This document shows, piece by piece, positions 1 to 34,594 of a stretch of 34,594 nucleotides of DNA. Numbering within the stretch: the first letter of the stretch is position 1; each line of letters opens with the position of its first letter. The position numbers and the translations under genes were made by a program. The stretch lies in assembly GCA_965195285.1 (NCBI GenBank), contig CBDAFS010000032.1, positions 1 through 34,594 of the forward strand. Reading direction: 5' to 3'. Below the pieces are notes generated by a model that was given only the letters and a program-made list of their open reading frames with translations, was not told the DNA's origin and made no database searches. The DNA comes from an uncultured Aminicenantes bacterium (GTDB taxonomy: Bacteria > Acidobacteriota > Aminicenantia > UBA2199).

Positions 1-531
1 GTTGGTACTGGTGTAACCGGTACACCAACCAGCGGCACCCAATCTTACACCGAAGGCGCGACGGTAACCTATAGCTATTCGCTGGAGAGCGGGTATACCA
101 ACCTGGTGGTAACTCTTGACGGATCCCCGGTCTCTCCCAGCGGCACCATAACCGTTTCGGGCAACCGTAACTTAAGCGCAACCGCCGAGCCTGAGACCGG
201 CTTCGACATCCGCGGCAAGTGGACCGGGTACTTATACTGGGCGCAAGGTCATCCTCCTGTTGCGATAATTGATGTCTTTTTGACTGTTACCTTTGAGGGG
301 GGGCTGGAATCGGGCATTACCACAGCAAGAATGGATTATTCCTGGGGCTGGACTCACGGGACCTATTCCGTTGAGGGCAACCAGGTCAAATTTTACTTTG
401 GATTGTACCAGAGCTCTGTTCTTATACGATTCGGCGGTACTGTTGAAAATGACAACCTGATGCGCGGCTGGCATGAAACCAGTAATGACGTTGATTGGCG
501 CCGAGATGGCTGGATGCTGGAGAGGCAATAG
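1..531 (+). CDS. 5'-truncated (window edge) surface/lipoprotein, paralog of 24543..25169
   Basis: Frame 1 is open from base 1 (VGTGVTGTPTSGTQSYTEGATVTYSYSLESGYTNLVVTLD...) into the listed 106..531 ORF. It shares GTP..GT..VTY.YS..SGY.NL.VTLD..SGTIT.SGN, DIRG.WTG and a C-terminal W.LER with the 24543 protein. Confidence 0.85.
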   Translation, partial: VGTGVTGTPTSGTQSYTEGATVTYSYSLESGYTNLVVTLDGSPVSPSGTITVSGNRNLSATAEPETGFDIRGKWTGYLYWAQGHPPVAIIDVFLTVTFEGGLESGITTARMDYSWGWTHGTYSVEGNQVKFYFGLYQSSVLIRFGGTVENDNLMRGWHETSNDVDWRRDGWMLERQ

Positions 532-571
532 TAATTAATAAATTAGAGCCATCCCCTTTTTGTGCACTAAT

Positions 572-1276
572 CTAAAGTCCCAAAAAGATCATGGCGCCGC
601 CGCTAAGGGCAATGATGGCTCCTCCCAGAGCGTGGGCATAGCGTTCGAAAAAGGCAAACCGGACCTGTTTCAGGCCGAAGTAGGCCAGGCTGACCATCAC
701 GCTCATGGTGGCGATGGTGGCCAGGCTGAAGGCCATGACCACCAGGATTACCCCGCCGGTATTGAGCTTGGCAGCCGGGTACATGAGGACAGGGATGAGG
801 GGCTCGCAGGGCCCCAGCACAAAGATGATAAACAGCCACCAGAACGTGGTGTTTTTTTTCTGATGGACATGGGTGTGGTTCCTTTCGTGATCATGACTGT
901 GTTCGTGTACAATGCCGTCCAGGTGAGCGTGGGAATGGGAGTGGATCTTGCCCTTGATTCCCCTCCTGATGCCCCAGGACATGTAGGCCAGGCCGAATCC
1001 TAACAGCAGGTAGCTGGCAACATCCCCCCGTATGCCTTCCAATCCCTGGATCCGGGAAATGGCCACCCCGGCCGCGATGCCGATCATGCCGATGACAACC
1101 GAGCTCAGTACATGTCCCACACCGCAGATGACCGTAATCAACAGGGTTTTGGGATAGGGCCAGTTCCGGGCCCGGGACAGGGCAATAAAGGGCAGGTAAT
1201 GATCCGGCCCGATCAGGGTGTGGATGAAACCGATGGAAAAGGCGGTGGTGATTAAGATTCCGATTTCAGTATTCAT
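572..1276 (-). CDS. Ni/Co permease-like membrane protein (UreH/SodT/RcnA-type, TauE-like fold)
   Basis: About 6 hydrophobic segments, an HTLIGPDH motif in TM1, a central His-rich loop (HSHSHAHLDGIVHEHSHDHERNHTHVH) and a GPCEP motif. AAGGA RBS upstream. Confidence 0.8.
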   Translation of the reverse strand: MNTEIGILITTAFSIGFIHTLIGPDHYLPFIALSRARNWPYPKTLLITVICGVGHVLSSVVIGMIGIAAGVAISRIQGLEGIRGDVASYLLLGFGLAYMSWGIRRGIKGKIHSHSHAHLDGIVHEHSHDHERNHTHVHQKKNTTFWWLFIIFVLGPCEPLIPVLMYPAAKLNTGGVILVVMAFSLATIATMSVMVSLAYFGLKQVRFAFFERYAHALGGAIIALSGGAMIFLGL

Positions 1277-1306
1277 GGGTTTTTTCCTTGAAAATGCTCT
1301 GGGTGG

Positions 1307-1335
1307 ATTATAGGATTAAAAAGGGAGAAAATCAA
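1307..1335 (-). promoter_or_regulatory. sigma70-type promoter for the Ni/Co permease
   Basis: Minus strand TTGATT-17 bp-TATAAT, ending 30 bp upstream of the ATG at 1276. Confidence 0.6.
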
Positions 1336-1339
1336 GTTT

Positions 1340-1364
1340 GAACATAGAACCTTGAACCGGGAAC
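1340..1364. repeat. four GAAC units at exact 7-bp period
   Basis: GAAC at 1340, 1347, 1354 and 1361 (gaacata gaacctt gaaccgg gaac), between two divergent -35 boxes. Confidence 0.6.
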
Positions 1365-1374
1365 ATTGATTTTA

Positions 1375-1403
1375 TTGACATTTCCCCGGGGCTGTGATAA
1401 TTT
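1375..1403 (+). promoter_or_regulatory. sigma70-type promoter for the hypothetical-GT4-thiI operon
   Basis: TTGACA at 1375-1380, followed by TAATTT at 17-bp spacing or TGn-GATAAT at 15-bp spacing. Confidence 0.5.
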
Positions 1404-1432
1404 TCCTTTACACCTTGATAAAGGAGTTTTTA

Positions 1433-2002
1433 ATGCCCGAACAAAATAATCAAACCAGTGATGATTTCATATCCGCCAGTAAAGATATCGATGTCCAGGC
1501 CATCATGGAGGCCATTAAAAAAAAGATCGAAGAAAAAAAGAAGTCCGGAATTCTCAAACAGAGTGATATCGATGATATCAACGAAATGGAGCTACTGCCC
1601 ATGCCCGATTTTCAGGAAGTTCCTCATGTGTATGAGGACCATTTGTTTTCCCGGAAACTGGAGGAAAACCTGATTCTGGGTTATGAAGTTGAGCAAGAGC
1701 GCAGCGGCCTTTTCGGGATTGTCAAGAAAACCATGCAAAAAATACGCAGGCTGTTTCTCCCCCTGATCCGGTTTGCCATACGCCCGGCCCTCAATGATAT
1801 GGCCCGGATATACGGGGAAAATATATTCAAGAGTAAGGAGTACATCCGCATACTCCACAATGCGCTGACCAACATGATTGTGGAATCATCCAAGCTGAAG
1901 ATCGAAGAGGAAATACTCAAGACCAAAATCAAAGTTCTGGAAGACAAAATGGAATTTCTGGAGAACCGGGAACGGGCCATAGAGAAGAAAGTGTTTCAAT
2001 AA
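1433..2002 (+). CDS. hypothetical coiled-coil protein, coupled to a glycosyltransferase
   Basis: AAGGAG RBS at 1421 favours ATG 1433 over GTG 1394. Charged helical C-terminus. The stop overlaps the next ATG. Confidence 0.75.
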   Translation: MPEQNNQTSDDFISASKDIDVQAIMEAIKKKIEEKKKSGILKQSDIDDINEMELLPMPDFQEVPHVYEDHLFSRKLEENLILGYEVEQERSGLFGIVKKTMQKIRRLFLPLIRFAIRPALNDMARIYGENIFKSKEYIRILHNALTNMIVESSKLKIEEEILKTKIKVLEDKMEFLENRERAIEKKVFQ

Positions 2003-3063
2003 TGCAGATCCATCAGTTTTTGACTTCCTATTCCTACGGTGATGCCATTGGTAACGAGGCTTTTGAAATCCGGGAGTACCTGAGGAAACAGGGGTATGAA
2101 TCGGATATATTTGCCCTCCATTATCATCCCCGCTTTGCCAACCAGATCATTAATTACCTGGAGTATGACCGGTTTTCCCGCCCTGAAAATATTGTCATCT
2201 TTCATTTTTCCATTGGATCGGCCGTTACCCGGAAGTTTCTCCGGGTAACGGACAGAAAGGTCATTATCTATCACAACATCACCCCTTTTCACTTTTTTCT
2301 GGATTATCACCGAATCCTGGCCAAGGACTGCTACAAGGGTAGGGTGGAACTCAAGACCCTGGTAGATAAGGTGGATCTGGCCCTGGGGGATTCACACTAC
2401 AACGAACAGGAGATGAAAGAACTGGGATTCCCCCGGACCGGAGTGCTGCCCCTGGTCATGAATTTCTCCAAATTCCAGGCCCCGGTTACTCCCATCCTGA
2501 AGGAATTGTTCGATGATGGCAAGACCAATATCCTGTATGTGGGCCGGATCATTCCCAATAAAAGGGTGGAAGATGTTTTAAGGATCTTTCACCTCTATCA
2601 AACCCATTTCAATCCCGATTCAAGGTTATTCATAATCGGCGAATACCGTGGTTTTGAACGCTACCTGACCGCCCTGCAAAAAATGGTAACCAGCCTGAAA
2701 ACCCGGAATATCCATTTTTCCGGTCATATTCCCGAAGACGAGCTGGTATCCTATTACAAGCTTTCCCAGATATATTTGCATATGAGTGAGCATGAGGGAT
2801 TCTGTGCCCCGCTGCCTGAAAGTTTTTATTTGAATATTCCGGTGGTGGCCTTTGATGGGGGCGCGGTCCGGGAGACCATGGGACAGGGCGGTATGCTGGT
2901 TACCCGGAAAAACCTGCTGGGGATTGCCGGCTTGATCGATTGTATTCTGTCTGACCGGACCCTGAAAGAGAAGCTGATTGCCTCCCAGCAAAAGGAACTG
3001 GCCAAATATCAGCAAAACCGGACCGGCCAGATACTGCTGGACTACCTGAAGAAGATCCCGTGA
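2002..3063 (+). CDS. glycosyltransferase family 4 (GT-B)
   Basis: YVGRIIPNKR and SEHEGFCAPLPES (E-x7-E) GT4 motifs. Confidence 0.9.
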   Translation: MQIHQFLTSYSYGDAIGNEAFEIREYLRKQGYESDIFALHYHPRFANQIINYLEYDRFSRPENIVIFHFSIGSAVTRKFLRVTDRKVIIYHNITPFHFFLDYHRILAKDCYKGRVELKTLVDKVDLALGDSHYNEQEMKELGFPRTGVLPLVMNFSKFQAPVTPILKELFDDGKTNILYVGRIIPNKRVEDVLRIFHLYQTHFNPDSRLFIIGEYRGFERYLTALQKMVTSLKTRNIHFSGHIPEDELVSYYKLSQIYLHMSEHEGFCAPLPESFYLNIPVVAFDGGAVRETMGQGGMLVTRKNLLGIAGLIDCILSDRTLKEKLIASQQKELAKYQQNRTGQILLDYLKKIP

Positions 3064-4163
3064 ATTTCAATTCGATTATTGTTCGCTATGGTGAGATCAG
3101 CCTCAAAGGCAAGAACCGGATCCATTTTGAACGCCTACTAAAAACCAGCCTGGAATCTTCTCTTGACCTGGAGAGATGCAAATTTTCCCAGGTAATTTTG
3201 AAGAGGGGGCGGATCTATATCAGGGGAATTGATACCCTTCCGCGGTTGGAAAGAGTCCTGGGGGTTTATTCCTTTAGCCCGGCCCTGGAGATCGGTAAAA
3301 GCATGTCCGGGCTGAAGCAATCGGTTCTGCAGATGGTTCCCCTTATCCGGCAGTCCGCTTCCTTCCGGGTGAGTTGTCAGAGAACGGATAAGCGCTTCAA
3401 GTACGATTCGCTCCAGATTGAAAAGATGATTGGAGAAATTCTTCTCCGGGAGAGCCGGACCCCGGTGAACCTGGAAAATCCGGAGGTTCATTGTTACATT
3501 GAAATTGGGGAAGATTACATCTATCTGTTTTCCGAGAAAATAAGGGGATTTGGTGGTTTTCCCTACGGGGTTTCCGGTAAACTGGTCTCCCTGGTTAGCT
3601 CGGGGATCGATTCCCCGGTGGCCACATTCCTGATGATGAAGCGGGGGGTTGAGCCTATCCTGGTCCACTTCCAGGTCAGTCAGAGTGATGCCCATAAGGT
3701 GTTGAAGTTAAAAGCACAACTCGAGGTGTTTTCCTCTGGAAAGGAGATCAAGCTGCATCTGGTTGACCGGAATGAACTGTTCCAGGGAAATTTTCAAAGG
3801 CTTTATGACCACCCTCGCTACCATTCTTACATGTGCGTATTATGCAAATTCCTGATGCATAAGAAAGCGGGTGAAATTGCCAGAGGGGAGAAGGCTTGGG
3901 GACTGATTACCGGAGACAACCTGGCCCAGGTGGCTTCCCAGACCCTCAAGAATCTCCATGCCTACCACACCACTTCCGGCCTGCCGGTTTACAGTCCGCT
4001 GATCGGATTTGAAAAGCAGGATACCATCCGGCTGGCCCGGGAAATCGGAACCTATGAGATATCAATATTGAAATCAACCGGCTGTACGCCCCCGGCCACC
4101 CCGAAAACCGGGGTATCCAAGTATATTTTTCAGAATATACTGAAAGAAACCGGATTGGGATGA
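3060..4163 (+). CDS. thiI: tRNA 4-thiouridine(8) synthase ThiI (THUMP + PP-loop, no rhodanese domain)
   Basis: VRYGEISLKGKNR N-terminus, THUMP region, SSGIDSPVA PP-loop, GDNLAQVASQTLKNL and CVLC...GC cysteines. Confidence 0.93.
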   Translation: MNFNSIIVRYGEISLKGKNRIHFERLLKTSLESSLDLERCKFSQVILKRGRIYIRGIDTLPRLERVLGVYSFSPALEIGKSMSGLKQSVLQMVPLIRQSASFRVSCQRTDKRFKYDSLQIEKMIGEILLRESRTPVNLENPEVHCYIEIGEDYIYLFSEKIRGFGGFPYGVSGKLVSLVSSGIDSPVATFLMMKRGVEPILVHFQVSQSDAHKVLKLKAQLEVFSSGKEIKLHLVDRNELFQGNFQRLYDHPRYHSYMCVLCKFLMHKKAGEIARGEKAWGLITGDNLAQVASQTLKNLHAYHTTSGLPVYSPLIGFEKQDTIRLAREIGTYEISILKSTGCTPPATPKTGVSKYIFQNILKETGLG

Positions 4164-4168
4164 TGTAA

Positions 4169-4720
4169 TTAGTAGTTTCTGAAAAAATCCAGACGCTTGG
4201 TTCCGATTTTCTGGGTCCGGTAACAGTGAAAATATTTGGCCTGGAATTTTAAATGACTGGGCCTCTCCAGGACAATGATGCCTTCCGGTTTGAGTACCTT
4301 TCTCTTAAAAATAACCTTCAGGGGATTGGCATATTCCAGCAGCTGGTAGGGTGGATCCAGGAAGATAATATCAAACACAAATTGTTCCTTGCTCAGGTGG
4401 ATAATGCTGCGGTTGTAATCACCCTTTATAATCCGATAAAAATCCGATGGAATACCAATTTTCTCAATGTTGTGCCTGAGTAGCTGGATGGATTCTTTGA
4501 GACTATCGATAAAAATAACGTACTCGGCCCCTCTGGAAAGGGCTTCAATCCCGATATTACCGCTGCCGGCAAAACCATCCAGGAATATCTTTTCCCTCAT
4601 CTGATCCTGGAGTATATCAAAAAATGAAAGCTTGACCTTGGCAGTGGTGGGCCGGACCCCCGGATCAGAGGCGGATTTCAACCGCCTTCCCTTGTAAATT
4701 CCCGAATGAATTCTGAGCAT
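4169..4720 (-). CDS. rsmD: 16S rRNA m2G966 methyltransferase RsmD
   Basis: MLRIHSGIYKGRRL, VRPTT, LDGFAGSGNIGIEALSRGA and FLDPPY motifs. ATG 4720 is preferred over TTG 4735. Confidence 0.93.
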   Translation of the reverse strand: MLRIHSGIYKGRRLKSASDPGVRPTTAKVKLSFFDILQDQMREKIFLDGFAGSGNIGIEALSRGAEYVIFIDSLKESIQLLRHNIEKIGIPSDFYRIIKGDYNRSIIHLSKEQFVFDIIFLDPPYQLLEYANPLKVIFKRKVLKPEGIIVLERPSHLKFQAKYFHCYRTQKIGTKRLDFFRNY

Positions 4721-4726
4721 GACTAC

Positions 4727-4755
4727 AGCATACAATGTTGGGGTCCAACAGTCAA
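4727..4755 (-). promoter_or_regulatory. promoter for leaderless rsmD
   Basis: Minus strand TTGACT-17-TATGCT, then 6 nt, then ATG 4720. No SD. Confidence 0.6.
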
Positions 4756-4769
4756 CAACAGGTATTGAC

Positions 4770-4798
4770 TTGACGGGGAAGCCGATAATATATACAAT
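4770..4798 (+). promoter_or_regulatory. promoter for leaderless prfB
   Basis: TTGACG-17-TACAAT, then 6 nt, then ATG 4805. No SD. Confidence 0.65.
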
Positions 4799-4804
4799 AC
4801 GGTA

Positions 4805-5900
4805 ATGGAACCGCTTGAACTCAAAAATCAGTTTGAGACCCTGAAAAAAAAGGCCATTGATTTACGGGGGTATCTTTGATCTTGAAGCCAAATCGAAGCG
4901 GTTGGAAGAGATTGAAACTCAATTGAGTGATGCGGAGATGTGGAACAATCCTCAAAAATCCACAGGTTTGTTAAAAGAGAAAAAGCGGCTGGAAAATAAG
5001 CTTGAGCTGGATAAGCGCTTTGATCGGGATATTCAGGAAATTGAAACTTATTTTTTATTGCTGGAGGAAGATCCCGGCCTGATTGATGAACTGCAGGATG
5101 AGCTCCAGAACTTTTCCCGGTTTATTGAGCAGCAGGAGATAAAAAATTACCTGAGTGGTGAATGTGATACGGATAACGCTTTCCTGAGTATTCATCCGGG
5201 AGCCGGAGGTACGGAAAGCCAGGACTGGGCCGAGATGCTGCTGCGGATGTATCTCCGGTTCGGGGAACGAATGGGATTTAGATGTCAGATCGTTGATGTC
5301 CTGGCCGGGGAAGAAGCGGGTATCAAAAGCGTTACGATTCGAATCGAAGGTGAATTTGCCTACGGATATATGAAACAGGAGATTGGGGTTCACCGGCTGG
5401 TCAGAATTTCACCCTTTGATGCCAACAAGCGACGCCATACATCGTTTGCTGCGGTATTTGTCTACCCGGAAGTAACGGACTCCATTGATATCCAGATTGA
5501 TACCAAGGATTTAAGAATCGATACCTATAAGGCCTCGGGCAAGGGAGGTCAACACGTCAATACCACTGATTCGGCTGTTCGCATTACCCATATTCCCACC
5601 AATATCGTGGCCCAGTGTCAGAGTGAGCGGTCGCAGCACCAGAATCGGGATAGGGCCATGAAAATATTGAAATCCAGGATGTACGATCTTGAACTGAGAA
5701 ACAAAATGAAAGAAAAGAATAAAATGGAAAACCAGAAGGGGGAGATTGCCTGGGGAAATCAGATAAGATCCTATGTGCTTCACCCCTATCAGAATATTAA
5801 GGACCACCGCAGCGGTTTGGAGCGGGGCAACAGCCAGAAGGTCCTGGATGGCGACATTTTTCAATTTATAAAAGCCACACTCAAGCAAAAAAAAAAATAA
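4805..5900 (+). CDS. prfB: peptide chain release factor 2, with programmed +1 frameshift
   Basis: ATG 4805 gives MEPLELKNQFETLKKKAIDLRGYL then TGA (4877-4879). The +1 frame continues DLEAKS... with the SPF (RISPFD) and GGQ motifs. Confidence 0.96.
4866..4880 (+). promoter_or_regulatory. prfB autoregulatory +1 frameshift cassette
   Basis: GGGGG-TAT-CTT-TGA-T: an internal SD-like run, then the slippery CTT-T and an in-frame UGA. Confidence 0.93.
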
Positions 5901-5933
5901 AGATCGGGGAGTAATTTTTTTTTCGGATTAAGA

Positions 5934-8279
5934 ATGAAGGACATTTTTTCACCCATTTTTTTTGGCGGATTGATGGCTCTGGGATTGCTCCATTGGCTGA
6001 ATCCCCATCATGAAATCCTGGCTGTACTGGTTCTACCGGTTTTTGTAACCGCTCTGGTTCTGTATGCCCTGAAAAAGCTCAATGGGGCTTATGTATTCCT
6101 GGTTCTGTCCTTTATCTTACTGCTGGGTAATTTTTTCTTGGAACGGAAAGCTCATTTCACCCTTCAGTCCGGTTTTCCCATTCCCGGAGATCAATACATC
6201 TCTATCCGGGGAAAACTAATGGATTATCCGGATATCCGAAACAGGTATTCGGTCATTTATGTTCGAACCCGGTCTCTGGAATTCGGACAGAAACGAATTC
6301 AAAGATCCTTTAATATTCGGGTTAAAGTAGTGGGGAATCTCCAGCACTTTTTTCGCGGAGATGAAATTGTAGTTCAAGCCCGAATTTTTCAAAACCGTTA
6401 CAATGAGAATTTTGCTGATTCCCCCTTCAGGAATTACAACTTTTACCGAGACATACACTTCAACGGGTATTGTAAATCATTGCTGCTGGTCAGGCGGATA
6501 TCCAGGGCCGGTCCGATATGGACAGTAATCGGGAAGTGGCGCAATCAACTGAGAGGCATTGTTGAAAAAAAGTGGTTAGATACAGCGGGTGGCCTGGACA
6601 GAAGGGGCGTTTTTCTGGAGGCCATTCTGTTAGGGGAACGGGGCCGGATGACTTCCGGGCAAAAGGAATCACTGTTGAGTTCCGGAATATTTCATTTGTT
6701 TGCCATCTCCGGCGCCCATATCGGAATCATGGCCATTCTGTCCCTTTTATTTTTAAAAATGTTGAAATTCAGCCTCCGGTCCAGAATCATCTTAACCATT
6801 TTCATATTGATTTTATTTCTGGCCTTATCCGGATTTAAAATATCGGCCCAGCGGGCGGTTCTGATGGCCATATTCATATTCATGGCCAGAGTGTTTCATC
6901 TCCGTACCCGTGCTGTTGGAATCATCTCGGTTTCCGGATTGATCATATTGTTCGTTAATCCGGCTGAAATTCTGGACCCGGGTTTCATTTTAACCTTTGC
7001 CCTGACCCTGTTTATTGTGATTGGTAGAGGGGTCTTTTCCGATTTGTTTCGGTATGTTCCCAGATACCTGGGTGAATTTATATCTGCCAATCTCTCCGCC
7101 TCGCTCATCTCTTTGCCATTATCACTCTTTTTTTTCAAACGCTACTCCCTGGCCGGATTCCTGGCCGGTCTGGTGCTCCTGCCCCTGACTGCGGTTATTA
7201 TTGGTTTCGGACTGGCATCCATGCTGCTGGCCCCTTTCTGGACTGCAGGAGCCACTGTATTTCTGCATATTAATAATATCCCTCTCAGCCTATTTTTTCA
7301 GGTGGTTGATTTTTTCTCGGAAACGGTCCGTTTGAATGTATTCAGACCATCACCTGCCCTGCCCTGGGTGGTGTTCATTTTGTTATTATTCTGGGCTATG
7401 GGATTCAGAAAGCGATTTCCTGGACAGAAGCCACTGATTTTTATCTGCCTGTTGGTTTGCCTGTCGGTTATTCTGTCACCCTTTCCCCGTTATTGTCCCG
7501 AAAATCTTGAAGTGTATTTTTTTGATGTGGGCCAGGGGGATTCGGCATTAGCCGTATTTCCCACCGGTCAATCCTTGCTCATTGATGGGGGGGGAAGTTA
7601 TTATTCTGATTTTGAGGTTGGGAAAAACCTGGTGTTGCCTTTTCTCTTGCAGAAAAGGATCAAGGTCGACTGGGTGGCGGTTTCCCATTTTCATCCAGAC
7701 CATTGCCAGGGAATTGTCGAGATGATGAAGATTGTCCGCCCCCGTGAGTTGTGGATCTCATCCGAGGCCAGGGAAGATCCCTGTTTTAAGCGGTTGATGA
7801 GTTGCTTGGGTAAGGGAGTAAAGATCAAAAGGATTCGGGCTCCCTTTCATAAAAAAGTTGGAGATTGTGAAATCCGATTCCTTTCACCCCCTGTTTTTAG
7901 GATCTATGACCATACCCATAACAATCATTCCCAGGTAATTCGAATTTCAGATCCTTTCCATTCTTTTCTCTTTACAGGGGATATTGAAAAAATAGCGGAG
8001 TTGTCGCTGGTAGAAAATTCCTGCACCCGGCTTCGGTCTACAGTGATCAAGATTCCCCATCATGGTTCCCGGACATCATCCTCTGCTGAATTTCTCCGTT
8101 GTGTCGATCCCCGAATAGCACTGTTTTCATTTGCTCAGAACAACCGGTTTCAGTTTCCGCACCGGTCGGTTTTGGAAAGATTGAAGCGGATGCAAATCAA
8201 ATGGCTGTCAACTGCCTACCACGGAGGGGTTCGATTCAAATCCGGCCGGAAGGGGCTCAGGGTGACGGTGACCAGATAA
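5934..8279 (+). CDS. comEC: DNA uptake protein ComEC/Rec2 (OB + competence + metallo-beta-lactamase domains)
   Basis: HLFAISGAHIG competence motif, many TM helices, FDVGQGDS, SHFHPDH, FTGDIE and HHGS motifs. Confidence 0.95.
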   Translation: MKDIFSPIFFGGLMALGLLHWLNPHHEILAVLVLPVFVTALVLYALKKLNGAYVFLVLSFILLLGNFFLERKAHFTLQSGFPIPGDQYISIRGKLMDYPDIRNRYSVIYVRTRSLEFGQKRIQRSFNIRVKVVGNLQHFFRGDEIVVQARIFQNRYNENFADSPFRNYNFYRDIHFNGYCKSLLLVRRISRAGPIWTVIGKWRNQLRGIVEKKWLDTAGGLDRRGVFLEAILLGERGRMTSGQKESLLSSGIFHLFAISGAHIGIMAILSLLFLKMLKFSLRSRIILTIFILILFLALSGFKISAQRAVLMAIFIFMARVFHLRTRAVGIISVSGLIILFVNPAEILDPGFILTFALTLFIVIGRGVFSDLFRYVPRYLGEFISANLSASLISLPLSLFFFKRYSLAGFLAGLVLLPLTAVIIGFGLASMLLAPFWTAGATVFLHINNIPLSLFFQVVDFFSETVRLNVFRPSPALPWVVFILLLFWAMGFRKRFPGQKPLIFICLLVCLSVILSPFPRYCPENLEVYFFDVGQGDSALAVFPTGQSLLIDGGGSYYSDFEVGKNLVLPFLLQKRIKVDWVAVSHFHPDHCQGIVEMMKIVRPRELWISSEAREDPCFKRLMSCLGKGVKIKRIRAPFHKKVGDCEIRFLSPPVFRIYDHTHNNHSQVIRISDPFHSFLFTGDIEKIAELSLVENSCTRLRSTVIKIPHHGSRTSSSAEFLRCVDPRIALFSFAQNNRFQFPHRSVLERLKRMQIKWLSTAYHGGVRFKSGRKGLRVTVTR

Positions 8280-8318
8280 TGGTTTTGACCGACAGGCCCG
8301 GTCAGACCTTGAATCCGC

Positions 8319-8347
8319 TTGATTTTTCCCCTGATTTCTTATATCAT
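8319..8347 (+). promoter_or_regulatory. promoter for the leaderless S55 peptidase gene
   Basis: TTGATT-17-TATCAT, then 6 nt, then ATG 8354. No SD. Confidence 0.55.
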
Positions 8348-8353
8348 AAGCTG

Positions 8354-10129
8354 ATGAAGACGAAAATACTAATACCCTTTCTACTGTGTTCACTTCTGGT
8401 TTCTTTTCAATTGTATCCAACTGAAATCATGAAACTGTCGGAAATAAAACCGGGGATGGAAGGAATCGGGAGAACCATTTTTAAAGGTTCCAAAATCGAA
8501 ACCTTTACCTTCAAAATCCTTGGCTTTCTGGAAAAATTTGTACCGGACAAGAATTTGATTTTGGTGGAACTCGAGCCTTCCGTTTTCAAAGAGATGGGGG
8601 TTGTGGCCGGTATGAGTGGTAGTCCCCTGTATATTGACGGTAAGCTGATCGGTGCCGTGGCCTATGGATTCAGTTTTTCAAAGAAAGCCCTGGCCGGTGT
8701 CACACCCATTGAGGATATTATCAAGACCTCCGAGTATAATAATCAGCGGTATTCCATTGATATATCCAACATAAAAATCGAATTTGATAAAAAGAGCACG
8801 GCCGGCATCCTGGATCTGATCCAGCAGGAATTGATCAGACGCTCCAATTTCGGGGCCATCCGGGAGATTTCTCCCATTAAATTGATATCCGACCAACGGG
8901 GATTGAATCCATCCACTCTGAATTTTCTGAATCCGATTTTTTCTCCGGCAAGCAGTTTGAAAATATCCGCCCAGTTGAAAAAGGATACCTTGAATCCGGA
9001 TTTTTTCAAAATTGCTCCTGCCGATGCAGCGACCATTCCCCTACTGACCGGTGATTACGAATACAAGGCTTCCGGAACCGTGACCCATGTTGATGGCAAC
9101 AAGGTTTATTTGTTTGGCCATCCTTTTTTTAACCTTGGTTTGGTTGATTTCCCCCTGTATAAGGGCGAAGTGATATCCGTAGTGCCTTCATACCAGAGTT
9201 CTTTCCGGCTGACCGGATCCAGGCAAATGGTAGGTGCCGTGGTTCAGGACCGTTTTTCCGCGGTCCAGGCTGAGCTGGGTCGAACCCCATACATGATCCC
9301 CCTGAAAGTGTTTTTAAAAAACAGAAATCGAAAATTTGCAGTGCAGATGGTGAATCATCCGCTGCTGACCCCGGCACTCTCTCATATCTCTCTGGTCAAT
9401 ATTTTTCAGTCTGAATACCAGCAGTATGGCTTTTATTCGATGGAGGTCAAGGGGAAAATTTTTATAGAAAACGAGCAAAATATTAACATTAATGATATCT
9501 TCAGTGGAACCAATGCCTTTGAAGAGTTTTCAAACCTGGTTCTGGCCATCAACTTTTTCCTGATGAATAACCGGGAAAAGGCCATAAAAATCCAGAAAAT
9601 GGATTTTGAAATAAGCGGTTCGGAAAACATCAGGCGAGCCAGCATTGAAAATGTCATCATCGATAAGTTTGTCTATTCTCCCGGTGAAATAATGGATGTC
9701 CGCCTTTTTTTGGACAACGAGAGGGGAAACTCTTTCAAAGAGAAAGTCAATATTAAAGTTCCCAATCTAAAGCCCGGTTCAATTTTCTACCTGCTGGTGG
9801 CGGATAAGAATGAATTGATGAAATTTGATTCGAAAAATATCAAGGTCAGTTATTTCCCCCAAAAGCTCAATTCTCTGATCCGGGCCATCAATAATTTGCG
9901 CAAAAACAACAGGATTTATTTCAAGATCATAACCCCGGTACAGGGCTTGTTCATTAAAGGTTACGAATATTCCAATCTGCCCATGACCATGCGAAATGTG
10001 TTCCGGTTCAATTCGACTTCAATGGACCAGTCTGAAATGCGGTTTTCAACCCTGACCGAATACCAGATGGAAGTGCCGGCAGTTGTAAACGGGAAAAAAC
10101 TGTTTAAATTAAAGATTAAAGAGAGGTAA
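8354..10129 (+). CDS. secreted SpoIVB-like peptidase S55 domain protein
   Basis: Signal-peptide-like MKTKILIPFLLCSLLVSFQL at ATG 8354. AGMSGSPLYIDGKLIGAV S55 serine motif and a later FGHPF motif. Confidence 0.85.
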   Translation: MKTKILIPFLLCSLLVSFQLYPTEIMKLSEIKPGMEGIGRTIFKGSKIETFTFKILGFLEKFVPDKNLILVELEPSVFKEMGVVAGMSGSPLYIDGKLIGAVAYGFSFSKKALAGVTPIEDIIKTSEYNNQRYSIDISNIKIEFDKKSTAGILDLIQQELIRRSNFGAIREISPIKLISDQRGLNPSTLNFLNPIFSPASSLKISAQLKKDTLNPDFFKIAPADAATIPLLTGDYEYKASGTVTHVDGNKVYLFGHPFFNLGLVDFPLYKGEVISVVPSYQSSFRLTGSRQMVGAVVQDRFSAVQAELGRTPYMIPLKVFLKNRNRKFAVQMVNHPLLTPALSHISLVNIFQSEYQQYGFYSMEVKGKIFIENEQNININDIFSGTNAFEEFSNLVLAINFFLMNNREKAIKIQKMDFEISGSENIRRASIENVIIDKFVYSPGEIMDVRLFLDNERGNSFKEKVNIKVPNLKPGSIFYLLVADKNELMKFDSKNIKVSYFPQKLNSLIRAINNLRKNNRIYFKIITPVQGLFIKGYEYSNLPMTMRNVFRFNSTSMDQSEMRFSTLTEYQMEVPAVVNGKKLFKLKIKER

Positions 10130-10130
10130 T

Positions 10131-12155
10131 ATGTTAAAAAAAAATATCATTCTGCTGATTTTTCTCTCACTGTTCCTATCACTGAATGCGGTTCAGGTAA
10201 AAAAAGTAGAGGCCCGGTATTATAAGAATTTTGAGAAGGGAGAGCTCAAGGGAACCAGTATTGACAGTCAGGGACGTCTGTTTCTGGGCCCGCAAATCAC
10301 GACTATTAAGGGGCCTGAGAGGGAATATTACCTTTCAGCGGATATTTCCAAAAATGGTGACCTGTATATCGGAACCGGTCATCAATCTGTTCTGTATCGG
10401 GTGAATTCTCAAACCCAGGCAGTTGAAAAAATTTTTGAGAGTGAGCAACTGGACTTTTATGCATTGTTGATAAACCGGAATAATGAAATATACGTGGGTT
10501 CATCTCCCAATGGAAAAGTTTATCATATCGATAAGAAAAAAAAGGTGAAAGTGGTATTTGATCCCGATAACAAATTTATCTGGGAAATCAAAGAGGACCG
10601 CAACGGGGATATCATCTGTGCCGTGGGAAACAGCGGCGGACTGTATCGGCTAAAGGTCAGCGGTGAAGTCAGTAAAATTTGTGAAACCGAGGATTCCCAC
10701 CTGATCAGTCTTTATATTACCCGTGACAATTCCATTCTGGCCGGAAGTGGAGACCGGGGGGTACTATACAAGATTGAAAACCGCAAGGTGAAGGTTCTCT
10801 ATGATTCTCCTATGGAAGAGATACGGGGCATATGTGAGGACAAAGAGGGTAATATTTATTTTTCTGCTACCCGTGGGATTGTTAGAAAAAAACACCTTGA
10901 ATCGATTGATATGGAACCCATTTTCTCAAAAGACCCGGAGGAGATGAAAAAATATATAAAGGAAAAGAGTATTCTGTATTGTTTGCAACCCAATGGCACG
11001 GTGGAACCGATCTGGTCATCCATGGATGATTATATCTATACCATCTGTTATGACCCGAATGGCAACAGCATTCTGGTTGGCACCGGGAACTCGGGCCGTA
11101 TCTACCGGGTAAAAAAGGATGGCGGTTTTTCACTGATCTATGAGAGTGAATCCGCTCAGGTGTATAAAATCATCAGGAACAACAAGGGGTTTACCATTAT
11201 CGGCAATAACACCGCGGCTATTGCCAACTTGGGCGAGAATGTGATCAATAAGGGCTCTTTCTTGTCCGAAATCTATGACCTGGAAGTTCAATCAAAATTG
11301 GGTAGGGTGTACTGGGATTCGGACACCTCACCGAGCATGAAAGTGACCTTGTTTGTACGAGCCGGTAATTCTAACATTGCCGATAATACCTGGACCGATT
11401 GGTCACCTCCTTTTGCCGATAGCCAGAACTCCAGTATCAGTATTACCGGATACCGCTATTTTCAAATCAAGGTGATGCTCAATTCATCCAATATCGGGGG
11501 TACGCCCTATTTAAATGACTACCGGGTATATTATCTGCAGACCAACCTGAAACCCCGGATGAAAACCATTGAAATTAAAAAATCAAACCATAAAACATCC
11601 CGGCTGAACCAGAAAAAAAACACAAGCAAACCGGGAAAATATCTCCAGGTTAAGTGGATGGCCCAGGATCCCAATAATGATGAGCTGAAGTACTCTGTTT
11701 ACCTTAAAAAAACCTCGGACCGGAATTGGATTCCCATTAAAATGGATTTCGGGGAGAACACCCTGAAGCTGGATATGGAATTGTTTGAGGACGGATTGTA
11801 TGTCATGAAGGTCAATGCGGATGATTCCTTGGACAATCCTCCTTCCACTTCAAGATCTGCCTCAAAAATTTCCAAGAGTTTCATCATCGATTCTACGGCT
11901 CCCCGCTTGTCCGAATTGGTTCGAAGTGGCAATCAAATAAAATTCAAGGTCATGGATTTGACCTCGTTGATCTCGGAGGTTTTGTATTCCTATGATGGCA
12001 AATTGTGGTATCCGATCATTCCGGATGATATGATCAATGATTCCAAGCTGGAAAACTATGTGTTTCGGCTGAAGCCGGTAAATAAGAGGAAAATCATTTT
12101 TATAAAAATTGTTGATGAATTCGGTAATTCTAAAGTGTATCAAAAAGAGCTGTAA
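10131..12155 (+). CDS. secreted beta-propeller repeat protein with C-terminal FN3/Ig-like region
   Basis: Signal peptide. Repeated ~40-aa blades (LYIGTG, IYVGSS, ILAGSG, ILVGTG). WMAQDPNNDELKY...DGLYVMKV resembles FN3. Starts 1 bp after the S55 stop. Confidence 0.75.
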   Translation: MLKKNIILLIFLSLFLSLNAVQVKKVEARYYKNFEKGELKGTSIDSQGRLFLGPQITTIKGPEREYYLSADISKNGDLYIGTGHQSVLYRVNSQTQAVEKIFESEQLDFYALLINRNNEIYVGSSPNGKVYHIDKKKKVKVVFDPDNKFIWEIKEDRNGDIICAVGNSGGLYRLKVSGEVSKICETEDSHLISLYITRDNSILAGSGDRGVLYKIENRKVKVLYDSPMEEIRGICEDKEGNIYFSATRGIVRKKHLESIDMEPIFSKDPEEMKKYIKEKSILYCLQPNGTVEPIWSSMDDYIYTICYDPNGNSILVGTGNSGRIYRVKKDGGFSLIYESESAQVYKIIRNNKGFTIIGNNTAAIANLGENVINKGSFLSEIYDLEVQSKLGRVYWDSDTSPSMKVTLFVRAGNSNIADNTWTDWSPPFADSQNSSISITGYRYFQIKVMLNSSNIGGTPYLNDYRVYYLQTNLKPRMKTIEIKKSNHKTSRLNQKKNTSKPGKYLQVKWMAQDPNNDELKYSVYLKKTSDRNWIPIKMDFGENTLKLDMELFEDGLYVMKVNADDSLDNPPSTSRSASKISKSFIIDSTAPRLSELVRSGNQIKFKVMDLTSLISEVLYSYDGKLWYPIIPDDMINDSKLENYVFRLKPVNKRKIIFIKIVDEFGNSKVYQKEL

Positions 12156-12193
12156 TTCATTAAAAATGGGCATGTCATGAAAAAGGAGAAGCG

Positions 12194-13357
12194 ATGAATG
12201 TTCATGAATATCAGGCCAAGCAGATTTTCAGGGATTTCAAAGTTCCGGTTCCCCAGGGAGCAGTGGCTGAAGACGTCGATAAGGCCATTGTAAATGCGGA
12301 GTCAATAGGTTTTCCCTGTGTGATCAAGGCCCAGGTTCATGCCGGGGGTCGTGGGAAAGCCGGAGGTATCAGGCTCCTGCATAATATCGAAGAAGCGGAT
12401 AAGGCAGCCAGGGAAATCATCGGGATGAAACTGGTGAGCAAACAAACCGGTCCCTTGGGCAAACAGGTCCGGAAGGTGCTGATTGAACAGGCGCTGGAAA
12501 TTAAAAAAGAATTGTATCTGGCCATTATCGTGGACCGGGAAAGAGAGATGCCGGTCATTATAGCCTCGACCGAGGGCGGAATGGAAATCGAGGAGGTTGC
12601 AGCCAAAAGTCCTGAATTGATTGCCAAGATACATGTCCATCCGGTAACCGGTTTTTCGGGATTTCACTTTCGAAAATTGGTGTATTACCTGGATTTGACC
12701 AAAGAGCAGCAGAAGAATTTCTCCGGTCTGATAAAGAATCTGTATAAACTTTTCATGGAAACGGATGCCTCACTGGTGGAAATCAATCCCTTGATCATAA
12801 CCGATAGGGATGAGGTTGTTGCCCTCGACGGCAAGATAAATTTCGATGACAATGCGCTTTTCAAACATTCCCATATTCTTGAAATGAGAGATTTAGATGA
12901 GGAAGAGCCTCTGGAAGTTGAGGCGTCCAAGTATGATTTGAATTACATCCGGCTGGATGGTAATATCGGGTGTATGGTCAATGGGGCCGGTTTGGCCATG
13001 GCCACCATGGATATCATTAAATATTACGGAGGTGAGCCGGCCAATTTCCTGGATGTCGGAGGCGGAACATCCGAAGACCGGGTCAAAGAGGCATTTAAGC
13101 TTTTACTGGCTGATAAAAATGTCAAAACAGTATTTGTGAATATTTTCGGGGGCATTGTCCGGACCGACCTGGTGGCCAGAGGCATTGTGAATGCCATTAA
13201 GGTAATGGAAATCAACATGCCCATTGTCATACGATTGGTGGGGACCAATGAAGAAGAAGGGCGAAAAATTATCCGGGAGTCAGGGATCGATTTTGTGGTT
13301 GAGATGAGCTTGCCGGAAGCTGCTCAGAAAGCGGTTAATTTATCCAAAGGAGCATGA
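12194..13357 (+). CDS. sucC: succinyl-CoA synthetase beta subunit
   Basis: [34 protein letters not shown] and NFLDVGGG motifs. AAGGAG RBS. Confidence 0.97.
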
Positions 13358-13358
13358 T

Positions 13359-14237
13359 TTGTCAATACTGGTAGACAAGAATTCCAGAGTGGTGGTTCAG
13401 GGCTTTACCGGACGGGAAGGCACTTTTCACGCTACTCATATGATTGAGTACGGTACCAATGTGGTGGCCGGTGTGACCCCGGGGAAAGGGGGTACACGCC
13501 ATCTTGAGCGTCCGGTTTTCAATACGGTCGAAGCGGCAGTAACAAATTGGAGTGCCAATGTGTCGGTCATATTTGTACCGGCCGCTTTTGCAGCCGATGC
13601 CGTATTAGAAGCTGCCAGTGCGGGCATAAAGGTCATTGTCTGCATCACCGAGGGAATCCCGACTCTGGATATGGTTAAGGTTAAACATTTTTTAAAAACA
13701 ACCGAGTCGCGCATGATCGGACCGAATTGTCCGGGTATCATTACTCCGGGAGAAGCCAAAGTGGGTATCATGCCCGGGAAAATCCATCAGAAAGGCCGAA
13801 TCGGTGTGGTTTCCAGATCCGGAACCCTGACCTATGAAGCGGTTCACCAGATTTCAAACCTGGGTATGGGACAGTCGACTGCTGTCGGTATTGGTGGTGA
13901 TCCCATCATTGGCTCAAATTTCATTGATATCATTGAATTGTTTAACAAGGATAAAGAAACGGAGGCAATTGTCATGATTGGTGAAATCGGGGGATCTGCA
14001 GAAGAAGAAGCAGCCGTTTATATAAAGAAATATGTGGATAAGCCGGTTATTTCCTTTATCTCCGGTCAGACAGCACCTCCCGGAAGAAGAATGGGCCATG
14101 CAGGGGCCATAATTTCCGGAGGCAAAGGCACTGCTTCTGAGAAAATCCGAATTCTCAAGGAAAATGGAATTCGGGTTGTGGATACACCTGCTGAGATTGG
14201 AATCACCGTCAAACGGATCTTGGATAAGAACGGCTGA
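13359..14237 (+). CDS. sucD: succinyl-CoA synthetase alpha subunit
   Basis: TTG start. [30 protein letters not shown] and RMGHAGA (phospho-His) motifs. Confidence 0.97.
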
Positions 14238-14289
14238 TATTAAAATGAAGTATTGAATGTTTAACAGGAAAGAGTTAAGATAAAGATAA

Positions 14290-15240
14290 ATGGATAAAGA
14301 AGATATCCTTGACCCTTTTGAGAAAACAGTGGTCGATCCACTCAAAGTAAGGAGCAACCTTGACGAGGTTCCTTCCGAGCATCGATTCGATCTTATTTTT
14401 ACGGTCATGTCCGGGAATGAAACCGATTTTGGAAAAGTTTTTACTTTAAATCAGGACAGGATTTTGATAGGAAGGGATAAAGACAATGATATAATCCTGG
14501 ATGATCCCAAGATCAGTAAAGTCCATAGTGAAATCAATCCGATTTTTTCTGATGTCCTGGAACAAATCATCATCAAAGACCTTGATTCCACCAATGGTAC
14601 CTATGTGAATGGAATATTGATCAAACAGAACATTCTCAAATCCGGTGATAAAATTGAGATTGGTGAAACTGTTTTGCGTTTCAGTTATAATGATGAGGTT
14701 GAAGAAAGATACCATGCCAAACTGTTTACCTTTGCCTCAACGGATGCTCTGACTGGAATGTATAACAAAAGATTTATTTTGAATGAATTGGAAACCCTGA
14801 TTAAAATAGTCAAACGCAACCAGCGACAGTTCAGTATTGTGATGCTGGATATCGATGATTTCAAGGCTATCAATGATTCATACGGACATCTTGCCGGTGA
14901 TGAATATCTGAAGAAAATTGCCTCCACCATTTCCCGCAGTCTCAGGGAGCAGGACACGGCGAGTCGGTTTGGAGGGGAGGAGTTCCTCCTACTTCTGCCT
15001 GAGACCATGATCGATGGGGCCTGCAGATTGGCTGAAAGAATCAGGAAAAAAGTTGAGGAAATGGAATTGGATTTTCAGAGTCACTCCATTAAATCAACCA
15101 TTAGTGCGGGCGTTACCCAGTATGGTCCCGAAATTTCCGATGCGGAGAGTTTTATCAGAAGTGTCGATATTGCCCTGTATCGTTCGAAAAACGAGGGGAA
15201 GAACCGGGTAATGATAGCGGAAAAAAAAATAAATATTTAA
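14290..15240 (+). CDS. FHA-domain diguanylate cyclase
   Basis: FHA: IGR...ISKVH...DLDSTNGTYVNG. GGDEF: DALTG, DIDDFKAINDSYGHLAGD and GGEEF, preceded by an REQD I-site. Confidence 0.92.
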   Translation: MDKEDILDPFEKTVVDPLKVRSNLDEVPSEHRFDLIFTVMSGNETDFGKVFTLNQDRILIGRDKDNDIILDDPKISKVHSEINPIFSDVLEQIIIKDLDSTNGTYVNGILIKQNILKSGDKIEIGETVLRFSYNDEVEERYHAKLFTFASTDALTGMYNKRFILNELETLIKIVKRNQRQFSIVMLDIDDFKAINDSYGHLAGDEYLKKIASTISRSLREQDTASRFGGEEFLLLLPETMIDGACRLAERIRKKVEEMELDFQSHSIKSTISAGVTQYGPEISDAESFIRSVDIALYRSKNEGKNRVMIAEKKINI

Positions 15241-15264
15241 AAATTCCTTTTTGGGAGGTGTAAA

Positions 15265-15639
15265 ATGAGTCAGAGCGGGAAAGTAACTATTCTTAGTTTT
15301 ATTGCCATTTTGTTGATTGGGTATGGTGGTTTTGTGGCTATTAAACTGATCGGCTCGAGTTTTTCGGATAAACAGATAGAAAAGGAAGTCATCGAGATGC
15401 TGGGGACTACCCGGGGCAGTCATTTTACTTCTGAAATGGGAGTTGAGGCCATCATCAAGATTTTAAAAAAAAACCGGGTTATCTTTGATGAAAAGGATGA
15501 AGACATCGTGAGTGTGAATTTAAACCATAAAAAAGGTACCATCGAATTTTATTACCGTTATGAGGTGGAAATCAATCTGATTTTATTCAAGAAACGCCGG
15601 GTTGTTGAAATCAGGAATGAAGTCGGAGCCTATGCTTAG
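15265..15639 (+). CDS. small single-TM protein, possibly DUF4845/pilin-like
   Basis: GGAGGT RBS. N-terminal QSG followed by a hydrophobic helix. The family call is a resemblance only. Confidence 0.65.
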   Translation: MSQSGKVTILSFIAILLIGYGGFVAIKLIGSSFSDKQIEKEVIEMLGTTRGSHFTSEMGVEAIIKILKKNRVIFDEKDEDIVSVNLNHKKGTIEFYYRYEVEINLILFKKRRVVEIRNEVGAYA

Positions 15640-16699
15640 TGAAAACAGAGACCTTTTTTATATCAAACTCTTTACCGGTTTTATAGCCACTGTTATTTTT
15701 GTTCTCATTTTAAAGCAACTAAAAACAGTTTTTTTACCGCTCTTCATGGCCCTGTTGCTGTATTTTTTATTTAACGGAGTGGTAAAAAAATTAATATTCT
15801 CCAGGATATTATCCAAAATACTACCCTTTAAGCTGAAAAAAATTGTGGTTCTGTTTTTTTTACTGGTTTTTATCTTCATTATTTTTTATTTTCTGGGTGT
15901 TCTGGTTTATGCCATGGCCACATCATTTATAAAAAAATTTCCGGGCTATAGTGACAAAATCGGAATGCTAATTGAAAATCTGTCCGAACTCGTCAAAGTT
16001 CCCATCAGTGATGTGAATAGTTATATCAATAATATGGATTGGAGCCAATCCATCAACACCATCACTTCTGTGGTTTCATCTACTTTTGGCAGTTTCGCTT
16101 CATTTATGGGTAACCTGGTGCTGGTGGTGATATTTTTAATGTTCATGCTGGCAGGCAGACAGTCAATGGTCAACCGGGTCAATAAGGCCTTCAATGAATC
16201 CAAGGGTGATAAAATCATATTTGTCTTGAATTCAATCGAAGATCAAGTTCAACAATATCTGTTAATCAAAACCTCAGTCAGTGTGTTGACCGCAGTGGTG
16301 AGTGGTTTTATTCTTTATTTTGGTGGTTTTGACTTTGTCATATTTTCGGCTTTTCTTATTTTTATTCTCAATTTCATTCCCAATTTCGGATCTGTGATTG
16401 CCACTGTATTTCCCATTCTGATCGGGTTGATAAACCATGGGTTTTCTGTCCGGGTACTGATAGTTGGCCTGGCCTTGATTTTGACCCAGATGATTGTTGG
16501 AAATGTGATCGAACCCTCAATCGCCGGAAAAAAATTGAATCTCTCCCCCATTGTTATTTTGATTTCTTTGATTTTCTGGGGCTTGATATGGGGTGTTATC
16601 GGCATGATATTAGCCGTACCATTGACCTCGGCCATAAAAATATTATTCGAGCATATCGATTCCCTGAAACCGGTGGCCAGTTTGATTAGTGCCGAGTAG
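15632..16699 (+). CDS. AI-2E (PerM/TqsA) family transporter
   Basis: Multi-TM. LNFIPNFG, GNVIEP and FWGLIWGVIGMILAVPL motifs. GGAG RBS before ATG 15632. Confidence 0.9.
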   Translation: MLSENRDLFYIKLFTGFIATVIFVLILKQLKTVFLPLFMALLLYFLFNGVVKKLIFSRILSKILPFKLKKIVVLFFLLVFIFIIFYFLGVLVYAMATSFIKKFPGYSDKIGMLIENLSELVKVPISDVNSYINNMDWSQSINTITSVVSSTFGSFASFMGNLVLVVIFLMFMLAGRQSMVNRVNKAFNESKGDKIIFVLNSIEDQVQQYLLIKTSVSVLTAVVSGFILYFGGFDFVIFSAFLIFILNFIPNFGSVIATVFPILIGLINHGFSVRVLIVGLALILTQMIVGNVIEPSIAGKKLNLSPIVILISLIFWGLIWGVIGMILAVPLTSAIKILFEHIDSLKPVASLISAE

Positions 16700-16700
16700 C

Positions 16701-18065
16701 CTATTCTGTGGAATTACCGGAAGCGTTACCGGCTTGCAGTTGCTCGGGGAGAACCGGGCGGGTCATCAATTTGAGATATTCCCTCCACTGTTGTTCAGGA
16801 TTGGCTTTTCCGGCTTTGCTCAAAATATGATTCCTTACCAAATCCTCACCAATGGAATAGGTAAGGATATAGCTCCGATAGATCTTAATAAATTCCAGTG
16901 ACTGCCGGGCGGATGCCAAGCTGCGGATAAGAAATTTCCGGATGAGCTCTGTAGCCTCTGCCGGAGATATATTCTCATCCAGAAAATCCCGGGCGATCAG
17001 GTTTCGGGCATGTTTGAGTTTTTTTACATACTTCAGGACCCGGTGGTAAAGCTCCAGGTTTTTTGGATTTATTCCGGCCAGAGGACATAATATTTCGCTT
17101 TCGAATTTTAACCGATCGGCTTCCGGAAATGCCAGTTCGATGCCAAAATTGGCCAATCCCTCCGAAATGACCGACAGAGGGCTGAAGAGGGGGTATATGG
17201 AAAATTCCAACCATCCCTTTTCCCGGTACAGAGTCTTTTCCAGAAACCCGTGAAAAACATGATGTCCCGGATAACCCTCATGGCAGGCCAAATCGATGAC
17301 CTGTTCCAGTGAGAGAGGAATGTCGGTGTTGATCTGGATCAGACTTCTGCCATTTCCCTTGAACCAGTTATAGGCCAACCAGGACTGGTTGTTGACCAGT
17401 TCCAGAGTAAATTGTTCATCCGGGCGCAGAGGCAGCCATTTTCGGGTCCTCTGTTTGGCCTCTTTCAGGGCAGCCCTGAATACAGCTTCGACTTTTTCAG
17501 GGGGAACGGTGAACTGCTCCCTGAACAATTTCATTCGGTTTTCCAGATCCCCTTTGCCCGGTAGTAAGGCTTCCAATTTTTTTCGGATTTCATAGAATTC
17601 GGATAATTTTATGTCCGGCAGGATGATATTATAAAGCCCCTCGCTTTCTTCATCAAAACTGAGTTTTTCCCTGCTCAGCAACTTGATCCGGGTTGCCATG
17701 GACTGAATCAGCCTAGACAAAAATCGGTGCCTCAATCGGCTGTCTGGTGACAGATTGGAAACGGTAATCTGGTGCAAAGACCGGGATAATTTTTGGACAG
17801 CCTTTAGGATGTTGTCCAGGGGCATGTCTTTTTTCAGGACTTTTTTCTTCAGGTCCAGAGGCCCGAAGTAAGCATCCACGTAATGCTTGTCGGTCTTGGA
17901 CAGGCAAAAGGCCAGGACAATGAATTTTTCGGCGATCCGGTTCATCTGTTTATGTGCATTTACTGTGTTTGGGGTCGTTTCGGTGCCGGGAAGATAAATG
18001 GTCAGGACCAGTATCAGCAAGGTCACCAGACCTGAAATCCGGATGACAATAGCAGGTACTCTCAT
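16701..18065 (-). CDS. exported DUF885-like putative zinc metallopeptidase
   Basis: AGGAG RBS before ATG 18065, an N-terminal hydrophobic segment, HEGYPGHH and a downstream SEGLA motif. Confidence 0.75.
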   Translation of the reverse strand: MRVPAIVIRISGLVTLLILVLTIYLPGTETTPNTVNAHKQMNRIAEKFIVLAFCLSKTDKHYVDAYFGPLDLKKKVLKKDMPLDNILKAVQKLSRSLHQITVSNLSPDSRLRHRFLSRLIQSMATRIKLLSREKLSFDEESEGLYNIILPDIKLSEFYEIRKKLEALLPGKGDLENRMKLFREQFTVPPEKVEAVFRAALKEAKQRTRKWLPLRPDEQFTLELVNNQSWLAYNWFKGNGRSLIQINTDIPLSLEQVIDLACHEGYPGHHVFHGFLEKTLYREKGWLEFSIYPLFSPLSVISEGLANFGIELAFPEADRLKFESEILCPLAGINPKNLELYHRVLKYVKKLKHARNLIARDFLDENISPAEATELIRKFLIRSLASARQSLEFIKIYRSYILTYSIGEDLVRNHILSKAGKANPEQQWREYLKLMTRPVLPEQLQAGNASGNSTE

Positions 18066-18233
18066 GTTTGATCTCCTTTTTCCCTCTCCTCTTTGACATT
18101 GGAATATTGATTGTCTGCAGCCATTTTGAAATGGGAGAGAATGAGTTAAAAAGAAGTTTATCATAAATCATCTTCAATTTCTACTTTCGACTTCACCATA
18201 AAAAATCGGTAGTTCCAATAATGACAAATTGGT

Positions 18234-21200
18234 TTAGTATATGATTTCAATCGTGTTTTCACCGATCAGGCTCTCCAGCTCTTTTTTCATGGCCAGGGTG
18301 GGTTTTAATCCCTGGTCCTCGCTGGAGCTGACTATGGTCCGATATCCATCCGAACGGTTAATGACGATGAGATAGGGAACTGCATCCCGGTTTTTATCAA
18401 TCAGATTGTTTAATTTTTCATTGAATGATTTGGTAAGTTGCTGGTAGTTTATTTTGATAATAATTTTTCTGGCTTTTTTTCTTAAAAAAAGTTCCAGTCC
18501 CACGATATTTTCCAGATAAATATTGGTTTCCCTATCATCCCGTAAGGGTAGCCGGCCCTCCAGGAAATACGGGTGGTCGAGTTTAATGTCCTTTTTTAGG
18601 TTTTCCCACTTGTCCTTGAAGGTCAGAATTTTGATTCTTCCGGTCAGATCCTCGAAATACAGCTCTGCGTAGAACTCGCCCTTTTTTGATTTTTTTTGTT
18701 TATACTGGGTGATCATCCCGCCCAGTTTGACTAGCTCTCCTTTGAATTCTTTGGTGTCAATCCGGGAAATGGTGGTATTGGATACTTTGCGGATTTCCTT
18801 TTTATACTTTTCCAGCGGATTGTGGCTGATATAGATGCCGGTGATTTCTTTCTCTCCCTGAATGATAAGGTTTTCACTCCACTCGGGCTGGCTGAGGCTT
18901 TCCGAAGGGATCACAATACCGGTACCGGCCTCTTCTTTTGAAAATAGGGCCATCTGATTCTGGTTTTTATTTTTCTCAATGATTCCGGCCTGTTTGATGA
19001 TCTCTTCGACATTTTCATAAAGGGCCCTGCGCGTGATTTTAAAGTTATCCATGGCCCCGGATTTAATCAGGCTTTCAATGACCGCCTTGTTGACTTTGGT
19101 CAGGTCAATGCGGGTGATAAAATCTGAATAGTCACTGAATTCCCCGTTTTCCTCACGGGCCTTTATAATACTCTTGATGGCTGCATCGCCAACATTCTTT
19201 AAGCCTTTTAATCCGAACCGGATCGAGGATACCGATTCCACTCTAAAAATTTCATGACTCCGGTTGATGTCAGGAGGTTGAATGGTTATGTTCATTTTTT
19301 TGCAATCCGATATATACTGAATGATTTTGGATGAGGTTGAGGTTTTTTCCGATTCAGAGGTTAGATGGGCTGACATGAAGTATACTGGGTAGTGGGCTTT
19401 CAGGAAGGCGGTTTGATAGGCCAGGAAGGCGTAGGCAGTGGAATGAGATTTGTTGAACCCGTACTCGGCAAAGGTTTTTAACTGGGAGAACAGTTTTTCC
19501 AATTTTTTTCGGTTAAAACTCTTTTTAATGGCCCCGGCCATGAATTCCTTTTCGAGTCCGGGTAATTTATGGGTCAATTTTTTCCCTATTACTTTTCTAA
19601 ATTCATCGGCCTTACTCATGGAAAACCCGGCAATTTTTACCGATATCTGCATCACCTGTTCCTGAAACACGATGATCCCGTAAGTGTCTTTCAGCATTTC
19701 CTCCAATTCCGGAAAAATAAAAGATATCTTTTCTTTTCCCAGTTTTCGATTTACATATTGATCTGCCATTCCTGAACCCAATGGGCCGGGCCGATAAAGT
19801 GCATTCAGTACGATCAAATCTTCGATTCTATTGGGTTTTGATTTTTTCAAATACTCCCTCATGCCTGCACTTTCAAATTGAAAGATTCCATCGGTGTCGC
19901 CATCCTTGAATATTTTTAATGTTTTTTTATCTGAAAGATCGATGTTTTCAATATCAATTTCATGTTTTTCGATTTCCCGGACATCGTCTATGATATTTTT
20001 GATAATGGTCAGGGTTTTCAAACCCAGGATGTCCATTTTCAACAAACCGATTTCTTCAACCTCGTCTTTTTCATACTGGGTGGTGATTTCATCCTTGGTT
20101 TTGTAAAGGGGCATGAATTCGGTCAGTTTTCTGGGGGCAATGACCACACCGGCTGCATGCATGGAGGTGTGGCGGACGGTATTTTCAAGTTTGAGGGCAA
20201 AATCGAATAGCTTCTTGTTTTCCGGTACCCGCTTGATTTCCTTTTGCAGTTCACTATTGGTTTTGATTTCCTTTTCCAGGCTAACCTTGGGGCCGTCCGG
20301 AATCATTTTGGCCAGCTTATCCACATCACTCAGGGGGATTTCCAGCACCCGCCCGATATCCCGTATGGCCATTTTGGCTTTCATTTTTCCAAAGGTGACA
20401 ATTTGAGCCACATTTTCGCTGCCGTATTTTTCCCGGATATAATTTATAATTTCGTCTCTTCTTTCTGGATCAAAATCAATATCGATATCCGGCATGGATA
20501 TCCGTTCCGGATTGAGAAAACGTTCGAAAATAAGATCATATTTCAGGGGATCAATATTGGTAATTCCCATCACATAGGCCACCAGACTGCCAACCACAGA
20601 ACCCCTGCCCGGGCCGACGGAAATTCCTTTCTCCCTGGCAAACTTCACGATATCCCATACGATGAGAAAGTATCCGGGAAATCCCATTTCCCGGATTTTT
20701 TCGATTTCATAATCGAGTCGCTGTTTATAAACACTCTGGCTGAATTTTTTAAGGTTCAGTTTGGGTTCAATTTTATCAAATCCCTCGGCACATACCAGCT
20801 CGAAATAATCGTCGATTTGATACTCGGGCGGAACCTTGAACCGGGGTAAAAAGTAATTACCCAGTTTAAAATCAAAATGACATTTGGCAGCGATATCCAT
20901 GGTGATATCGATGCTTTCCGGAACCTGGGAAAACAATGCACTCATTTTTTCGCTGGATTTCAGGTACATTTCCGAAGTGTCCATTTTCATGGGCCGATCA
21001 TGGTTAGACAACACTTCGTTGGTTTGCAGGCAGATGAGTATGTCGCGGGCCTCGGAATCCTCCGGATTCAGATAGTGTACATCGTTGGTGGCTACCAGCG
21101 GGATAGAGGTGTCTTTTGATAGCTGGATTAGCTTGGGAAGCACTTCGATCTGTTCCTTCAGGAAATGATTCTGAATTTCAATGTAATAATCATCCTTGAA

Positions 21201-21701
21201 TATCTCCCGGTACCATTTGACGCTCTTATAAGCCATTTCTTCCCTGCCCATTAATAAATAATGGGGAATTTCACCCTGGATGCAGGCTGACAGGATGATT
21301 AAACCCTCATGGTATTTTTTCAGGACTTCCTTATCAATTCTGGGTTTACGGTAGAATCCCTCGATAAAGGAAATGGTAATGAGTTCGGAAAGATTTTTAT
21401 ATCCCTGCTGATTTTTAACCAGAACGATAAGATGATGGTAGTTGATTTCATTCTTGTTCTTGTCCGGTTTGTCCAGTCGTGAATGGGGAGCCACATAGAG
21501 TTCGGATCCAATTATGGGTTTGATATTGTTCTGACGGGCCTGTTTATAAAAATTTACAGCACCCAGAATATTTCCGTGATCGGTCAGGGCAACTGCCGGC
21601 ATATTCATGGCCTTCACTTTCTCTATCAGGGGGGATATTTTTAAAGATGAATCCAGGAGGCTGTATTCGGAATGAAGATGCAGATGAATAAAGCTCTTCA
21701 T
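18234..21701 (-). CDS. dnaE: DNA polymerase III alpha subunit
   Basis: PHP domain (HLHLHSEYSLLD), GPGRGS, SMPDIDIDF, KMDILGL, YGFNKSH and an OB fold. Confidence 0.97.
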   Translation of the reverse strand: MKSFIHLHLHSEYSLLDSSLKISPLIEKVKAMNMPAVALTDHGNILGAVNFYKQARQNNIKPIIGSELYVAPHSRLDKPDKNKNEINYHHLIVLVKNQQGYKNLSELITISFIEGFYRKPRIDKEVLKKYHEGLIILSACIQGEIPHYLLMGREEMAYKSVKWYREIFKDDYYIEIQNHFLKEQIEVLPKLIQLSKDTSIPLVATNDVHYLNPEDSEARDILICLQTNEVLSNHDRPMKMDTSEMYLKSSEKMSALFSQVPESIDITMDIAAKCHFDFKLGNYFLPRFKVPPEYQIDDYFELVCAEGFDKIEPKLNLKKFSQSVYKQRLDYEIEKIREMGFPGYFLIVWDIVKFAREKGISVGPGRGSVVGSLVAYVMGITNIDPLKYDLIFERFLNPERISMPDIDIDFDPERRDEIINYIREKYGSENVAQIVTFGKMKAKMAIRDIGRVLEIPLSDVDKLAKMIPDGPKVSLEKEIKTNSELQKEIKRVPENKKLFDFALKLENTVRHTSMHAAGVVIAPRKLTEFMPLYKTKDEITTQYEKDEVEEIGLLKMDILGLKTLTIIKNIIDDVREIEKHEIDIENIDLSDKKTLKIFKDGDTDGIFQFESAGMREYLKKSKPNRIEDLIVLNALYRPGPLGSGMADQYVNRKLGKEKISFIFPELEEMLKDTYGIIVFQEQVMQISVKIAGFSMSKADEFRKVIGKKLTHKLPGLEKEFMAGAIKKSFNRKKLEKLFSQLKTFAEYGFNKSHSTAYAFLAYQTAFLKAHYPVYFMSAHLTSESEKTSTSSKIIQYISDCKKMNITIQPPDINRSHEIFRVESVSSIRFGLKGLKNVGDAAIKSIIKAREENGEFSDYSDFITRIDLTKVNKAVIESLIKSGAMDNFKITRRALYENVEEIIKQAGIIEKNKNQNQMALFSKEEAGTGIVIPSESLSQPEWSENLIIQGEKEITGIYISHNPLEKYKKEIRKVSNTTISRIDTKEFKGELVKLGGMITQYKQKKSKKGEFYAELYFEDLTGRIKILTFKDKWENLKKDIKLDHPYFLEGRLPLRDDRETNIYLENIVGLELFLRKKARKIIIKINYQQLTKSFNEKLNNLIDKNRDAVPYLIVINRSDGYRTIVSSSEDQGLKPTLAMKKELESLIGENTIEIIY

Positions 21702-21732
21702 CTTTTGGCCTTCATCCGGAATGGCATTCTGG

Positions 21733-23286
21733 CTATTCCCATTCGATAGTGCCGGGCGGTTTTGAGGTCAGATCATAGGTAATTCGATTGATTCCCTTGA
21801 CCTCGTTAACGATCCGGTTTGATACTTTTTTCAAAAAATCATAGGGTGCCGGGTACCAATCGGCAGTCATCCCGTCCACACTATTGACCAGTCTGATGAC
21901 TGCCACATTCTCATAAGTACGGATATCTCCCATGACCCCCACGGTCCTGACCGGAAGCAAGACGATGAATGCCTGCCAGATAAAATCATAGATCTTAAAA
22001 TTCATAAGCTCTTCAATCAATATGGCATCAGCTTCCTGCAGTTTCTTGATCTTGTCCCGGGTGATCTTTCCGATGATTCGAACCGCCAATCCGGGTCCGG
22101 GGAAGGGATGGCGATTGACAAATTCCCTGTCCAGGCCTAATTCTGTCCCGACCTTCCGAACCTCATCTTTAAATAGTTCCTTGAGGGGCTCGATCAGTTT
22201 CCAGTTCATCTTGGCGGGCAGCCCTCCCACATTGTGGTGGCTCTTTATCGTCACCGACGGTCCGTTAACCGATACGGATTCGATGACATCCGGATACAGG
22301 GTTCCCTGGGCCAGGAACCGGACCTTCCCAATCTTTTTCTCGGCCTGTCTGAAAACATCAATGAAGGTTCTGCCGATTATTTTTCTTTTTTTTTCCGGTG
22401 AGCTGATATTGGTCAGATTTTTTAAAAAAATATTCGCAGCCCTGATTCCGGTTACCTTCAGGTTTAACTGATGCTTGAATTTAAACATCAAATCGTTGTA
22501 TTCGTTTTTTCTCAGCAAGCCGGTGTCGATAAAAACAGGTCGAAGTTGATCTCCGACCGCTTCTTTCATTAATAAGGTCAGTACGGTGGAATCAACACCT
22601 CCACTCAGGCCGAGAATCACCCTGTCCTCTCCGATTTCGTCCTTTATTTTGATCAGTGTGGATTTGATGAAATTTTCCATGCTCCAATCCGGTTTTAAAT
22701 CGGCAATACCAAATAAAAAATTGGACATTATTTTTTTGCCTTCGGTAGTATGAACCACTTCGGGATGAAACTGAACTCCGAAAATTTTTCGTTTTTTGGA
22801 TTCAATGACAGCCACTTCACTGTTTTTGGTCCTGCCCGTAACGATAAAATCCCGGGGATATTCGGAAATTTTGTCTCCATGACTCATCCATACTTTTGAA
22901 TGGTTTTTAATTGATTTTAACAGCAGGTCGGAAGGAGATGGTTTTTGATTTTTGTTTATTTCCAGATTGGCCAAACCGTACTCTCTGTTTTTGGCCGGTT
23001 CGATTACCATTCCGGACAGATAGGCGATCAGTTGCAGCCCGTAACATATTCCCAGAATGGGAATGCCGGCTTTTAGAATTTCAGGGGAAATTTTCGGGGC
23101 GTTTTTTTCATAAACGCTGGAAGGACCTCCGGAAAAAATCAGTGCCCCCGGATTCAGGGTCTGGATCTTTTTCAGGGAAATGTTGAAGGGGACTATTTCC
23201 GAATAAACATTCAAATCCCGGATTCTCCGGGCGATCAGTTTGGTATATTGGGAACCGAAATCCAAAATTAAAACACTATTTTTCAT
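21733..23286 (-). CDS. guaA: GMP synthase (glutamine-hydrolysing)
   Basis: LDFGSQY, LGICYG, QFHPE, LSGGVDS, IKSHHNVGGLP and KPPGTIEWE motifs. Confidence 0.97.
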   Translation of the reverse strand: MKNSVLILDFGSQYTKLIARRIRDLNVYSEIVPFNISLKKIQTLNPGALIFSGGPSSVYEKNAPKISPEILKAGIPILGICYGLQLIAYLSGMVIEPAKNREYGLANLEINKNQKPSPSDLLLKSIKNHSKVWMSHGDKISEYPRDFIVTGRTKNSEVAVIESKKRKIFGVQFHPEVVHTTEGKKIMSNFLFGIADLKPDWSMENFIKSTLIKIKDEIGEDRVILGLSGGVDSTVLTLLMKEAVGDQLRPVFIDTGLLRKNEYNDLMFKFKHQLNLKVTGIRAANIFLKNLTNISSPEKKRKIIGRTFIDVFRQAEKKIGKVRFLAQGTLYPDVIESVSVNGPSVTIKSHHNVGGLPAKMNWKLIEPLKELFKDEVRKVGTELGLDREFVNRHPFPGPGLAVRIIGKITRDKIKKLQEADAILIEELMNFKIYDFIWQAFIVLLPVRTVGVMGDIRTYENVAVIRLVNSVDGMTADWYPAPYDFLKKVSNRIVNEVKGINRITYDLTSKPPGTIEWE

Positions 23287-23291
23287 TCTTT

Positions 23292-23320
23292 ATTGTAACA
23301 TTCTGAATGGGATCAAACAA
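23292..23320 (-). promoter_or_regulatory. extended -10 promoter for (near-)leaderless guaA
   Basis: Minus strand TTGTTT-17-TACAAT with TGn immediately upstream of the -10, then 5 nt, then ATG 23286. Confidence 0.55.
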
Positions 23321-23337
23321 CAAATAAGACTAACTTC

Positions 23338-23880
23338 TTATGATTTCAGGGTTAAAAGGCTTGAGGCAATCATTCCAAAGATGATTCTCGATGTATCGTA
23401 AATATTGATGCCGGTTTCATTGGATATTTCAACAATACTCTTTATGCCATCGATTTTTGAAATGACCATCCATTCCAGGGTTGATAGTGATATTTTTCTC
23501 CGTTCGGCCCGGTCAATGTCATTGAAGGTCGGTATGGAATCGATTGAACCGATTTTTTTTCGCAACAGCTTCCATTCATCTATCCGACGGGCTGCTTCCA
23601 TCAGCAGCGATGTAACCGAGCGGGTAATGGTGGTGTTGACGTTGAATTCACCATCCTCGAAAACAAATTCCCCTTTCCCCCAGGAAATCAGAGTAAAAAC
23701 CGCATCCTCTCCGACAAAATTATCGATCTCGGAATGAACGATCTCACCATTATTTATATAAATATGTCCGGCTTCACCGGTCTCATTGGTGAGGACAAAC
23801 CGTCCGCTCTGCTTGGAGTTGGATACCAGCTGCATGATATCGGCAAGATTAATTGATTCTAAAGAGCCTTTTAAACTCAT
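23338..23880 (-). CDS. DUF4388 (PATAN-like) domain protein
   Basis: MSLKGSLESINLADIMQL...G.I.I.NGEIVHS...W..GEF.F...LLMEAARRIDEW signature. Confidence 0.88.
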   Translation of the reverse strand: MSLKGSLESINLADIMQLVSNSKQSGRFVLTNETGEAGHIYINNGEIVHSEIDNFVGEDAVFTLISWGKGEFVFEDGEFNVNTTITRSVTSLLMEAARRIDEWKLLRKKIGSIDSIPTFNDIDRAERRKISLSTLEWMVISKIDGIKSIVEISNETGINIYDTSRIIFGMIASSLLTLKS

Positions 23881-23914
23881 ATTATTAATTTCTCTCAGTT
23901 GATTTCAATAGGAT

Positions 23915-23942
23915 ATTATATAAGTTTCTTGGGTTTTGTCAA
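23915..23942 (-). promoter_or_regulatory. consensus sigma70 promoter for the DUF4388 gene
   Basis: Minus strand TTGACA-16-TATAAT. Confidence 0.65.
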
Positions 23943-24041
23943 GAATTTTACATTTTTTTCCTTAAAAAAATAGAGTTTTGAGATATATCCGATTATCAGA
24001 TCCGGAGGTGAACTTTTTTTGTTTTTGATAGTATATCTATT

Positions 24042-24365
24042 AGGAGGAATAATAATGAAGAAAATATCTTTCGGATTTATGATATATTCAAAAACCAGGT
24101 CAAATATCCCGGCCACTGGCCCAGTGCCATCGATCACATCGTGGCCGACAATAAGCTATATGTGCTGACCAACAAGAAGAATGGGGGCAAATCCGAATTT
24201 GTCATCTTTGATATGGAGGGGAAGCTGTTAAAAAAGGCCATGGTGCCGCTCAAATTTGCCAATCCACGTGAAACCTACCCCTTTACCATCAACTACGGAA
24301 AGCTGTTTCAATTGGCTGACAACGAAGACACCGAAGAATGGGAGCTCCATATTCATGTTATCTAA
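24042..24365 (+). pseudogene. internally deleted remnant of a secreted beta-propeller-like protein
   Basis: AGGAGG RBS + ATG 24055 (MKKISFG...) is out of frame with a protein-like C-terminal frame (YDIFKNQVKYPGHWP...VADNKLYVLT...DNEDTEEWELHIHVI) that has no RBS of its own. Confidence 0.6.
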
Positions 24366-24489
24366 ATTTATCCGGACACTGTTTTGATATTCATGCCTGG
24401 TTAACTAGTTGTCTTGTTAGTTGAAACCAGTCAACGCTTTTACATTGACTTCTGTTTCTTATATATCTTTAAGTTATCAAATCGAAATA

Positions 24490-24518
24490 TTGACTTTTGA
24501 CCTTTATATGGATACTAT
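24490..24518 (+). promoter_or_regulatory. sigma70-type promoter for the lipoprotein gene
   Basis: TTGACT-17-TACTAT, followed by a GAGGAGG RBS. Confidence 0.6.
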
Positions 24519-24542
24519 TTATTTAATTTGTGAGGAGGTAAA

Positions 24543-25169
24543 ATGAGAGCCAGGATATTGACTTTATTCATTTTTATTGGAATTTTTGTGGGATTATTAA
24601 TTTTTGCCGGGTGCAAAAGCACAGAGGATGCGGTTGAATATACCTTTACGGTTACCCTGGGTGAGGGAGTAAGCGGAACTCCGGCGGCCGGGACCTATAC
24701 CCATACTGCAAATGATGTGGTTACCTATAACTATTCAGCTCAATCCGGTTATGGGAACTTGACGGTTACACTTGATAATGCCAGTATCCCTGCCAGTGGT
24801 ACCATTACCATTTCCGGAAATCATACCCTGAATGTTACTTCTGATATTGATATCAGGGGATCCTGGACAGGCCATTTTTATCACAGTGTTTATGATAATT
24901 ATTTTGAAGTCACCTTCAGTGGAGATATATTTTCAGGAACAGCTCAAGGGAAAATAGATGTATATGGAATTGGAAATGGAGGCTATACCATTACCGATGG
25001 TCAGATTGAGTTTACATTACAACTCTCACAATTTGACTTAAATTTTAATGGTACCATCAATGATGTTAATCATATGAGTGGGTCCTGGCAGATCCCTGCA
25101 ACAAGCGGATCATCAGCTTCATTACCCAAAAAACTCCCGTCAAACGGAAACTGGGAGTTGGAAAGATAA
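24543..25169 (+). CDS. lipoprotein, paralog of 1..531
   Basis: Signal peptide II with FAGC lipobox, Thr/Gly-rich beta domains and a strong RBS. Confidence 0.85.
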   Translation: MRARILTLFIFIGIFVGLLIFAGCKSTEDAVEYTFTVTLGEGVSGTPAAGTYTHTANDVVTYNYSAQSGYGNLTVTLDNASIPASGTITISGNHTLNVTSDIDIRGSWTGHFYHSVYDNYFEVTFSGDIFSGTAQGKIDVYGIGNGGYTITDGQIEFTLQLSQFDLNFNGTINDVNHMSGSWQIPATSGSSASLPKKLPSNGNWELER

Positions 25170-25255
25170 ATTCACCACAAATGTTGTTGCCTTTTCCTTT
25201 AATGGGGATTTATTGGTTATTATATAATGAGTCTGTTTAAGGAAGGTGAAATAGG

Positions 25256-25672
25256 ATGAAGGCTATAAAAACATTTCCCCGGATTATTGGTAGTTTGTAT
25301 GCAGGCTTGCTGATTTTGGTTTTATTAATGGTCTGCTCATCAGCCGCTTTTTCTGCTACATACAGAGGTAAAAACATTGATCATAACCACTTTTCCGCCA
25401 CCCTTCAGATGAAGGGAACCACCACCACGTACAGGGTTAATGTGGTGTTTATCGAAAAGAAAGCCAACCTGGTGTTTAGTCATGACCAGACATTGCTCCC
25501 CGCCCAGCAGATAAACCAGTACCTGACCCTTTATTTGCAGGAAGAGGAGATAAAAGATCCAAAGGCGGTGGTGTTGCTGGAATTGATAGTGCCCACTGAA
25601 GAAACGGCGAGAAACAAGGATCCCAAAAACTGGAAGGTGAGTAAAGTCTGGGTCATGGAATTAAATCTGTAA
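25256..25672 (+). CDS. hypothetical secreted protein
   Basis: AAGGAAGG RBS-like sequence. Signal peptide ending AFSA. Confidence 0.7.
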   Translation: MKAIKTFPRIIGSLYAGLLILVLLMVCSSAAFSATYRGKNIDHNHFSATLQMKGTTTTYRVNVVFIEKKANLVFSHDQTLLPAQQINQYLTLYLQEEEIKDPKAVVLLELIVPTEETARNKDPKNWKVSKVWVMELNL

Positions 25673-25762
25673 AAATGAAAAAGAAAGAAAAAGGGGACAT
25701 CTCCCATTTCTTTTATATCTATAAATGTAAATCAAATCTAGATAATATGTGTTTTTGCTTTG

Positions 25763-26030
25763 GGCTGGGTGCTGGTTGCCGGAGGCTGAAAATACGCCCG
25801 GAGGGAGTCGAACCCCCAACGCGCAGATTTACTCGCTCGTTCATCACTCGCTCACCTTCGGTTCCTTCCCTTCGGTCAGTCATGCTGATTCACGTTGAGG
25901 TGAATCATGGGAAGTCTAAATTACACTTCTCCCAAAACCCTTATGGAGTCAGGTATAATCAGGTTTAAGGGACAATCAAATTGAAAATTAATTAAAATTT
26001 AACCAAAATAATTGGCACAAAGCTGGCACA
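25763..26030 (-). repeat. att-like direct repeat, copy 1
   Basis: 25792-25918 matches 29165-29291 at 126/127. 25919-26030 matches 29292-29403 at 84/112 with no gaps. 25763-25791 matches 29135-29163 at 21/29 (hand counts). Confidence 0.95.
25793..25914 (-). pseudogene. interrupted 3' half of tRNA-Arg(UCG), positions 32-73 (att core), copy 1
   Basis: Removing 25821-25855 and 25866-25910 leaves CT-TCG-GA ACCGA AGGTT GGGGG TTCGACT CCCTC CGGGCGT A, which has exact canonical tRNA numbering. No D arm, 5' acceptor strand or CCA. Confidence 0.8.
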
Positions 26031-26031
26031 A
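26012..26031. promoter_or_regulatory. putative tyrosine-integrase arm-type site pair, copy 1
   Basis: TGGCACA at 26013 and 26024 (11-bp period), about 100 bp from the tRNA anticodon loop. Confidence 0.6.
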
Positions 26032-26033
26032 AA

Positions 26034-28988
26034 CTATTCCTTCCCTTCCAGTTCCTTCACTCTTTTTCTGGCATCCTCCACTAGGTGCTGAAACTGAGGA
26101 TCGCAGTCCTGCCACAAGTTAATGAATTTGTTGTAGTTTTTTATGGCTTTATCTTTTTGACTTTGTTGCTGGTAGATTTTTCCCAAAATATAGAATGCTT
26201 TAGCATAGATGTCAGCATAGAAGCGCCTTCCCATAGGCAACTGTGTGACCCTCTTATACTGGGTGAGGGCATTCTGAAAGTCTTTTTTTTCAAAAAAAGT
26301 TGATCCCATGGCATTTGAAAAGACAAACTGCATGTTCGAGGTGGCTAGTGTAAGAGATAATCCCCGTTTGTAATACTCAAGGGCTTGGGAATATTCTTTT
26401 TTTTCATGCGAGATCAATCCAAGAAGATGGAAATAGGTGAACATAATCCTCTTATTCATCTGCTGTTCGATCATCCCTTTGAGAGCATCAGCCGTTTCTT
26501 GGGCCTTATCAAGAGATCCAAGGGCGATGTAAACCTGGGCTTTTGTATGTAGATTTTGTCTTTGATGCGCATAGGCCTCATTTTCTGTGGCGCTCTGCCA
26601 ATGTTCCTCTAGTTTGTCTAAGGCTCTTTCTGGATTCACTGTTCTCAGTTCTATTTGTACTAATGCATTTTGATAATCCCTTGCCCACCTCTTTTGACCG
26701 AGTTTTTCTGAATACTCCAGACCTTGATGTAAGGTTTGTTTTGCCTGAGTGAACTTTCCTTGATGGAGAGCCAATGCTGTCTTAAAATAGAAGCCCCGAA
26801 GGTTAGCGGCCGCTTCTTTTTCTTCAAGAAGTCTTCTGGATTCCTCCTTTGCTTTTGACAGCTTTCCTGTATAAAAATAGATTGACCACCTTCGCAGATG
26901 ATTGTTCCAAGCAGTTGGATCAAGAGAAATGGCTTTGTTATCCTCCTCAAAAGCCAAGTCGTATGCTCCTTGACATTGATATGTAAAAGCAAGGCTCCTG
27001 CGAATAAAAGCGCTGTCCGAGATGTTTTTGATGTAAGATCTGAGGACCTCCTCAGCTTTGTCGAAGCGGCCCATCCGTCTGTATGAGCGGGCCTGATTGG
27101 TGTAAATGACCACGTCTTCGCTTCCGCCCCTCTTGCAGACTTCGTAGTATTCAATGGCCCTGGCATTTTCTCCAATTCGGCCGTACAGATTACCCAGCAT
27201 GTTGTTCCCGCTGACATCCTCCGGGTAGAGCCTCAATAAGGATTCCAGCGCCTCTTTTCCTTTGTCATAGGTCTTCTCGGTTTGAATATAAAAGTCAGCC
27301 TGGATATTGAATTTCTCTCTGTCAGAGAGCCTAGAGCTCAATTCCAGAGCTTTTTTGATGTATTTCTCTTCTTCGGCATAATAACGAAGGTTCCCGTAGG
27401 CCCAGGACATGGCCCGGTAGGCTGAGGCGAATTCCGGATCTACGGCCACGGCCTTTTCCATGTACTCAATGACCTTCCGGTAATTTCCTTTAAGATCGTA
27501 TCTGATCCCTTCCAGATAGTATTCGTAGGCTTCAGGGGATGAGGTGGTGATTTGGCCAATGTCTTTATCTATATCACCGGAAATTTGCTTTTTTGATAGA
27601 TTCAATTTTGATTTGATCTCACGAGTGATGCCATCTATATTGGAAAAAATTTCTCCCCTTTTTGTTCTTACTGATAATGAACTGATGGTTTCGCCGGTGT
27701 CGGCTTTTAATAGAACGGTGGTTATGACAAAGTTATCTTTATCTTTTATATAACTTCCCCTTAAAATATGATTGACTCGGCCCTTTTTGGCAATTTCTAT
27801 TAGATCTTGTGTTGAGTACCTTTTAGCCTCCAGAAGGTTTAACTTTTTAAAAATACCATAAATTTCATCCGATCTTAAGACCCTAATGTATTTAGACTGA
27901 GAAAGGTCTATGGTCAAAAGCTCAGAAAACGCATCTCTCCAGTTATCCAGTTTTTCATCCCCGGATTTGTTTTCAAAATATACAATAGCAAGTGATGGTT
28001 TACTACCTGGCTCAACCGGAGGTAATTCCAGTTCAACTTTTCCTTTAAAGATAAAATATCCAGCAATGATGATAGCAGCAAGAAATGGAATAGCAAGAGA
28101 CAGGATTTTGGGTGAGAATGTTACTCCAGGTTTCGCTTTGGGTTTTACCTTTATTGATTTAATTTCAGGTTCAGATTCTCTTTTTATTTTTCTAAGATCT
28201 ACCAGTAGATCTGGTGTTCCCTGATATCTCTCGTTTGGATCTTTATTGAGTATCTTTTTGATTATACGTTCTAGCTCCATAGGAATACCGGTTCTTAATC
28301 CTGTAACCGGCTCCGGCTCCTCATTCATGATCGCATACATGATAGCCTGTTCGTATTCGCCTTTGAATGGCAATTGCCCGGTGATCATTTCATAGAGGAG
28401 CACACCCAGAGACCAAATATCAGAGCGGTGATCCATTTTGTCACCTGAAGCCTGTTCAGGGGACATATAATCCACAGTTCCCAGAGTGGTTCCCTCTTTG
28501 GTGAGTTTGGTAACTCCCTTTAACTTGGCCAGACCAAAATCCAGGATTTTTACCTCATTTCTTTTGGTAACAATAATATTTGCTGATTTAATATCCCGGT
28601 GAATAATATTTGATTCATGGGCTCTCTGTAATCCCTGGGCTGCCTGAATGGACATATTAATAGCTTCGGCTATGGGCAAGGGGCCAGAGGCAATTTTATC
28701 TTTTAAGGTTTTCCCCTCATAGTTAGCCATAGCAATGAACATCTGGCCGTCATCGGTTTCATCGATCTCGTAAACCGAACAAATATTGGGATGATCAAGC
28801 GCTGCGGCTGCTTTAGCCTCATGGATGAACCGTTTTTTCTCTTCTTCATTAATGCTGAATTGTTTGGGTAGAAACTTAAGAGCTACCAGCCGGTCGAGTT
28901 TGGTATCCTGAGCTTTGTATACAACACCCATTCCTCCCTCACCCAGTTTTTCCTGGATCTTGTAGTGAGAAATGGTTTTTCCAATCAT
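26034..28988 (-). CDS. Hanks-type Ser/Thr protein kinase with TM, TolB-N-like and TPR domains
   Basis: LGEGGMGVVY, VALK, HRDIKSAN, DFG, GTVDYMSPEQ and DIWSLG kinase motifs. A TM helix near residue 300, then FENKSGD...LSQ and many TPR-like repeats. Confidence 0.95.
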   Translation of the reverse strand: MIGKTISHYKIQEKLGEGGMGVVYKAQDTKLDRLVALKFLPKQFSINEEEKKRFIHEAKAAAALDHPNICSVYEIDETDDGQMFIAMANYEGKTLKDKIASGPLPIAEAINMSIQAAQGLQRAHESNIIHRDIKSANIIVTKRNEVKILDFGLAKLKGVTKLTKEGTTLGTVDYMSPEQASGDKMDHRSDIWSLGVLLYEMITGQLPFKGEYEQAIMYAIMNEEPEPVTGLRTGIPMELERIIKKILNKDPNERYQGTPDLLVDLRKIKRESEPEIKSIKVKPKAKPGVTFSPKILSLAIPFLAAIIIAGYFIFKGKVELELPPVEPGSKPSLAIVYFENKSGDEKLDNWRDAFSELLTIDLSQSKYIRVLRSDEIYGIFKKLNLLEAKRYSTQDLIEIAKKGRVNHILRGSYIKDKDNFVITTVLLKADTGETISSLSVRTKRGEIFSNIDGITREIKSKLNLSKKQISGDIDKDIGQITTSSPEAYEYYLEGIRYDLKGNYRKVIEYMEKAVAVDPEFASAYRAMSWAYGNLRYYAEEEKYIKKALELSSRLSDREKFNIQADFYIQTEKTYDKGKEALESLLRLYPEDVSGNNMLGNLYGRIGENARAIEYYEVCKRGGSEDVVIYTNQARSYRRMGRFDKAEEVLRSYIKNISDSAFIRRSLAFTYQCQGAYDLAFEEDNKAISLDPTAWNNHLRRWSIYFYTGKLSKAKEESRRLLEEKEAAANLRGFYFKTALALHQGKFTQAKQTLHQGLEYSEKLGQKRWARDYQNALVQIELRTVNPERALDKLEEHWQSATENEAYAHQRQNLHTKAQVYIALGSLDKAQETADALKGMIEQQMNKRIMFTYFHLLGLISHEKKEYSQALEYYKRGLSLTLATSNMQFVFSNAMGSTFFEKKDFQNALTQYKRVTQLPMGRRFYADIYAKAFYILGKIYQQQSQKDKAIKNYNKFINLWQDCDPQFQHLVEDARKRVKELEGKE

Positions 28989-29007
28989 GAGTTATCTATC
29001 CATGGAT

Positions 29008-29036
29008 TTTATAGCATATAGATATTTTATTTTCAA
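29008..29036 (-). promoter_or_regulatory. possible promoter of the kinase gene
   Basis: Minus strand TTGAAA-17-TATAAA with TGn before the -10. Confidence 0.4.
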
Positions 29037-29165
29037 TAAATGTGTTTTAATTTTAAAAAAGTAATTATTATGTCCCCATATTTAATGCATGCAGGCAAGC
29101 AGAGGATATCAACTTAGAATGTTGAACTTAGTTTGGCTGGGAGCTAGCGACAGGATGTTGAAACA

Positions 29166-29287
29166 TACGCCCGGAGGGAGTCGAACCCCCAACGCGCAGA
29201 TTTACTCGCTCGTTCATCACTCGCTCACCTTCGGTTCCTTCCCTTCGGTCAGTCATGCTGATTCACTTTGAGGTGAATCATGGGAAG
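29166..29287 (-). pseudogene. interrupted 3' half of tRNA-Arg(UCG) (att core), copy 2
   Basis: Identical to copy 1 except G25894/T29267. Inserts at 29194-29228 and 29239-29283. Confidence 0.8.
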
Positions 29288-29384
29288 TCTATATTGCATA
29301 TTCCCCAAAACGCCCTTATAGTCAGCTATAATAAGGTTTTCGGAGCAATAATTTTGAAAATAAATTAAAAATTAACCAAAATAT

Positions 29385-29403
29385 TTGACACAAATTTGAC
29401 ACA
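29385..29403. promoter_or_regulatory. putative integrase arm-type site pair, copy 2
   Basis: TGACACA at 29386 and 29397 (11-bp period), positionally equivalent to the TGGCACA pair of copy 1. Confidence 0.6.
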
Positions 29404-29824
29404 GTTGGTATATTGTTGACATTTATTGTTTCTGATTTTAAAATACGTGCATCGGGACTTTGACTTCCATTTTCATTTAATTTGGAGTCAGTATTACAAA
29501 ACCGGAGGCATGGGTGATGGAGAATGATGAATTGATCAACAAAGATGATCTGAAAAGAGCAGCAGTGAACCTGGCATGGGGTTGGTAAAACCACCAGACT
29601 TGATTGGAAACCTGCTGCTTGGCAAATAAATGATTTATGAACGATTTCGCACATGTCATGAGCCAATACGGGATTGGACGAAGAACCATGAGATCTGAAA
29701 AATATCTCTTATGGACCTGGCATGGTACTGATCGTTTTCTGGGATGCATAAAATGCATCAAGGGCTGCTGGATTTAAATCCGGAACTTGCCTTAAACCTG
29801 ATGGGTGACCCTTGTTTTTAAAAC

Positions 29825-31306
29825 TTATTTCCGACGAGTCATTCTCTGCTTAGTATCAGCAATGCTCAGAAAATCAAAATCTTCATCAATAAAATATTTA
29901 AGATCAAAATCTTCATGGGTGACCACAAGAACAACGACCTGATTCTTTGCAAGGTATTCTGATATGGTCTGCATGACAAGTGTGCGGGTTTCAAAGTCGA
30001 TATGCGCGAAGGGTTCATCCAGCAAAAGGACTTTTGGTTTTGAGATAAGAGAGCGAAGAATATCCATTCGCTTCATTTCACCTGAGCTTAAATTTCTTGG
30101 CAATTTTTCCAATAGTTCAATAGGAAGAAGAAGCTTATCCATGTAAGTTTTAAGTAAATAATTATCGTCTTCTGCCCCAAAGTTTTGTTGGGGATAGATC
30201 TGAGTGAATGAATCCCTGATTGAAAGATCCGGGAAAAAAGCAAAACGGGAATCCTGCTGTACAACGCTCATCTTTTTTCGAAAAGGTTTAAATGCAACAG
30301 GGTCATTTCCGTTTTCCTTTTTTTTCAGTTCCACAAGATTCTGTTCGTCCAGAACTATATTTCCGGTGGTCCCGTCAATAAGACGAAGAATAGATCGGAT
30401 CATGCTTGTTTTGCCACATCCACTTGGGCCTGAGATTCCATATATTATTGACTCAGAAAATTTCATACTCAGGTTTCTAAATGCATAAAAGTCATGTTCA
30501 CCAAATAACCCCCTGATCTTGTAATGTTGTGATACTTTTTGAAGCTCCAGTCCCGGGCCGGTGATTTCTTTCGGCTTTGGTTTTTCATACCCGGAGCTTT
30601 CGGGAAGGGCATCTAGGTATTTAAATTGACCATCTTCAAGTGCTATGATTGTATCCATGGAAAGCGCTCTGACAAAGTCAATATCATGGCTTGCCATCAG
30701 AATGGTTTTGTCTTTTTGGGTGAGTACCTCTTTGTTGAGAAATTGGATAAACCGTTTGCGAAGGTTGCGATCCAGATTAACAGTTGGTTCGTCTAAATAA
30801 AGCAGACCTCCCTTTCTTGAGAGGAGAATCATCAGTGTTATTCGCTGGAGTTCGCCTCCGCTAACTTCGTCAGGATAGTACTTGGTAAATTTTTTAAAGT
30901 CTATTCCAAAGTACTCATTGAGTCTTTGTTCAATGAGATCACGGGAATCCGGTGCAAGAAGCTTCAGGTTCTGTTCAAGGGAAAGGGATGGGTTCATGGC
31001 CTGGGCACTTTCTGCAGGAACAAACACAATTCCTTTTTGCCTGATTTGGTTCCAGGTTTTATAGTTGGTTTTGACACCATCTTGGTAGGCATAAAATCCA
31101 TTCAGTTTCATTGAACCAGTCAGTTTAAACGGATAAGCAGGCAGCAATCCTGCCAATGCACTGAGAAGAACTGACTTGCCAGTACCGGTCATGCCTGTTA
31201 TCGCGGTTGACGTTCCAGGCTCAGGTATAAAGGAGTCGATATTGAAAAGCGTTCTGTCAAAAAGGGTTACAGAAAAGTAATCGAGTATCAGCGGATATGA
31301 TTTCAT
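29825..31306 (-). CDS. ABC transporter ATP-binding protein, two fused NBDs (OppD/F, NikD/E-like)
   Basis: First NBD: GMTGTGKS, SGGELQR, YLDEP. Second NBD: GPSGCGKT, LSSGEMKR, LLDEP. H-loops SHD and THE. Confidence 0.9.
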   Translation of the reverse strand: MKSYPLILDYFSVTLFDRTLFNIDSFIPEPGTSTAITGMTGTGKSVLLSALAGLLPAYPFKLTGSMKLNGFYAYQDGVKTNYKTWNQIRQKGIVFVPAESAQAMNPSLSLEQNLKLLAPDSRDLIEQRLNEYFGIDFKKFTKYYPDEVSGGELQRITLMILLSRKGGLLYLDEPTVNLDRNLRKRFIQFLNKEVLTQKDKTILMASHDIDFVRALSMDTIIALEDGQFKYLDALPESSGYEKPKPKEITGPGLELQKVSQHYKIRGLFGEHDFYAFRNLSMKFSESIIYGISGPSGCGKTSMIRSILRLIDGTTGNIVLDEQNLVELKKKENGNDPVAFKPFRKKMSVVQQDSRFAFFPDLSIRDSFTQIYPQQNFGAEDDNYLLKTYMDKLLLPIELLEKLPRNLSSGEMKRMDILRSLISKPKVLLLDEPFAHIDFETRTLVMQTISEYLAKNQVVVLVVTHEDFDLKYFIDEDFDFLSIADTKQRMTRRK

Positions 31307-32100
31307 ATTTCATTCTCCTTATTCTTTGTAAGGACAAGAAGAAATGCAATGCTTATCATGACAAGAGGCAGAACCGGAAGCCAAAAAAGAAGAGGAGATC
31401 CTCCTTGGAAAAGGGCATCACGGTTTGCAGCAATTAAGGCGCCTGGACTTGCATGTGCCGGTGTCCCATAACTGCCGAAACCCAGCTGGATGATAAAACC
31501 GAATGAACAATCCAAAACAAGTACTTTCAGGAGAGTCCCTGCAGCTATCCGTTTAAAAGCATGGCGCATGACATTTGTTCCCATGAGTATGGCAAGTATT
31601 TTTCTTCGTCTGAATCCATATGACCGGAAAGAAAGGCTGTATTTCTGGTAATATAATTCACCCAGCGGAAGGGTGATTCCCCGTATTGATTCCGGCAGGA
31701 TTGTCAGAGTTGCAGCAAAAACGAAGATCATGAGAGAAACAACAGAAGAAGAAGCCTCAGAGTGACTGGCAAGATAACCTGATACCGGTGCATAACAAAA
31801 AAGGACGATCAATATGGCCGGAACTGATTCTATTGCCTCAAGAACCGCTGCTATAATTTTACCGATAATCGACCACAATATGCTGATATATCCAAGGGTT
31901 AGCGTAATTAATGCCGCAAACAATAGTGTAGCTAAAAGGGTAATGGAAAGCTGTTGGAATGATAGAACCAAGGATGAACGATAGGCAGGCGTAAGATCTT
32001 TGAGAAAACCATCTAAGATTGAAGGCACCCAGGCAGCAAGAAATGGTGATACCAAGAGAAATATCCAGAAATTCTTCAGATAATTAAATAGCTTTTTCAT
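31303..32100 (-). CDS. divergent ABC permease (OppC/DppC-like)
   Basis: Multi-TM. ESVPAILIVL, a degenerate EAA loop (FRSYGFRRRKIL) and GALIA...W..P. GAGG RBS before ATG 32100. Confidence 0.75.
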   Translation of the reverse strand: MKKLFNYLKNFWIFLLVSPFLAAWVPSILDGFLKDLTPAYRSSLVLSFQQLSITLLATLLFAALITLTLGYISILWSIIGKIIAAVLEAIESVPAILIVLFCYAPVSGYLASHSEASSSVVSLMIFVFAATLTILPESIRGITLPLGELYYQKYSLSFRSYGFRRRKILAILMGTNVMRHAFKRIAAGTLLKVLVLDCSFGFIIQLGFGSYGTPAHASPGALIAANRDALFQGGSPLLFWLPVLPLVMISIAFLLVLTKNKENEI

Positions 32101-32968
32101 ACAACCTCGGATACAAAAAGAATAAGACCGTCTTGACTGCAAACGTGACAATCGCGTTTACGCAGAGCAGTATAAACACACTGGCAATGAGAAGATCCGT
32201 GTTTCGGGTAAGAAGAGCATCCAATAGGGTACTTCCAAGGCCCGGGAAAGAAAAAATGATTTCAGCAATAGTGACCCCTCCGATAATCGCGGGAACCTTT
32301 CCGGCAAGATAAGGTATAAATCTGGGAAAACTTGACGAGAGCAGATATCCTGAGAATGTGCCCGGAAGGGGAAACAGCCTGCCCAAGGGAAGTCCTAATG
32401 TGCTGAATACCATGGTGTGGGTGGTACCCATCTGGCGCTGCATATCTGTCAATAAAAATCTGGAAGCGTCCCACCCAAGTCCTCCAAGGGTGATGGTAAT
32501 GAAGGCAATCAGCAAAAACGGGGCATTATTCCCATAACTTTCTCCAAATACCCAGAAACCGACAAATAAGGGAATAGCTGCCAGCAAAATTGCAATAGAT
32601 TTCCCGAATGTTAGAAATTTTGGTATGATTTTGTTCCCGTGTTTTTTCTCAAGATACTCAGTTGTTGTTGAGATCGCAGCACATGACAAGGCGATAAGTA
32701 CAAGAATAACCAGTGATATAATGGCAAGGGGCAGTGTAATTCCTGCTCCAGACATGATTATGGCAGATGCACTGTATCCGGGATGTGCCATTGAAAAATC
32801 AGTAGAACCGGTTAAAAGCTGAAAAAATGAATAACACGCTTCTGCATATTTTTCAATGGGTACACCAATGGCGAGAAAATACAAGGATACAAGCCCCATT
32901 GTTCCTATAATGGCGAACAAAATGCCTCGCAAGAGGAATTCATAGACAAAAAATCGAAAAAATCTCAA
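32084..32968 (-). CDS. divergent ABC permease (OppB/DppB-like)
   Basis: C-terminal GGVTIAEIIFSFPGLGSTLLDALLTRNTDL...LYPR OppB signature. Probable TTG start at 32968, just after the SBP stop. Confidence 0.82.
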   Translation of the reverse strand: MRFFRFFVYEFLLRGILFAIIGTMGLVSLYFLAIGVPIEKYAEACYSFFQLLTGSTDFSMAHPGYSASAIIMSGAGITLPLAIISLVILVLIALSCAAISTTTEYLEKKHGNKIIPKFLTFGKSIAILLAAIPLFVGFWVFGESYGNNAPFLLIAFITITLGGLGWDASRFLLTDMQRQMGTTHTMVFSTLGLPLGRLFPLPGTFSGYLLSSSFPRFIPYLAGKVPAIIGGVTIAEIIFSFPGLGSTLLDALLTRNTDLLIASVFILLCVNAIVTFAVKTVLFFLYPRLYEKAI

Positions 32969-32969
32969 G

Positions 32970-34574
32970 TCATAAACCTGCCAATGACCAGTTTTCAGCT
33001 GAAAGAAATGGATTATCTGAAGCAATGACAATGTTTTTTATATTGCGGGAATATACATCCTTTTCAAGAGTAAACAGATATACTACAGGAGCATCAGATA
33101 AAATCCGATCATGAATTTGCCGGGTTACTCGTGTCCAGTCATGCATGATAACGGTTTTGTCCCAAGTATCAAACAACTTGTCCAGTTCATGGTCCCGTAT
33201 ACCGGAAATGTTATACATGCCATCTGAGCGATACCATTTGTCTAAATCTGAATACAGATTATCAAAACCGTCACAATAAAGAAGCGCAAGCTCATAGTTT
33301 TTCTCGACAAAGACAAGGCGGTTGAACACTTGGTCTCCTGTTCTTTTGGCTGTAACTGTTAAACCAATTTTAGCAAATTGTCTTACCAAGCCCTCAGATA
33401 TCTGTTTGCCGAATTCACCCAATGAATCGGGATATAAAAGGATAGCAGTCTTTTCATTTATCCCTCCGGATACAGCCAGTTTTTGTGCCTTGGTAATATC
33501 ATAGGACATTGTATCTTCCAGAGGCTTAACATTGTATTCCTTCATATTCAGAGAAAACAGATTACTGGGGAAAGGACCGTAATTGAGAACAGCATTTTTT
33601 CTGTCTGTTACATTGGGAACAAGGATAGACCTGTCCAGAGAAGTGGAAAGTGCTTTGCGAGCATAAACATTGTTGAATAACGGAGCGTTTGAATTAATGG
33701 CCACTTTATATAATGAATAGGGAATATACCAATTGATATCAACACCTGATATGCCTTCGATCTTTGGGCGGTCCAGTGGTGATGTTTCAAGAATCAGGTT
33801 TATGCGTCCTTTTCTGAACTCATTGAGTCGTATAACAGGATCAATGGATTTTCTGATGATAAGGGTACCAGCAGCAGGAACCCGCTTAAAATAACCCCGA
33901 TTTGCGCTAAAGGTCAGCCATTTCCCAATCTCCCAGGAGGCCAGCTTAAAGGGGCCTGTGCCAATTGGTTGGACAGCAAATAATCGTTCATTCTCTCCGG
34001 AGCGAAGATTAAAGGCAAGTTTTTTCCCATTATAGGTCTCAGGTATAATTTTAAAGGTTAATACAGGATATGCACGAAAAGGGGGAATTGGATTTCGAAA
34101 TGTAATTTGAACTGTTTTATCGTCAATCGCCTTTACATCCTCGATAAAAGATAGAAGATATTCCCGTTTAGGGGATTTGTTGGCGGGTTCGACATAGGCT
34201 TTGTAAGAAAAAACCACATCCTTTGCTGTTAACTCAGTTCCATCATGCCAATTCATTTGGCGCAGGATTACTGTGTATATTTTCTTGGTCACGGGGTCCT
34301 GTGTAATGCTTTCAGCGATGGCAAACTCAGAGCCTATTGTTCCGCTGGCTGCATCAACTTCAAAATTGACAAGACCATCAAAGACAAGTTCATTAGCATT
34401 GATTGCCTGAGTATTTTGTTCAAGAATTGGATTAAGTGAGTCAGGAAGATTTGACGCCCCGATAACAATTCCCTCTGGTGCTTTTTCCCAGGGAAAAAAG
34501 AGTAGAATTACAATCCCAATAATTACTATACTGACGATAGCTATTATAATAGCCTTTTTCTTTTTATTTATCAT
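32970..34574 (-). CDS. ABC substrate-binding protein, family 5 (peptide/nickel)
   Basis: SLNP, VFDGLV, WHDGTELTAKDVVFS and PIGTGPFKL motifs. N-terminal TM anchor with no lipobox Cys. Confidence 0.92.
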   Translation of the reverse strand: MINKKKKAIIIAIVSIVIIGIVILLFFPWEKAPEGIVIGASNLPDSLNPILEQNTQAINANELVFDGLVNFEVDAASGTIGSEFAIAESITQDPVTKKIYTVILRQMNWHDGTELTAKDVVFSYKAYVEPANKSPKREYLLSFIEDVKAIDDKTVQITFRNPIPPFRAYPVLTFKIIPETYNGKKLAFNLRSGENERLFAVQPIGTGPFKLASWEIGKWLTFSANRGYFKRVPAAGTLIIRKSIDPVIRLNEFRKGRINLILETSPLDRPKIEGISGVDINWYIPYSLYKVAINSNAPLFNNVYARKALSTSLDRSILVPNVTDRKNAVLNYGPFPSNLFSLNMKEYNVKPLEDTMSYDITKAQKLAVSGGINEKTAILLYPDSLGEFGKQISEGLVRQFAKIGLTVTAKRTGDQVFNRLVFVEKNYELALLYCDGFDNLYSDLDKWYRSDGMYNISGIRDHELDKLFDTWDKTVIMHDWTRVTRQIHDRILSDAPVVYLFTLEKDVYSRNIKNIVIASDNPFLSAENWSLAGL

Positions 34575-34594
34575 TAGCGTATCCTCGTTATAAA

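What the first reader, a model, noticed from the sequence alone, without database searches (positions are those of the whole stretch)
25763..29403. Integrase-free single-gene cassette between two tRNA-derived att junctions (possible tRNA-anchored cassette array)
Seen: two same-orientation copies of a ~270-bp unit lie 3373 bp apart and enclose only a kinase-TPR gene with its upstream region. On the minus strand each unit reads [arm-like pair]-~95 bp AT-rich-[tRNA-Arg positions 32-73]. Identity drops sharply from 126/127 to about 75% four bases outside the anticodon loop. The kinase stop lies only a few bases from the arm pair. Known: many tyrosine integrases cross over in the 7-nt anticodon loop and carry a replacement tRNA 3' end, and repeated integration builds tandem arrays separated by such junctions. 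Inference: this is a stack of sequentially acquired units (ABC operon unit, kinase unit, perhaps more) at a tRNA-Arg(UCG) lying right of the window. Individual units have no integrase, so they are either integron-like cassettes mobilised in trans or islands reduced to cargo.
Basis: partly seen in the sequence, partly recalled or inferred. Interest (0 to 1): 0.8.

Follow-up and report, generated by a model that had tools for sequence, protein, structure and literature searches.

The report
Island junction repeats at a tRNA-Arg site
Two copies of a ~280-bp repeat that ends in the 3' part of a tRNA-Arg gene bracket a protein-kinase gene at the spot where related bacteria have the intact tRNA, which is what repeated insertion of mobile DNA into a tRNA gene leaves behind; this process is well known, though this example has some odd details.

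Summary
The repeat is real. Two same-orientation units 3373 bp apart (about 25753-26033 and 29130-29404) enclose only the kinase-TPR gene. Their core is 125 of 126 identical. The flanks are 76% identical upstream and about 65% for ~36 nt downstream.

The last 37 nt of the core match positions 37-73 of tRNA-Arg(UCG) from six Candidatus Aminicenantes-type genomes exactly. In two relatives with shared gene order (GuaA, DUF4388), the intact tRNA sits exactly where unit A's fragment lies. Nothing to the right of unit A (kinase, ABC operon) occurs at that site in them.

So unit A is a displaced tRNA fragment at an island boundary, and unit B is an internal junction. The best reading is accretion of integrative elements, with the kinase segment a decayed, integrase-less (CIME-like) element.

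One correction: the tRNA-derived part is not contiguous. An 8-mer (positions 28-35) is separated from positions 37-73 by an 81-nt non-tRNA insert. About 66 nt of that region is strongly conserved in further unit copies found in other contigs.

No integrase, intact tRNA or excision evidence is in the window. Mobility and "integron-like" behaviour remain untested. The case is ordinary in kind and moderately interesting in detail.

The parts
25753..26033 (-). Unit A, whole repeat (about 280 nt): distal junction at the native tRNA-Arg(UCG) locus
   Evidence: repeat and its limits; orthologous to the position of the intact tRNA in L005 and L003; P0362 aligns to 25753-25992
26012..26033 (-). Arm pair A: two tandem 11-nt repeats (TTTTGTGCCAG / CTTTGTGCCAA on the minus strand), directly after the kinase stop
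   Evidence: D3: 26013-26023 and 26024-26034, 91%
25919..26011 (-). AT-rich spacer of unit A (93 nt); about 76% identical to unit B over the 115 nt upstream of the core
25911..25918 (-). TAGACTTC, identical to tRNA-Arg(UCG) positions 28-35; marks the start of the near-identical core
25830..25910 (-). 81-nt non-tRNA insert, with an 8-bp hairpin and short direct repeats; one difference between A and B, in the hairpin loop. Its 5' two-thirds plus the 8-mer form the module conserved in other contigs
   Evidence: fold, z-scores -0.85 to -2.24, not significant; conserved in P0362 and P0366-P0369; absent from L001-L006
25793..25829 (-). Displaced tRNA-Arg(UCG) 3' fragment, positions 37-73, 37 of 37 identical to relatives' tRNA
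25753..25792 (-). Trailer of unit A (about 36-40 nt), similar to the trailers of unit B and of P0362 but not to the tRNA trailers of relatives
   Evidence: (0 of 3000 shuffles), (relatives' trailers printed)
26034..28988 (-). Ser/Thr protein kinase with TPR repeats (984 aa), the only gene between the units
   Evidence: orthologues at 93, 81, 78 and 73% identity in Aminicenantes-type contigs
29130..29404 (-). Unit B, whole repeat: internal junction between the ABC-operon segment and the kinase segment
29383..29404 (-). Arm pair B (CTGTGTCAAAT / TTGTGTCAAAT). Both halves carry T where both halves of A carry C
29284..29291 (-). TAGACTTC (tRNA 28-35) of unit B
29203..29283 (-). 81-nt insert of unit B
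29166..29202 (-). tRNA-Arg(UCG) 3' fragment (positions 37-73) of unit B
29405..29824 (.). 420-nt gap between the ABC ATPase stop and unit B; only short broken ORFs, no family match
29825..34574 (-). ABC transporter operon (family-5 solute-binding protein, two permease-like ORFs, fused double ATPase); lies on the island side of unit B, cargo status not shown
21733..25672 (.). Chromosomal flank: GuaA (21733-23286, -), DUF4388 (23338-23880, -), ORF208 (24543-25169, +), ORF138 (25256-25672, +). The first three are syntenic with L005. ORF138 is extra in the window

Best explanation
The window comes from a Candidatus Aminicenantes-type bacterium. Integrative DNA has inserted into its tRNA-Arg(UCG) gene at least twice.

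Each ~280-bp unit is an element-end junction. It has an element-derived arm (a tandem 11-nt pair, an AT-rich spacer and a strongly conserved module of about 66 nt with a hairpin). This is followed by a displaced 3' part of the tRNA (positions 37-73) and a short trailer. Unit A is the outermost junction, at the original tRNA position. Unit B is an internal, attP-like chimeric junction between two accreted elements.

The 3.4-kb kinase segment carries no recombinase. It is best read as a decayed element that kept its flanking sites (a CIME-like remnant). If it can move at all, it would need an integrase encoded elsewhere.

Shown: the repeat, its tRNA origin, its position at the tRNA locus, the insertion relative to relatives, the lack of an integrase in the window, and further unit copies elsewhere.

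Inferred: that a tyrosine integrase made the junctions, that an intact tRNA and an integrase lie beyond 34594, and that the conserved module is a recombination or accessory-protein binding region.
For: - Repeat and its limits.
- tRNA origin: the 33-mer from the unit hit 6 genome stretches, all 6 intact tRNA-Arg(TCG). Positions 37-73 are identical in all 6.
- Empty-site comparison: 2 of the 6 loci (L005, L003) share flanking genes with the window (GuaA 72% and DUF4388 90% amino-acid identity). They carry the intact tRNA on the same strand where unit A's fragment lies. L005 beyond the tRNA has no match in the window.
- 5 of 6 relatives have a homologous ~460-aa gene at the tRNA 5' side. The window has none.
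- The 3' neighbour of this tRNA differs among the relatives (DUF4388, lipoprotein-like ORFs, an SSF symporter, an AlwI/D12 restriction-modification pair). This fits an insertion hot spot.
- No integrase among 29 main ORFs, nor among 90 further stop-to-stop ORFs of at least 45 aa in 23881-34594 (96 listed, and the 6 left out were large genes already scanned).
- Tetranucleotide distance of the kinase tile (0.298) and the ABC tile (0.293) exceeds all 8 tiles left of unit A (mean 0.211, sd 0.025, max 0.263).
- More unit copies: P0362 (534-nt contig; 43 of 43 core residues identical in the plus-strand reading; a different outer flank). Also a cluster of 4 ORFs on 4 contigs that keep the module but lack 7 residues (21 nt, about tRNA 37-56).
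- Principle: integration splits a tRNA gene, the island restores it, and a displaced fragment marks the island end (Islander paper PMC4383910, abstract and passages).
- CIME and accretion are defined in PMC5704250 (passages).
Against: - No intact tRNA-Arg, integrase, excisionase or transfer gene is in the window.
- The tRNA-derived block is interrupted by 81 nt and lacks G36. The units therefore have no intact anticodon-loop overlap and may not be functional sites.
- The 8+81 nt next to the fragment are 88 of 89 identical, while the rest of the arm is about 76% identical. This calls for strong constraint or gene conversion, which the model does not predict by itself.
- Unit A's trailer resembles the trailers of B and of P0362, not the tRNA trailers of relatives. 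So A may not be the last junction.
- The kinase, ABC ATPase and GuaA all have orthologue series of similar depth (93-73%, 92-83%, 96-77%). The cargo therefore looks native to the clade rather than foreign.
- The compositional signal rests on 2 tiles, and TPR repeats may bias it.
- Only 2 of 6 relatives are informative for synteny.
Confidence: 0.6

Rival explanations
1. Cassette platform. Each unit is a complete, self-contained recombination site, analogous to an integron attC. Single-gene cassettes (kinase plus its unit, a 3373-bp circle) are captured and excised by a dedicated recombinase encoded elsewhere, and the tRNA-Arg gene serves as the anchor site.
For: - The unit begins directly after the kinase stop codon.
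- Both units, and the copy in P0362, have arm, core and trailer. All three therefore look like complete attP-like sites rather than half-sites.
- A module of about 66 nt stays nearly invariant even in a diverged family of copies.
- There is no recombinase between the units.
Against: - Only one single-gene segment is seen. The other segment is a four-gene operon lying 420 nt from its unit.
- No recombinase is known for it.
- No evidence exists of circles or of cargo turnover.
- The folds of the unit are not better than shuffles by a convincing margin (z -0.85 to -2.24).
Confidence: 0.12
2. Dispersed short repeat. The ~280-bp unit is a non-autonomous mobile or recombinogenic repeat (MITE-like) that happens to carry a tRNA-derived piece. 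It inserts at many sites, and the kinase lies between two copies by chance or by rearrangement.
For: - Unit copies occur next to unrelated sequence: a truncated glycosyltransferase-like reading frame in P0362 and an AT-rich flank in P0366-P0369.
- The tRNA piece is internal to the conserved unit.
- Unit A has a 9-nt, 89% inverted repeat near its two ends (I2).
Against: - Unit A sits exactly at the orthologous tRNA-Arg position and on the same strand.
- There is no third copy in 34.6 kb.
- The 33-mer found no unit copy in one genome for each of 185,579 species, only 6 true tRNAs.
- The inverted repeat was not found in unit B.
- No target-site duplication is seen.
Confidence: 0.1
3. Functional RNA gene. 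The 126-nt core is transcribed as a small RNA ending in a tRNA-like T arm and acceptor strand, or as part of an interrupted or split tRNA-Arg. The two copies are paralogous genes kept identical by selection.
For: - The near-perfect identity is confined to the core, with flanks at 65-76%.
- The module is conserved in other contigs.
- The T arm followed by a T-run is listed as terminator-like.
Against: - No sigma-70-like promoter is found on the minus strand upstream of either core.
- No Rfam match appears even at E up to 10, apart from a 17-nt T-arm match.
- Fold z-scores are unremarkable.
- No tRNA 5' half is in the window.
- G36 is missing, so joining the two tRNA pieces would not give an Arg(UCG) anticodon loop.
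- With two copies and one substitution there is no covariation to test.
Confidence: 0.08
4. Assembly artefact. The contig was threaded twice through a 126-nt exact repeat. The real configuration may be an empty junction plus a separate molecule or another locus carrying the kinase.
For: - A 126-nt near-exact repeat is about as long as or longer than typical assembly k-mers (established knowledge).
- Related unit-bearing contigs are very short (534 and 932 nt), as expected where repeats break assemblies.
Against: - The two copies have distinct flanks on both sides and differ at one core position. They are therefore two real loci.
- The path through them is the only one that uses each flank once.
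Confidence: 0.05

Closest known systems
Genomic islands integrated in tRNA genes, including tandem arrays (Islander definition; PMC4383910, abstract and passages read)
   Same: - A displaced 3' tRNA fragment marks the island end, in the same orientation as the tRNA of relatives.
- The fragment starts in the anticodon region, the commoner of the two site classes listed there (2083 anticodon-centred against 1836 T-stem/junction).
- Relatives have an empty site.
- Two fragments in tandem.
   Different: - Islander accepts a tandem only if each member has its own integrase. Here neither segment in the window has one.
- The tRNA-derived block is split by an 81-nt insert.
- The intact tRNA was not seen.
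CIMEs (cis-mobilizable elements) and site-specific accretion, as described for streptococcal ICE/IME tandems (review PMC5704250, passages read; the primary papers by Pavlovic 2004 and Bellanger 2011 appear only in its reference list and were not read)
   Same: [quoted passage not shown]
- It sits in tandem with another element at the 3' end of a tRNA gene.
- The internal junction is chimeric.
   Different: - No ICE or IME partner, integrase, relaxase or oriT has been identified.
- The host is an uncultured phylum.
- The cargo is a single kinase gene.
- Cis-mobilisation is untested.
Integron gene cassettes (attC-bounded, integrase in trans); recalled from general knowledge, no paper read here
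   Same: A single promoter-proximal gene followed immediately by a recombination-site-like repeat, with no recombinase inside the cassette.
   Different: - No IntI, attI or Pc is seen.
- The unit is about 280 bp and carries a tRNA fragment.
- There is no evidence of the folded single-strand attC structure.
Tandem islands at the tmRNA gene ssrA of Dehalococcoides (PMC3146451; only the search listing and the start of the abstract were seen)
   Same: Site-specific integration of cargo islands at a single small-RNA gene in an uncultured-type lineage.
   Different: Details were not read, so no feature-level comparison was made.

Membership tests
tRNA-integrated genomic island (Islander criteria) | A fragment of a tRNA gene lies in the same replicon and orientation as the intact, regenerated tRNA gene | tested here: inconclusive
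   Two fragments (positions 37-73) are present. No intact tRNA is in the window. The orientation matches the tRNA of syntenic relatives. The region beyond 34594 is not available.
tRNA-integrated genomic island (Islander criteria) | An integrase gene lies inside the island | tested here: not met
   No Phage_integrase or other recombinase family among 29 ORFs and 90 further ORFs of the window. The island may extend beyond the window.
tRNA-integrated genomic island (Islander criteria) | Relatives have the uninterrupted site (empty attB) | tested here: met
   L005 and L003 (2 of 6 loci with shared flanks) carry the intact tRNA-Arg(TCG) at the orthologous place without kinase or ABC genes.
tRNA-integrated genomic island (Islander criteria) | The fragment starts at a known crossover sublocation (anticodon loop, T loop or T/acceptor junction) | tested here: inconclusive
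   The fragment starts at position 37, inside the anticodon loop. The 8-mer for positions 28-35 lies 81 nt upstream and G36 is missing.
CIME (cis-mobilizable element) | Flanked by attL- and attR-type sites | tested here: met
   The kinase segment is bounded by two same-orientation units with a 125 of 126 identical core. That they function as att sites is inferred.
CIME (cis-mobilizable element) | No integration or transfer genes of its own | tested here: met
   The only gene is the kinase-TPR. No other family hit in 26034-29161.
CIME (cis-mobilizable element) | Derived from, and mobilised in cis by, an ICE or IME with a cognate integrase | not testable with these tools
   No ICE or IME is in the window.
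Integron cassette array | IntI integrase with adjacent attI and Pc | tested here: not met
   No integrase in the window.
Integron cassette array | attC sites with conserved folded structure | tested here: inconclusive
   Folds of the core and module are not clearly better than shuffles (z -0.85 to -2.24). No attC model was run.
tRNA gene (intact, intron-bearing or split) | Cloverleaf with both halves and a complete anticodon loop | tested here: not met
   ARAGORN found 0 genes. No 5' half in the window. G36 is absent. No Rfam tRNA or intron hit.
MITE-like dispersed repeat | Terminal inverted repeats, target-site duplication and many scattered copies | tested here: inconclusive
   A 9-nt 89% inverted repeat in unit A only. 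No duplication seen. 2 copies in the window. At least 2 other contexts exist in other contigs, but their genomic positions are unknown.

The most novel reading that the evidence does not exclude
The units are the recombination sites of a previously undescribed cassette system anchored at tRNA-Arg(UCG) in Aminicenantes. Single genes such as the kinase would travel as small circles, each with one complete ~280-bp site whose invariant module of about 66 nt (a hairpin plus a copy of anticodon-stem positions 28-35) is recognised by a recombinase encoded elsewhere. This would be an integron-like gene-capture platform built on a tRNA-derived site.
Probability: 0.12. Interest if true: 0.75.

Novelty: new member of a known kind. 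Interest (0 to 1): 0.4.

Why it matters
It gives a concrete, mapped example of site-specific island accretion at a tRNA gene in Candidatus Aminicenantes. This phylum is known only from metagenomes, and I searched for no literature on its mobile elements. The example includes an integrase-less single-gene element.

If the conserved ~66-nt module proves to be a recombination site, it would be a handle for finding the cognate integrase and other cargo across these genomes. It would also flag a repeat likely to break assemblies at this locus.

The 81-nt interruption of the tRNA-derived identity block has no explanation yet. It could mark an inactivated site or an unusual site architecture.

Tried and rejected
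- Rfam, at gathering thresholds on the whole window and at E up to 10 on 25500-29900: no family for the unit, only a 17-nt tmRNA T-arm match.
- RNA folds of the core, the module and the insert on both strands: z-scores -0.85 to -2.24, so no support for a structured RNA.
- Sigma-70 scan: no minus-strand promoter upstream of either core. The strong promoter-like sites are on the plus strand in unit B's arms.
- Search for a third copy, or for the tRNA 5' half, in the window: none.
- Search for the 81-nt insert in the six relatives' loci: none.
- Phage and plasmid collections with unit A: only generic tRNA T-arm matches in 18 phage records and no plasmid match.
- Pfam on the ORF fragments of the 29405-29824 gap, ORF138, ORF208 and others at E up to 10: nothing usable.
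- Linking kinase, ABC ATPase and GuaA orthologues through shared contig lengths: none were shared among the top hits. This hints that the three are unlinked in relatives. It is indirect, because only the longest contig of each cluster is given.
- Hammerhead-like and archaeal bulge-helix-bulge readings of the insert, considered by eye: dropped for lack of the required motifs and of any Rfam hit.
- Williams 2002 (PMC100330) is not held in the library. Its classes are cited only through the Islander paper.
- Not checked: the metagenome and viral contig collections (closed), and a second genome scan (cap reached). The DNA context of the kinase orthologues and of P0362 and P0366-P0369 is therefore unknown.
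- No supplementary files were consulted.

Full report
**Observation**

The repeat finder reports one direct-repeat family in the window: 25789-26030 and 29162-29403, spacing 3373. Alignment of the minus strands and a segment-by-segment comparison give the following:
- The core is 125 of 126 identical.
- The 115 nt upstream are 90 of 118 identical (0 of 3000 shuffles score as well).
- There is no similarity beyond about 120 nt upstream (2882 of 3000 shuffles score as well).
- Significant similarity runs for about 36 nt downstream of the core (0 of 3000), but not further (835 of 3000).

The only substantial ORF between the copies is a 984-aa Ser/Thr kinase with TPR repeats (26034-28988, minus). 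Its stop codon directly abuts an 11-nt tandem pair at the start of unit A.

**Anatomy, on the minus strand**

The parts of the unit, in order:
- Arm pair: A 26033-26012, B 29404-29383.
- 93-nt AT-rich spacer.
- TAGACTTC: A 25918-25911, B 29291-29284.
- 81-nt segment: A 25910-25830, B 29283-29203.
- 37 nt: A 25829-25793, B 29202-29166.
- Trailer of about 36 nt.

The single core difference lies in the loop of an 8-bp hairpin inside the 81-nt segment.

**tRNA origin**

ARAGORN finds no tRNA in the window. Rfam finds nothing at gathering thresholds, and nothing relevant at E up to 10.

A 33-mer from the 3' part of the core was scanned against one genome for each of 185,579 species. It hit 6 stretches. 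Five are labelled Candidatus Aminicenantes MAGs and one an uncultured Clostridia MAG. All 6 hits lie in intact tRNA-Arg(TCG) genes.

The alignment and blastn show that the 37 nt equal positions 37-73 of that tRNA. TAGACTTC equals positions 28-35. G36 is absent, and the 81 nt between the two pieces have no counterpart in the tRNA or in the six loci.

The 8-mer by itself is weak evidence: 1283 of 20000 shuffles contain some 8-mer of tRNA 1-36. What makes it notable is that it sits exactly at the identity boundary and ends just where the 3' fragment resumes.

**Genomic setting**

The left 25 kb of the window are housekeeping genes: ThiI, RF2, ComEC, SucCD, DnaE, GuaA. The best named hits of the kinase and of GuaA are Candidatus Aminicenantes.

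tblastx of the six loci against the window finds shared flanks in 2 of 6:
- L005 reads GuaA (72% identity), DUF4388 (90%), a lipoprotein-like ORF related to ORF208, then the intact tRNA-Arg on the minus strand.
- L003 reads DUF4388, then the tRNA.

In the window, the same gene order ends in unit A's tRNA fragment, on the same strand.

Beyond the tRNA, L005 continues with a 463-aa protein, a DAG-kinase-like gene and ExbD/ExbB/TonB. None of these match the window. A homologous ~460-aa gene sits at the tRNA 5' side in 5 of 6 relatives and has no homologue in the window.

So everything to the right of unit A (kinase, unit B, a 420-nt gap, the ABC operon; at least 8.8 kb) is inserted relative to these relatives. 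The tRNA 5' part has been moved away.

The 3' neighbour of this tRNA differs among the relatives: DUF4388, lipoprotein-like ORFs, an SSF symporter, and an AlwI/D12 restriction-modification pair. That fits a variable hot spot.

**No recombinase**

None of the 29 main ORFs matches an integrase, excisionase or transposase family. Neither do 90 further stop-to-stop ORFs of at least 45 aa in 23881-34594. One search listed 96 such ORFs; the 6 left out were large genes already scanned.

**Is the right part foreign?**

Tetranucleotide distance to the left part is 0.298 (kinase tile) and 0.293 (ABC tile). The 8 left tiles, each scored leave-one-out, give mean 0.211, sd 0.025 and maximum 0.263. This is suggestive only.

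The kinase (93, 81, 78, 73%), the ABC ATPase (92, 91, 90, 88, 83, 83%) and GuaA (96, 86, 77%...) all have orthologue series of similar depth. The cargo therefore looks native to the clade.

The contig lengths attached to those top hits do not coincide between the three proteins. This hints that the genes are not neighbours in relatives. It is indirect, because only the longest contig of each cluster is given.

**More copies elsewhere**

The plus-strand reading of the core (43 aa) was searched against 1.84 billion representative proteins. Five proteins scored at E up to 0.001. Three of them are long repetitive proteins and were set aside as unrelated.

P0362 (114 aa, from a 534-nt contig) is 43 of 43 identical over the core. 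It also aligns over the trailer and part of the arm of both units (74% and 71%). Its outer flank, however, reads like the N-terminus of a glycosyltransferase. That label is by eye and comes from no call.

P0366 represents a cluster of 4 ORFs on 4 contigs. These keep the stretch PSVPSLRSVMLIHFEVNHGKSKL almost unchanged, which corresponds to TAGACTTC plus about 58 nt of the insert. They lack 7 residues, which corresponds to about tRNA positions 37-56.

Three conclusions follow:
- The unit is a family.
- It occurs in at least two more contexts.
- A module of about 66 nt is more strongly conserved than the tRNA piece.

The DNA of those contigs could not be fetched.

**Interpretation**

The empty site in relatives, a displaced tRNA 3' fragment at the exact tRNA position, and a second identical fragment 3.4 kb further in are the signature of repeated site-specific integration into a tRNA gene. 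The principle is stated in the Islander paper.

An element that keeps its flanking sites but has lost its integrase, sitting in tandem with another, is what the streptococcal literature calls a CIME produced by accretion.

I therefore read unit A as the distal junction and unit B as an internal chimeric junction. The kinase segment is a decayed, integrase-less element. The arm and the conserved module are probably binding regions for an integrase and accessory proteins.

**Several points do not fit neatly**

- The 81-nt interruption removes an intact anticodon-loop overlap.
- The 8+81 nt are 88 of 89 identical while the rest of the arm is about 76% identical.
- Unit A's trailer resembles those of B and of P0362 rather than the tRNA trailers of relatives. 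The small extra ORF138 may therefore belong to yet another remnant.

These points keep three other readings open: a cassette-platform reading, a dispersed-repeat reading and, less likely, an RNA-gene reading. Support for the RNA-gene reading is lacking. There is no minus-strand promoter, no Rfam hit, and the folds are unremarkable. An assembly path error through the 126-nt repeat cannot be excluded without reads.

**Verdict**

The tRNA-anchored, integrase-free structure is supported. The mechanism is most likely ordinary integrase-mediated accretion followed by decay. Mobility in trans and integron-like behaviour are untested.

Noticed in passing
window 4805-5900 (+), frameshift site about 4873-4879: The release factor 2 gene seems to carry the classic programmed +1 frameshift. 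A short frame starts at ATG 4805 and runs into CTT TGA preceded by a GGGGG stretch. The long PCRF/RF-1 ORF listed from 4857 continues in the +1 frame. The motif is recalled from general knowledge.
   Followed up: partly
window 29405-29824: The gap between the ABC ATPase stop and unit B holds only short broken ORFs. One plus-strand fragment (29569-29640) contains a Walker-A-like GVGKTT. No Pfam match at E up to 10. It may be the remnant of a lost gene.
   Followed up: partly
window 29385-29444 (+): Two strong sigma-70-like sites (11 of 12 matches each) lie on the plus strand within and next to the arm pair of unit B. The reverse complement of each arm half contains TTGACA. They point away from the unit, towards the broken ORFs.
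   Followed up: no
window 26012-26033 and 29383-29404: The two halves of each arm pair co-vary. Both halves read TGTGCCA in unit A and TGTGTCA in unit B.
   Followed up: no
window 25256-25672 (+): ORF138 is a small protein with a hydrophobic N-terminus and no family match. It lies between ORF208 and unit A and has no counterpart in L005, where the tRNA follows the ORF208 homologue after 128 nt.
   Followed up: partly
window 1-531 (+) and 24543-25169 (+); L005 2871-3509: The partial ORF at the window's left end is a paralogue of ORF208 and of the L005 lipoprotein-like ORF (tblastx).
   Followed up: no
L002 2847-6302: In this Aminicenantes MAG, an AlwI-type restriction endonuclease and a D12 adenine methyltransferase lie just 3' of tRNA-Arg(TCG). 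No second tRNA fragment occurs within the 8 kb held.
   Followed up: no
window 24012-24365 (+): A short ORF in the DUF4388-ORF208 spacer looked by eye like the tail of a beta-propeller protein. It has no Pfam match.
   Followed up: partly
one search hit table: Kinase-TPR proteins form a multigene family in these genomes. Several contigs carry two or three paralogues at 39-53% identity to the query, for example contigs of 114881, 57208 and 26755 nt.
   Followed up: no

Follow-up and report, generated by a model that had tools for sequence, protein, structure and literature searches.

Folded mini-elements of about 80 nucleotides in the loops of displaced tRNA fragments of Candidatus Aminicenantes

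The window analyzed here, a stretch of 34,594 nucleotides (contig C32 of assembly G000, which measures 3.28 Mb and is 94.9% complete), carries a displaced 3' fragment of tRNA-Arg(UCG) twice, once on either side of a protein kinase gene, and both fragments are plugged by the same small folded insert, here called element E. The family to which E belongs, tied to tRNA loops and to the attachment scars of genomic islands, is well supported as a group of new, structured mini-elements. We see about an even chance that E is a non-autonomous mobile module specific for hairpin loops, probably acting as folded single-stranded DNA. The relevant features of the window are as follows.

25755-25791 (limits approximate), minus strand: stretch of about 35 nt past the tRNA end of copy 1, homologous to the stretch past copy 2 (alignment columns 333-365)
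25792-25829, minus strand: copy 1 of the tRNA-Arg(UCG) fragment, positions 37-73 plus one base, with 38/38 identity to the live gene at C43:49261-49335
25830-25910, minus strand: copy 1 of element E, one 81-nt insert in place of G36, with helices P1-P4 (alignment with the live gene and an insert-free fragment; covariation)
25911-25918, minus strand: TAGACTTC of copy 1, tRNA positions 28-35, the left edge of the tRNA identity block (alignment)
25919-26030, minus strand: AT-rich arm of copy 1 with repeated TTTGTGYCA words; its homologue is the right arm of the C43 tRNA-Arg island that bears the integrase (75-86% identity to the C43 arms)
26034-28988, minus strand: 984-aa Ser/Thr protein kinase with TPR repeats (Pfam Pkinase, 3.8e-53, and TPR families)
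29165-29202, minus strand: copy 2 of the tRNA-Arg(UCG) fragment, positions 37-73 plus one base, with 38/38 identity to the live gene
29203-29283, minus strand: copy 2 of element E, 81 nt, one base off copy 1 in the P1 loop (alignment; joint in public contigs)
29284-29291, minus strand: TAGACTTC of copy 2, tRNA positions 28-35 (alignment)
29292-29403, minus strand: arm of copy 2, 71% identical to the copy 1 arm (last 120 nt, 85/120)

The kinase-TPR gene is the sole gene between the two copies, and Pfam scans detected no integrase there or in the neighboring ORFs scanned. Taken as a unit (29162-29403), copy 2 lies 3373 nt from copy 1 and shares 88-89% identity with it over 242 nt. Covariance-model matches to E cover 25831-25907 in copy 1 (93.1 bits) and 29204-29280 in copy 2 (94.8 bits). 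The AT-rich arm of copy 1 is a putative integrase arm. Neither ARAGORN nor Rfam called a tRNA in the window, as expected for a fragment. Two strong sigma-70-like sites, matching 11 of 12 positions each, were noted on the plus strand at 29385-29444, at the outer end of the copy 2 arm and just past that end, pointing away from the kinase gene.

A preliminary description of this DNA, made from its letters, had correctly placed a tRNA-Arg(UCG) fragment here; it is a minus-strand 3' fragment identical to the live gene at 38 of 38 bases and again at positions 28-35. The same description parsed the interruption as a 45-nt and a 35-nt insert with a duplicated GT, whose removal would restore tRNA positions 32-73. 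When aligned with the live gene and with a paralogous fragment that lacks the insert (C43:59497-59543), the interruption is a single continuous block of 81 nt. The fragment reads ...ACTTC, then 81 nt, then AATCTGCGCGTTGGGGG..., with only G36 absent, and tRNA positions 39-48 (TCTGCGCGTT) are kept intact directly after the insert. The two-insert parse arose because those positions had been rebuilt out of insert sequence, and the resulting tRNA matches no tRNA of the genome, an outcome that the description had itself named as grounds for rejection. Public contigs covering copy 2 give the same borders, with a joint that skips 29203-29283 (81 nt) and has one letter instead. The reported likeness of the two copies held for the insert and tRNA part, which are one base apart in the loop of the first hairpin, and so did the divergence of the upstream 120-nt arms.

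In the Arg fragments the insert is framed as TTC, 81 nt, AAT, at a place where the live gene and the insert-free fragment, whose arm is collinear, read TTCGAAT. The T-loop of tRNA-Arg(UCG) itself reads TTCGACT, and its anticodon loop (positions 33-38) plus U39 reads TTCGAAT. Since the anticodon loop with U39 thus spells the common T-loop heptamer, the insert occupies the anticodon loop here and T-loops elsewhere. A conserved small ORF, a 54-codon frame at 25719-25883 with an SD-like word and an ATG in the P4 loop, was considered and dropped because its frames differ between the copies, with an indel immediately past the tRNA end, and because the ATG is missing in the GC-rich subfamily.

A complete, uninterrupted tRNA-Arg(UCG) gene was found by the ARAGORN check that the preliminary description had proposed. 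ARAGORN called 47 tRNA genes and one tmRNA in the assembly, and the single tRNA-Arg(UCG) gene (C43:49261-49335) has the anticodon arm GTAGA-CTTCGAA-TCTGC. This gene abuts a 10-kb island (C43:49336-59496; L009 3237-13397) that ends in the insert-free fragment at C43:59497-59543 and encodes a tyrosine integrase at L009 4665-5771, an HTH protein, an SMC/AAA_23 ATPase of 823 aa, a DUF4145 protein and a YaaC-like one, genes that could be defence cargo. The arm family of the window copies also flanks this integrase island, and a third insert-bearing Arg copy lies at C43:62157-62398, after bipA. The window fragments have the makeup of an att scar, with positions 28-35 and 37-73 identical to the live gene, in direct orientation, and the intact gene elsewhere. 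CIMEs are described in PMC5704250 as integrase-less segments bounded by att repeats and accreting in tandem; since the segment bounded by the window copies holds the kinase-TPR gene and no integrase, these copies are CIME-like at best.

Thirteen displaced 3' tRNA fragments were found in the genome, four with E (three Arg-UCG and one Val-CAC) and nine without. The Val example, a 3' fragment of tRNA-Val(CAC) on C55, has a diverged E (79 bits) inserted exactly into its T-loop (80 nt, TTC^AAAT); this fragment lies 6.4 kb from the live tRNA-Val, and the segment between holds a kinase and no integrase. The kinase domain of that C55 protein (C55:75551-79159; L010 7552-11160) is 70% identical to that of the window kinase over 270 aa, and the C-terminal parts of the two proteins differ, with TPR only in the window and AAA_16/STAND plus TPR on C55. 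Displaced 5' fragments are rarer; tRNA-Leu(CAA) and tRNA-Arg(CCU) pieces comprising positions 1-41 or 1-46 were seen at C20:53784-53824, C55:112410-112447 and C41:50664-50709. ARAGORN in intron mode also proposed a tRNA-Ile(GAU) with a 646-nt intron at C9:29981-30720, where Rfam sees neither a tRNA nor an intron, and the call is probably false. The three Arg copies of E are 1-3 bases apart, while identity among their arms is 71-83%, no closer than the 75-86% that these arms share with the arm lacking E. Judging from these identities, it looks as if E in this genome moved, or was converted, without its arms.

Outside the window, E proved to be a new family of small, ORF-less, four-helix elements of about 80 nt, an assignment that we regard as well supported. 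Four copies were found by nhmmer in the window's genome, and BLAST in 60 relatives returned homologues of the insert alone. The search for the inserts elsewhere, also proposed at the outset, succeeded in other genomes and in metagenome contigs. A covariance model built from 10 members found E in 24 of the 72 genomes of the family, which is labelled Candidatus Aminicenantes in public records, and in 7 of its 18 genera, with 1-15 copies per genome; under stricter filters the model found E in none of 146 other genomes sampled across the phylum. The family numbers 70-odd members in the 24 genomes, and their contexts vary widely. When a single genome of each species was scanned with a pattern, 12 stretches were returned, three of them chance matches inside coding sequence, and the nine real ones came from Candidatus Aminicenantes records, some labelled uncultured Clostridia, and one Oligoflexia MAG, which has two copies of E adjoining tRNA-Asp and tRNA-Leu. 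Metagenomes yielded 19 stretches, 11 of which contained 13 model matches, and viral contigs yielded no pattern match. Rfam 15 (4227 families, self-cleaving ribozymes among them; gathering score, and E-value up to 10) returned nothing on E, only tRNA genes, SRP genes and chance-level matches, and a search of the main texts of the full-text literature returned no account of such an element. A hammerhead-like core was rejected, as the order of the conserved letters does not fit the consensus when compared by eye.

The flanks of 52 copies were read by eye. In 26 of them E sits in a TTCRAAT-type loop of a tRNA-derived stem-loop, within a redundant tRNA 3' end; the loop is usually a T-loop, and in the window it is the anticodon loop with the same heptamer. 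An intact tRNA on the same strand was found 43-218 nt upstream of E in 19 of the 52 (criterion <400 nt), chiefly a tRNA-Ser (GCU, GGA, CGA or UGA). Excision of E in silico, with 49 boundary combinations for each copy, produced a complete tRNA in 0 of 52 cases. The remaining 26 copies occupy varied intergenic places unrelated to tRNA, often among other short repeats, with no obvious common target. The neighbors of E are unrelated housekeeping or metabolic genes, and apart from two Y1-type genes, Pfam scans found no recombinase beside the 40-odd loci examined.

Short repeats recur near some of these copies. In genus g7 (loci L055, L056, L078, L079 and L129), non-tRNA copies are surrounded by conserved words in varying order, namely GTGCCCCGCAGGGAG..., GAGGACC and ATTGAGCACAATTT...GCGTTAGCGCAAG, an arrangement that points to a mosaic built from several repeat modules. 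Another T-loop copy, in G079, holds a 19-nt filler with a relationship to the GTGCCCCGCAGGGAG word. At seven loci of G092 and G094 (L059, L086, L089, L093, L094, L064 and L091), E lies inside runs of short repeats, either AGAAGTC-type heptamers or ATTTGTTTCG/TGCTTCG words, and direct repeats at its borders therefore cannot be read there as target duplications.

These placements come closest to one of three options raised in the preliminary description, that of site-specific elements tolerated in dead att copies, with one element in place of two; E is usually housed in the T-loop, and where it occurs at tRNA-Ser loci it is accompanied by a duplication of the tRNA 3' end. In the mechanism that we favor, the displaced tRNA-Arg(UCG) 3' fragment is a scar of the kind left by tRNA-integrating islands. 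E would fold as a single strand, the tRNA-sense strand, and an enzyme acting in trans would insert it into 7-nt hairpin loops reading TTCRAAT, a heptamer that makes up the T-loop of many tRNA genes. The loops filled by E are also presumed crossover subsites of tRNA-integrating tyrosine recombinases, which according to PMC4383910 comprise the T loop, the anticodon loop and the junction of T and acceptor stems. Only redundant tRNA ends would retain E, since a working gene would be destroyed by the insert.

Weak hints of action at the DNA level come from terminator-like hairpins with T-runs between the tRNA and E, seen by eye at two Oligoflexia loci and at locus L087 of G092, and from the lack of a minus-strand promoter-like site in the arms upstream of either E of the window. 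The G-U pairs of E fit RNA at least as well as DNA, and the proposed mechanism does not explain why G36 is lost or replaced in each of the three Arg copies. Metatranscriptome run X20, consisting of contigs only (14 M letters), covers neither E of the window and is silent on expression. In the genus of G092 the flanks of E are not syntenic in relatives, and their comparison gave no clean filled/empty orthologous pair.

Two classes of transposase were considered as candidates for the moving enzyme. Matches to the IS91-type Y2 transposase (PF04986) were found in 0 of 5 genomes, in a search in which the positive control rang nowhere either. IS91 has the target GTTC or CTTG; GTTC precedes E at T-loop sites, and CTTC precedes it in the window. 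Y1/IS200-like genes (PF01797) occur in 59 of 72 genomes against 24 of 72 for E, with no co-distribution, and a Y1 gene adjoins E at 2 among about 56 copies. The window's genome has 16 Y1 (IS200-like) matches, in genes of about 300-330 aa, for example at C8:11392-11724 and C14:33752-34087. The copy of a Y1 gene that was scanned in the relative G014 has an additional DnaA-C HTH.

The tRNA-Ser loci show a more elaborate arrangement. Their order is tRNA 5' part, U, E, U, and at times another E and U, where U begins in the T-loop and comprises the rest of the tRNA together with 2 to about 80 nt of flank. Units of 147-190 nt (tRNA 3' end, spacer and E) are arrayed in tandem behind tRNA-Ser genes, and their number differs between related sequences, with one in L148 (a metagenome contig) and two in L057 (a genome). 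Unit and host share an identity block that begins in the T-loop and stops 4 nt beyond the tRNA, resembling that of attP/attB pairs, and the match to the local tRNA (Ser, Asp, Leu, Val or Arg) on the left side of E is limited to 8-9 nt. Close pairs (<320 nt) of the tRNA-Ser 3' 16-mer were found in 10 genomes, always with E between the copies, and not one close pair lacking E was found in 72 genomes. The repeated part of the Oligoflexia unit contains a terminator. At tRNA-Ser loci, then, E seems to arrive with a replacement 3' end, as a cassette rather than alone. Retrotransposition of a mature tRNA end was ruled out as a source, since the duplicated segment holds genomic flank past the tRNA. 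On metagenome contig L147 (360-1302), a whole tRNA-Ser(GCU) and its E unit are duplicated with a 632-nt period.

This arrangement would be in keeping with E as the cis-acting end of miniature ORF-less integrative cassettes, mobile as small circles that recombine with the tRNA gene, a reading that we consider unlikely overall. Each circle would contain the tRNA 3' end, the spacer, a T-arm-like hairpin, the T-arm 5' half and E; recombination would restore the tRNA gene and shift older units downstream, and the window would be a larger version with the kinase as cargo. The tandem units and their varying number, the attP/attB-like identity block, the short match to the left of E, the presence of E in all close duplicates of the 16-mer and the terminator within the Oligoflexia unit all agree with it, as do the paralogous kinases in E-bounded segments of the window and C55. 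Cis-mobilizable elements and accretion are, moreover, known (PMC5704250). The position of E tells against such cassettes, since E lies between the half-sites of the presumed core and leaves a site unusable by a classical tyrosine integrase. So do the lack of any integrase near the arrays, the apparent movement or conversion of E without its arms in the window's genome, and the insert-free fragment within the same island family.

The fold of E bears on a second alternative. E forms P1 of 6-10 bp, P2 with tandem G-A pairs, P3 of 3 bp round a GNA loop and P4, often with a GAUGA loop, and these helices are linked by the nearly invariant stretches CAYGAC ... GGARCCGNAGG. Over 53 distinct sequences, base pairing is found in 92.8% of cells compared with 72.0% in shuffles, two-sided changes occur at 17 of 19 pairs, none of 500 shuffles attains these values, nor does any slid register approach them, although these covariation figures are somewhat inflated because the alignment was fitted to the model. 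The many G-U pairs, 14 of them at a single position of the helices, assign the fold to the tRNA-sense strand. P4 of the window copies contains two G-A mismatches; the C43 copy is still paired there through G-U. In one genus, 7 genomes (21 pairs) share an orthologous tRNA-Leu/tRNA-Ser(GCU) locus with a single-copy E, and mean identity there is 81% for E and 87.5% for the T-arm-like hairpin before it, compared with 56% for the spacer and 45% for the downstream flank. E and the hairpin stand above their flanks, and the folded parts are therefore under constraint, for mobility or for a function.

Conservation of a single-copy E so far above its flanks could equally mean a host-level RNA function. 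E would then be a functional structured RNA, for instance a self-cleaving ribozyme or a protein-binding small RNA, transcribed with its tRNA-like flanks and spread only secondarily, which we hold to be somewhat less probable again than the circular cassettes. Four covarying helices with nearly invariant unpaired stretches and frequent G-U pairs, the identities at the single-copy locus, an orientation that is always that of the upstream tRNA, and a tRNA 3' end, in one case a terminator, following E are all in keeping with such an RNA. They must be set against the absence of a match among the 4227 Rfam families, the terminator-like hairpins before E at three loci, the absence of a promoter-like site upstream on the E strand in the window, and the mixed orientation of the non-tRNA copies relative to neighboring genes.

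A bolder reading, which we consider improbable, makes E an ORF-less homing element, a folded nucleic acid, possibly catalytic or guide-like, that would direct its own insertion into T-loop-like hairpin loops and bring a replacement 3' end at tRNA genes so that the host survives. If it were true, E would parasitize a sequence that is among the most conserved in cellular genomes, and it would be a natural plug of island attachment sites.

It is more doubtful still that E has no present mobility, and that the window reflects one old insertion followed by segmental duplication and gene conversion, or else an assembly artefact. On the right side of E, 38-47 nt are perfectly identical, which could seed conversion, and De Bruijn contigs break at the repeat, where depth is several-fold higher. 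Gene conversion, another option of the preliminary description, may indeed account for the near-identity of the three Arg copies and leaves the family elsewhere unexplained. The number and variety of the members outside the window, the diverged member of the same genome in another tRNA fragment with the same TTC^RAAT junction, and the short, imperfect homology to the left of E all speak against a single old event. Assembly collapse, which had been named as a possible cause of the near-identity, is unlikely, since contigs of run X5, from another study, carry copy 2 with the insert (8 differences), with the caveat that run X1 may be the source sample.

The idea that E is a spliced tRNA intervening sequence, the fragments keeping an older intron-bearing allele, draws on its anticodon-loop position here and on archaeal tRNA introns, which occur in anticodon loops and T-loops and have been linked to mobile elements (PMC3293823). 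It is scarcely tenable, because the sole live tRNA-Arg(UCG), which had been proposed to carry removable inserts, has none, none of the 52 family members lies in a complete tRNA, the tRNA-splicing endonuclease domain (PF01974) has 0 matches in G000 in a search whose control rings in 4 archaea, and excision would not restore the anticodon with G36 missing (the flanks join as CUUC-AA, not CUUCGAA). The earlier judgment that the insert is not a group I or group II ribozyme was borne out by its length of 81 nt and by the lack of any Rfam match to the intron models at E-values up to 10.

If E is indeed mobile and loop-specific, as the mechanism that we favor has it, it would be a tiny gene-less element exploiting the universally conserved T-loop and sparing essential genes. 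As E sits where island integrases are thought to cross, it may lock islands in place or block the re-use of attachment sites, and either would affect the coming and going of genomic islands. The conserved four-helix core has good support as a candidate new family of structured nucleic acids. The insert also explains why tRNA finders miss such fragments, and it counsels caution against calling them intron-bearing tRNAs.

Among known systems, the window locus recalls the att scars of islands, which are likewise direct repeats of the tRNA 3' part from the anticodon loop or T-stem, a general principle given in PMC4383910 and PMC5704250. An intact upstream tRNA, tandem units, and an integrase island of the same arm family at the live tRNA-Arg likewise agree with island scars and accretion. 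The E scar differs in being interrupted by a conserved, folded 80-nt module exactly in the presumed crossover loop, and many E units differ from islands in being just 147-190 nt long, gene-less and without an integrase nearby.

IS200/IS605 miniatures and REP/REPIN sequences, which Y1 (HUH) transposases move, share several traits with E, namely small size, absence of ORFs, multiple copies, a hairpin near either end, a fold specific to one strand and the lack of a clear target duplication; Y1-type genes are, as noted, abundant in the window's genome. In contrast to them, E has no sequence or positional link to Y1 genes, and the duplication of the tRNA 3' end at the Ser loci would be unexpected from the peel-and-paste transposition of IS200/IS605. 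A conserved central core with two further helices, as in E, is not known from these miniatures or from REP/REPIN.

Integron attC arrays also consist of short units that end in a site folding as a single strand beside a fixed recombination point, and the loop size within the site is variable, as in the E units. The T-arm-half stem of the E units is only 4-5 bp, however, the cassettes are ORF-less and E also occurs outside arrays; Pfam scans of the array flanks detected no recombinase of any kind and no IntI-type integrase.

Intervening sequences of bacterial 23S rRNA genes and archaeal tRNA introns at non-canonical positions lie within working genes, and their removal takes place in the RNA. 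Like them, E is a structured insert of about 100 nt in place of the tip of a conserved hairpin loop of a stable-RNA gene, with a sporadic taxonomic distribution. In contrast to both, E is found solely in non-functional gene fragments, and in a genome without the archaeal splicing endonuclease.
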